A stretch of 64,000 bases of DNA from Cystobasidiomycetes sp. EMM_F5 (Eukaryota), in contig JBPGPT010000019.1 of assembly GCA_051047955.1 (NCBI GenBank), forward strand, positions 124,001-188,000, given 5' to 3'. Positions within the stretch are counted from its first letter, which is position 1, and every line of letters starts with the position of its first letter. The notes under the pieces are model-generated. The model saw only the letters and a list, made by a program, of their open reading frames with translations, searched no databases and was not told the origin of the DNA. A program made the translations under genes and the position numbers. This document shows, one piece after another, positions 1-64,000 of this stretch.

Positions 1-157
1 ACCTGCAGATCTTTGAAAGCAAGATCAACAGCGACGAGCAGACAGCCCCACAAATTTCATCAACGTCTAGGTGGCCAGTTCTTTCGACTTTCTTGGTGAA
101 AGGAGTGGAAACGGCTACCCAGACAAAGCACTTGGATACACACGCCAGTGGACCAGC

Positions 158-1161
158 ATGTTCTTTGCTGTGAGGGCTCTTGAGATGCCAGACAGTATTA
201 CATGAGCGAACGCATTGTTCGCTGACATGCGGTTTTGTACGTGCGTATTCCTCGCAAATATATGTATCGAAATGCTCCCCGGCCACTCTTTACGTAGAAG
301 GAGCTCTCGCACACCATCAACCTCCATCCGTCATACTTTGGACCGCAGACTGATCTATACCTCAAGAATAAACTGCATGCCGATGTCGAAGGGACATGTT
401 CTGGCCGACTTGGCTTCATAATTGCTGTTCTAGCCGTGCGCATCTGGAGTCTCCGCGCAGTATTACACATGATGCTGAAGACTATCTGGCTTGCTTTGTC
501 TCTCGCGTCGTCATGCAGGTTCTCAATGTCGGTGCAGGGACGATACAGCCCGGCACAGGCATGGCACAATTCATAGTCCAATACAGAGCCATCGTCTACA
601 AGCCCTTCAAGGATGAAGTAGTCGATGGCACAGTCACAACTGTCAACAAGGTTCGTAGTGTGCAGTCTCTGATAGCGAGACGTGTTTTGGGTAGCATTGA
701 CTCTTGTTCATAAACCCAGCTTGGGTTTTTTGTCGAAATTGGCCCTCTGAGCGCCTTTGTTGCGCACCAGGTATGTTCAACTTACAATACTTTGATGATT
801 ATCAAGCTCATTATTCGACACGACGGTAGTTGATACCAGCGGATTTACGGTTTGATCCAAATGCGAATCCGCCCTGTTTTAGCAGCAGCGAAGAGCAGAT
901 AACTATAGAACGCAATTCTAGAGTACGCTTAAAAATTGTGGGAACGCGAGTGGATGCTACCGAGATTGTAAGTCTATCCTAGCCAGGCAGCATACAACTT
1001 GTGCTGACGGTCAATGGTGCAATACCCTAGTTTGCGATAGGTGCGTTTTCGTGTCTTTCATGAATGTCCTCTACCGATATCGAGCAATTCTAACGTCTGC
1101 TTTGTATCTGCTTTCGCCAGGCTCCATTCGAGAGGATTATCTAGGGTTAATACAAGCGTGA
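158..1161 (+). CDS. RPB7: RNA polymerase II subunit Rpb7 (7 exons)
   Basis: Spliced translation [21 protein letters not shown]...[34 protein letters not shown]...[33 protein letters not shown]...|...[30 protein letters not shown]. All introns are GT-AG; includes a 10-nt exon at 1031-1040. Confidence 0.95.
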
Positions 1162-1651
1162 CGGAACTGCTGTATGATGCTGTACAACACACAAACAAAA
1201 AGCGCGAGAGAAGACGCGCATAGGGATGCCAATCGTTATTGCGCGACATCTACTTAGAGGGTCGCCAACATCAGTTCAGTCCGTAGTCGACATTTCCGAT
1301 GGGCATCTCGAGGCCTGGCCAGGCGGCCTTTAAGCAAGACCGGCTTCGGAGTTCTGCAATCGCGTTCTTTGGGTGGCATGTGAGCTCGAGTGCAGGCTGT
1401 ACGTAACATCCAGAACGCTGTCGCCGTGTTGTAGGAATACAACCCATGCGCAACCCGCGTAAAAGCGCTTGACTCTCCCGTAGATCTCTAGACTGTGCCC
1501 ACACTTGACAATTCGCACCGTCTCCGCCTTGTTTGCTTGGATTTCCCTTTTACTTGGCCATCATCGTTTGCCGTTTGCCACTTCCACGTCTTGCATTGGC
1601 TCGACACCAATATACATTTCCTGACTGCTGAGCTGTGAGGCTGCCCACAAT

Positions 1652-4600
1652 ATGCGCTGGTCGACGTCTGCGGGACGGTACAGGCCGCCGTCGCTGCAAT
1701 CTATACTGCCGTGGCTCTTTCTGCTGGCGCTGCGTCAGTTTGGACTGCAGATTGCGCAGCTTGATGCGAAAAAGCTGAGACTTTCTGACGTTTTCAGAGC
1801 TGCTACACCAAGTACACGCTGCGGACAGCAAGCCAGACGTGGCCCATACGCTGTTCAAGAATCTCCCGACTCGCATAATCTACTTTGAGGATACGAGCGT
1901 AAGCGCGTTTAGGGTGTCTTCAAAGGCAGGCTGAAGAGAGTCTTATGTTCTATGATCCCACAGGTCATTCTATACCACGACGCAGCAGACAGAAACGTAT
2001 GGCGCTCAGAAGACGAGGGCAAGAGCTGGAAGCTCCTCGATGGGATTCCGCAAGGCGAGGCTTGGAGCGTCGTCGAGCATCCCTTCAATAGCAGAACAGT
2101 AGGCAACGCTTCTCTCACGAGTGGATGTCAAGGAAATGCTGACGTGCCTTCCTCGCAATCAGGCCTTTGTGCTGTCGAAAGGTACCAAACATTATAGAAC
2201 AATGAATCGCGGAGAGTCATGGCAGTCTTTCGAGGTTCCTGCTCCACCAGCAGTGCTTTCAGAGGTGCTGAGCTTCCATGCGTGCGTATACCCTCTCATT
2301 CTATAATCGGTAGCAAGACGCTGACTAGCTTGTCGATGAAAACAGGCAAAGCTGGGACTGGATACTATACGCAGGTCAAAGATGCGAGTCTATAGCAGGA
2401 TGGATAGGTAAAACATGCTATGATGAAGTAGGCTGAAAATGGTCGCACATGGCGTTAGAGAAGGACAGTAAGGCTGACAGCCGTGATTTGCCCTAGACGT
2501 ATGTCACCTTGGATGGCTTTGCCTCGACTCCGACAAAGATGCTCGAAGACACATCAAAGTGCCTATGGGCGCATGCAGCAAAGGAAGCGGCGTTGGACAT
2601 TCCGAAAGAGTTGATATACTGCGTGGCATACGAGATTGGGCCGACTAACGAGAAAGAGGAGAGCTTCTTGGAGAAGCTAGAGAAAATGGCCAGCTCTGGC
2701 GGTCTTCGGAGCGTTACAGACTCGCGACTCTACTCCAGCAAGGACTTCTTCAAGAATGATAAAACCTTTGTGGATATGGGTATTGGCAAAGGTGCTCGTG
2801 GTGTGGTAGGAGTCGGATCGGTCAAGGGATATATCGTTGCCGCTCTCAAACCAGGCCTCTTCGGATCCGAATCCAGCAAATCATCAGCTGGTCAGAATGG
2901 CGACGAGATGTTACTCTATGTCACCAGCGATGGCGCGACTTGGCACAAGGGCTTATTCCCACACGGTCATGGACTGCGTGAGAATGCATATACTATAGTC
3001 GAATCGACGAAACACTCCATCATGGTAGACGTGCTCACCGACCCAGCCGCTGCTAGCGGAACGCTGTTCAGCAGTGATTCAGAAGGGACAAACTACGTCA
3101 AGAGCCTCGAGCACACAAACAGAAATATTGCAGGAATCGTCGATTTCGAAAAATTAGAGGGCATCGAGGGTGTTGCGCTCGCCAACATCATTTCGAACGT
3201 GGAAGAGGTGGACGCGAGAACCGCCGGAAAGCGTTTACAGACAAAGATCACTTTGGATGACGGAGCAAGCTGGCAATTCCTGCAAGCACCTAGTGTCGAT
3301 CATAAAGGCAAAAACGTAAAATGTGATACGGATCATTCGTCCGTGTGCTCGCTACACCTTCAATCAGTCACGCAAGTCCGTAACTACGGCCGAGTCTTCT
3401 CATCGAGCGCGCCTGGAATCGTCATGGGCGTTGGGTCCATTGGTGAATATCTTCAGCCATACGACGAGTGCGATACTTTCATCTCAACAGATGCAGGGCA
3501 GACGTGGCGTATGGTAAAGGACGGAGCACACAAATATGAGTTTGGCGCTGTCGGCAGTATCCTTGTCATGGTAGACGACGAGGATGCGACAGACGAGATG
3601 CTCTATTCTTTCGATTTTGGCAAGACATGGAGCAAATTTGACTTTGGCGTGAAGTTACGAGCTAAATTACTCACCACCATTCCCGATTCGACTTCGCAAA
3701 AGTTCATGCTTCTCGGGACGCTTTCTCGAAAGAATCAAGGAGAGAATGACGAACGTCATGTCATTGTCCAGATTGACTTTGCTTCTCTCAAGAAACGTCA
3801 ATGCAAACAGGGTAGCAGCGACTTTGAGAAGTGGTATGCTCGCGTCATTAACGGCAAACCGGATTGTCTCATGGGGCACAAAGTAGGTTTCCTGACCTGG
3901 TGCGTTGTCCTTCAACGGCATCTGAATGATTGTCTCCAACAGCAATGGTTCATGAGGCGCAAGGAGGATGCGGATTGCATCGTTTCTGACCTCTTCAAGG
4001 AGCCTGTTGGGACAGAGGAAAACTGCAGATGTACTGATGAAGACTTCGAGTGGTGAGTCGGCTTCGAAGGTCAGCAAACAAAATCTGACTGTCAAATGCA
4101 GCGACTACAACTACGTACGCGACGGTGACGAGTGCGTCCTAGCTGGGCCACAACCGATTCCAGCGGGTGCTTGTCAGAAGGATGGAGACAAGTTTGAAGG
4201 GTCTTCAGGCTACCGTCTCATACCAGGTAACACTTGCGATCGTGCAAGGGGCATCAAAAAGGATGCAAAGAAACTCAAAGATTGCTCGGAAGGGCAGGCA
4301 GCACCAGGAAAGATCTCGCACCAACGCTTCGACTTCCCTGCTCAGATCACCGAGCACGCGTACTTTAGCGATTCAAAGACTATTCTGGCGTTCGCGAGCG
4401 ACAATACGGCGTGGCAGAGTGCAAACGAAGGCTTCAGCTGGGAACGTCTACAAAAAGACGAAGATTTCGTCGCTGTGGCGATGCACCCTTATGCTAAAGA
4501 TAGGGCATACCTCTTCACGCGCGGCAAGACAGTCTACTACACGACAGACAAGGGCGCGAATTGGGGCAAATTCCAGGCGCCTCTTGAACCAAATTCCCTT

Positions 4601-6807
4601 GGTATCCCTCTATTGGATTTCCACCCGACGCAGCCTGGCTGGCTTATCTGGACCGGCAGTAAAGACTGCTCGTCCACCACCTCGACCTCGTGTCACGCTA
4701 TTGCATATTATTCCCGCAACAATGGAGGATCGTGGAATGAGCTCGACTCCTACGTTCGCATCTGCTCGTGGGGACGCGACAAAAAGTTCAAGATTGACGA
4801 ACAGACCGTCTTTTGTGAAGCATACGCTCAAAAGACTGGTTCTCAGCGCAGCACGGATGTCGGCGCGCTCCAGTTTATAGTCGGAAAAAACTTCTTCAAG
4901 AAGAAGCAGGTCCTCTTCCCTTCGATCGTTGGCTTTGCTACGTTCGAAGAGTACATGGTGGTAGCGGAGGTATGACTTTCCATCCATTTGATCTTTGATC
5001 GAAAACTGAGTTGCATCAAACAGCTGGATCGAGAGACGGGATCTCTAGGATTGAAAGTATCGCTGAATGGCGAACTTTATGCAAACGGCCGTTTCCCGCC
5101 TGGCATGAAGTTGGAGAATCAAGCATACACCGTGCTCGAGTCCACAACTGATTCGATCTTCCTGCACGTTACTACACACAATGCGCCTGGCAGCGAGTGG
5201 GGCAGTCTATTCAAATCTAATAGCAATGGTATGGACGAAAATTCGGCTCGATATATAAGAGCTGACTCAGTTGACCTATGCCTAGGCACGTATTATGCAT
5301 TGTCACTTGAGCATGTAAACAGGAACGCGCGCGGTTATGTCGATTTCGAAAAGATGCTTGGACTGGATGGGATCGCTCTCATGAATGTCATCAGCAACCC
5401 AGACGATGCCGTCCTATCTGGCACCAAGAAGCTACAAACGCGAATTACGCATAATGATGGTCAGTGCTGATATACTGACTTGGAGATGTATGTGCTAAGT
5501 AATCAGATTCAGGCGGTATGTGGAAGCCAATCATGCCACCTTCCAAAGACTCGCTTGGTTCTGCGTTCTCATGCTCCGGCACTGCATGTTCACTACACAT
5601 ACATGGGTATACGGAAAGGCCTGACCCGAGGTCCACCTTCTCGAGTCCAACTGCCGTTGGCCTGATGGTGGGTGTCGGAAACGTCGGGACGGAACTTGCC
5701 GGATACACGGACAGCGACACCTTCGTCACGCGTGATGCTGGCTTCACGTGGGAAGAGATTCACAAAGATGCGCATCTCTGGGAATTCGGTGATCAGGGTT
5801 CCATCATCGTTATCGCCAATGACGAAGGACCGACGGATCGCGTCAGCTATACGCTCGATGAAGGCAAGACGTGGTCCGAATATATATTTAACGACAGGAT
5901 CCGCGTCAAGTCCATCGTTACGGTACCGCAGGATACTAGCCGCAAATTCATACTCATGGGGTATGCGCCGGACAAGCCCGATGGTACCGTCGCAATCCAT
6001 CTAGACTTTTCTCGCATAACAAACACGAAATGTCGGCTCGACTTGACCGACCAGAATAATGACGACTTTGAGCTGTGGTCACCAAGCGAAGAGCGAGAGG
6101 AACGATGTCTGTTTGGGAGGCAGACTCTGTACTATCGCCGTATTCGTGATAAGAATTGCTATATTGGAGAGGAACTACCGCAGCCACACAGTGTGCAGCG
6201 AAACTGTCTCTGTACCTCTGAAGACTTTGAATGGTAAGTCTTGTCAGGCGACCCGGACGTGACAATGGCTGAGTGATGGTTTTATGATTTCAGCGAATTC
6301 AACCATATTCGCAACGAAAAGGGCGAATGCGTTCTTATAGCTGGAGCGCAAGCTCTGGAAAGCGACAACGTCTGCGCATGGGGCCAAGAGTACTGGTACG
6401 AGCGCACAGCGTACCGAAAGGTCCCACATTCGACCTGTGAGGGAGGCCAAGCTTTACATCAAGGTCGACGCCACCTGTGCCCTGGCGCCCATGGCCATGG
6501 CTTCCTTTGGTGGTCAACGCTTCTGACAGTACCTGCGCTACTAGCAGGCCTGTTTGCATGCTGGTTCAACCGAAGACGCGCTGGACGGATACGACTGGGA
6601 GAAGCTGCCTTTGATCGGGATGGCACATGGCTCGACACGCTGCAGAGCGTACCCTTCTACCTCCTCGGGGTGGGAAGTGCCGCTTGGGCGTGGCTCAGCG
6701 AAGTTCGCATACCGTGGTTGTCGGACAAGTTTGCGCGAAGGCGTCCGAATGGGTATCGAGCAGTCTTGGACGACGATGCCGCTCTTCTCGGAGACTATGA
6801 CAACTGA
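1652..6807 (+). CDS. VPS10: Vacuolar protein sorting receptor Vps10 (sortilin family), multi-exon
   Basis: N-terminal hydrophobic signal. Two Vps10 domains with Asp-box (SxDxGxTW) repeats, VDFEKxxGxxG motifs and Cys-rich ends (CxCTxEDFE). Single TM ([22 protein letters not shown]). Cytosolic tail ends ...[12 protein letters not shown] with TGA at 6805-6807. Confidence 0.95.
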
Positions 6808-6924
6808 AGTGGGGAGGTAAAGCTTGCATCGAAGTACATTCGCAGTGCGCAAGTGCTGTTGTAACAACGTCAGACATTGTCAGTTGCAGTTCATCAGTCG
6901 TTAGTTTTGCAGCAATCCATCTCG

Positions 6925-9160
6925 ATGTCAAAGGATGTCCAGTCTGCTAAAATGACTGCTAAGCGACGTGGAAAGCAGCCCGAAGTAGCCGCAAATACGT
7001 CTAAACAGGTGGAAATGACTGCAGATATCGACGAGCAGTCTGGTGAGGCAGCTGAAAAGGTCAAGAAGCCCAAGACTGCGAGCAGCCAGCCAGCAGCCAA
7101 GGTCGACAAGGTGAAGCGTCGAAGGCTGCACGTAGCTGGATTGCCCGACATCAGTGAGCAGGAGGCAAAGGACAGGTTTAAAAGTTTCGGAAAGGTCGTC
7201 GGGGTCGATGGCCTGGGAAAGCTGGACGGCAACGGTGAGCCATGGTTCGAGTATGTTATGGCAGCTGTGGTACTCATTTGACCAGCTATCACTCCAGGTG
7301 CCCCGTTGCGTTACGCTTTCATCGATATCGAAACGACAAAAGCAAAGATTTCGCAATGTATGCATGATATTGGCTACGTACTGCCAGCACATTACTGATA
7401 GCCATTCACAGGTATGAACTTACTCAGCGGGTCTATCTGGAAAGGCTCCACATTGCGTATAGCCGAAGCTCGCCGTAGCAAACTAGACAAGTACGTCAGG
7501 ATAGCAAATGTACATCAAGGAGAAACGCAGCTGAACTGCTGTACAGATTGAATGCTGAGAGGAAGAAAGACTTTCGAGAGGCAGCTCGACTGGCTGCGGA
7601 TGAGGCCTCTACCCCACCCACCAAGCCCAAGAAGCGGAAACGAATGGATGGTACCGAAAATAGTCAAGCCGACCTGGTCAGCCTGGGCAACGTCAAGGAC
7701 CGTGCAGTAAGTGATGCGCAATATGTCACCTGCACTGGTTCCTATCTAACGCAAGTCGATAATAGGGCTGGAAATTGGATCCCATCACATCGACTCCTAT
7801 CTTTCCTTTGATTGTTCGTCCGGATAGACCGTTACCACCGGCCATTGAAGTACCGCAATCATCGGTAAGTGAGCCTGCATCCAAGAGCAAACCGAAAATG
7901 CTGTCGGCAGAAGACAAGAAAGCTCAAAAAGCTGTAGACAAGGCGGCGAGGAAAGCTGCCCGTAAAGCGGAAAAGATCTCTGCGTCAAATGTTGCTCCTA
8001 CGCGGGCAAGGCGTGTCAAGATCGATCCTATGAAGTGGCAGACTGCTCATCTGCGTGAAGATGCCCTCAACGATTCGCTCGCCGCAACGTCATTACGCAC
8101 TATGCAAACAGCCCCAGCAACGGACGAGCAGATGGATCAAGCTGTAATGTCTTCTTCCGGCGAGTCCTCTGAAGCTTCTGAAGTAGAGCCAGTCACCGAA
8201 GATGGTGTAGTGGGAGCCGAAACCGTCGACTTTGCTGCTGAGCGCAAAATGCACATGGCATTGCTTGAAAGTATGCTCGGTGTTCAGAACGTTGCACCAA
8301 TCGTAGCGAAGAACGAAGCCGCTCAGGTCGTATCGTCCTCGGAAGATGAGAGCGGTGAATCTGAAGCAGGCGAATCTGAAGCCGAATCTGCAGCAGCCGT
8401 GGCGGCCGTGGAAGCAGAGATACAGCAGGTGGAGGAAGAGCCGGATGAACAGACGAACGTCGATGTGATCGCGATAATGGACAACGAAGACGAAAGTTCC
8501 GATAATTCCGACAGCACGAACACCGTCCACGAGGACGGTGCAACTGAAGATGCCGTACCTGCCGTGGCTGAGCCAGCAGTTGAAACGCAGACCCATATTC
8601 AAATGCAACGCTTGACCGACATGTTCAAACCGCAAGAGGAGGGAGCTGCTTTCATGCTCGGAGATCTGCTGGAAGGTTACGAACTGGAAGACTTGCCAAT
8701 TCCCCAAACAACCTTTCAAGCTGATACATTTCCCTCAATTCCATCAGCGACTGTGCAGTATACCGAAGCACAAATCAAGGTGCCTGCATCACGGCAGAGC
8801 GGCGATCCGCACGAGCCTCTGTTCTTCCTATATCCAATGCCTGGTGATCTGGAACCAGATGGTCTGTTGGCTCGTCTCTCAGAGGAGAAGAGGAACAAGG
8901 TCTTGGAGAAGAGCTGGACTGGTACCAGCTCGTCGCGGCGGTTCAAGCGCACTCAGACTTTGTTGGTGGAGTATTGTTCCTTGCAGTGCAGGCAATTAGC
9001 TGATGATATGTACACCAGGGAGGAGATTACGACGCAGCACGAGGCGATGCGCAGAGTACTCAATGAGCAGGTTCGCAAGCGACACAGGGAAGCTGTCAAG
9101 CGAAAGAAGCGCGGAGGTTTCAAGGATGCGTCAGAGTTGGGTTTGCACTTGGATGATTGA
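6925..9160 (+). CDS. Nucleolar RRM protein, Nop8/NOL8-like
   Basis: N-terminal RRM split by introns (RLHVAGL...RFKSFGKV...|RYAFIDI...|MNLLSGSIWKGSTLRIAEAR), followed by acidic low-complexity regions and a basic C-terminus (RKRHREAVKRKKR). Confidence 0.7.
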
Positions 9161-9295
9161 GGTGGTCCTCTGGCAATCGAGTAATGCACCCAACGCGGGC
9201 ACCTAGTTGACGTTGTCCATGCGTGATTCGAGCAATTGTTTGGCCAACAGCGGTATCCAGCCTTTTGCAAGCTTCGTCTTCATCGCCATGCGCCA

Positions 9296-12200
9296 ATGTC
9301 CCAGTATGCCCCGTCGCGTCTCCGCAGCTCGCCCACCCTGTTTGATGCCTCCACGGACGACGCTGACGAGTCCTACGAGCTGACTTGTGCATCGCAGCCA
9401 GCATCCGAGCGCATGAGCGTCAATCGTCTGTTCATGCCGCAGGACATGCAGGCCGCCTTGAATGCTGCAGCGTCTCGCAGAGCATCCGAAGACGATGTCG
9501 ACAGCGACGACAGCAAAGACGAAGATAACATCCAACACGAGAAGCCCTTGTTCGGGTCTGAAGGTCGTCGGCGAGCAGCTCTGATCGGAGACGACGTCGA
9601 AGGCAGTCCGGCCTGGGCAAATCAGGGCAATGTCAAGCACAATGACACGCTAAAGGTATTCCGCACGTCTTTCCGGTCCTGTTCATGTCTTTGAAACTGA
9701 TTGCAATCACCGTACAAAGCGTCGACTGACGATTCCAACGATAACCATATTGTTTCTGGTCCTGATTGCGGCATTCTTCGCGGGACATTCCAAAGTCGTC
9801 ACCAAGAGCACGTACACCGGGAGAAAGAAGCTCATCTCCCTTGAGGACGTCATGTATGGCGTGTTTGGCAGCGATTCGACCAATATTGATTGGCTTGCCG
9901 AAGGTGAGTGCGCCGAGTCTTCTTTGGAATTATACACGCACTGATGCAATTGATTACACTCCCCGCAATTCTAGCCGGTGATGGCGTCTATTCGTACCGC
10001 TCCTCCGATGGGAGCATCATGCTGCACGACGTTGCAGCCAATACAAGCAGGATGCTCGCTAAACATGCAGATATCCGTGGCCCATACGGTGTCCAATTAG
10101 ACTGGAATACTTTCAGTGTCTCGCATGATCTTCGATACGTGCTCTTCTCCGCGGATCGTGATGGACTCTGGCGGTGGAGCAGCAGGAGCAATTTTTACAT
10201 TCACGACTTGGAAGCAGCAACGACGACCGCGCTTGTTGAGGCTACCAATCCGCCTCGGACTGCCATAGCCAAGTGGGCTCCTCAAGGACACGCTATCGCA
10301 TACGTAATGCAAAACGACTTGTACATCGCTTCGCCTGACAATCTTACAACGCCTATACGCATCACGCAAACCGGCAACGAAACAGTCTTCAACGGGATAA
10401 CTGATTGGGTGTACGAAGAGGAAGTCTTCAGCTCGGACTCTGCTGTATGGTGGAGCCCTGATGGGCGCAAGTTGGCATTCTTGTCATTCGACGAATCCGA
10501 AGTGCATCAATACAGCTTCCCTGTATACAATAAGGATCGCTTCTCGCCTGGTGCAGACTCTTATCCGCATAATACTGTGATGAGATACCCCAAGCCTGGC
10601 AGTGAGCCACCAACTAGTCCGCTAGATGTCTCTAACACTACTGTCCAACAGCACCCAATCCGAAAGTTACGTTACACGCCTTCGACTTCGATGCTTACGA
10701 CTTGACAAAGGCAGTCGAATCTTCAACCTATACCCTCGTCACATCCAGTCCGCTTGACGTCCACGACAGGCTTGTAGTAGAAATAGCCTGGGTAGGCGAC
10801 CGCGATCTCATCGTTCGCGAAACAGATCGTGCAGCTTCTCGCGAACGAGTTGCGCACTTCGACTTTGGCAAGGGTGCACCTGGAGAAGGCCAAATTACAA
10901 GAGACACCAATTGGGAGCAACGTGATGGCGGCTGGGCGGAAGCTGCGCAGACCATCCATAGTATCGACGCCTTTTCTCGGCATAGAAGTCGACAAGCGGG
11001 AGATATACCCTCCGGTTACCTCGATGTCGTTGCAAACAAGGCCGGATACTCGCACATAGCGTACTTCTCACCGGCAGATGCTGCCGAACCTGTCTTTCTG
11101 ACAAGTGGTCCTTGGGAGGTGGACGGTTCTATACACGCTGTTGACGTGAAGCGAAAGTTAATGTCAGCAGTAATCAACTCCAAGTCGATGCCGCGCTAAC
11201 ATTAGGCTTGTGCAGATATTTCATTGGTGCCAATCCATCTACAGAACGGCATGTCTACTCTGTCCCCATACCATCACAGTCTCAGTTGGAAGACTATCGA
11301 AAGGGTGGCCAACCCCCTTTGCCTATCGCTCTTACAGATACCAGCATGCCAGGCTATTACGATGCGTCCTTTAGTCCAGATGGTGGATTCTACTTGCTCA
11401 AGCAAAGGTCCGGCTTACCCTGGCAGAAATTAGTCAATATCAACAAAGGCAGTAAGTCCGACTTGCGTGCTATCAGTACTACATCGACTGACCTCGGCTC
11501 AACAGCGGCTGATTTGTTGCATGACAACGCACGATTGAATGCTACTCTGGGAGAATATCAAGTCCCTTTCACGACATACAGTGATATCAAAGTCAATAAC
11601 ATTTGTAAGTAATGGGACTTCGCAGGTTACTGGGGCACTCGTTGATATTGGTATGTAGCGGTCAACGTGGCCGAGATCACCCCTGCCAATCTTGACACCT
11701 CTGGCAACATGCAATATCCCGTCTTATTGCGTCCATACGGTGGACCAAGATCACAAACCGTTTCAAAGGCGTTCAAAGTGGATTTCGGCCACTACCTCGC
11801 CTCATCGCTCGGTTATATCGTCCTTGAGGTAGATGGAAGAGGTACAGGTTACCGCGGCCGTTCCTTTAGATCCGCAATCCGCAAAAACCTCGGAGAATTG
11901 GAAGCGGCCGATCAAATTGCGGTAGCTGAACAATGGGCGAAACTGCCATATGTAGATGCTTCGAGAATTGGTATACAAGGGTGGAGTTATGGTGGATACC
12001 TGACCTCCAAGGTCGTCGAAGCGAATTCTTCCGTCATTTCGTTGGGCATCGCTGTAGCACCGGTCACTGACTGGAGGTGAGTCCATTATGAAGGTCGATA
12101 ATGCGGGGTGCCAATCCAGTGCGGATTACAGGTACTACGACAGTATCTACAGCGAAAGATACATGGGAACTTTGGAAGGCAATCAAGAAGGCTACAGGAG

Positions 12201-12534
12201 ATCTGCGGTAACGCGTATGGACGGCTTCAAGCGGACTGCATTCATGCTGGCACATGGTTCTGGAGACGACAATGGTAAGCCTATCAAATCAAGAGGCGTT
12301 TATGACCTAATAGTGTCACGCGTTCCAGTACACTACCTCAACAGCGCCGCTCTGCTGGATCGCTTGACGTATTCTGGAGTACGCAACTACACCTTTCGAA
12401 TGTTTACGGACTCTGCGCACAGTATGGGTGTCAGGAATGCCTATCAGCAGTTGCACTATACCATGTCTGAGTTTCTCGTCGCCAATCTTGGGCGTGCTGA
12501 GCGGAGAAAGCATCATGCGGAACAGAGGAGGTGA
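9296..12534 (+). CDS. Type II membrane dipeptidyl aminopeptidase (S9B; Dap2/Ste13/DPP IV family)
   Basis: Cytosolic N-tail plus TM, DPPIV motif DWVYEEEV, catalytic GWSYGG, and HGSGDDN|VH and MFTDSAHS motifs. Confidence 0.93.
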
Positions 12535-13048
12535 GGGTGTAGGGTCAGCGTACGTGCAGTAACATTAATGTAGTGATAGTATCGGTCCGAGTAAGCGGCG
12601 TACAACCTGTTGTTGTCACTTTGGCTTACGAAATCTTGACATATCCGCGGACTCCGCAAACAAAACAAATAGCTCTTCGCGGCGAGACCAGAGCACTGAT
12701 CTTGTTGCATCGCTTCAAGCTCTCATGTCTTCTTACTTGTCGGCGCCAATCCGTTTTATCTCTTTCTCCTCCATTCGCGTGACACCCTTCGATAGGCTTA
12801 AACTATGAATCCAATCTCGGCTCCAACCGGGCTACGACTCATCTCGCTCTTCCTCCCACTGCTGCCGAGTCGAGTCGTCAGTCTATACGCTGACTTGCCT
12901 TCGGACATTGACTCGGGATAAATACGACTCACAATCTCCGTCCGAAGCCGCACTGCCGAGAGGTCGACGCGTTCAAAGGATTCCGCTGGACGATTTTGCG
13001 CCTTGGAACAGCGATTAATTGACGTCGAGTATCGATATTAACGCAGAA

Positions 13049-15736
13049 ATGGCTAGCGAAAGCCATCACAACCACGGTGCTGCCGTCAGAGCACTCGAGA
13101 CTGCCCTCGAGAGCGAAACGGGCGTAGTCGGACTCCAGCCAGCGCCGATAGTGACGGATTCCGATGCGACTGCTCTCAATTCTCCAGCAGCGAGCGAGCA
13201 CGGCAAGGACAGTACTCTGCACACTCAATCAGATGAAAATGGGCAGCCGCTTCAAGAGAAATCCGTCAGCGATGCAGAGAAGCTCCACGATGTCGAGCTG
13301 GGCGGCACAGACCAAAAGGCCGCTAGCAATGGTCAGGATATGTCAAAGATCCTGACAGGTCGTGAGTACCGATTCTTATTCATTTCTCATGACACCTTGC
13401 TCATCCTTGTTGCAGGGAAACTCGCTATCGTCTTTGCCGGCATGTTACTTTCGGTCTTTCTAAGTAAGTGGAGAGACGAAAAACGTGAGCGGTACTGCAA
13501 GTATAGGCCTAACATGCTTTACAACGTTTCAGTCGCATTGGATCAAACGATTCTCGCTCCTGCTCTCCCCGTTATCGCCTCGCGCTTTAATGCGCTCGAG
13601 CAGATCGCCTGGATCGCATCGGCCTACTTTCTCACACAATGCGCTTTCCTGCTTCTCTACGGTCAAGCATTGACAGTATTCGACCGAAAGGTAAGCGTGC
13701 GCGCTTGCTACGCATGTCCTCAATCTAAAAATTGGTACCTATCTCAGTGGACCTTCATGTCAGCCATCACCCTCTTCGAGATTGGCTCGCTCTTCTGCGC
13801 TGTGGCTCCGACTGTCGAGTTCCTAATCTTTGGTCGCGGTATGTTTTCTTTTATTAAATATCCCTAACTCCATAATACGGACTGAGTGGATTGCGTTCCA
13901 AGCGTTTGCTGGATGCGGCGCAGGCGGTATTTTCACATCTGTCCTTGCTATCATTGCAGATGTGACTTTGCTAGAAGACCGTCCGAAGCTGCTCGGCCTG
14001 TTTGGCGCCGTCTTCGTACGTGCTCATGTCGAAAATTTTGTCGGCGAAAAATTCGACTGAGCGGCTCGCTTTCCAGGCAATCTCCTCAGTCGTTGGTCCA
14101 CTACTTGGCGGCGCGTTTACTGATCATGTTTCCTGGCGGTGAGCGTCCCATCTGAGTTATATCGGGCGAGGCTGAACTTCATTTTCGATCAGATGGTGTT
14201 TCTACATTGTAAGGCGATAACACAGGCGCAGAGCAACGCTGATAGTGTTGTTACAGAACCTGCCCATCGGTGCTATCACCATCGTCGTTCTGCTCTTCAT
14301 TCTTGGCCCGCAACCGGTTCCGCCTCTGGATTCGGAAGTCATCGAGTACACCCGGCGCAAGTTCAATCGGTGGTTTTTCGGCAAATGGCAACCACGAGAG
14401 ACATCTGTGTTCTTCAAATTTGGTGTACTCGACTGGACGGGCGGTGTGCTGTTGATAGCGACCATTACTTGCTTGGGTAGGTTGGCATCGTGTCAATTCT
14501 GGATGTAATCTGATAGTAGTAGGACAGTTCTGCCGTTACAATGGGGAGGGAACGAGTACGCTTGGTCAGATGCAATTGTCATCGGAGTATTCTGTGCTTT
14601 TGGCGGGCTTGCTCTGCTCTTCGGGCTATACGAATGGAAATTCGCGGGCAAGACCAACCTTCTTCCTTTACGGTATTTTAAGCGCCGGACACAGATTGGT
14701 GCTTGCATTGCGTCGTTCTTCCTCATGTTCTGTATGCTGTTGGCTATTTACTATCTTCCCATCTGGTTAGTATTCGTACATACCTACCGTGATGAAAGGC
14801 TGATACCGTCTGACAGGTATGAGGCCACAGCCGGCAGATCAGCAACAAAGGCTGGATTGGTAAGATAACAGATTGGCTCTCAGATGTAGTTTAAGGGAAC
14901 TCGCTGCTAAATCTGCTGTCGCAACCTACAGGACATCTTGCCCCTCATGATTACCATCACTATCGCAGCCGGCGTCTCAGGCGGGTTCGTCAGCTACACC
15001 GGGCGATACTGGTACGTCCTGGTCGTTGGTCCCTTGATCCTGTCGATTGGTTCTGGCCTCATGTTTGGCCTGATGCCGTACGATTCACCGAGTTCGAAAC
15101 TAATCGGCTTTCAGATTTTGTATGCAATCGGCCTCGGGTACGTCTCTGCACGCCCTTTGATAATACAGACCGTCTAAGAAAGCCATCATGTCCACTCCCT
15201 GGCTGTCTGCCTGCAGGATCGCGCTGCAACAAGGAATCATCGCTGTTCAGGCCGATTGCGAGAGCCCCGACGATGTAGCTCAGCGAACGGCGCTGCTCAC
15301 CTTCTGCCAGTTGATTGGTGGGACGATTGTTAGTTACTTCCCTTTTCCTTCCTTTCTTCTATTACTGATCTCGCAACCGTATCAAATATCGCAGGGCATC
15401 AGCATCGCTAATACGAGTAAGTCCAGACGTTGCAATTGATGCTATGGCTTTGTGCTAAACTTCATTTACGTGTCAACCATTGCAGTCTTCACCAACAAGC
15501 TGTCATCGACCCTGGCCATCTTGGCCCCCAACGCACCGGTCATCGTGCAGCGATCCGTAGAAGCTATCAAGACTCTTCCTCTTGCGGACCAGCCCGGAGT
15601 GATCCAAAGCTACGCCAAGGCGCTCAACTACGTATTCATAGTCGGCATTCCAAGCGGCATATTGGCAGCATGTGGTGGTGCTCTATGCCGCAACATCAAC
15701 ATCAAGGACAAGAAGATGCAGCCTGGTGGCCATTGA
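13049..15736 (+). CDS. MFS drug:H+ antiporter (DHA2, 14-TM type)
   Basis: Motifs ALDQTILAPALPVIASRF, WIASAYFLT, FEIGSLFCAVA, LIFGRAFAGCG, VVGPLLGGAFTDHVSWRW and NLPIG across many exons. Confidence 0.92.
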
Positions 15737-16035
15737 GGTGTTGAAATGGTATTCGGGCGTCGAGCGGGCCGTCGCGTCCCGCTACATCGCAATATTCTAG
15801 AAGGTAGTGCTACGTGACTCGCCTAAGGACGGCTTGTAATTGTTTGGTAGGCCCTAAGGTTTGATTCCACACACTCGCTACACCTCACATTCGTTACGCT
15901 ACTGCTACTGCTGCAACAATATATAATTTCGGATGCGTTGCTTTGGCTTTATATGTTACGCCAAACCAGACCTCAGCACTTTTGCATGACTATTTGCGGA
16001 TACCAAGCTAACAACTATTGAGAGTAACAATTCAT

Positions 16036-17290
16036 TTACAAACCGCGTCCTGCGGCTATGAGACGCTGCCGTTCTTCCGAGACTGACCTACTGGACTCGC
16101 TTGATGAATCGCTGGAAAGGCGAAGCTCGCGAGATGCCCACAGTACAGCAATGGCAGCGCTCGGACCTGCTACTACTGATCCAGCAACTACCTTGACAAC
16201 CGCTGCGATTCTTGATTTGAAAGAGACTTCGGGGAGATGCGTGATGACCCAGCTAGCGAGAGCGGCGCTGCATATGATGAAGTCGGCTGCACACATTCTA
16301 TGCAGAATTCCGACAATATCATCCCCCCCATGAAACGCAAAGATTGATGATAACGGCAGATTTGACCCGAGGAGCTGTACGTGACCGGTGATTGATGCCA
16401 GGATCGCTGCTGCAGCGACGATCAGGATAGGAAGTGAAGGTATCGAAAACAACGAATTATTCGGAGAGATCAGGTTTCGGAAGACGGGAGGAAGAAACCA
16501 GCTAGTCCCCATTAACAGAAGGGGATATGCCATTGTTAAACTGATGGAAGTGTTATTCCAGCCAGTCCGCTGGGCGTATATCAAAGGCAAGACAAAGCAC
16601 CCGAGTATGCTGCTAGCGACTGTCCAGATATGCTCCGTTGGGGGTCGAGAACTTGTAACATCTTGCTGGCCTTTACCAGCGTCAGAGCGCAAACACAGTC
16701 TCAGGAAGTAGGCAGGTAGGGCCACAGCTCCGGTTGCAACCTGCGCGACCAACAGGACGACAGGACCCGCATTGTAACTAGACTTTCTGGCTGTCGTGCT
16801 GTCGCATTTGCTATGTCTTGCGCCCTCGTAGAGTGTGATGGCAGAAAACAGAACCCCAAGTCTTACTAACTGGCTGGCCAGCAAGCTTGCTGAAGCATCC
16901 CTTGACACTGCTCGCACTGCAGAATAGATCGTGCATACGGTCGATGCGATTCTCATGGGCATCAAGCGCTGGAAGGGCTGCAGTTCCCGTGAGCCGCTCG
17001 TAAAGCACTGAGGAAATTGATTGGGTATCGGTGGCCCTTGAGCAGAGTCGATGACTTAGCAATGATGTTAACTTCCAGCGGTTCTCTCGTCGTTTCTGGG
17101 ATCCAACCTACTGAGTTTTGTCATAACCGCGCCCGCTAAAGCTGTTAACGATGCAAACCATATTGTTTGCCATTTGTTGGGAGAGACGTCAAGGTTTGCT
17201 TTCTGTAGGTATGAGAGAGCTTAGTCGCAGTATAAGTGATTCGCGAATGATGCTGGTGCGTACAGTCCTTTTCAACCATGTCAGCAGCAT
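16036..17290 (-). CDS. Multi-pass membrane protein, resembles the fungal AtmA/CtvD-like family
   Basis: Proposed model MLLTWLKRT|KANLDVSPNKWQTIWFASLTALAGAVMTKL|...; long last exon with several hydrophobic helices and C-terminal VVAGPSAAIAVLWASRE (GPxA-x5-W-x2-RE). Family assignment is from recalled motif only. Confidence 0.55.
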
Positions 17291-17595
17291 GGCAGATCCT
17301 CAGTGCACGTGGTACGGCCACCTCGTTAGTGGGCTGGGAGTGATCTTCTGTCAGCCTTAGTAACTGTGTCGAAAGAAAATAGCCGCGGACGGTCGATGTC
17401 TGGCTGCTCAAGCACAGAAGATCCGCCATGTGGGTGCAGATACTATGTTTGCCACTCCAGATGCCATCAAACAGCTACGGATAGCCAGGCTCCCAAATCT
17501 CTCAGACTTCAACGTGGCTTGCAAACTATTGTGTCGGAGTCCTACTTTCGTAATATTATATACAATGTCATGTCGTCTCGTAGTATGCTTGGCAA

Positions 17596-19021
17596 CTACT
17601 TCTTCCAGTCAATGAGACCATCCTGTCCTATAACCTGCTTGACAACTTCCTGACTGTTCTTCCAGAAGTTCTGAACAAGTTCCTGGTCGTCGGCCTGCTT
17701 CGTCTCCTTGCCCGGCTCTTTTGGGTCGGTAAAGTACGTTCCTTGCGGGTAGTCTGCAGCCTCAGGTGCAACACTTGCCCACAGAATCGATAGCGAGCCG
17801 TGCTCCGGTGACCTAGCAATGGGCTTCGTGGCAGCTTGAAGCGCTGTGCCGATAACTCCCCCGAAAGCAGAGGGCAACTGGTCTTGCTGACCTGTGGCAA
17901 CGGCACCTGGATGAGTCGAAAAGACTTTGATCTTGTCACCGTTTGGGTCGAGCACATTTTGAGCGAGAGCCTTGTCGAACAGGATGACGCCTAACTTGCT
18001 ACGATTGTAGAGACTGGCTGAGCCTGCGGAGAGAGCATCGTTAGGATCACAACTTCCCCGGAAATGGTTCCCTTCTACTCACCAACATCCTGCTTGAATT
18101 CCTCAATGGAGGAAAATTTGACATCTCTCATGGCCTCTGGCCTGTGCAGCTCGGAGCTTTGCCCGACAATTCTGACAGAGCCCACTGGGGCCTTGTCTGA
18201 TGTCTTGCGCATCAGAGGCAAAAGCTGGTTGATGAGCACAACGTGTGCCAGGTTGTTGATCTATCGAGAATTATCAGCTAGGGCTCCGCAGACAAGTAGT
18301 GTACTGACTGTTAGGTGGCGGTCGAAGCCATCGTTGGTCAGGGTGAAATGATTGACACCAATGCCAGCATTACAGATAAGCTACGATGCGGATGGAAGAG
18401 GCTGTCAGCGACCGGAACAGCAATTATCGGGCCAATCACGTACCACATCGAGTCTGTCGAGCTCACTTGCAAGCGACTTGGACAGAGCATGTACGGCTTT
18501 CAGGTCTTCGAACTCAATTGGCTTCCACGTGGCATTGGATGCCTTTGATGGGTCCTTGAGACCTGTCACCTGAGAACCATGCAACATTGTCTCCTTTTCT
18601 GTCATTGCCTTTTTTGCGTCAGGAATGGTGGTCGTTTGTCCAGTGATGATGACCTTTGCACTAAACTCCCTTTCAGCCTGGTGTGCCGGAAGGCTAAGTA
18701 GAAACTACCGACTTGTGGTCTAGCAAAGCTTTGGCGACTTCAAAGCCGATTCCAGCGGAACCTCCGGTAACGACAATGACCTGCAGATAAATGTGAGCCT
18801 AGCCCAGTCTCTGTTATCGAATTAGAACTGACTTTATCAGTGAGATCGGGAACATCATCGTGAGCATATCCCCAGTCGCCGAGAGCGAGCTTTGATATAG
18901 CTCCAGTCATTTTGATGGGTGTATATGAGAACTGACGGCAGGAAGCTGGTGTTGTTTGACGATATAGCGATCTGAGGGTCTGCGGTGTACGGCAAGCGTT
19001 GAGTGCTCGTCCTACTATCAT
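17596..19021 (-). CDS. Short-chain dehydrogenase/reductase (retinol dehydrogenase-like)
   Basis: PDLTDK|VIVVTGGSAGIG (TGxxxGxG), NAGIG, YNRSK (YxxxK) and HPGAVAT motifs. In-frame ATGs at 19021 and 18910. Confidence 0.9.
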
Positions 19022-19310
19022 TTTAGAAGAAAGCCAAGGCGGAATTGTCGTTTATAGATGATGTTCACTTCGAAAAGGTCGCCGTCATTGTCAGTCCAGA
19101 TGCTACCCTGAATTGCCACTCGATCGAGGCGATCCCTTGAACGCGTTGAACGTGACGCGAAAAGCGCGTAAACAAGCAAAATCGCAAGCTGTAGGGACAT
19201 CATCAGAGTAGTTGATTAGTGGACGCTTCGTTAGGTAGCGCGGCGAATAGATATGTAGGAAAAGGCAAGCAGAACGGTATGCCGATTACTCCGTTTGCCA
19301 ATGGCAGCAC

Positions 19311-20827
19311 CTAGAATTCCACAACACCGCGTTTGTTGACAGACATCCAGGCTTCCAGGCTGCGCCAGAACTCGGCTACCGTGCTCTTGTCGATATGTCG
19401 CTTGACCGGGTCTATTCGCATCTCGCTGACGTTCCAGCTTGCAACTTTTGGATTCGGCACTTCGTTGGCCCATCGAGGGTAGATACCTTTGACTATTAAA
19501 GCATGTCAGTTCCCGCTCAAATCTAGTAGATCGTACCGACTGACCATGCGCAAACAACTCTTTCGGCTCGGTCCACTTATATGGCCTGAATTGCCATTCC
19601 TGCCCAGTCGTCATTACACAAACGACACGGTCCCTGAATTGTCGCAAAAGACGGGTCAACCCAGTATACTCGGTCCCGAGCGATGTCCACCCACCATGCG
19701 TCATCTCCAAAACGACTCAATGCATCTACTCCATCTACGACCCAATATCTTGCAAGCTTCTCACCCATTGCGGCCCGCTCAGCATTCTGTTGACCACTTA
19801 GACCGTGCAAGGCTGCATTCAGCGCAGCATCTGCAGCCAAAGCTCCAATCTGCCGTCGATGACTAATCTGTAAAGCATCGTCTGCTATCCGCCCTGCTTG
19901 CGCGCGAGCGACATCCGAGGGTTCAAAGACGGCGTCTTCGAGGAAGCGTTTGACATTATACATTGTGATTAAAGCGGAAGAAGAGGGAGAGATGACGATG
20001 ATAGGGGTGATTTGTTTGCGCTTTCTCTGTTGTGCAGCGAGAGGCTGGACTGCCGCGGCCGCTGATCCACCTGTAGGAGCGGATCGTAATTCGTCGCGAC
20101 CTTGCTTTAGCCCCTCTGCGACGAGTTCCCGTACGGACGCAAAGTTTCCTGTCTTTGTGCCGTTTCCTCGAAGGACTGTAGTGCGGTCCGAAAGTTGACG
20201 GACTTCGTACAGCGATACTATGCGCTTGTAGGCTTCGAGGTCCTCCTTGTTTACCACATACCTCGCTTTCTTTGCGGGGCGTGCTCCATCTGCTGCAAGA
20301 TTCGTTGCTGCAACGGCACCTACACCTGCTGCTGCTCCGCTTTGCGTTTCTGCCAAAGTTGCCTCTACGCTGACATCGGTTCCTGGTCTGAGAGCTGATG
20401 CTTCAGGGATAATGTAGGCTGCAGCTGCAGTTGAGGCACCTTCCCTTCCGTCCAAGTAGTCATTCACAATCCGTCGTTCCATGACACCTACGAGGGCGAC
20501 TCCCTCACGAATAGCTTCTGGAGCATATTCGCCCACACCTTTATCTTTGCGCAGGTAGCACAGCAGCAAGGCCTGCAGATCCCACGTGTCATCGTTGCTC
20601 GACGTTGGCAAGCGCTTGAAGCGTGTTGAAGTAGTTTTAGGTAGGATCAGACGGCCTTTGCTCTCTGATCCGGTAGGTGGAGGGAATGAGAAGTGGGAGC
20701 ATTCTTGAAGAGTGTAGACGCGAGGGCTACTCTGCTCAGCGCCATTGAGCATATGGATCTCTACGCCGCGGGTCTGCAATGTCGACCGTAGCAGGCGTAG
20801 CGGGTCCAGCGAAGTAGCGGAAGCCAT
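19311..20827 (-). CDS. CDC73: Paf1 complex subunit Cdc73
   Basis: N-terminal DPLRLLR; C-terminal domain PIIVISPSSSALITMYNVKRFLED, DRVVCVMTTGQEWQFRPYKW and RHIDKSTVAEFWRSLEAWM. Confidence 0.93.
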
Positions 20828-21012
20828 GTCGGCGGTGTACAGCCCTAGCTGGAGTATATGAGAAGTGCAGGGCGGTCAATATTAGCAATACATGTGTTAA
20901 TGAAATGGCAACCTCTTTCAATGAACGATCGGACAAGAGGCAGCCAGCTCAAGACGAGACTGAGCTCTTTGGTTGAGAACAACCGTCATCTACCCATAAA
21001 TCTGCCACCAAC

Positions 21013-21372
21013 ATGGCGACGATAATCCGCCGTCTACCATACTTCTCGCGGTCAATATCCACAGCTTCCAGGACTCCAACGCCAGCACCTCCGAAAGAGC
21101 TGTTCAAGGTGCAACTGATGCGGTCCAGCATAGCGCTCGAACCCAGAGTACGGAGAACAGTCAGCAGTCTGGGCTTCAAGCGGCGGATGGACATCGTCTA
21201 CTGCAAGGCAAACGCCATTAACGTCGGGAAAATACTCAAAATCAAAGAATTGGTCAAGGTCGAGACGGTGTCCAAGGAGCAGATGCTGCGAGAGACTGCG
21301 CCCGTGGTTAGATCCGCAATGAGCGGCTACACTGTTATCGACAACGCGCTGCGAGAACGAAGATTGCATTGA
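21013..21372 (+). CDS. Mitochondrial ribosomal protein uL30m (yeast Mrpl33-like)
   Basis: Arg/Ser-rich presequence followed by FKVQLMRSSIAL...TVSSLGFKRRMDIVY...GKILKIKELVKVE, the L30 fold signature. Confidence 0.88.
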   Translation: MATIIRRLPYFSRSISTASRTPTPAPPKELFKVQLMRSSIALEPRVRRTVSSLGFKRRMDIVYCKANAINVGKILKIKELVKVETVSKEQMLRETAPVVRSAMSGYTVIDNALRERRLH

Positions 21373-21552
21373 TGGTAGGGTAGTCCCCTCTTACTATAAC
21401 ATAATATCTGCTGACCGCAGGGCATTGCGCGTTGATTTCATCGTATAGAAGCCCCCACATGCATTAAAGTTAGGATAGAAACTACTTCTCCTGCCCGGAA
21501 ATAAGCATTAATCCGCACAAGCCGCCTGCCCCATCCAAATGAAGGCAATCGC

Positions 21553-22473
21553 TCAAGGACCAGCCTGAGCTTCCAGCATCACGCTACGCAGCGACTTTTC
21601 CAACTCTGGCCGCACCAACCTGCCCTCGTCGTCAAAGAAGGTGTTGAAGGGCAGCTTGATCTCCTTCTTGAACTGCCGCAGCAGACTCTTTCCTCCGTTT
21701 GTGAGATGACGATGGGATACGGTCATGCGATAGACTGGGTCGTATGGGAGACAGTTGGAGCGTATTTCGATGGACTGCTTTTCAATCTGCAGTACATCAG
21801 GTGCAGACGGGTTGGTAAGATTTAGGTCAAGTTAGGCACAGGCGCCATTGTAGGATTAGGTAGAAGCGCGGCAATTGTCAACTCTAGCTTACACTTCCGT
21901 GTAAGATCTAGACATACCCTGCTAGTTGCAAAGATTTTGCGAGATCCTTGAAAGACGATATTCTGTTCGACGTATTTTTGCCAGACAGCCAGAAACGCGC
22001 TGAGTCCAGTAAAGACGACAACGGCAAGGAGGACCCAGCTCCTCGATTCTTGGTAACCGATTTTGTATGCGTAGCCCGACGCGCCGAGAGCTATAATTGA
22101 AGCTGTCCAGCCGACACCGAGCTTGACGTCTGTGTGGATGTGTGATTGATTGTATGTCGATGAGAAGAACTGCGCGGATGGATAATGAATAAGACAGGTC
22201 CTTGCAGCGCGGAACCAGGTGAATGCCCACCTGCTTGACTGCATCATCCGTACCCGTCTTGAGTTCTGCCTGCGCCCATTTATTCACTTTGATCTCTGCG
22301 AGGTCTGCTGAAGGACTGAGAGTGAAAGTATCTTCATTCCTAGAAGTCTCGTCTGACGTCGACAGGCTGGTACTGTCGTTGATTACTTGATCCACGGAGC
22401 CAGATATCGGATCCGACGGCGCTTTGGCGCTGCTGGCAGTTTGCACGCCCACAGCCTTTGCCTTTCTTGCCAT
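21553..22473 (-). CDS. SPC2: Signal peptidase complex subunit 2 (SPC25 family)
   Basis: KVNKWAQAELKTGTDDAVKQ|...YNQSHIHTDVKLGVGW, two TM helices, and last exon ...FNTFFDDEGRLVRPELEKSL...GP*. Confidence 0.85.
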
Positions 22474-23073
22474 ATGCCTCGACGTATAAATCACCAGTCG
22501 TGGTTGCGGGAGTCCATCAAGTGACCGACGGGGTCAACAGGTGTATCGCAACTTTTCTCACCGTTGTGTTCACGACTTGGTGAGAACGCGACCAACGCGC
22601 ATCAACTTCGACGCTGCAAAACAAAACAACAATGGAATCACGTATGTACCGAGCCGTTGGTTGGCCCAACACAATTCGCAACGTCCAACGGCTGTCACGG
22701 CACGATAGCGACGACTTCCATCAATTCCGGCACCATCATACCAAGCCGTGTTCCGGAAGGCTCAAGACGCTTCACATACATTCCATTCAGCATGCACGAG
22801 TGCATCGTCCGGTCTTTGTTGTCGTTGTCGCGTTGTGTTTAGAGGATTTGCGATTCATTAAACACGTTGATTATTGCCAGTCTTTGAGCAACCCATTGCG
22901 TCCAGAAGCTGCACTCGCAACAACTGCGGCACAATGAACGTCGGGCAATGACTGCGCTGTGGATATCCAGCATCACCTCACCTCACCTGGGGCATAGCCT
23001 GCAAGCCATACACCCGTCGCGGTCAAAGACGCTCATATACGCCCACTGACGCGAAGCGAGCGAGTCCGTCAGC

Positions 23074-24003
23074 ATGGATCTGCTGGACGCTCCGCCGATA
23101 ACAAAGGCCGTGATGATGTGCGTATACTGTTGCGAGGCCGTCAAATTGGTTGCACTGGTCTGATGCGGTGACGTGCTGTTTTTCGATATTTACAGAGGCG
23201 CTGTCGCAACCAGCGTGGCAGTGGTGAGTGTGGAGCCCATGCTCGTATCCTATTGCTGATTGCTGTAGTTCTTGCCTCACTCTGCTAGCAATGCCACCTT
23301 CTCACGCCTTTTCAGCTGTTCTTTACATACAGGGCGACATTTGAGAACGGTCAGGTAGGCTCACTTTATCCCGTCAACGAGGTCATGTATTAATCTTCCG
23401 TCATCTGCTCCGTGCAATTTGCCAGCTATGGCGACTCGTCACAAACTTTCTCTACTTTGGTCCTCTCTCCCTCGACTTCTTCTTCCACATCTTCTTCTTG
23501 TGAGGTGGCTGCACACTGTCATCTACAAACGTCTCCATCTAACGATATTTTCTGTGATCATCAGCATGCGCTATTCCAAAATGCTCGAAGAGAACCAGTT
23601 TCACGGGCATAAAGCCGACTACGTCTGGCTTTTGCTCGTATCATGCACGCTCCTCCTCTTACTCTCCCCGCTGTCTCCCGCTCCTTTCCTATCTTCTCCT
23701 CTGTCATTCACACTCGTCTATCTCTGGTCCCGCCTCAACCCATCCGTACGACTATCCCTGTTTGGCGTAGTCACAATCACAGCACCTTACCTGCCATACG
23801 CTCTCGTCGTCTTTTCATGGGCTCTCAGCTCGTCGTGGTCGGCAGTCGTAGGTGATCTTCTCGGTATAGCAGTAGGTCACTTCTGGTACTTTTTCACGAG
23901 GATATGGAAGGAGGAGAGAGGGTCAGGCCGCAAGAACTGGTTGGCAACCCCTACCCTTCTCGTCCGGATATTGGATGGCAGAGACAGGGTGCACCAGGAT
24001 TAA
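23074..24003 (+). CDS. DER1: Derlin (ERAD component)
   Basis: MDLLDAPPITKA...|QCHLLTPFQLFF...GQ|LWRLVTNFLYFGPLSLDFFFHIFF|MRYSKMLEE...YLWSRLNP...APYLPY...DLLGIAVGHFWYF. Confidence 0.92.
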
Positions 24004-24380
24004 GAAAAGCAAAGGGGTAAAAGTTACGCAATGCGATTGCATGTACGAAAAGCGGCAGGGTAAAACAGAATGTAGTTTACACAGTACAAAACAACGGCAA
24101 CAAAAGGATCACTACATTGATGGTGCAACTGCATACGTATACTGTCAGTGAACGTCGGTCAATGCAGTGGGGCCAGTACGACCGGTCAATCCGAGCATCT
24201 CCCACTACCGCCTACTCAAGAATACGACAGATTGGGAAATGCGGACTGCTTTTAGACGTGACGATTGTATAGCGCCAAGCAAAAGCCAGCTACGCGGAAA
24301 GAAGACTAACAAACAGAAACGACTCCGATGTAGATGAAGTTCGAAAGGAGGAAAACACGCCCGAGCGACCATAGCGACGC

Positions 24381-26211
24381 CTACATGCCACCATATATGC
24401 TCTCGCGAACGGTATCCGAGTCTGGATGTCCATTCCTGACTGACAGGGTCCTCTTTCCACGTTCAGCCGGGTTCATGGTTGGGCCACTTCGGAGTTGATT
24501 CGAGTACTGCTGATTGTATTGCTGTGAAGGGGCAGGTACACCGCGATACGCATCAATCACATCATCCTGCTCGCGATCGTCTGCAAGTTGTCCGCGGGAC
24601 GGATACTGCGATTGACCCTGATATTGCTGGTTGTAGTCTGCAAAAGGCCCCTGACCATCGACATCAATCGAAGGAAGAGCAGAATGTCCATTTCCATTTC
24701 CGCCCAATCGAGCAGGCGAGTTTTGAGCAGAAGCAGAATAGCTGTCGTTTACTGCATGAAAGTATTGTTGGGGGTTTGTAAACTCCGGGGTGCCAGATCG
24801 TTGAGGCAATTCAGCTGGTGCTGAATGCCCTCCATTTCCACTTTGTTGATACCGGTCAGATGCATATCCCGGATGCATGGATTGCTCGGGCGAGATGGAT
24901 CGGTAATTGCTGCCATACTGCTGCATGACTGCGTCGGGGTACGAAGATGAACTATACCCGTTATTGCTCGGAGGGACACCCGCTCCCGCTGCAAAGCTAG
25001 GGTACGGACCAGACTGATTGGATTGACCGCCTGGGAAATACGAAGGTTGCGATACAATCTGACCTGGTTGGAAGGACGGCATGGGCGGTTGATTCATGTA
25101 CTGTTGCTGCTGCTGTTGATGTGCGAAATGGCGTTGAATCATGGTAGGAGGTCGAGGATTGACGGTATCTGATCTAGCTAGACCAGGCAGTGAAGAAGAG
25201 CCGGATGTAGGAGCTCGATTGAGTCCGTAGGCTCCTACTGCTCCTACACCTGCGCCAGCACCTGCGCCCATCATTGCCGGTGCAGCATTGGCATACATTC
25301 TATCTCCACCATGCCCAAGTTCCGACATCTGATGGGCCGAAGCAGCATCATCTTCATCCGCCAGCATCTGAGATTCGCGTCGCAAGTCCCCTCTACTTGC
25401 ACTCGATCCGTAGGCATTATCAATCGATCCGAATGGATTCGTACCGTCATAGTCGTTTGCATCGTCGTCTTTGTCCGTTCGGCACTTTGTTCGGAAAAAG
25501 TAGCCAATGATACCGGATAGCACTACTACGCCTACTAGTGCACCCGCTACTATTCCCACGACTGTTCCTGCCGAAGGACCGTCGGAGGATGCGCTCGACC
25601 CGTCTGCAGCCGAAGAGGCCAGTGCGCCGGCTGATGAAAGGGACACGGACGCAGTGACGAACTGAGTGACGAGTCCTCGAGTTGGAGTGGTGAGTATGCT
25701 CGGTGTTGTGGGTGTTGTGATGATTTGCACTGGAGTGGACGACGTTGGCGGGATGATGCTGGTGGATGAGGATGTTGTAGACGGCAAACGCGTGCTGGTG
25801 GAAGTGGCGACAATGAGGGTCGTCGATACAGACGGCGTGGAGACGGTGCTGGGCCTCAATATTGGGGTTGATGTTCGTTCAGAGGTACGAGTTGTGGGTG
25901 TAGCCGAGGTGGTAGGCGTCGTCTGTATCGTCGGGGACGGAGCTGAATGAAATCAAGTGGGTCAGTGCGACACACCACTACGACGAGCATACCCACGCAC
26001 ACGTCGTCGGACTAACTACTACAGGCGGAGATGAGGCTGTCGGGGTAATGACTGCAGTATTTGTATTGTCTGTCGCCCCTACGACAATTGGGGTGATTGC
26101 GGTCCGTTGTCGTTTTATCAAGTCGGGGTGGTCTACGACACCGTCATTCACCCCACCTCTCCTCTGCCGCAGGTGCTGGTGTCTGTGGTGTATGTTTTGC
26201 ATATTGTTCAT
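24381..26211 (-). CDS. Ser/Thr-rich single-pass membrane protein (Mid2/Wsc/mucin-like surface sensor architecture); 5' end uncertain
   Basis: KR dibasic site, long S/T/P-rich ectodomain, TM (GTVVGIVAGALVGVVVLSGIIGYFF), and a long Q/P/Y-rich cytosolic tail with RPPTMI ending YGGM. Confidence 0.75.
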
Positions 26212-27395
26212 CTGGCGCGCTTGAGCGCTACACTGCCAATCCAAATGAGCGTGTTTTTGGGCGAGGTTCGATATGAGACTGGGCGTTCGAGTGCGTACGT
26301 CGAGTGAGTGCAGAGTACCGTATATGCTGCACTCTGCCCTATCGTCGCCTATTTCACTAGCAAGGGAATGTGCGGGCAGGGTCCGAGTTATACTGCCTGT
26401 GCGCTGCTGAGCCTGGCGAAAAGGGAGGGTGGTGTCGATTTAGCGAGTGGGTGCAATTCAGCGTAGCCAGTACAGCTGAGTAGGGTGTTAGTTAGTTGGT
26501 TACAAGCTGGATTACTCTCTAACAACGCCGTGTTTATTCGGAATCGATCATTTCAAATCGCTGGAATGCATCAGGGTTGGGTGACCTGGCTTGGAAGTGG
26601 ACGATGGGATAGGGTAGATATCAGTTAGTTGATTACTGCGGGAGGAATAGGTATGCTCTACACGCTACAAGTTACTAGCAACTACTTCCGACAATCACTG
26701 CCACGGCGATGAAGGCTAAGCGTGGCTATGCTGCAGTGGGAATACAAGAGGGAGTGTGGATGGGAGTTGCGCATTGTCATCGCTTGACTCACTGAACACT
26801 CGTACACACTCGCAATCCCGCTGATTACCCACTCTCACAATGCTGAGCTTGTTTGAAGCACCGTCCAGGATATACGACTCAAAGGGTGGGCTATTAAAGA
26901 TGGAATAGTCTGGAGAATATACACTGACTTAGCTTACACTTTTCATTCGCACCCAGTCCTCCCAGTCAACCACTTCCCCAACAACGACATCTCCCACCTC
27001 GACGATGCCCAGTCGTACACCGACTTCAGCACAGAATACCCCCAGGACAGGACGCGGAGGTTGTCGAGGGATGAGGCAGAAGAGCGAAAGAAGCAGCTTC
27101 ACACTACGCAGCCCGTGCAGAGGCGAGTTTCGTTGACAAAGTGGATCTGCTTTCACTCTTGTGGAGATGTGTGGAGATGGCTGACTATGTCGTCTCCTGC
27201 CTCAGAGTGTTTACAATCACGTCTCCAAAGGTAGCAACACTCGCACTCTTCAGGTCACGTTGACCTCGACGGCATCCCTTCGTCGTATTCCCGTACCTCT
27301 CGCATTCTGCATCCAGAGACAATTATCCGTAAAATCCATGTATCCTGTAGCATCTCAAGCAGTCCAATCACAGACCTCTATGACTTCGGTACCTC

Positions 27396-28379
27396 TCATT
27401 CCATGTCATCCATTAACTCGTCATCACTGCCTCCCAAATCATGACTGATGATACACTTTTCCGGCTTGACGAAACCTCCGTACTTCATCCTACAACTAAA
27501 GTAGCGTTTTCCATCAACGCTCCCGTCATTCTTGCCGACAGGCTCATCGTACTCTATCCCCACCCATGCGCCTCTTGCAAACTCGACTGCTCCGATGTAT
27601 CGCACAATACCTCGACGTAGGAGGATCCCGTTCCCAGACATGTCGACTTGGACACGCGACGAGATGGTAAGATTCGGATTGATGCCCGGCTCGGTATCGT
27701 CAGGGGTAAGACCGGCAAATCGGCCAAGCTTGTTGCGCGCTTTGTATGCCATGACTGTGTCTGTGTGTAACAGTGTTTAGGCCATTTCTCCCCATAGAAT
27801 ATTACGGAGCACGGACCTTGTCGTGCCGCATAATCTTCTGCGGACATCTCGACGCTCTTGACGTTGTCGTCCTCTACGAAACTGTGCAACAACTGAGCAG
27901 CTTGCACGTCGTTTGTCGAGACCTGTCAAAAGTAGTCACGCGTAAACAGGACAATTTTCGCGTAAATTGCGAGGAGCTCAGACGCACCTTTATGATGTAG
28001 CCGTCCTTTTCGACCCCATAGTCTGCCAGTGTTGCATTGTCGTTTGTCAGGTATGAGATTGTCCTCCCTTCCGTTCGTTCGTAGCTCGTCGAAGGGGATG
28101 ATCCATCCTGGAGCTCCAAAACCTGGCTTGAAGCTGGTATGCCAGTAATGACGGCCAATTTCGACTATAGATAATCGTGAATCAGAGACAGTACGGCATC
28201 CTGGCGTCGCGTATGGGATGCGTGCGTACTCGGACATTATTTATCGTCAATGAAATTGGAAAGTGTCGTTCACTCTGCGTGCTGGGCGACAGCACAAACA
28301 CAGTCACACTGCGACCATGCATGGATTCTCCGTGGCTTGCTGATCCATCGCTGGAATAATACGCTTCCTCAATGACCAT
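27396..28379 (-). CDS. ALF1: Tubulin-folding cofactor B (Ubl + CAP-Gly)
   Basis: N-terminal Ubl (SERHFPISLTI...ITGIP...LADYGV) and C-terminal CAP-Gly RRGIVRYIG...WVGIEYDEPVGKNDGSVDGKRYFSC...YGGFVKP. Confidence 0.92.
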
Positions 28380-28897
28380 GTTTGTGTACGGGCCACTTGG
28401 ACAAACGAAACCACAGAAAACAATCAAGCCATATGAGTGAACGCATTGTCGTATCGGTCAGAAATCACCTTTATGCTGGCATGCTAATTATTCTCATAAT
28501 CTAATCTTGTGCTGCAATATACCAAAATGCATGGGCGTGGGTTAGACGTTGTGCATCGTTCCCAAAGTCATGTGGGAAACCGATGGAAATGCGGAAGTCA
28601 TGCGGTACGAAGGCCCTTGTGCCCCGCCAATCTGCAGATTGCATACCGTCTGCCGCAAAAATGGTAGGAAGACGTAGACCCGGATGACCCTACCGCGTAA
28701 GAGCTGCAACCCATGGCCGAACCGGCCCGAGAAACCTTGCGAAATAGGGGAAGCGCAAACTATGCTGACGCTGAGCAGGCCGTGCTGCAAGTATTTTCAA
28801 CCCAGATCCTTTCGAACTACTTCTTTTGGCCGATTCAATTCGATGCTGGGGAGGCCTTGACTGAGCTGGTCCCATTACGGCTCCGTTCGAACTGCTT

Positions 28898-29543
28898 TTA
28901 CTGGGGGAAACGCTCAAACACCTCACAGAATCCGTTGAAGACATTTGCGTTGTGGAAGCATCCGAAGCGCTCGCATTGCTTCGGTGCTGACTAGGTCGTG
29001 ACAGAGATGCTCGCGGCACAGATTCGTTCGATCCCTTACGAGAGAAGACGATGAAGCAGAGAAGCTCGCGCGTGGGGTTTTGTTTCTAGAAAGGTCGGAC
29101 AGGGCGGAATCAGAGCGACGGCTGGCTTTCTGCCCGGTCAGTATTTCCGCCGCTCCGCGCTCCACATTCATCAAACGGGCAGAAAATTCCGCTTCGGTAC
29201 ATACCATGACACAACAGTAGTCACGGCGGATGAGCGCGCCAACAATGTTGTATAAGTCTTGTTCTGTCATGTTAGGATTCGCCATTTGCTGTGCAAGGCG
29301 TTGGGCCTCATAGGCTGTGGCTAGACCTTCTATCTGCCGTACCTTCATCGGGTAGGTCACACCGGCGAGCAGTCCACGTATATTGACGTTGGAGTATGCT
29401 TGAACTCGATTCTTGTATGCGGGATGTTCATATTCGTAGAGCAGCCATTCCGGTTCCGATTCAACCGAAGATTTCGTCGATGGTGCAGATCTAAGGCCCG
29501 ACAGACGCCTCTCCCCGTCGTTGTAATAACGCGAGGCGTTCAT
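28898..29543 (-). CDS. Unknown protein, member F of the IEGL/YxC family; termini approximate
   Basis: Contains KVRQIEGLATAYEAQRLAQQMANPNMTEQDLYNIVGALIRRDYCC. ATG at 29543 follows a GTAAGA...CCACAG intron. A probable 3' intron (GTAAGG...CCTAG) gives the tail SAPKQCERFGCFHNANVFNGFCEVFERFPQ*. Confidence 0.65.
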
Positions 29544-30040
29544 GTCTGTGGAGTCGAAGCCAAGGTACAAGAGACGATGATGGAGTGTACGCCAGAGGCC
29601 AGTCAGGTGTCTTACGATGTGCGTGTGCGGGTAGATGGAGGTAATTTGGGTACTGGTAAGATCTCGGACGTGACTGTAAAGTCTGACAAGAAAATAGAAG
29701 AGAGAAAGCCGACACAGAAAGCAACATCCAACAAGACTTGTCGGAATTCAAGCGGCGGGGCATGCCGTCGGCATAGCCTTTCCAACGTTGCTGCGTGAAG
29801 AACGCGGAACGAGTGACGCGAATGTCCTCCGCTGCACCGCTTCAGCGATACTACGTGTGTCCTGCGATTAAAATGGGTTTCGTGGACTGGGGACAGGCGT
29901 CTGCTGTTTTGCAGCGTAGTCAGCGGCAGCATGGAGGGGACATCGTTGACATTAGAAATGTTGCCGAGTGATGGCCTCTTTCCCACCGTATCAGTCAGCA
30001 GTCAGCAGCTCGCGTCGCTTTGCCATCTGTCAGCTATGCG

Positions 30041-30073
30041 ATTGTGCTCCTAGGACAATTGTGCTCCTAGGAC
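30041..30073. repeat. Direct tandem duplication ATTGTGCTCCTAGGAC-A-ATTGTGCTCCTAGGAC
   Basis: Two identical 16-mers with a 17-nt period, read directly from the sequence. Confidence 0.9.
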
Positions 30074-30800
30074 GATATGTCGTTTGTGAAGATGATAATC
30101 CAACCTAAATGATGGAAGTCTGGCTGCAAGATGCCGCTCTGCCAGTGCTGATTGTCATATTGATGCATTCCAGACTGTCTCCAAAGCAGTATTCGTGCTC
30201 GCGTTTGGAGTCGCATCGACGTCGAAGTCCAAGATCAATCGTCGACAATGGAAATTGGGTCTGTGCGACGCACTCTGCGTGCTCGACGACATTGTGGAGA
30301 CAGTCACCCTGCGCCTATCGCGCTTCTTACATCGCACACTAATCTATTGCTCGCAGTTCCGCGCGATATATGTCTTCACTGACTGCGCCTTGCAGCGACA
30401 TCATGATGCTTCAAATTGTCTGATATGCCACCCACGCAGCTAACATTCAATGGACCTACAAAGACAGTGACCGTGTAGTTACTGATTCCTTACAGCAAAG
30501 CGTCCCATCTCACGCATCGTCTCGGCGCGCATCGTCGAAGTTCACGACTCGGACACACGGACGCCAAGGGTATTGCCGAGGGCCAAAGAACAGGCTTCTG
30601 TTCCAATTCTCGCAACACTCAGCATTGCTTCTGCACTCGGGCATCATCGCCGAAGAAAAGCGATGTGCTGACACACTGACTTCGGCCATGACCAATCGCA
30701 CATGGCTACCATAGCCTGCCGACTGTATGTATGAACAGCGGGATCTGGGTCTGGTTACATAGTATCACCATCGATTGCCTTTTTCTTACCACTTCACCAG

Positions 30801-31978
30801 ATGAAAGGCATTTACGTGTCAAAATCGGGCTGCGAAAAGAGAACGCTGGAGCTTGTGCTGCCAGAGAGCGACGAAGTGCTTATCAAGAATGTAGCCGTCG
30901 ATGCCAATCCCAAAGGTATTTCGTTTATGGCTTTGTGCGCGGTGCGCGTCAGCCCTAGCTGATGTACCTGTCTATTTTGTAGATTGGAAGATGGCAGCGG
31001 AGTGGGGTATGTTTGAAGGAGTCGAGGGCAACGATGTAGCAGGCTACATTGAAGCTGTAGGCAAAGATGTTACAGAGTTCAAGAAGGGAGACAAAGTGAG
31101 TCCTCGTGCGCAAGGACGTGGCCATGTGAACTAAAACTGATGGTACGACCTTGTACGCACTACAATCTCGCTAGGTAGCTGCTTTCACCAAGATTGGTGT
31201 AGACGATAAATTTGGCGCGTATCAAGAGTACTCCATCGCTCCCAGCAGCACAACCTTTCACCTCGGCCCCAAAAGCTCCTTCGAAGACGCTGCTACTCTA
31301 CCTCTAGCTGCAATGACAGCCGCTATCTGCCTCTTCGTTAAGCTTGGCTTGCCGCAGCCGTGCATGCCCGATCCCAGCCAGACGCCGGACCCTCACGGCG
31401 TAGTCGTCATCAATGGTGCTGCGTCTTCCGTCGGCGCATTTGCGGTACAATTGGCCAAGCTGGCCCGCTTCAAGGTCATAGGGATTGCCGGCGTATCCTC
31501 GCAAGTCGCAAAAGATCTCGACGCCGACGTTGTCATCGACTACCGCAACAAGTCAGACGAAGAGCTGGCCAAAGACATCGTCGAGGCCGTAAAGTCAACC
31601 TCTGCTGAATTGGTGGGAATTGTAGACGCTGTCAGTACTAAAGAGTCAGGCACTCTTCTGGCAGAACACATCCTGCAAGCCTTTGGAGGCGGAAGCATTA
31701 CTACCCTCCTGCCGGCATACGGACAAGCGGATGCTCCTGCGAACGTGAAAATTCTCATGGAGATGGTAGCTACGGCATATGGCGACGACTCGGCATTCGC
31801 AAAAAGGATGTACCGTCAGCTTGGTCAATGGCTAGAAGAGGGCATCTTCAAGCCCAACAAGGTCAAACTCATGCCTAATGGTCTCGACTCTGTCGAGGAG
31901 GGCCTAGCGTTGTTGCGGAACAATAAGGTCAACGGTGTTAAGCTCGTGTATCGCATTGCAGATACTTCAGATTTGTAA
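30801..31978 (+). CDS. Medium-chain dehydrogenase/enoyl reductase-like protein (quinone oxidoreductase/ToxD type)
   Basis: EVLIKNVAVDANPK|DWK, GNDVAGYIEAVGKDVTEFKKGDK, GAYQEY, SFEDAATLPLAAMTA, INGAASSVGAFAVQLAK and GVKLVYRI motifs. Confidence 0.9.
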
Positions 31979-32074
31979 ATGCAGGCATATCTCTTTAATA
32001 TAACAGTCGTGCTATATCCGTCACGGCAACACTTGGAAGCACCGCGTGCTTACACAAACTTCCGGTAGTTCCCC

Positions 32075-32524
32075 TCAGCCGCTTAGTCGGCGGCCTTGTA
32101 CCAGCGACTCGGCGGTCTGACGTGGTACATTCCTGAATCTGTCGATCCATTGTCCATAGGTGACAGGCCCGTTACCCGTGCGAGACCACGTACGAGTGCC
32201 CGTCTGGATACATCGGTAACAGTGAGAGATATTTGAAACCGCTTTGGAGTAGGAGTCACCGGGCGATTCGGCTGCATAAGACTCTCTGCGATCATTGTAA
32301 GCTTTGTCCAAAATGCTAGTCAGTCCTTCTATCTCTGCAACTGGCTTGTACAAAAATTCGAAAGGAGGCGTCGACTCCGTGATGCGGACTTTTCGTGGAT
32401 ACATCATGTTGCTTGCCTCGTACCGTTCAACCTTATATTCGAAGACAGTGTGGACAATGTCTTGACCGCTAGTGACTTTAAATCTCGACAGCGTTGGCCT
32501 GTGTTTCTTAAAGCTCGCTAACAT
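32075..32524 (-). CDS. Unknown 149-aa protein, member A of the IEGL/YxC family
   Basis: Intronless ATG ORF with PVAEIEGLTSILDKAYNDRRESYAAESPGDSYSKAVSNISHCYRC, similar to neighbouring ORFs. Confidence 0.8.
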   Translation of the reverse strand: MLASFKKHRPTLSRFKVTSGQDIVHTVFEYKVERYEASNMMYPRKVRITESTPPFEFLYKPVAEIEGLTSILDKAYNDRRESYAAESPGDSYSKAVSNISHCYRCIQTGTRTWSRTGNGPVTYGQWIDRFRNVPRQTAESLVQGRRLSG

Positions 32525-32928
32525 TTGTATTATACCCGAGCAACGGCCGTATGGGAAGGTAGTGCGATGTAGAGTGGAGTGGAAGAGAGGCTAGTCAGGT
32601 AGTCTAAACGGGACAGAGAGCAGCAGTATGACTTTGCACGACGAACGGCAGTGCAGCCTTGGACACCGCTACTACCAAAATGACCGTCTGCACGCCGAAC
32701 ACAGCCATGGCGTAAGGAGGTGAACGCAGCCGCGACGCTACCTTGCTGCAGCGAAATAATTTCTGCGCTGGTTGCACATTCAGTGAGCTTGGCGAGTTCT
32801 GCCTCAGCATCGAGGCAATGGCATTAGCGGCGCTACATCAGCTGCACACCACAGAGCAAGCCTCTGCGGTGAAGGCAAAGGTGAATTTATCAAGTTCCTA
32901 CATCGGGATGTACATGCTCATACGAGAT

Positions 32929-33375
32929 CTATCTGGACGCCGTACGCTGATCGGCTGTTGCCCTGTGAAGATGCTCCCAAGTCGTGATTGTCGACCCGTA
33001 ACGTTTCTGACCATTTTGCATAGTCCATGGGACAATAGATGTCCGTAGACATCTGTAGTCGTTACCAAAGCTGCGAAAAACCGCGCGAAAACGGGTCGCT
33101 TCATCTTCAGCACCAAATTGTGTCTGACGCTGAGCATCCGCCGTCCTGAAGGTATCGCTAAGACCAGCAATCTGCGAGAGTGGTTGTCGAATTGTGGGAA
33201 ACTCCGAGGGAGCGCGAGCTGTCGTCAGCCCTACTGACTTGACGCCGTCGTGATCTGTACCGTAGCAGAAGTCGCTAGCCTTGTTTGCGGGGACAACATA
33301 TCGGAATGCAAGATAGGAGGTATCTCTACCGGAGGAGGGTTGTGGTGTCAAAGCCTTTCTAATTCGGCTCGTCAT
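32929..33375 (-). CDS. Unknown 148-aa protein, member B of the IEGL/YxC family
   Basis: First ATG at 33375 (the ORF-track start at 33477 is GTG). Contains PLSQIAGLSDTFRTADAQRQTQFGAEDEATRFRAVFRSFGNDYRC. Confidence 0.78.
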   Translation of the reverse strand: MTSRIRKALTPQPSSGRDTSYLAFRYVVPANKASDFCYGTDHDGVKSVGLTTARAPSEFPTIRQPLSQIAGLSDTFRTADAQRQTQFGAEDEATRFRAVFRSFGNDYRCLRTSIVPWTMQNGQKRYGSTITTWEHLHRATADQRTASR

Positions 33376-33877
33376 GGCTGTTGCAGGGTAAGTTGTTGTG
33401 GTGTACGGGTCGAGTTGTGACGGTGAAGATGTGAAGAGCAAGAGCAAGAGGTGGAGGAAAGCGGAAGAGCGAGGCACAAACGAGAGCGAATAGCCGAAGT
33501 GCAGCGCCTCTCAACAGCCTCAATGTGGCGCCTGTACCGTATGTTGGTCAGCTGACGCTACCGAGCACACCTCAAATCGGTGGATATCCGAGATGCAACG
33601 CGGTCCTGCGGGACATCGTTTGCTGATACTGACTGCGTCATCTCTTCAGCACCCTTGGTGCCTCTCGCGCAGCTGAAAAACTCAATACATGCGCCTTTCA
33701 GCTCACTCGTGGACAGCGATTGCTGAGCCATTCGCCTCGGTCGTAGGTAGCAGCAACAAATCAAATGGCGTCAGGACTTATCAGGTCTAGTTTGAGTGAT
33801 GGAGTTGTCTTGCGTTCGTTATAGAAGAGCACATAACGATTGATTGGCGTCAACACAAAGAAGAGAGTCGCGATTGA

Positions 33878-34387
33878 CTAGCTGTGGCGTGCGCGACTAG
33901 CAAGATGATTGGAAGACGAATTTAAAGCGGACTGAGGGAAAAGGGTAAGTGTATCTCGCCGAGATGTATTCTGATACTCATAAACCTCGTCGGCGTATTC
34001 GCGGGTCCCGGTGGCGGATCGTCGCCATGTTGCTGTTGCCGTCCACATGCACACATAATGGGTGTCCAGGGTGGACAGTGATGCAGAGTATGAAGCTTCC
34101 TTTCCTTCTGATGAACAACTGTGTCTCCGCGCATTGTAAGCAATGTCCAAAATTCGCTCCAGACCTTCGATGTCTTTCACGAACATCTGTTGAATTTGAC
34201 CATTTTGCGTTACAAGGACTTCTATCTTTCTTGCCGGTCGACCATTGAATTCTGCATTGAGTAAGTCGGACGGATTGGAAGGATCCCGGTTATATCGATA
34301 AAATCCACGTCTCTGTACTGTACCAAACTTGGCTTTGGCGGGAGCGACTTTGCGTACAACTCTTTTGGCTTGTTGCCAGATGAACAT
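33878..34387 (-). CDS. Unknown 169-aa protein, member C of the IEGL/YxC family
   Basis: Intronless ATG ORF with FVKDIEGLERILDIAYNARRHSCSSEGKEASYSASLSTLDTHYVC; closest to member A. Confidence 0.8.
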   Translation of the reverse strand: MFIWQQAKRVVRKVAPAKAKFGTVQRRGFYRYNRDPSNPSDLLNAEFNGRPARKIEVLVTQNGQIQQMFVKDIEGLERILDIAYNARRHSCSSEGKEASYSASLSTLDTHYVCMWTATATWRRSATGTREYADEVYEYQNTSRRDTLTLFPQSALNSSSNHLASRARHS

Positions 34388-34872
34388 GGCGTGTACTATG
34401 GCAAAGACAGAATTATGCGTGTATGAAGGTGTTTCGATAGTCGACGGTTCTTAGAAGTGGAGGTCGGCTTAACCTCTATTGAAGACTGAAGAGAGAGTAG
34501 AAAAGCTGGACATTGTACACGCTACGCAGGATAGCAAAACGCAACAATGCACTGTAGATCCCCTCCAAAGTCTTTGAGTGGCAGTCAAAGCAAGAAGCTG
34601 TGCCAACGAGGAGAATGGGGTGAGTACCGCACCTGTGTACAAAGACACATAAAGGAGAGCGATAGATGCCAATTCCTCCTCGAATGGGTATGGCAGAGAC
34701 AGCTGCTGTAACGCAGTCCATTCAAGCACTAAGCGGTCAACGGAATAGATTGGCGAACAGGAAAACCCGACAGTTCTTGAAGCATTAGCACTCAATCATC
34801 TTGTCAGTCAACAGAGGCGTGATTAAACATGCCGTAAGTATCGCCGTTACCGACATACTGCCTGATTGCACG

Positions 34873-36021
34873 CTACTGTGGTGCCCTGGACTGTGCAGCG
34901 GCGAGATCCGCGTCCGTCACGCCTTTAGCTGCCTGAGCGGCATGAAAAGTCGCCGAGGTGCCCAAGAGACCTGCTCCAGCCACCACCCCTACATTTCCTG
35001 CCGCTCCTCCAGCCTGAGCTGACAACTTTCCAACGTCTTCGCCGTAGCTATGCGTTACGACATCTCCCATGCCTTGCTTTGCCGCGCTGCCAATATCTGC
35101 TTGCCTGCAATGGAAGTAGGGTAAGTGTGAAGTGCGTATGTTGAGTCGCTCAACACCCACCCAATACTAAACTGTTCGCTGACGTCTCCGAAGGCCCGCC
35201 CGACTTCCTCGACTGTCTTTCTGGCTTCAGACTTCTCATGCTCGGTCTGGAAGCATGTTTGTCAGCATACAGCGTCCTGGACACACCACGAAAAACAGAC
35301 ATACCTTTTGTCCGATGTGAAACGTCTTTCCAATCGTCTCTCCGACGGCGTGAGATAGTCCACCGATGACTGCTGCTGCTGACGTTGCAAAGTTGGCGGC
35401 CGTTTGCGTGGCGCTATTGACTTGACGGGCTCGTGCGTGCGTCGTCCGTGAGAATGTCGTTGGCGCATCAGATGGGGCGTGTGATGCCTTGTAGCTGGTC
35501 GTATTCCTCCATTTTTAGCCATGTATGCCGCTATACTCTATGTTATCGTCTGCACACCTCTCGACTTGCTGCTTGATACTGTCTACGGCGCCATGTCCTG
35601 CTTCCTTCAAGCCTGCTGCAATCTCGTCCCCTCCTGCGCGCACGCTGTTTCCCAAAAGGTATCCATGTTGGACGAGCAATCTTTCCCATTCGTCACGTTT
35701 AGCGCCTAGATCAGTCCCCTCCTCTTCTACTCCATCTGGCATCTCTATCCGTATCCATCCCTGCGGCCCCTGTACGTCTTTCAGGTGAGGCCGCAGCAGG
35801 TATATGTTGCCATTGCCAGTCTGCGTGCCCAGCAGCGTCTCTTCGTCGAGAGGGAATGCCAGCGAGTCTCCGAATGTGATTGTCAGAGGTGGAGTGGAGC
35901 TGTCGCCGTATACTTCGACAAGAGCCAGTTCTGCGTCATTAGCCAGCGGTATTTGCTGGTCTCCGAGCAAGTGGATGGCCGAACAGCCGGGAATGGTGAC
36001 GAGGGGAGGAGCAGAGACCAT
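34873..36021 (-). CDS. Spartin/senescence-domain-like protein
   Basis: N-terminal beta-rich domain (LTITFGDSLAFPL...YLL...GWIRIEMP) and C-terminal small-residue amphipathic region with DVVTHSYGEDVG, resembling the senescence domain VxHxYGxxAG motif. Confidence 0.65.
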
Positions 36022-36219
36022 GATTGGGGCAGACGATTGATTTGAAAGAGAGAAGGAGAGATGCAAAGCAGAAAGATCCAATTAGTATTTGAGAATCGAT
36101 CATTGCATTCAAACGCAATGACGCGAACAGACAGTCTTTGTTCCGACATGCAAACATGACACTGTTACATTGTTAAACATGGTATATACCTAAACATCTG
36201 ATACACCCACCCCGCCGCC

Positions 36220-38768
36220 ATGGACGTCGTCGCGGCCATAAACGCGTACATTACCCGGATGGTCGAGCAGACGTCCGGGGTCAAGGTGTTGCTGTTGGAT
36301 GCGGATACGGTGTGTGGGAGTGGTCGATTGGAAGAGGCGTATACTGATCATCAATCGCAGACTCCCATCATGTCGATGGCTTCCACGACGTCCGCCCTGC
36401 TGTCACAGGAAGTGTACCTGACGGACAGGCTCGACAACACCGCTCGCGAGAGAATGCCCCACCTCAAGTGCATATGCTTCCTAAGGCCAACGCAGTCGTC
36501 TCTGGCTGCGATGGAGGAGGAACTCCGCCATCCGCGTTACAGCGGGTACTGGATATTCTTCACAAACATTCTCCAGAAGAGCGCTATTGAGCGATTGGCG
36601 GAAGCTGATCAGTCCGAAGTCGTGCGAGAGGTGCAGGTGAGTTGATTCTATCCGTGACCTGCCGCTCTCGCCGCTTTGACTGACGTGCCCGCACAAAAAC
36701 ACAGGAGTACTTTGCAGACTTCTCGCCCATAACATCGAGTCACTATACACTCAACTGCCTGCCTGCTCCTTTGTCTCCCTACTACGAGTCATCGTGAGTA
36801 CATAAGTCATTGTCGCCCACCTCTACTCAGTCGAAATCGCAACAGCCGGTTCCGGTTATACGGAGACACTCCTGGATCCTTCGATGCCTCCCCAACCACA
36901 GGCAGTCTCCAACGACATAAAGACGGTCTCACCGCTGTCCTACTCTCCCTCAAGAAGAAGCCGATTATCCGCTTCGAACGCATGTCGCCCATGGCAAAGA
37001 AGCTCGGCCAGGAGATTCAGGTATGCACTCTAGTCAAAGCGCACAAAAGTCTATGTGTATTAAGCTGATAAAGTTCCGCATACAAGCAACTAATCTCCGC
37101 CGAATCGACCCTCTTCGACTTCCGACCATCGGCTACTCAACCAGTCCTCTTAATACTAGATCGTCGCAACGATCCCGTCACACCTCTGCTGACGCAGTGG
37201 ACATACCAAGCCATGGTGCATGATCTAATGGGAATCACAAATGGTAGAGTCGATCTCTCGAAAGCACCCGACATTCGAGAAGACGTCCGAGAAGTAGTCA
37301 TCTCACCCGAACAAGACAGTTTTTTCGCACGAAATCTATACGACAACTTTGGTGACCTGGGCGCAAACGTGAAAGCTTACGTCAACGAATACCAAAACAA
37401 GTCGTTTTCCACGGGGTCTGGTGGTTCTGCAAGCGGAACGAGCACGCCAGGCAAGAATCGTATAGAAACGATTGCCGATATGAAGCGGTTCGTGGAGGAG
37501 TACCCCGAGTTTCGCAAGCTCGGCGGAAATGTCAGCAAACACGTCGCTCTGATCGGTGAACTCAGTCGGCTAGTGAGCGCAAATCGGCTGCTAGAAGTGT
37601 CTGAACTGGAACAGAGTCTGGCGTGCGCGGAGAACCATCGCGATGACCTGCGGGTGAATAAATGTGTACAAATCTGTTCGTTGAACTCACTAATAGTATA
37701 AATTCAGAGTCTTCAAAACCTGATCAAAGCTACGGATATCGCGCCTGCGAACAAGCTACGTCTGGCTCTGCTGTATGCACTCCGCTACCAGAAATACTCT
37801 GGCAATGCAATCAACCTGGTTGTCGACTCTCTGTTGCAAAACGGAGTGTCAGAGTCCGATGCCGCTGTGAGGCCCATTTCGCATAGAAAGAAAGTGCATC
37901 GACTAATTCCACATCCTGCAAGCTCGTGCACGTTATGCTGAACTTTGCTGGCGCGGAACAACGGCAGGATGATCTGTTTATGAATGAAGGTTTCCTCTCT
38001 CGCGGCAAGTCAGTGATGAAAGGTTTAAAGGTAAACCAACACAAACATAATTCGTTCCGGCGCTGACGTGTGGGTCTTCTGCAAAAGGGCATTGAAAACG
38101 TCTATACTCAGCATACACCGCATATATCGCAAACGATAGAACTGCTCTTACGTGGTCGCTTGAGAGACGCTTCCTACCCATTCTTGGAGAACGCTCCTCC
38201 GCCTAATCAGCTTCATCCAAGACCGCAGGATGTCATACTGTTCATCATAGGCGGTACTACGTACGAAGAGGCTCGTACGGTCGCCATGCTGAATCAACAA
38301 TTTGCAAGCGGTCAGAATGTGTTTGGTCTAGCTGGCCCGGGTGCAGCAGCGACTTCTACCGGTCTCAATCACACAAGAATAATCATCGGCGGTACTGGTG
38401 TGCTCAATTCGAGCCTGTGAGTTCTGAGCTCGGCGTCGCAGGCATAGCATGCTGACGGTGTTTTTTGGTCATGCAGATTTCTCGACATGCTCAGAGACGC
38501 CGCAACTCGCTTCCCACCATCAATGCAATCATCATCCCTATCATTGCGGCCTCCTCCACCCGAACAGCAGTCATCGCAAGAAAGCTTCAATCTCCAGCTG
38601 GGAAATATCTCCCTAAGTGTCGCTCCGCCAAATATCGATCTCAAGAATCTGGCCAGCAATCCTACGCTTCATCGCGCTGGTAATACTCTCGAAGCTGGAG
38701 TGGACGGCGCAGCTAACCTAGCTCGAAACGTCTTCGGGAAGCTTATGGACAGAGTCCAACAGGCCTGA
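36220..38768 (+). CDS. VPS45: Sec1/Munc18 protein Vps45
   Basis: KVLLLDADT, ERMPHLKCICFLRP, LILDRRNDPVTPLLTQWTYQAMVH, DMKRFVEEYPEFRKLGGNVSKHV, ENVYTQHTP and FIIGGTTYEE motifs. Confidence 0.96.
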
Positions 38769-39108
38769 GTATCGGCCGAGTTTGGTGTAGACGAAGTACG
38801 CCGTGTTTGGTCGTGTTGTTGTATTGCCTACGAGGCAGCAAGTAGACTGAGCACTGCCCAGCATCACTGTAGGATAATGTAAAAGCAGGATTCATCTCTT
38901 CTGCCAATATTTGTCCATCTAATCCTGCGTATTTACGGGCCACTCAAACAACAACGTTAACGGCATTGCACATGGTCGTGATGCCCGAGCATACGTCAGA
39001 TGTTCGACAGTCGGTCTTGACTACGAATGCATCCTTTACTCGCAGTCTCATCTGGCATTTGAAGCTGCTTTGAACTTGTCTCCACGGTCTCACGGAACGT
39101 TGCTGGCC

Positions 39109-40214
39109 ATGGCGTCGCTCCAGGTCCTCGGTACTGGCTTACCGCGATGTACGCTGGCGCAGAGGCTCAATGCCACGATGATGCTGAGGCTGACGGAGGC
39201 TGACTGCTCTGCTAGGCGGGACTGCAAGCTTGAAGGCCGCGCTCGAGATATTGGGCTTCGACCCATGTTATCATATGCGTACATCGGAGCATGTACCGTA
39301 TCTTGGTAGACCAGCTGATGGAGAGTCTTCTCGACAGTGGTGGTGCTACAAGAGTCTGAACGCAGCCGAGCGTGGTCGCGCGTCTATCAGGACGTTCTCC
39401 ACAATCGCAAGCCCGACTTTGAGTCAGTCCTGCACGGCTACAAGGCCGCTGTCGATGCACCAGCCAGCGAAGTCTGGGAAGATATTCTAGCACAGTATCC
39501 GGACATCAAGGTTTGTCTTACGGCTTGTTGGGTCTCTGCTGTCGTCTCACACCATTCACTTCCATGTGAACATCAGATCATTCATACTACTCGGGATGCC
39601 CAGCAGTGGTGGGTGAGCATGGAGGCAACGATCCTCAAAATTCTGGACAGTCATTACGTGTACCGTGCGTCTGCCTGCCGTGCAACTGCCTCTGTGCTGT
39701 ATCATCTGACTTTGAATCAAACTACTATGCAGCCATGATCGTCCTCCTGGTTCCTCGACTCTTCCAGCAATGGCTTTGGGCACAGACTGGATTCAGGCGC
39801 CTTTGCCTGAGGAACTTTGGGGAGATATCACCCAAGATCATGCAAATGCGTAGAGACCAGGTCAAGAAACGGTAGGTGGCCTAGTCTCCCGCGCTCATGC
39901 TATATGCCATTCCTAATCCGTACCTCCGGCAGTGTTCCCGCTGGACAATTGCTCGAATATAAGCTTGGGAGTGGCTGGGAGCCGATCTGCGAAGTACCAA
40001 CGTGTCCATGCTGTCCAAGTGTGCTCGACATTGATTTGCCACATTGCAGTTCCTTCAAGTACCCGTACCTTCCGTACCGTTTCCGCGTGTCAACGATAAG
40101 GAAGCTTTTGCTGCCCACATGAAGGCCCAGATCAGAGTAGGACTTCGACGATGGGCGTATGTCCTTACTGGAGCTTCCGTCCTGGTAGCGTTGGCCATAA
40201 AAGCGTTCAGATAA
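39109..40214 (+). CDS. P-loop sulfotransferase-like protein (Sulfotransfer_4-type)
   Basis: LQVLGTGLPRC|GTASLKAALEILGFDPCYHM, YKAAVDAPA, YPDIK|IIHTTRDAQQWWVSM, VPAGQLLEYKLGSGWEPICE|FLQVPVPSVPFPRVND. Confidence 0.85.
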
Positions 40215-40351
40215 ATCATGTCAGACTGCGACCAACTCTTTTCAAAGCCAAAGCAATACTGAATCGGATATGCCAATGTATACGTCATGTCACATCGCTA
40301 CGTAACAACACTCAGGTCTCATGCACTCTAACAACCAGTCGTGAGGTCAGT

Positions 40352-42231
40352 CTACTGATTTTGCCGCTTATCGAAACAAAGGCGTAGTTGCGGAGATGGC
40401 ATTAAAGCTAAGCCGCCTCGAGGCGCTAATACTCGCGCTGTTCGTGCTTCGAGGCTTTCGTTCTCAACGACGTCGTCTTCGTGCAGACGTATCCTATATG
40501 ATCGACACAGGGTTACTAAGATACCTGTTGATATTTCGCGTTAGCGGAAGTGCTGGAACATCCCAGTATGCACTTACAAACAATCTCTACAGCAGAGAAC
40601 TTTTGCCCAACGCAGGATCGAGCACCAGAAGACCACGGATAGAATGCATCTCTATTCCATTTGTATGTTTCAGTGTCTACAAATCGCTCGGGCAGGAAGC
40701 GCTGCGGGTCCGGCCAATTGGCAGGGTCGGTTGACAAAGCCTGTACGTCGAGGCTGAGAAAGGCGCCCTTGGGAATCACAATATGTGTTGCACCGCCAGG
40801 TCCTCGCTCGCTGCAGGGTACTATGACATCTTCCGCAGTTGTCACCATCTTTGGTATCTTCGGCACGCTAGGGAAGAGCCTGAGCGTCTCGTGCAAGACA
40901 GCCAGTCCACGGGTGAAGAGGCCAAAGCTAGAGTACGGGAGATCGGTTTGGCTGTCGGGCATCAAGTCCTGCAACTCCTCGAAAAGCCAATCCTGACTTT
41001 CTGGGTTGAGCGCTAGGAGAGCCATCGCGAATGCCAGAGTATGGGCGGCTTGCAGACGATGTTAACGCACGCAAAAACGAGAAGATGGACTAGGACGCAC
41101 TCGTGTCGTGCCCAGCTACCAGGAAGATGAACATATTGCCAAGAACCTCTTCGTCTGTCATTGCTTCTACCTTCGTTGCCTCGGCATCCGAGAGACTCGC
41201 ATCTCTTTCAATGGCTATATTTGCAGTGACGAGGGCTGACAGTACATCCTTCTTGGGTATTGCTCCAGATAATATATCTCGTTTTCGCTCGGCATAAATC
41301 CGCGTCATCCACTTCTCCTGCTCGCGTTTGAACAGTCGAGCTGATTTGAGCTTGGAAAACGGCAATCGCTTGAAGATCTATTAAGCATTCAGCTTTACGC
41401 ACGCGGTGCAGGTCATCGATCTCAACGCACTCTCGGAGTTAGTATATGAACGAACAGAGTGCGCAATGCGCCCTCCATGGTGCTTTTGAAATTGTATACA
41501 TGCTGCTCGCTGGCTTCGATTGGAAGATCCGGCTCGCCAGGTCCGTTTATACGCACACCAAATGCTACCGAGCATATTACGGCGAGCGCAAGATGTAGAC
41601 ACGACTTGTTGATGTGCTCCACCACGCTGATACCATTTCTGTCTGCTCGCTTATCTAGATCAGCCATCCAGAGGCGTGTCAATCTAGTAGTTTCTAGCCA
41701 GTCGAGCTCGTTCGTGCTATCGGTAAACGCGGGTCCAACCACTCTGCGATGTTTGCGCCATTCGTCGCCTTCTGTGATTAGGACACTACGACCATAGCTT
41801 GCAAGAACACGATAAAAGTGGAGAGGCTTGGGAAACAAGCGGCGATCCGCGTAGATGTGCTTTAACGCTACGGGATCTGCAATGTGGACATGCACCTGGG
41901 GTGGCAGAACGCCCGCCGTCATCCAGATTGTAGATTCCCATTTATCATAGGTCGACTTTCTGTAGTCGAGGCTGTTATTGCTCGCCCCACGAATCCCAAG
42001 ATTTACGTATGGGATATGTGGCAAAAAAGCAGAGGCCATGGAAGCAAAGGGAGAGAGTAGGAATGGGCCATTGACGGGAATTCCATCCAGCGTTTGTATC
42101 AGAGTCTTGAGCTGCCAGTATCGATAGGCCAAGAAAGCAGCGTAACCTCCGAAAGCACAGGTTGCTGCAAAGTGGACATCATGAAGCTTCCATAGAATAG
42201 CGAAAGCCAGCAAGGATAGTAGGAATTGCAT
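40352..42231 (-). CDS. Cytochrome P450
   Basis: N-terminal TM, EGDEWRKHRR (WxxxR), I-helix AGHDTS|AHT, ETLR (ExxR), PERF, and heme motif WSSGARSCVG. Confidence 0.95.
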
Positions 42232-42485
42232 GTTGCCGTAAATTATACAAGCATGATGGAAGATTCAGAGTCTGACCCATTCATGAAAATCCAAGTGTAA
42301 GCGTGCATACTTTGAAATCACAATATAGGCTGATCAGGAACACGACATATAGGCGTAGCGAGAGGCTCGGTACTTTTGTTGTAGTAGCTATTTAAAAGCG
42401 CAATCTATGGAAGCATACAACAAGGAGAAGAGAAGAGCCAGGATAGCACGACCCAGCATTTTATTTCGAATCTTACGCCCTCAAA

Positions 42486-42918
42486 CTACTGACGCGGGAC
42501 CAGCGTGTAGGTTGGCGGGTTACTTATTGTCTGCACTCGAGGCACCTTGTTAACAGTGACGACTCTCGTGGTCGTAGTTTGCTGCCGAAGACACTGATAT
42601 TGCTGGGCAATATCGATCCGCACAACTGCCTGGTAGCTAGAATACCGTATTAGCAACAGAACAGCCAGTCTGTTCCCAGGCTTGTCACTTGACTCACCGA
42701 TTTGGTGCGGCCTCGTTGGGATATGTGCTTTTGCGTTCCTCCGCATACTTGGTGATTTCTGCGGCAAGCCCAGGGACATCTCTCACGAAAATCGGAAACA
42801 CTTCCTGAGGGTTGTTGGCGGGGCTCGTCAAAATTCGGCGTTCATTTACGTTGACGTTGTAATATGCGACTTTCTTAGCGTCAATCAGAGAGAAATTGAG
42901 GCGTACGGCGCTTGGCAT
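42486..42918 (-). CDS. Unknown protein, member D of the IEGL/YxC family (2 exons; intron 42637-42697)
   Basis: FVRDVPGLAAEITKYAEERKSTYPNEAAPNR|YQAVVRIDIAQQYQCLRQ...; a GTGAGT...GCTAAT...CTAG intron restores the frame. Confidence 0.8.
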
Positions 42919-43021
42919 TGTGTTTGAGGTGGATTGACTCGGATAGAGGATATGAGTTATGCCTTCGGTGATGTTTTGTTTGCTGAAAAGAGGAGAGCCG
43001 TAGACTGCTGCATTACGGCGC

Positions 43022-43028
43022 TTTTATA
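43022..43028 (-). promoter_or_regulatory. TATA box (TATAAAA) upstream of member D
   Basis: Consensus TATAAAA about 104 nt upstream of the ATG at 42918; same geometry as member E. Confidence 0.55.
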
Positions 43029-43530
43029 GCCAAAATCTTGCATCAGCAGGGACGCTTTTCATCGCCGGGCGTACAGCAGCCACGCCAGACACCGCCCGAT
43101 GTTCGGCTCCAGCCGATTGGGGGTTCTTTTGAGGGATCCTGGCCGCAGAGTGACCTGCTGCACTGCGAGGCCGCGCCGGATGGCCGTTCGTGATTTAGCT
43201 GGTGACGTGAGCGCGAAAGGTAGGCGTTTCTACTTTGCCGCAGCTTGCCATCGACAAGCCATAATACGCGTAACACGAACGAGGCATATGAAGAGGTCAC
43301 GCTCGTGGTTAGGAAGTCGGGCTGACAATTAGCTCATGCAAAGAGTGACAGGGTGTTGAATCAATCTGCAGACTCTGAAAAGGATGCAGTCGGTGTCTTC
43401 AGTGTGTCAGAGGAAAATTGTGTATAAATCAAGCTGTCAAGCTAGAACAACGTTCAATCGGATCGTAGAAACGCATCTAAGAGAAGTGAGCGGCGGATGT
43501 TTACAAAATCATGTAGAGATAGTCTAAGGT

Positions 43531-44007
43531 TCATAAAGAAGTGGGTCGCAGCGTGTTTGTCAGCTTTGGTGCTTGACGATTAGCTTCGAAGCCTCTTGCG
43601 GTTAGGCGATGCTTGACTATTTGAACCCAAGCACAGCGGTATGACTGTCGCAATTCGATTTTCACGACGTTGAAGTATCTGCAATTTATTTGGACAAAAC
43701 GCGATGTGTGATCAGTGCCGTCAAGAAGTACGCGTAGTCTGACCTACCTGTCAACCTCGTCTTCGTTGGGGTACTTATTCAGACGAGCTTGCATAAGGGG
43801 CCGCAGAACCTCATAGAGGCCCTCAATCTCTCGCACTTTCCTAGAGGACCCGGTTCCAGCGGCGTTCGTGATTTGGATGAGCTTATCGGGCAGTTGGGCA
43901 TCCGATTCAGGGAAGCAGTAATGTGACTTGCTACCGGAGGGGATGGAGTACACACGATATTCCTGGTAGATAGTGTCAGGGCGGCTCGGTACTCCAGCGG
44001 CAGACAT
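43531..44007 (-). CDS. Unknown protein, member E of the IEGL/YxC family (2 exons; intron 43679-43747)
   Basis: KVREIEGLYEVLRPLMQARLNKYPNEDEVDR|YFNVVKIELRQSYRCAWV...; GTAGGT...ACTGAT...TGCAG intron at the same codon position and phase as member D. Confidence 0.8.
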
Positions 44008-44108
44008 GGTGTGGAGAGAGGTGTATTTGGGAGCGTCGAACGGAGTGTAGAGGTGAAACTGTTTGAGCTTTGAATGAAAGTGAAGGAAAGAGGGCCAGTG
44101 CCAACGGC

Positions 44109-44116
44109 TTTTTATA
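44109..44116 (-). promoter_or_regulatory. TATA box (TATAAAAA) upstream of member E
   Basis: Consensus TATA about 102 nt upstream of the ATG at 44007. Confidence 0.55.
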
Positions 44117-44460
44117 GTGCGAGCTGCTCCGCGTTTGGTCAGCAGCCAGCATTGCCCAGGCGCACAGCAGTCGCAAACGCAGCGCCCAGGACGGACCGAC
44201 ACCGGTGAACCGCGGTAAGGGCCACCCAGCGTCGAGCCCGTCAACGCATTGCGCCAGTCAGCACGGGCGCAGGCAGACGTGGAAAGGTCAGGCGTGGTCA
44301 GGTTTGGAATCAGTATCGTCTCGCTCGATTGCACGGTTGCCATTGCCATCTCATCAGTTTCTGAAGTTGCTGTTGCAGATGCATACCAACTGATGCATCA
44401 GTCTAAAATATCGCTACCTTGACCGAGGAGCGTCAGTTGCTCGAGTCATCGTCATCAGCC

Positions 44461-45882
44461 ATGTCGCAGCTCAAGTCGGTCACCCAGCCCAAGCGAGTCC
44501 TGTCGATACAGAGCCATGTTGTCGTCGGCCATGTAGGTGAGCAGCGAGCCATTCATTGATTGCAATACTGCACGTCTCGGCGTCATTTCACCATGTCCTG
44601 ACGTGTATTCTTTGTCCCGTATCGCTCTCGCTGCATCGTCCGCATTGTGGTTTCTGCAAAAACACCGTTTGCTCAAAATTTCAATCCGGTCAGGGAACAA
44701 GTCTGCGACCTTTCCGTTACAGCTCCTGGAGTGGGACGTCGATGTCTTGAACACTGGTACGTCTGCTATCAGACCATGATGCCCGGTCGACTGGCTCACG
44801 GTCTTTCATGGCATAATCTGCAGTCCAGCTCTCAAACCATACAGGTAGGATCCAATTCAGCCCAATAATTGCAACTCGGACTGACCGTGTACTCATCACC
44901 GTCCTGCTCCAGGTCCGCGTAAATCTGCCTGCATCTCGTTCCCGCTAGCTTAGCAAGCTCAAATTTCGACCTTGTTCGGTACATATTCCGCAGGCTATGG
45001 TCGATGGGGCGGGCTGCGCATGGATGCTGCACACCTCACGGAAGTCTTTGACGCGATGGATCAGAATGGTTTGCTGCGGCATTCACATCTGCTGACAGGT
45101 CAGTGTCATTGTCCCTGACTAGCACGCAAGACAAGTAACATGTCAAAACAGGCTATGTCCCAAGTCCAGAAGCTCTGCAAGCTGTTGCCAAGATGGTGGA
45201 CCGACTCCTCGAAGTAAATCCTAAATTGGTATACATTCTTGATCCAGTTCTCGGCGATGATGGTAAAATATATGTGTCGCCCGAAACGATACCCATCTAC
45301 AAGTCCATACTACCCAAAGCGACCTGCGCTACACCCAATCACTTCGAAGCCGAGCTCCTTACAGATGTCAAGATCACCGACCTCGCGTCGCTCAAGCGTG
45401 CACTGACCGCGTTCCACGATCGTTACAACCTTCCTCATGTCATCATTTCTTCAGCACCCTCTGCGCAGTTAGCCGACGTCCCGAAAGCTCACCTAGTCTG
45501 CGCGGGATCTTCGCGGCCGCGCGGATCAACTGTAGATCAGCAATTCTTCATCACGTTCCCCAGCTTGCCAGAGCATTACGAAGGAGTTGGCGATGTCTTC
45601 TCTTCCCTTGTCCTCGCAAACTTCCAGCGACCTCAAGGCGGACTCTGCCCGCTATCGCGAACAGCAGAGCTCGCTATAGCATCGTTACAGGGCATCTTGC
45701 AGCGTACGCGGGAACACGCTATAGCCTCGATAGGACAACAGATTGATATAACGGGCTCGGATCGGAATGAAACGCCAGAAGACCGGATACGAAGGCTCAT
45801 AGGAGTCGAGCTGAGACTGGTGCAAAGCTGGAAGGATATTCGAGAACCGACCGTAATATACACGGCCAGACCGCTTTCATGA
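44461..45882 (+). CDS. BUD16: Pyridoxal kinase
   Basis: RVLSIQSHVVVGHV|GNKSATFPLQLLEWDVDVLNT|VQLSNHTG|YG, HLLTG|Y, YILDPVLGDDGKIYV, TPNHFEAELLT and GVGDVFS motifs. Confidence 0.95.
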
Positions 45883-45920
45883 CGTGAGTTTATTCATCCA
45901 CACTCTACTCTACACCTCCT

Positions 45921-46017
45921 TCACATGATGAGCAACATTTTGTCGCCCCAGTCCGATTGTTCCATGGAGGATTGACTAAACAGCACAAGCCAAACACAGT
46001 GCACTATTTCTGATTCT
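45921..46017 (+). ncRNA. Box C/D snoRNA, snR67/U31-like (guide for the LSU P-loop Gm)
   Basis: C box ATGATGA at 45925-45931, guide TGTCGCCCCAG at 45941-45951 (antisense to conserved LSU CUGGGGCGGCA), D' CCGA at 45953-45956, D CTGA at 46010-46013. Lies inside the GTGAGT(45884)...ACTAAT...CAG(46088) intron. Confidence 0.85.
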
Positions 46018-46151
46018 TCACGACCCATGCCGTTTCTCAAAATTCTTGTTGTCGAGTCGGTGTGACTAATCCGTGCTCTGCCTTGCAGATCTTATCAGAA
46101 AGAATGGAGTCGCAAATTGTGAGTGCAGCTTCATCCTCCACACTTCCACCC

Positions 46152-46249
46152 TCTCAAGATGAACAAACACATCTTACCATCAAATTCTTACGCCTTCGCG
46201 CGATGAAGATGCCTTTTTACACTATAATTATATCATTTCCTCTGAAACG
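46152..46249 (+). ncRNA. Candidate box C/D snoRNA (18S 5'-domain guide)
   Basis: C-like AAGATGA at 46156-46162, TACCATCAAAT at 46175-46185 (antisense to SSU AUUUGAUGGUA, recalled), D CTGA at 46242-46245. Lies inside the GTGAGT(46119)...GCTAAT...CAG(46298) intron. Confidence 0.6.
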
Positions 46250-46395
46250 TCTATCGTAGTCTGCATACGTCGCAAATTGTGCTAATGCAGTCCCTCAGTT
46301 TGTCACCGCAGTGTCAGGTCATAATTGGGGTAGTTCATGCGCACACTTAGACGGGGTGAGTGATTGTCTTTCTATACATCCACAACCCCACGCTT

Positions 46396-46500
46396 TGTCA
46401 CGATGAAAACACCATATTCCATGCTAGTTCCAATGAAGCGACCTCGATGTCGCCTTCAATGCGGACGCAAATTGTATTCTAAGAACGGCTAGCTGAACCT
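46396..46500 (+). ncRNA. Box C/D snoRNA, snR53-like double guide
   Basis: C-like ACGATGA at 46400-46406, guide TATTCCATGCTAGT at 46415-46428 (antisense to SSU AUUAGCAUGGAAUA), second guide CTAAGAACGGCTA at 46479-46491 (antisense to SSU UGGCCGUUCUUAG), D CTGA at 46493-46496. Lies inside the GTGAGT(46356)...GCTGAT...CAG(46566) intron. Confidence 0.8.
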
Positions 46501-46648
46501 TCACTCTTCCACCACCTTCATGCCGGTACTTGTGCTCATTAGCTGATGGCAGCATTGTGTCAACAGGCAATGCGTTGAGGGTCATAGAGCAGAATGTTTA
46601 GTCAGTCTGTAGCATAGAGTATCGGAACCAGTATCGGGCAAGAGTGCA

Positions 46649-47666
46649 TTACAAATTCGCGTACTCTGCCTCCACTTGCGTCCTTATCTCCTTTGCAATG
46701 ACTCCACGCGCCGCGCCACTTTCCGAACAACCTTGCATCCGTCGCTTGACCTCATCTGCTATCTGGCGCTGATGATAGTCTTGCTCTTGACGCTTCTGTA
46801 GCAACTGATCCTGCTTCAATTGCCACTCGCGATACTCCTCAACACGGCCCGCCCGCTTTAGGATGGCCAATCGTACTTCTGCGATCGAAGGCAGGTTATA
46901 GCCAAAATCGCTGGTCACGAGTAGCCGCCGCTCATCCCATTCTTGTATCATTCGACTCTCTCCCCGACTTGCCTGCTTGTCGCTTCTGTAGAATCGCCAT
47001 AGCGGTCGGCCAGCGAGCCTGCCATTTTCAATCCACGTAAATACGGCTTCGATGGTAGCAAAGCCAGCTTCGTATTCGCCAACAGACAGATTCAAGAGCG
47101 TCAATAAATGTGAGACCTGTCTAGTGGTTAGAAAGCCAGGCTCGTTGGTCTTGGGTGTATTGGTGTACAAGCCTTTTTCGGTGAGATGTAGGCCTGCACA
47201 GTGCAGCAGATGGCAAATGATGTGACCTGCACGACAGCAGATGAGCTAGACACTGCTAGCCAAGGCGATCGGTCGGGAACGTACCAAGACGACCATAGCT
47301 GTGCGTGAAGACCAGCATGTCTATCTCATCCGCATCGCAAATATGCACATCGACTTGTGCATATCTTTCTTTCGCGGCATTTGTTGATTCTTCATCCAGC
47401 AACACGAGAAAGTTTGAAGTAGGGGATGCTTTGATGCTGTCTACAGCTCGTAGGGCATCGCAGACACCGCTATGATTCGTTTCGGCCAGCGGCGTATGAA
47501 CGAGGAAATCGACATCTCCATGCGTTGCCTTCTCAGGTTCCAGCGGGGGTGTGCGAACACATGCGTACAGGGGTGTCAATGCCAGTAGTGCTGCACTGCG
47601 CACGATGTTGTATTCCTCAATGCTTAGCCGCTGACTCGTCCGCACACCGAATGCTTTTCCACCCAT
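46649..47666 (-). CDS. Uncharacterised protein with a Pol-beta-like nucleotidyltransferase signature (2 exons)
   Basis: MGGKAF start, EKATHGDVDFLV (DxD motif), AQVDVH (third acidic residue), FTHSYG|HII...GLHLTEKGLY. Confidence 0.7.
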
Positions 47667-47864
47667 CGCGTAGAGTCAGCCAATTCAGCATTGGATTAGA
47701 ATGTAAGGGAATTGCGGTAGGAATACAAGACTTTGGACTGCCCCCATTGTTTGGGCTGTCAGTGGATGACTCGGCAGAGTACCGGTGGCGATCAGGTCAG
47801 CGCAAAACGGGGCGAGGTCACGAAGGACGGGCGAATCTGGATGTAGACCGTATACTTGTGCTCT

Positions 47865-49054
47865 TCATGCCTCGTCGTAAGGCGGCAGGCCCCACTGCTC
47901 TGGCTTGAAATCGTCTAGACTTTGTAGCTGTAACGAGGGCGTGATAATGTCTGTGTCATTTACTGCTGTCAGCAGTCCTTCATCTGGCACCCATACGACT
48001 GTCATGACGACGTCCTGTTAGTTGTAGCTATATGTGACTTGGCGGCCTTACTTACCTTCCATTCCTGCCGCACGGGCCGCCTTGACCCCCGGAATGCCGT
48101 CTTCGAAGCTGTTATCCACGACAAACCCTCAGCTGGGCATCTATGAGCCAAGTCACTCCGCTTACACCAGACATCTAGCCCGTTCTTCGTCTGTATGGAT
48201 CCCGAGTGTCTCTGCAGCGTATAGAAAGATGTCGGGATGAGGTTTGCCACGCTTGACGTGCTCAGTATCTGCCGTCACTATTGATGCGGTCGGGAAATGA
48301 AAGAATAATTCTGGCAGATGCGCAGTCTAGACGGCCAACGTGTTTAGCCTTTGCGGATTTGTGTGCCGATGCCAAGCTCGCGATTCTTTTGCCAGCCACT
48401 TACTTTGATCTGGAAGTTCTTCTCTCTGGATCCTGTCGCAATAGCTATCGGTACTTTATGAGTTGCCAAATGCGCAACCAATCTGTACGTGAGTATGGGA
48501 AAGTATGAATCATCAGACAATCATCGGACGTAGGCATGCCGTAGTCACTGAGGAGAATGCATTGAAGCTCACTTCAGCGCGCCTGGCATGGGCGAGACCT
48601 GTCGAAATAGCTCCTCCTGGCGCTTTTCCATCTTGGTCATGGCTTCCATGGCCGTGAGCGGTATTTTCGTAAAGTCTACTAGGAACTGAGCGGCATCTAG
48701 ACCAGGCCGTCCCATTATACCCTTCTTGAGCTCCCACGTAACCTTTTGGCCGTATCTGCAAGGTCAATGTTATTACATTGTCAGCGAACGCGTTTCTTGC
48801 CGCGATAAATGTATAAATCTGGGACGGACGGAGCGAGTAATTCGTTAGAGACTGCAGGGAGGAATGTAAGTAAATTAATTGAGCCCCGTGTCCTGCCCTG
48901 GTGACCCACCGAGCGTGTAGACTCGCTCCGAGTCAATCAGCAGTCCATCCCTAGATTTAGCAGTCAGCGCTCGTCGTAAGGCATCAGCTCTTCATCTAGT
49001 CCATATTCACATGTCAAATATGACTGCCTTGATGTCTTTTCTTGCAAAAGTCAT
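47865..49054 (-). CDS. HAD-family phosphatase (HDHD1/GS1/pseudouridine-5'-phosphatase-like)
   Basis: KAVIFDM|DGLLIDSERVYT (motif I), IAIATGS, RGKPHPDIFL, GLVVDNSFEDGIPGVKAARAAGM, and C-terminal SLDDFKPEQWGLPPYDEA*. Confidence 0.9.
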
Positions 49055-49114
49055 GGCTTTGGTAGTTTGCGTCGAGTTGACTTTAAGATAAGCCTGCTTT
49101 ACTCCGACAAATTA

Positions 49115-50843
49115 ATGCAAACGATGCGGACACCACCACCACGAAATAAAGCCTTTGCAAGATTTGCACACGACGTAGCTGCATCACCGTTTGGCGGAGC
49201 TAGAAGGTGAGCTTGCTGTTCACGTTGAAGTGTTTGTTTACTGAAATGGGCGTGCAGCGATGGAGCAACAGCTATGGGATACTTGCAGGATCAGCTCATA
49301 GCGACGGGCTTCCTGTCGCAGCCTCTGGATACCGCTGGACTCAAGCCGGGCGAGCTGGCAAAGCTGCAAAGATGCCTGAACGCCATGCTCGCAAAGGCGG
49401 CCGTACGTCGAAACATTCACAACAAACGAAAGATATGGCTGACGGAGTATTCGTGTCTTACAGGACGACCTATACACACAGACGCATCTCATGGGCAAGT
49501 ATCGCAACCTCGCAAACGAATGCAGCCGTCTGGAGGTGCAGGTTACGCGCGATAAACAATCTGTAGTGGCGAGCGAGAAGGAGCGCGAATCTGCCAAATC
49601 GAAAGCAGATGCGGCCGTAAAGGCCCTAGCTTCCGAGGTAGCGAACCACGGTATTGCGAAAGAGGAAGCCAACAAAGCCAGAATAGCACTGCAGACTGTC
49701 AAAACTGCCGCGACTCAAGAGAACAAGCGCCGGGAGAGCGAGCTGGCTTCAGCTTTAGCTAGATTGAATAAAGCTGCATCATCTGCATCATCATTGTCAT
49801 CCACTCCGGTTATAACGCTGAATCCTCTTCACGACATTGGCCAAAATCGAGCAGACAAACAAAACGTCTCCGCCGAGGTCACCCTCCTCGAGGCAAGCCT
49901 GCGCAAACTGGAGGAAAGGCATTCTCTCCTGCAGGACGAGGCTCTGCAACTGCGAGAAGTGATTGGCGATATCGAGGTCGAAGTGCAATCAACCCTGTCC
50001 GCTATCGGGCATGCTGTACCATCGCTAGCGCAGCAGTTCGACAATGGTATATCGACCTATCCTATGCCACATCTCGTCTTACCGCCAAATGAGCTCACAG
50101 AGCATCTGTCTAGGCTGTTTATCAGACTTCGCGAAGCTGTGGTCACTTCGGTCACCTCGCAGCAAGCTGAAGCTGCCATGCTAGATCAGCAACGCTATGA
50201 TGTTGAAGCTGGAAAGGTACGAGAACTGGAGGAAAGTCTGGCAGCTATGCAAGCGGAGTTAGATGACGCTCGGCTGGATGCGCAAGAGTCGCAAAACCAG
50301 TTGGATGCTGCTCGTAGCGAAGAAGAAGGGAGAATCAGACAAGCTACGCTGGATGCTAAAGAAGAGGAGAAGGTCAAGCTCGTCTTCAAGAAGCAGCGCA
50401 GAGAGCTAGAGGAAGAACGACGGAAATTCACTGAAGCGGCTGTTCGGTTGGGGCAGGAAAGGTTAGCTCTGGACCAGGACAGGATTGCCTTCATGGAGGA
50501 GAGGGCGGCAGCAAAAGCGAAGAGAAAAGAACGAGAAGGCGAAACAAGGCTTCACCCTGTCCCTTCTGCGGATCTAGCGAAGGATGGGCCTGTCAAGAAC
50601 GCTCACAAGGTTGCCAGGGCACCTCCACCTCGTGCCGCAACGAAAACTTCTGCCACCGTCTCTTCCACGACTACCGCTTTGCAAAACATCCTCGCCGCCG
50701 GATCAGACACACCACCGATAGTCGTTGCCCGAAAGACGTCGAAAGCGAAGATGACAGCTGAATCCAGGATCGTCCTCTCGCCTAGTCGCGGGAACGTTGT
50801 GCCGCAGGCGAAGATAAGAGCAGTGCAGACCAAGACAGGGTAA
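49115..50843 (+). CDS. Coiled-coil protein, ADIP/SSX2IP (Msd1-like) family
   Basis: YLQDQLIATGFLSQPLD N-terminal motif, long coiled coils, and ERRKFTEAAVRLGQER motif. Confidence 0.7.
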
Positions 50844-51160
50844 CGATTGTGAAGGTAAACAAGTGGAGACTCGAGGGTGCTTGTTTTTGAAAACACCGCT
50901 CGCCCGTTCACCTCCGCGGGCCCGTCATGTAGCATAGCCAGTACCGTGTACACGTATGCACTCCGCATTGAAATGCGCTGATACCTGTGCACTGCTTTAA
51001 AAGTTTCCGCGGCTATGGGCGGATCGACTTGTCAACGTCATGGCTGTCGAAACAGATTTCCATAGATTTGCAGCAATTTTGCTACAGCAACGTTTCGTCT
51101 TCTGTCCAACACCAGTCTTCACCAGCTTATAGGATACAACACCGCACAACCAATATCAAC

Positions 51161-52704
51161 ATGGCACAGACTTCATTCAAAGGCTACGCGATTCACGACC
51201 CGAAGAAATGGTGGGCAGCGCACGGAAACGGCGAGCGCGATTGATAGCATCTCACTGATACTCGTTTTGACACCCTGCAGGACCGACTTCAAGGTCATCG
51301 ACTTTGAGTCGAAGCGCATGGAAGACTATGATGTCGAAATCAAGATTACCTACTGCGGGTGGGCTGACAGGTGCTGACAGAAGTGGATCGACAGAGTCTG
51401 ATAACCCTCGCCATCTATCCAGTGTCTGCGGATCCGACGTGCACACCATTACGTGAGTCTTGCTCGCAGTGTCTCTGTCGTGAGTGTCACTGACCACTGG
51501 CTGTCGTTGCAGTGGAGGATGGGGAGACATCATTACACCCATGATCACCGGACACGAGATTGTACGTTTCAAGCTCCTATCTCATAATGCGACGCTAACG
51601 CACTTTGCAGGTCGGCAAAGTCACTGCTGTCGGACCCAAGGTCACAGAGTTCAAGGTCGGCGACCGTGCTGGGTGAGCCTTCCTGTCTGCTGTTGGTACA
51701 GAGTACTCTACTTATCAGACATCGTGCATCCAGTGTCGGCGCTCAAGCGTGGTCATGCATGGAGTGCAAACGCTGCAAGAGCGACAACGAAAACTACTGC
51801 AAAAAGCAGGTAGACACGTACAATGCCAAGTATCCGAACGGCGACATTGCACACGGCGGATACTCTACCGGTGTCCGTGCCCATCAACAATTCGTCTTCG
51901 CGCTGCCAGACAAGCTCGAGGACAAGTATGTTGCTCCGATGCTCTGTGGTGGACTTACGTATGTCTTAGTTGGCTCGTGAAGGCAGAGATGACTGCATGC
52001 TGACCTCGATACACAGGGTCTTTTCACCGCTGAAGCGACACGGTTGCGCTCCAGGCAAGAAGGTCGGAATCATCGGCCTAGGGGGTCTTGGTCACTTCGC
52101 CGTCATGTTGTAAGGCTCATGCTCACGTTGACCAGACACCATAGCTGATATTTGTTACGTATGCAGCGCCTCTAAGGGGTTGGGTGCAAATGTAACACTC
52201 TTCACTTCCTCGGAATCCAAGGTCAAGGATGCCTACGAGATGGGCGCCAAGAAAGTGGTCAACTACTCCAAGGAAGGATGGGAGAAGGAGGCAGGCGAAG
52301 ACTTTGACTTGATCCTGTCGACCCGAGACGTCGCCGAGGGATTCCCTCTGGCCGACTTTTTGGGGCTGCTCGACGTTCACGCTCGTTTTATTACTGTCGG
52401 TCTCCCCGACTCGCCTCTCCCGGGTCTGCCAGCCTTTGCGTATGTCGGCAACGGAGCGCTGTTCGGCGCGACTCACGTCGGAAGCAAAAAGGAGGTCAAG
52501 GAGATGCTTGAGCTTGCCGCTGAGAAGGTGAGACAGCAAAGCAGACGCCATGGACTGGACCGCACTGACTACTCGTACTGTCTACAGGGCATTAAGACGT
52601 GGATCGAGGAGCTGTCCATGAAGGATGCCTCGAAGGCCGTCCAAGGTGTAAAGGACAACAAGGTCCGCTACCGTTATGTCCTCAAGCAGGATATTGACCC
52701 ATAA
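51161..52704 (+). CDS. NADP-dependent zinc alcohol dehydrogenase (Adh6/cinnamyl ADH family)
   Basis: YCG|VCGSDVH, GHEI, structural zinc CxxCxxCx7C, APMLCGGLT, IIGLGGLGH and VRYRYVL motifs. Confidence 0.93.
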
Positions 52705-52875
52705 ATTCGGAATTTGAACAAAACAATCATTGCGACCGTATAGAGTAAAAGCACACTGTATCACTCATCAAAAGTAAAGTCAATCAATGTACAGGCAGCC
52801 TGAGAGCTTCTGCCGTAATGTTTACGTGAAAACGGAGGTGTTTACGCGACGTGCGCATTCGACTTTACGCACAAC

Positions 52876-54394
52876 ATGGCCAACAACGCTGTAAGGAGCT
52901 CAGTCTCGTTGGCACAGCGCTTCTCGTTTAAGCCTGTAGACGGCACCAGCGCGTCCAGGTCTCCGAGATCGTTGGCCAAGCGACGTCGTCTTGATGATAC
53001 CGTGACGGGACTGGCAGCCAACGCGGACGGGAGTATTGATGCAGCTGTGGTGTCCAATACCGAGTGCACTTCAGTCGGCAAGGCAGATATCGACGAAGCT
53101 CAGCTGGATGCAGAGGTCGACTGGGATGCGGCCGTAGCTGTATTGACTTCATCAGAGGCAGAACACGCCAACGCCAAACAGGCAAAGAAGAGAAGACTGT
53201 CCGCATCGTCGAATATCGCTACCCCTCCCATTCCTACCGTTCTCCCAGTTCCAGCTTTGTCCAGAAGTGTCGCGACGAGCTCCGCAACGTCTCCAGAGTC
53301 GATAGCATCGAGCAGTATTGCAGACGACAAGAGCGTTGCAGAATCATTCATACAGTCAATACCGAGCGAGAAGGCGGTGGATGGCAAGCCGACGAGGCGT
53401 GAATTGCTACAGCTCGAATGCGATACAATACATCCTTCGTGGCTCAAGTATTTGCAGGAAGAGTAGGTAACGGTACAGCCAACAGAGATGTGTTGCTGAG
53501 CTGTTTTGAACTCGACGTAGATTGCGTCGAGACTACTTTATCAACTTGAAACGCTTCCTATGGTCAGAAGGCGTAACGACCGCCGCTACTTCAAGCAAGA
53601 CAGTCTTCCCTCCTGGTGAGTATTTGCGTAGCATCCGTGGTGCAATGTGAAAATGACCATCAAGTGTTTATCAACCATTGTGGTACGCTAGCCCGCGATA
53701 TCTACTCATGGTCTCACCTCACCCCTCTTTCTGATGTTCGAGTCGTGATACTGGGTCAGGACCCATACCATAATGATGGTCAGGCGCACGGTACGTAATT
53801 CCGTGTACATTCGAGACACGTACTGATGAAGATTCATACAGGTCTGGCCTTCTCTGTTCGGTCGAATGTGAAAATCCCGCCGTCGCTCAAGAACATTTAC
53901 AAGGAGATCAAGAATGACTATCCTTCCTTTGTCGTCCCCAACCATGGGTACGCGTGCTTTGCTGAACCTCTCCAATATCTGTCCTAAGAAAAGGCGTGAC
54001 ATGATGCAGATACCTTGGATCATGGGCTCGTCAAGGAGTACTGATGCTCAACACCTGCTTGACTGTCCGAGCACACCAAGCGAATTCTCACAGCAAGCGA
54101 GGCTGGGAGTCGTTTACTGACGCTGTGCTCAAGGCTATTGACGCGCGTCCTGGCCCGGGAGTGGTCTTTCTGGCATGGGGCACGCCCGCTCTGAACCGCA
54201 TCAAGAGTCTCATCCCAGCAGCGCGTATCAACAACAAGCACTGCGTGTTATCGTCTGTGCACCCGTCGCCCCTCAGTGCCAGCCGTGGCTTCTTTGGCAA
54301 CCACCACTTCAAAAGGGCCAATGAGTGGCTCTGTGAGCAGTACGGCGAGGCTGGAGGGATAGACTGGACGCGTCTTGAGCCGGAGAGAGTGTAA
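52876..54394 (+). CDS. UNG1: Uracil-DNA glycosylase
   Basis: [12 protein letters not shown]...QAH|GLAFSV...[21 protein letters not shown]...ANSH...GWESFT and HPSPLSA motifs. Confidence 0.96.
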
Positions 54395-54904
54395 CTGAGT
54401 CTTCTCTTCGTCGTTGTAAGACTACTCGCAGCTTCCCAGCTCGGCCTTCCGCAATTAGCTGTTTGCCATGAGTCCTTGCCACCACTTTAGGGGGCTGTCA
54501 GGTCGGCGTCGCTGTCGCAGTTCTTGCGTTGTAATCCCCTTTGCCTCTGCTCCATCCTACGGTAATTGCACATCAAGGTGAGCGTTGTTTCATTATATCG
54601 CAGCTGGCTCCGACACGGAATATCCGCTGTCCCTTCCTGCCATACTGTAGCCCGGCCAGCGTCCGCCGACTTCAGACGAAACCCGCACGCCAAAAGATAT
54701 CCGGCTGACGATGATGCTGCTAGACTGATACCCTCGTAGCATCATGGTCTGAGCCCAAAACTGCGAATGTTGCCAAAAGGCCTCTTTGGGTGCTGATGAC
54801 CTTCCGCCGCAACAAGGTCGGGTATATACTCTGAGACAACCCGTCAAGCCAAGCCACGGCCTTCTCAATCCTTTGGTAATACCTCCTCGTAGCCAACATC
54901 AATC

Positions 54905-57900
54905 ATGTTCTCGCCGCGTCTGGCTACGCTTCCGGCAGGCAACGGCAAGCTAGAGTCCAATGACCCCGTCAGTGAACTGTCAGAACAATTGGCACACAGG
55001 GCAAGCGTATCCATGCATTCTCGTCTCGATTCACCAGCGATACCCACCCTGAATCATCCCAGACCTTCAATTTCGCCGAGTATCGCTACAAAGATAGTGC
55101 ATACTGGAAGCCCTCTGCTCGATTTGCCCGTCGGCATGCGAGCTGTTTCCCCGCCAACACCGGCTCCATCGCCTCCTCCGCTTGTTGATGCCGGGCACGA
55201 GGTCTCATTCGCAAACTACGACATCGCTGCGACTCCAGCTTCATCGGCAAATCTACACGACTACAGCTTCGGAGCTGCTCCTTTGTTCGACGGTAGTGCT
55301 GGGGGAAACTACGACGGAGCGTCCTTCGCTGACCGGTTCATCGATTCCGTCTGTGCGCAATTCAGTCTCCTAAGTCCTGCAGATAGAAGAGCATTCTTCA
55401 CAGCCCTAGTCCCGACCCTAGTCGGCGAAGATCTATTGCATGTCTCGCGATTGGTCTCGCCGAGATTGCGAAGAGATTTCCTCGCAGAGTTGCCAGCGGA
55501 GATTGCTCTGCAAGTGTTGTCCTTCATTGATGACCCAAAAGATCTGGTACGAGCTGCAAGAGTCTCGAAGACATGGAGAGGTCTGGTCTCGGACGAACAG
55601 ACGTGGAAATTTATGCTGCAAAAGTACCACATTCGCGGCTGGTCTGCTAGTCAGGGCAACCGCACTCGGCCTCCCATCGAAAGGATAAGGCAGACGCACC
55701 CTCAAGCTTCGTTCGGCGTGCTCACGTCGCCAACGGCGATTACCAATACTAACAGTGTCGTGTACCCGCATCCTGCTTCGCGGATGCACCGTGGTGATCG
55801 CGGCTCTGTCGCGTCGTTTTATGTACCCTCTCACGGTATAGGCATGTACGATGAGCCGCCTCTACTAGCGCCACGCATAGATTGGTCAAATTATCAAGTG
55901 TCTGGTGGCCCAGTGTCAGGTTATCAGCGCCCTATCCACCTCGCCTATACCTCTGGCAATCCGTCCGGCTCTACAGCAGCTCTTGAAGGCCGACAGTCTG
56001 TGCATACTCTCTCGCCCACAGCACGGCCGTTCAGATCAAGGCAGAATGCTACAGAGATGTCTATAAGAAACTTTTCTGCTTCGCCTTTCAAACATCTCGC
56101 CACCGACAATGTAACTCAACCCAGCATTGAGCCTCGACCCGAGGCCAGCCAAGCTGCACGAGCAAGTTCTTCGATTGCTGAACAAATGGACCAGTTGGTG
56201 GAAAGCCGAAGCACGCCTTCAAGTTCGCAGCAAAAGCGCAATAAGGGCAAGGGCAAAGGCAGAATGGCAGCCGAAGAGGGCGTTAGTATCTATCCAACAG
56301 ATGCCAAGGTATTGTCGGCACCAAGGTCGGGTCCAATGGCAATGAGCGTTAGTCCGCGCCGTGAGAGTATAGCACCAAGCGAACTGTCTCCCCAGCCATG
56401 GCAGATCAGTGGACTTGGCTTTGCGGCGCGTCGATCTTCCCATGCACCAAATCTGTCTCGCATACGTACACATCATAGGGCCGCGGCAGCATCGTCTGCC
56501 CAGAGTCAGTCTATGCAGCCAATAGCAGAGCCGAATGTAAATCCTGGGCCAGTTGCAATACAGCCCCCTGCTCCTCTTCTACTACATCATGCAGTAGGTG
56601 CACCATCGACTTCTGGAGAACCGACATCCGCTACTTTCCCTTCCGGCATATATAGCTCGCCAGCGGCTGATGCAACAAACGCGCACCTGGTGCCCGAGCA
56701 CGCTGTATCAGGATCGGGAGCAGCGTCATCTCCGCTAGCGACTGCACATTGGCCAATCCCAAGCAAAATATCCTCATCCAGTGGGTCCTCGTCTCGCCAA
56801 ACATACGCGCTCCGACCTCCGCCCGTACGACTTTCGCATAGAAGCCGAATGAGATCCACCAGCGGTGATATCGACTCGTCGCTAATGCTAGTTCCTGATT
56901 CGCCCGAACATGCAAAAACAGATGTGCGGACCACCGCTGCTAGCCAGGCCCGCTCGGTTGCGACAACCCGAGCTTCCGTCAATCCCTTTGGGACGGCCGT
57001 AACAGTCGTACAACCCTCATCCGAGAATGCACAATTGACAGACCAGTCAAAAGACAGCGACTACCGTCAGAGCGCGCTAGAACAACCTCTGTCCTACAAA
57101 ACGCAGTTCAAAAAGGCGTATCTGACGGAGTCGAATTGGCTACATGGTCCAGGCAGGCTTCTGTCGCGTCAGACGTCTTCCGACGAAAGCGTCATTACCT
57201 GTCTCGGATTTGATTCAGAGTGGATTATCGTGGGTATGGCAAACAACCAGATCCACGCCTTCGATGCAAATACCGGCGAGTATGTCCGACAATTGGCTGG
57301 TCACACGGCCGGAGTTTGGTGCCTGGTCTTGGTCAGTCGTGGAGGGCAGCCTGTGCGTAGTGCGGGTAACAAGGAAAATGCTGCACATTCTGCTACAGCC
57401 GATGAGGGTGCACGCACCGAATCAGACGAAGAAGGTCTTCCCACATCTACCACGCCTGCGGCTCGGTTAAAAAGACTACGATCTGCTTCTGCAAGGCCCG
57501 CACATGTCGACCGCTTTCCAGGCCTTCAGAGTGTACCAAACAGCCTTTCAGCGGCGCCCTGCTCGAGAACCAGCTCTGCACCTGTGGTCGACGAAAAGAC
57601 TGACAATCATCTCAAAGCCCCATCTGCATCATCAGCGCGGCTCAATCGACGTCCATCATCGTTTTGCGGCGTATCCAACGTGCCCGGTTCCGCCTCAATA
57701 AACCACCGACGTCCCGGTACCGAATCTGGTTATCCATTTGGCGATGACGCAAACCTTTCGTTGCAGCAAGCGGCAGCTTGTGGCACCGCGTGTGGATGGG
57801 GTCAAGACGACGCTGTTGCCGTAAGCAGCGGATGCGACCGCGACGTGCGAGTGTGGGATGTTGCTACTGGGTAAGTGAAGTTGACAGAAACGTTGTGACA

Positions 57901-58722
57901 CTCGTTGAAAGACGATCGACAGGCGATGCAAATTTGTGCTGCGTGGGCATATGTCTACTGTGCGTTGCCTGAAGGTGGTCAATGGCCGACCCATAGCAAT
58001 CTCCGGATCACGCGATGCAACAATGCGAGTCTGGGACATCGAAAGGGGAGCGCTGCTTCACCTACTTTCTGGTCATCAGCATAGTGTGCGATGCATCGAA
58101 ATCAGTGGTAACATTATCGTTAGCGGGAGCTACGATTCAACATGCAGGGTGAGCTTCAACCCTGTATTATAGCTTTCAACGTCCTGACATATTGCAGGTG
58201 TGGGACGTGGACACCGGTGAATGCTTGCACCTGCTGCGCGGCCATCAACACCAGATCTATGCCGTTGCTTTCGACGGTGTACGAATAGCCACCGGATCCC
58301 TGGATTCTACAGTGCGGATATGGTCCGCTGCTACAGGCGAAAGTCTCGCCCTCCTGCAAGGGCATACTTCGCTCGTCGGCCAATTGCAACTTACCAACTC
58401 CGTCCTGGTGACTGGAGGCTCTGATGGCCGGGTCATCATCTTTTCGCTTTCTACTTTCGAGTGTCTGCATCGTCTGTGTGCCCACGACAACTCAGTCACA
58501 TGCCTCCAATTCAACGACAGATTTATGGTGACTGGCGGTAACGATGGCAAAGTCAAGCTATGGGATGTGCCCTCTGGCAAGCTGATCCGTGAACTGTCTG
58601 AGCCGTGCGAGGCTGTCTGGCGGGTTACATTCCGTGAGGATAAGTGTGTCCTTCTATGCAGACGGAACGGCAAGACGGTCATAGATGTCAGGACATTTGC
58701 GCCACGCGATGAGGAGCTGTAA
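54905..58722 (+). CDS. F-box/WD40 protein (Cdc4/Fbw7-like)
   Basis: Dimerisation region plus F-box (RDFLAELPAEIALQVLSFI...VSKTWR) and C-terminal WD40 repeats with GHMSTVRCL, SGSRDATMRVWD and GHQHSVRC. Confidence 0.9.
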
Positions 58723-58862
58723 GGTAGCTTCCTGTTATGAAACGAAGGCACATACGTGCACTTATCGGTGTGCAGCATTTGCCGCTGAAGCATAGGCAGG
58801 GGTTGAGGTTGATTATATGCTATACTGAATTTGGACACTGATACTACAGCTGGCATGACAGC

Positions 58863-60302
58863 TTATGCACGTTTTCGAAAAGAGGAGAAGAGCAGGTGGT
58901 ACCCTGCAAATTCGTACAATATCCGATCTGTCCTCACATATCCCTCTGCTATGTGAGGATCAAGGATCGTTCTCGTTTCTGGTGTCCCCGCCGCATCTAC
59001 TCCAGCTGCTGACTCTTCCACGCTGACGAACAATGTCAGGCTGAAATGTCCTGGTCTGAATATACCCAATACCCTGGAAATGAGTGCATGAAGACTCGCA
59101 GAGTCGTACTGATCGTTTTCGTCACCAGTGCCATTCTGTATTCCGTTGGAAGCGTTTGTGCGAAAGTCGATGTTGCATTCGAAAGATGCGTAGGACCAGT
59201 CACTTTCTGGCGTAACGTGGATCGTGGCGTATCGATCCCGTTTGACAATGTTTGCAGAGTATCCGCACGGCGTAAACAGGAAGCTGTCTACAGTAGCGTC
59301 CGGCAACAGTTGATCGATTCCCAATCTTTTTGAGACTATGGATCCAGCAGGATGGCCTTGCTGCTCGTCTACACCGTCTGTGCACTCAACCGTCACAGAA
59401 GGATTGCCATCTTCGCCGACGGGAAAGAAGAATTCTTGGCAGGCTGATTCCTCGAGCTGTGTCATCAAGATTTCCAGCGTCTGATCTGGCGGGGAAGGCG
59501 CTTTTGGCGTAGCATGCAGCGAGTTTGAAAAGGCGGACGTAGACGCTCGAGGCGACCTAGAAGATGTGAGAGATGTGGACAGTAGCCCTTCTATGAGACT
59601 GTCTTCGTCAACAGCTGGGCTGCGAGGCTCATCCTTCGGGCTGGTAAGGTATAGCAGCCAATGATCCCCATTCATCTTTCCTACACAGTACGCGGAGCCG
59701 TTACCTTTACCTGGACAAGAAGACTTCTATCAGCGCATGCAAGGATTGGATTGGGCGCAGGCTGTCCGTACCAAACACGTTGTCTAGAAAGTGCACTTCA
59801 TCATCCCAGTTTTTGTGCGGGCCTATCTGACGCTCAGGGAACATGAAAGCCTTTCGCGAGTAGAAGCATCTCCAGGTGTTGATGAAGCCGCAATATTCCT
59901 TTGCAATTGCCAACAAGCGGTCCAAGCCTAATAGGAGCGTAGTCGTACCGCACGTTTTGAGAATAATTTTGTGCGGCCAAACAAACATGGAAGATTCGCT
60001 GGCAGTAAAGGAAAGTTACGGTCAGCTAAGAGAGCTGTGAACACACGCGTAGCCTAGAATTAAGCCTACCTAAGCAGGTATGCGTCGACCTCGTCGCCCT
60101 GTATGACCGACAAGACTTTGCATCGAACGAGGTCGAGCATGTCCTCCCAGACTCTGCGAGGAACTTGACGAAGACCATTGCCGCGTACGATATTGGACTC
60201 TTCGCTGGGCGCAAACCAGACTTCGAGCAACTTTTCGGGGCCTTCGAATGGGGGATTGTCGGACGTTGTCTCGAGGATACTGACTGAATTGACGGACGCC
60301 AT
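58863..60302 (-). CDS. SPE2: S-adenosylmethionine decarboxylase proenzyme
   Basis: FEGPEKLLEVWF, cleavage site YLLS|ESSMFV spanning an intron, ILKTCGTT, FTPCGYSAN and TIHVTPE...YASFE motifs. Confidence 0.96.
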
Positions 60303-60755
60303 CTTCTTCGAGGACTTGCTTTACGCCGTGCGCTGGCTTGCAAGGCTAGGTCACAGAATGGCTGACCACCGCCTATAACATGTTTGGCGGAAATATTGGT
60401 TTAACTTTGAGCACAAGCCAGACAGGTGGCGACTTTGCGACCATTGCGTCTGTGCAAGGTGCGAGCGAAAAGCACAGCACGCAATGCACATTCACCAGCG
60501 ACATACAACGAATCTGCTGATTTAAGCTGAAGCGCCAATCGAACGCAGCCGCCCCGCAAATGCCACCGAACAGTAGACATTAAAGCCGCACAGGTGGTAG
60601 ACAGTGAGTCTGTAAAGCTAGACATCGTTATCGACTCTGATATCCACCAAATCTCCAAGGGATCGGTGACTCGCCCCTTGCCGTGTAAATAATTGCATGG
60701 TGGCATGTGTCTCTGCCGGTGTCAAGTCTCTTCCCTCGAGCGGACGCGAATCCAT

Positions 60756-63700
60756 TTACTTGCTTAAGATACACTTGATTTTGTTGAGGTGGTGTACCAG
60801 CCGACGCAGTTCTTGCTGGACTGCGCTTGAGCTGTTTGCAACCGTCATTGCCTCAATCGGTCCAGGGAAGGTGGTAGCGCCGTAGCTGCAATAAGCACAT
60901 TTACATCAGGTCAGAGCCCTGGACTGGACTGGACTGCTATCGCTGTGTGATGTCTTACCCCAGATATTCGCCAGGACTGACGCCCAGATGTTTGTACCAA
61001 GGCCTACGCGGCAGCCCTTCTTTCGAGATGAAGCCCTTCTCAAAGCCAATGCGTCGAGCATTTATGCTTCTAAGCTTCCTCATAATCGTACGAAGGTGTC
61101 TTCTGCCTCGTCTTGAAGGCTTTTCGGCCTGATAGTCTGTCAACAAGCGCAGCGCGTCTGCCGTCTCGTCATCCAGTCCCGATGCCGCACTTTTGATGCC
61201 TGTGATTGCCGACTTTGCATCTTCGAGCTCGACATTTGTGAAGTTGAAGCTTGCGGCAGTCGCAGCAACCTTGTCGAGGTAGCCGTCTAGCTCGTATGCA
61301 TATCTTGTAACGTTCAAGGGCACGACAAGCGAATCGGCCAATCGGAGAGTGGCGAGCCCGAGAGTACGAGCGACTGCAGTATGCCGCTTGAAACCTGGGT
61401 CGCCATACTTTTCCATCCAGTACTCGCTGTCGTATATGCTATGGTAACTGTGCGTCGTACTTCAGCCCCAAGCTTAGATTTCTGCCAAGGGTAATCAAGA
61501 CGTACTGATAGACTGCATCCTTTCCGTGAGGTCTATATCCCATGTCGGATGACGGAATGCCCAGGTGTTGCAGGAACACCGTGTAGTCACTCTGCAAAAT
61601 CGTGTTGATTAGACAGTAATCTGGCAAGCCAATTTGCCTTGCTTACTCCACTTCCTAGAGGCCCAATATCCAAGGTCTCGTTCGTTTCGTGTTCAGGAGG
61701 GGCACCTATAGCAGAGACTTGATGAAACAGGTCCGCTAACGAAGGACTCGCTTTCACGCTGTACCCCGAGCCAGCGACAGCTGCGCGATATATATCACCG
61801 CGTCTTAGCTCTTGCCGTACAATTCTGAGATGATTTATTACCGCTATCCAGATTAAGATAGGCTACCGCATTGTCCGAAAGCCATTCTGCATGATCCTCC
61901 CCGAATTCGGTGCTTCCAACCAGCCCGTACTCTTCGGCCTGAGAAGTGGTCAATTTCAGCATGTTCACGTTTTCGAGTGTCAGGGTATACATACATCCCA
62001 CGAAGCAAACACAATGGTCCGCATTGGCTTCCAGTCTTTCTTGAGGAGTACGCCGAAGCCCCTGAGGATCTCGTATATGGAAGCTGTTCCTGCGTTTGGA
62101 TCCGAAGCGCCAAAGACCTTGATATACCCTTCTCAATCCGCTGCGCTACATTTGTTCTGAGATAGAAATGTGACTCACCCAAGCATCACGGTGGTTTCCA
62201 ACAATTACGACTTCATCCTCGACATGACCAGGAATGACGGCGTACGTATTCCAGATGGGCGTGATGCTCTCTGAAATGTCGTTGGTCATTGTCAAGTCGC
62301 CTTCGGATGGACCAGAGCAGTACGAAACGCCAAGGTATTTGAGGCCGCCCGCCCATTCTTCAATACACGGACCGCGTCCATTCAAGGCCTTCAAGAGGGG
62401 TACTGCATCCTCGTACGACAGCGGTAGAGACGGAATGTCTGTCCGGGAAGCTTGTTCAGAAAGACGCTAAGAATGGTGCATGAAGGATGTACGCTCACGG
62501 GGAACATTCGTAGGCACTTCCCGCTTTGCATTCTTGTAAGATGGCTTGTTGGGTGTGGTAGGATCACCGACCAACTGCGAGAGGAATTGCACAGAACCAC
62601 GCTGTAACGACGATGGTTGTCTAGCCGGTCCTTCAGGATACTCTTTGTATCCGTTCTCTGCAGTGACTGGCATTTCTCGAATCAGCATCCAGTCTGGTCT
62701 GTCCTCAAGAACACTGCGCTCACTCCCGTTGTCTTCACTCGGATCACTGTAAATGATCACACCAGCCGCACCCGCCTCTTGTGCCGCTTTCACTTTAAGA
62801 CCACGAAAATTACCACCATATCTGACCATTACAATTTTTCCAGTCACGTCCACTCCGGCTTGCTTGAGACGGGCAAAGTCTTCACGCATACCGAACTATC
62901 TTGTCGGCATAGTCAGCTGAATCTTATCATATTTTAACTGGTAGCAGATGTATAGACGTACGTGAGCATAAACGAGCTGCCCGACAGCTGTACCGCCTTT
63001 ACTGTATCCATGGAAGGGAGGAACGTCTTCGTTGCCATGGATCGACGTGGGATCTTCCGGGATTGCATCCTCCTTCAACTTTGCTTTATAGACCAGCTCG
63101 CCCCGTGCATCTGTCAATTCAACAGCGGTCTTACTCTCGTTGAGAGCAGCTGGCTTGCTGGAAGCATCGCAAGCACACAAGTCAGTCCTGCCTGCTGCTG
63201 CTAATTTTAGGAACAGATGACCATACTTTAGCAGCACGTAATAAGTATCAGTCCAAACTCGAATGCCATCGTATCGCGGACCGTGTCTCGAGGTGCGACC
63301 GTACAGAGCCTTCTTGCTTTGCTTTGATCCGGCGTCGTAGACGTCCGAATGCCGTCCAGACTCCTCTTGGCCGAGCAGCTGTTCCCACTGCTTCTTTACG
63401 AGAAGAGCCAGTTCATAATCACCAGATGATCCTGCTCTATGCGAATAGGCAGTGTAGCTGCAAAAGTGTGTGGGAGTATTGAGTATTTCTGTATCTTACC
63501 GTCTTTAGCGTACTGCGCTCACCTGCGACTGGCTGCTAGAGCGCTTTCATTGCTTGGAATTTGAAGAAACGCAGCTTCGACCTGGTCTTGTTTTAGATGA
63601 CTGCTGTGCTTGTGCTTGTGGGCGAGGACGTATGATCCACGTCCACGATGATTGTGCCGGCAGTTTGCCCACTCCGGGACGTCCAAGAATGAAGAAGTCC

Positions 63701-63887
63701 AGCTGGCTAGTCCTGAACTGCGAGCGACGACGAGTACGGCTGCACCAGCGAGCAGCCATCTTGCGCCCTTTGAATATCGGGACTGCGATGGCTTTCGGAC
63801 TTCAACGCCGTCACTGCCCGCTTTCTCATTCTCACGACTGCCAGCATCCAGCAAGGGCAGCTTCAGGCCATTCTGCATGCTCTTCAT
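60756..63887 (-). CDS. Glutamate carboxypeptidase II / M28B peptidase (PA and TfR-dimerisation domains)
   Basis: Type [72 protein letters not shown] and RPWYKH motifs. Confidence 0.93.
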
Positions 63888-64000
63888 GGTCTGCACAGTC
63901 AGTAAGAATACAAGCCATAATGTGGATCAATTGCAATACAGAATATATATTCGGCAACGGCGATCCGGCAAACGGAGACCAAAGTCGAGAACATATAGTA

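Follow-up and report, generated by a model that had tools for sequence, protein, structure and literature searches.

In Saccharomyces cerevisiae, the box C/D snoRNAs snR67 and snR53 form one of five polycistrons (10.1101/352906), and the source lists them as a single cluster, as a first-pass annotation of the DNA studied here had stated. In Neurospora crassa, the hosts of snoRNA clusters are UHG-like and carry a single snoRNA in each intron, and five of these clusters are conserved with yeast (Liu et al. 2009, PMC2780460). Nc CD11 is the N. crassa homologue of snR53 (PMC2780460), and the CD_26 family corresponds to snR67 (PMC5824354). In Candida parapsilosis, the protein-coding gene CPAR2_601470 and its orthologues carry two 3'UTR introns with a snoRNA in each of them (PMC5033589).

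The first-pass annotation had claimed that the snR67-snR53 pair is present, in one-per-intron form and with a third snoRNA between its members, just after a pyridoxal kinase (BUD16-like) gene in a stretch of unannotated fungal DNA, 64 kb in all and referred to below as the window. The layout of the locus is as follows.

44461..45882, + strand: pyridoxal kinase (BUD16-like) gene, CDS of 5 exons and 331 aa (in-frame model)
44461-44536, 44694-44756, 44824-44844, 44994-45098 and 45152-45882, + strand: kinase CDS exons (in-frame model)
45884..46088, + strand: intron-like unit 1, 205 nt, with GTGAGT donor, CTAAT branch-like site at 46066 and TTGCAG acceptor ending at 46088
46089..46118, + strand: spacer exon 1, 30 nt, its 3' end AATGGAGTCGCAAATTGT similar to a piece inside snoRNA 3
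46119..46298, + strand: intron-like unit 2, 180 nt, with GTGAGT donor, CTAAT branch-like site at 46282 and CCTCAG acceptor ending at 46298
46299..46355, + strand: spacer exon 2, 57 nt
46356..46566, + strand: intron-like unit 3, 211 nt, with GTGAGT donor, CTGAT branch-like site at 46543 and CAACAG acceptor ending at 46566
46567..46650, + strand: putative terminal non-coding exon of the host transcript, its end placed where a long minus-strand ORF stops

Both strands of the window were scanned with a composite splice-plus-box pattern (GTRAGT..NGATGA..CTGA..CTRAY..YAG, with realistic spacings). There are three matches on the plus strand, exactly the three intervals claimed, and none on the minus strand of the whole window, against a mean of 0.045 and a maximum of 2 matches in 200 second-order Markov simulations. 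The coordinates, the GTGAGT donors, the branch sites, the CAG acceptors and the single C...D unit per intron are as the first-pass annotation had described them. The C box starts 41, 37 and 44 nt from the 5' splice site in units 1, 2 and 3, the C-to-D spans are 89, 90 and 97 nt, and the end of the D box is 53, 37 and 47 nt from the branch-like site, which in all three units (CTRAY) lies 16-23 nt upstream of the YAG acceptor. Each unit has the C box near the 5' end and the D box near the 3' end that mark a box C/D snoRNA (consensus RUGAUGA and CUGA, ~60-120 nt apart); the C boxes of units 2 and 3 are AAGATGA and ACGATGA and therefore have one mismatch each to RUGAUGA with the GAUGA core kept. 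Canonical splice signals and a snoRNA-to-branch distance suited to splicing-dependent release are combined in a layout of one snoRNA per intron. The sequences directly flanking the three units show no 4-5 bp complementarity that could join the C and D boxes in a terminal stem. Terminal stems are often missing from intronic snoRNAs. Intronic snoRNAs of N. crassa lie mainly 41-60 nt from the 5' splice site (PMC2780460), and the predicted units of the window fit the spacings of published intronic snoRNAs.

These distances bear on the possibility that the units are unspliced, the snoRNAs being cut from a read-through polycistron by RNase III and exonucleases and the splice-like signals being relics. 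The polycistronic form of snR67-snR53 in S. cerevisiae (10.1101/352906) and the RNase III/Rat1 processing cited in the reference list of PMC5033589 are in keeping with it, but three perfect GTGAGT donors and three CTRAY elements 16-23 nt before YAG are far beyond chance, the snoRNA-to-branch distances are typical of splicing-dependent release, and the filamentous-fungal and Candida clusters are known to be spliced (PMC2780460, PMC5033589). We regard an unspliced origin as very improbable.

For unit 1, the features of the predicted snoRNA are:

45921..46017, + strand: snoRNA 1, snR67/U31-clan box C/D type (Rfam E-value match and a homologue in the metagenomic locus L060)
45925-45931, 45953-45956 and 46010-46013, + strand: snoRNA 1 boxes C (ATGATGA), D' (CCGA) and D (CTGA)
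45936-45952, near 45969 and 45984-45997, + strand: snoRNA 1 D' guide, C'-like GGATTGA and conserved element GCACAAGCCAAACA

In the Rfam check that had been suggested for the locus, there are no matches at gathering thresholds in the whole window; at E<=10, seven of the eight matches within 45700-46800 are on unit 1, the best of them being snR67 (RF01177), which covers the full model (1-83) with 34.8 bits and an E-value of 5.6e-5, under the gathering score of 55. Unit 3 is not matched by the snR53 model (RF00338) in the same interval even at E<=10. The families snR67 (RF01177) and U31 belong to one clan, CL00053. The guide core CGCCCCAGUC is common to unit 1 and to the U31b, TBR7 and DdR13 consensus sequences, and UUGUCGCCCCAGUC, together with the CCGA after it, can be aligned with the guide in the snR67, U31b, TBR7 and DdR13 consensuses, so that by alignment unit 1 has the D' guide for the equivalent of LSU G2619. 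One LSU Gm site is listed with snR67, U31 and AtU31 as its guides (PMC3511168), and the assignment of the D' guide to yeast LSU G2619 is given in PMC3511168 and PMC5824354. By family-level similarity, unit 1 is a predicted snR67/U31-clan snoRNA, and its D' guide would direct 2'-O-methylation at the LSU G that corresponds to yeast 25S G2619, the U31/snR67 site. A CCAAACA element is kept in unit 1, but its distance to the D box varies between the window, L060 and the Rfam consensus. The snR67 D guide that targets yeast 25S U2724 is described for Saccharomycotina only (PMC5824354).

The rRNA targets against which the guides were scored are stand-ins for the organism's own rRNA, taken from contaminant eukaryotic rDNA contigs, of which a primer-site scan found at least 58. 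The 16 longest were taken, and those with primer landmarks were oriented and used; the 18S is complete in L037 and L015, and the 28S extends to ~2.2 kb in L006. The 3' third of eukaryotic LSU is not among the viral contigs by primer-site scan, nor in 10 contaminated assemblies by pattern searches. A DNA search for this part of LSU returned, besides the known contigs, weak matches that we took as bacterial 23S. The guides of unit 1 score 13.5 (D') and 16.5 (D) against an rRNA set that ends before the LSU 3' third, where the expected target lies.

The case for unit 3 is made by its guides, and its features are:

46396..46500, + strand: snoRNA 3, snR53/CD_11-type box C/D (two 18S complementarities and an L060 homologue)
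46400-46406, 46430-46433 and 46493-46496, + strand: snoRNA 3 boxes C (ACGATGA), inferred degenerate D' (CCAA) and D (CTGA)
46415-46428, ~46437-46457 and 46479-46491, + strand: snoRNA 3 D' guide, internal hairpin and D guide

The D' guide forms 14 bp (one G:U) with 18S ATTAGCATGGAATA, at ~790-803 in the fungal contigs L037 and L015; the target A is position 2311 of L037, or ~793 of the 18S when numbered from the NS1 primer site. snR53 is assigned the 18S site A796 (A793 in N. crassa; PMC5824354, PMC2780460), and by its pairing to the stand-in 18S, unit 3 has the D' guide for the A796 equivalent that marks snR53/CD_11. In 7 of the 16 rDNA contigs that were scanned, the D guide forms 13 bp (one G:U) with TGGCCGTTCTTAG. 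The fifth-nucleotide rule gives the D' and D guides scores of 26.5 and 24.5, where shuffled guides have a mean of 16.3 and a standard deviation of 2.3; among 200 shuffles none reaches 26.5 and one reaches 24.5. By guide and predicted target, unit 3 is a candidate snoRNA of the snR53 type, and its D' guide would act on the 18S A equivalent to yeast A796. The D guide of the Pezizomycotina-type CD_11 is directed to 25S (25S-359 and 25S-790 in N. crassa; PMC5824354), whereas the D guide of snoRNA 3 has no complementarity of at least 10 bp in the first 2.2 kb of 28S and pairs with 18S instead. As a second guide it predicts methylation of an 18S cytidine, the first C of the GGCCGUUCUUAG stretch, a modification unreported in the literature examined. 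We take this predicted Cm to be next to the Um1269/Gm1271 region, at about C1279 (yeast numbering).

Metagenomic data were queried with the C box and D' guide of unit 1. The query returned nine loci, of which one, L060, was informative. Seven of the nine were set aside as unrelated lineages, six of low GC content (28-38%) and one of 70% GC, each with one intronic U31-like snoRNA. In locus L063, a stem-flanked U31-like unit is followed by more C/D-like boxes. None of the eight loci other than L060 has an snR53-like guide nearby. In L060, two successive intron-like units (198 and 207 nt) hold an snR67-like and an snR53-like unit, with spacings similar to those in the window; the D' guide of unit 1 is identical, and so is GCACAAGCCAAACA, an element outside the search pattern. 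Its snR53-like unit has a canonical D' box (CTGA) and a 4-bp GCCC/GGGC terminal stem, and the same two 18S target nucleotides are predicted for it, including the same A. Units 1 and 3 thus appear, by sequence, to be conserved in one relative. L060 differs from the window in having two units rather than three and in its surroundings, as the cluster lies 5' of the ATG of a phospholipase C (a 5'UTR position) and 3' of an ERCC4/MUS81-like gene, rather than after a pyridoxal kinase gene. Since the L060 host is different, the linkage to BUD16 is not conserved in L060. Among named proteins, those of Tremellomycetes are the closest to the phospholipase C ORF, and a Tremellomycetes affinity of L060 would be consistent with a non-Pezizomycotina lineage. 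The first-pass claim that snR67 and snR53 are linked here in one-per-intron form is thus borne out at the level of sequence, by the Rfam match of unit 1 and the 18S guides of unit 3.

The third snoRNA claimed between the pair stands on its boxes and spacing; a family match, an above-chance target and a counterpart in L060 are not found for it. Its features are:

46152..46249, + strand: snoRNA 2 candidate (orphan), from boxes and spacing
46156-46162, 46187-46190, 46200-46206 and 46242-46245, + strand: snoRNA 2 candidate boxes C (AAGATGA), possible D' (CTTA), C' (GCGATGA) and D (CTGA)

Unit 2 has no Rfam match at E<=10, and its two guide regions score 17.0 and 17.0 against 18S, 5.8S and the first 2.2 kb of 28S, approximately the shuffle mean. 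The region 5' of its D box is very AT-rich. An exact 13-nt repeat, GTCGCAAATTGTG, is present at 46109 and 46269, with an 85% copy within snoRNA 3, and the alignment of intron 2 with intron 3 has a z of 3.6, its score being attained by 1 of 300 shuffles. We considered unit 2 as an Nc CD25-like guide for 26S A846 and rejected this, there being no complementarity in the first ~2.2 kb of 28S. The status of unit 2 as a working snoRNA is doubtful, and it may be non-functional. The missing family match, the guide scores, the AT-rich stretch, the lack of a counterpart in L060 and the signs of local duplication are in keeping with a locus that has two working snoRNAs only, of the snR67 and snR53 types, and whose middle unit is a decayed duplicate or an intron with chance C/D-like boxes that gives no stable or functional snoRNA. 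We consider this plausible, if somewhat short of probable. Against it, unit 2 retains the GAUGA core, a C' box, a perfect D box, a C-to-D span of 90 nt and its placement relative to the splice site and branch, which free decay would not predict; the targets compared excluded the organism's own rRNA, the LSU 3' third, snRNAs and tRNAs; and the candidate has an 11-bp match to 18S near position 120 in contigs with G at one variable position (L021, L027 and L034, which we take to be plant-like). We list snoRNA 2 as a candidate orphan, probably derived by local duplication of snR53-like sequence.

The start of the module is fixed by the end of the kinase gene. The kinase matches Phos_pyr_kin (Pfam, E 8.9e-14), and its stop codon is the TGA at 45880-45882. 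Because the 331-aa model stops there and the last exon can be aligned to human pyridoxal kinase, among the PDB pyridoxal kinases, through residue 309 of 312, this TGA is, on model and alignment, where the kinase truly ends. For both the kinase exon and the minus-strand ORF, ESM Atlas was uninformative on function. Donor 1 (45884) is 1 nt past the TGA, and this position and the lengths of the two spacer exons agree with those given before. Downstream of the cluster are minus-strand ORFs and a weak minus-strand HAD-like match, and there is no plus-strand gene within ~2.6 kb. The minus-strand ORF at 46649-47245 matches no Pfam family, and no homologues of it turned up in the near or longer length classes.

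Because donor 1 is so close to the stop codon, we lean towards the BUD16 pre-mRNA as the host, with the three introns in its 3'UTR. The main alternative has the same three snoRNAs in a separate non-coding (UHG-like) transcript that starts inside the last BUD16 exon, so that its first exon overlaps the coding end of BUD16, while BUD16 mRNAs are made independently and polyadenylated inside unit 1. Such a host would be in line with the five N. crassa clusters conserved with yeast, whose hosts have low coding potential (PMC2780460), with the tiny spacer exons, which carry no ORF, and with the L060 cluster, which is not tied to BUD16. It would require a promoter within a coding exon, however, and any BUD16 transcript must cross a consensus GTGAGT 1 nt past its stop; Candida also offers a precedent in which a protein gene has snoRNA introns in its 3'UTR (PMC5033589). 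PMC4138321, in the part available, has no promoter motif usable for this lineage. On balance we consider a separate host rather unlikely.

With BUD16 as the host, we infer transcription, splicing, processing and methylation as follows. RNA polymerase II would run on from the pyridoxal kinase gene through the cluster, each of the three introns would be spliced out and its lariat debranched, and exonucleases would trim the debranched intron until the C/D core of about 90-97 nt, protected by the snoRNP, is left, giving the guides described above.

We think it likely that the locus encodes three intronic box C/D snoRNAs and represents the yeast snR67-snR53 polycistron in its filamentous or intron-rich fungal form, extended by a lineage-specific middle unit. 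The established parts of this reading, at the level of sequence, are the splice and box signals, the resemblance of unit 1 to its family, the pairing of the unit 3 guides with their targets and, in one relative, the conservation of units 1 and 3. A fuller version, in which the BUD16 mRNA is the host, unit 2 is a young snoRNA specific to the lineage, with an intron, a donor and a branch site that came from duplicated snR53 pieces, and the 18S Cm is an undescribed one, seems to us improbable. As the introns start 1 nt after the stop, every BUD16 transcript that releases snoRNAs would, if BUD16 is the host, bear exon junctions past its stop; if this is true and junction-dependent nonsense-mediated decay is present, the output of the B6-salvage kinase would be coupled to snoRNA production.

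The locus would be a clean, annotatable case of the yeast snR67-snR53 cluster in its ancestral intronic form, and it yields two confident snoRNA annotations with predicted targets in unannotated fungal sequence. The donor 1 nt past a protein stop makes it a simple test case for a 3'UTR-intron host versus an overlapping non-coding host. The second guide of the snR53-type unit, kept in two distant contigs, is what predicts the 18S cytidine methylation, and the middle unit with the repeated 13-mer suggests local duplication as a route to a new intron-plus-snoRNA unit. None of these points changes the current view of snoRNA biology. The novelty implied by the first-pass annotation was overstated, as intronic one-snoRNA clusters are described in N. 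crassa (PMC2780460) and snoRNA introns of the 3'UTR in Candida (PMC5033589); because the arrangement has already been described in other fungi, the locus is an ordinary, if well-built, example of it.

Compared with snR67-snR53 of S. cerevisiae, the same two families are linked in the same 5'-to-3' order. Here each snoRNA has its own intron-like unit, whereas the yeast polycistron is separated by spacers, and a third unit lies between the pair. The D guide of snoRNA 1 lacks the spacing of yeast snR67, and the second guide of snoRNA 3 is unreported for yeast snR53 in the literature examined. With the N. crassa UHG-like clusters, the locus shares a single snoRNA in each intron, canonical splice signals, very small non-coding exons and conservation with yeast polycistrons. 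CD11 and CD26 of N. crassa are both intronic and on chromosome I, and may share a cluster. For the D guide of Nc CD11 the predicted target is 26S A356, as against 18S for the D guide here, and the N. crassa hosts are described as genes of their own with little coding potential, whereas in the window donor 1 adjoins a protein stop codon. As in CPAR2_601470, the snoRNA introns lie 3' of the stop codon of a protein gene with one snoRNA in each. The Candida snoRNAs are snR58 and LSU-C2809 in a different host gene and are demonstrated by RNA-seq, whereas co-transcription with BUD16 is a prediction from DNA, and the predicted BUD16 3'UTR has three introns rather than two, the first of them starting 1 nt past the stop.

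Directly downstream of a BUD16-like pyridoxal kinase gene lie three consecutive intron-like units, each holding a single C-box-like motif followed, in the correct order, by a single D-box motif (3/3).

Intron-like units and their signals (window positions).
45884-46088, plus strand: unit 1, with GTGAGT donor at 45884, acceptor end at 46088, boxes ATGATGA at 45925 and CTGA at 46010
46119-46298, plus strand: unit 2, with GTGAGT donor at 46119, acceptor end at 46298, boxes AAGATGA at 46156 and CTGA at 46242, and an internal GCGATGA at 46200
46356-46566, plus strand: unit 3, with GTGAGT donor at 46356, acceptor end at 46566, boxes ACGATGA at 46400 and CTGA at 46493

Branch-like sites (CTAAT, CTAAT and CTGAT in units 1, 2 and 3) are found 16-23 nt 5' of the acceptors. 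The first-pass annotation had described three introns with these boundaries and signals, separated by spacer exons of 30 nt and 57 nt, and we located all of these in the sequence. We then searched for a composite pattern consisting of the donor, 25-60 nt, NGATGA, 55-110 nt, CTGA, 25-70 nt, CTRAY, 8-30 nt and YAG. On both strands of the 64-kb window, it matched exactly the three unit intervals on the plus strand and nothing elsewhere, while Markov-simulated windows (n=200) had a mean of 0.045 matches, so the three-unit pattern is confirmed and is far above chance. We also noted a C-rich motif, TTCATCC(TCC)ACAC or TACATCCACA, 5-20 nt 3' of all three donors (45887-45904, 46127-46144 and 46373-46384, repeat families D3 and D6), which may reflect common descent of the introns, and YTTCAC-like motifs beside several C and D boxes.

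The kinase model has five exons (44461-45882) with an in-frame translation of 331 aa, and the frame stops at a TGA at 45880-45882. The last exon matches Pfam Phos_pyr_kin (E 8.9e-14) and can be aligned with pyridoxal kinases of solved structure as far as residue 309/312 of the human enzyme, so the protein naturally ends at this TGA, and the donor of unit 1, which starts at 45884, does fall 1 nt inside the 3' untranslated region, as had been claimed. Two of the four kinase coding introns are unusually long (44537-44693, 157 nt, and 44845-44993, 149 nt, versus 67 and 53 nt for the other two); in these two long introns we saw no TGATGA C box by eye, and the composite pattern had no match.

From transcription onward, our account draws on the anatomy of the locus and on published systems. 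We somewhat favor a host transcript shared with the kinase gene, in which the three introns belong to the 3' UTR, because the 1-nt gap between stop and donor leaves no room for a promoter, because any kinase transcript must enter unit 1, and because we found no plus-strand gene 3' of the cluster. The host could instead be a non-coding transcript that starts inside the last kinase exon, an arrangement that has published precedents, as does the 3' UTR host, but we consider it unlikely. Processing independent of splicing, at a locus where all three units have donors, branch-like sites and acceptors, we consider very improbable. The snoRNAs would be released by the usual intronic route of splicing, then debranching, then exonucleolytic trimming (classical papers on this route are among those cited in PMC5033589).

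On the minus strand, two stop-to-stop ORFs (46649-47245, 198 aa, and 47256-47675, 139 aa) converge on the cluster. Neither matched a Pfam family, and for the 198-aa ORF no homologue was found in near or longer length classes and the Atlas matches were uninformative. These ORFs may represent an orphan gene or no gene; if there is a gene, its 3' end would overlap the last exon of the host transcript. Beyond them is a weak HAD-like match, also on the minus strand.

At gathering thresholds, Rfam found nothing in the window. In E-value mode, there were eight matches within 45700-46800, seven of them overlapping unit 1. The best for this unit was snR67 (RF01177) over the full model, with 34.8 bits and an E-value of 5.6e-5, below the gathering score of 55. 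The alignment covers the C box, then the guide UUGUCGCCCCAGUC with D' (CCGA) after it, then a C'-like GGAUUGA and CCAAACAC, and lastly the D box; the guide core is identical to that of the U31b, TBR7 and DdR13 consensus sequences. Yeast snR67 and human and plant U31 are described as guides for one conserved large-subunit Gm (PMC3511168), and for the snR67 family this site, yeast 25S-2619, is reported as the conserved target of D' (PMC5824354). Based on sequence, we are confident in annotating unit 1 as an snR67/U31-type snoRNA.

No Rfam model, including snR53 (RF00338), matched unit 3 at E<=10, so its identity rests on its guides and their targets. As stand-ins for the rRNA of this organism, we scanned 16 eukaryotic rDNA contigs that contaminate bacterial assemblies. 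In both fungal contigs with a complete 18S (L037 and L015), the segment 46415-46428 is complementary to 18S ATTAGCATGGAATA over 14 bp, counting one G:U. A 13-bp duplex, likewise with one G:U, can form between 46479-46491, which stops one nucleotide short of the D box, and 18S TGGCCGTTCTTAG in 7 of the 16 contigs. Scored under the fifth-nucleotide rule, the D' and D guides reach 26.5 and 24.5, versus a mean of 16.3 (sd 2.3) for 200 shuffled guides, of which none reached 26.5 and one reached 24.5. The D' guide site is at about 18S position 793, counted from the NS1 primer site. This corresponds to the published sites 18S-Am793 of N. crassa CD11, the snR53 homologue, and A796 of yeast snR53, and a U6 snRNA target is also predicted for the guide to that 18S site (PMC2780460, PMC5824354). 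We are therefore confident in an snR53-type annotation for unit 3. In N. crassa CD11 and Pezizomycotina, the D guide is predicted to act on 25S (PMC5824354), whereas that of unit 3 is predicted to act on 18S.

When we scanned metagenomes with the C box and D' guide of unit 1, nine loci were returned, eight of which were from other lineages or had a U31-like unit alone. The ninth, on contig L060 (53% GC), has snR67-like and snR53-like units in consecutive intron-like units of 198 and 207 nt with a 52-nt exon between them, and its box-to-splice-site distances resemble those of the window. The D' of its snR53-like unit is a canonical CTGA, and this comparison fixed the otherwise ambiguous D' of unit 3 as a degenerate CCAA at 46430. 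Under the fifth-nucleotide rule, both snR53-type units select the same 18S A and C (L060 scores 22.0 and 26.5), so the second guide is conserved. The D guide (46479-46492) predicts 2'-O-methylation of the first C of 18S GGCCGUUCUUAG, L037 position 2794. In yeast numbering, we place this site a few nucleotides downstream of the snR55/snR40 sites. The two L060 units have an ERCC4/MUS81-like gene on their upstream side and, 27 nt past their downstream end, the ATG of a phospholipase C gene, for which the closest named relatives belong to Tremellomycetes; the snoRNA pair is thus conserved and the host is not.

A 14-nt element, GCACAAGCCAAACA, is identical in unit 1 (45984-45997) and in L060 (about 880-893, native minus strand), though it was outside the search pattern. 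It overlaps CCAAACAC of the yeast snR67 consensus. Because its distance to the D box differs between the window and L060, it may not be a methylation guide and is perhaps an accessory rRNA-pairing element. On yeast 25S, it could serve as an accessory contact by pairing immediately 5' of the G2619 duplex.

Six low-GC (28-38%) eukaryotic metagenome contigs (L059, L062 and L064-L067) each had one U31-like snoRNA with the same D' guide and a common second guide ATCGTA, mostly ATCGTACTGT, before the D box, directly after a GTAAGT donor in five of the six; these features suggest that they are intronic U31 homologues of protist or algal origin. At least 58 contigs (L001-L058) of bacterial and MAG assemblies contain the ITS4 primer site of eukaryotes. 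The longer ones that we examined are eukaryotic rDNA; those in several Streptomyces, Pseudonocardia and Nocardia assemblies look fungal and those in two Collinsella MAGs look like plant rDNA, and we read the set as eukaryotic contamination of prokaryote assemblies.

The middle unit is more difficult to place. It has a good box set with a C-to-D span of 90 nt and is properly positioned within its intron, as its C box begins 37 nt after the donor and its D box ends 37 nt before the branch-like site. Rfam had no match to it at E<=10, and L060 has no counterpart. Its D' region has an 11-bp 18S match near position 120, only in three contigs with G at a variable position. The guide complementarity to rRNA that the first-pass annotation had proposed to look for was found on stand-in rRNA for unit 3, at two 18S sites, and not for unit 2, whose guides score 17.0 and 17.0 against 18S, 5.8S and the first 2.2 kb of 28S, equal to the null mean. 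An exact 13-mer, GTCGCAAATTGTG, occurs at the exon-2/donor-2 boundary (46109-46121) and before the intron 2 branch site (46269-46281), with an 85% copy inside snoRNA 3 (46464-46476). Exon 2 also has an 18-mer that matches the C'-region of snoRNA 3 at 83% identity, and the best local alignment of introns 2 and 3 (z 3.6) has a score that 1 of 300 shuffles reached. These repeats suggest an origin of exon 2, donor 2 and the intron 2 branch region by duplication of snR53-like sequence, and we read unit 2 as a putative lineage-specific unit of that origin. We lean slightly towards it being a working snoRNA. Of the previously annotated snR67-snR53 pair with a third snoRNA between, the pair held, snR67 by Rfam similarity and snR53 by 18S pairing, while the middle unit is only a candidate.

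In the published descriptions consulted, we found no mention of the BUD16 arrangement, of the middle unit or of the 18S C as a target. Yeast is known to have snR67 and snR53 in one polycistron (10.1101/352906). N. crassa is reported to have 45 of its 55 box C/D snoRNAs in introns; five clusters that are conserved with yeast clusters have UHG-like hosts, each intron containing one snoRNA, and CD11 (snR53) and CD26 are both intronic on chromosome I (PMC2780460); CD26 is a member of the snR67 family (PMC5824354). Five conserved clusters are also described in Candida, as is one protein gene with two 3' UTR introns and a snoRNA in each (PMC5033589). The N. crassa and Candida cases thus provide precedents for both of the host arrangements considered here and for the intronic form of the pair. 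The intronic snR67-snR53 pair has precedents, and this locus adds a predicted example of it, with putative splicing and a proposed host read from sequence.
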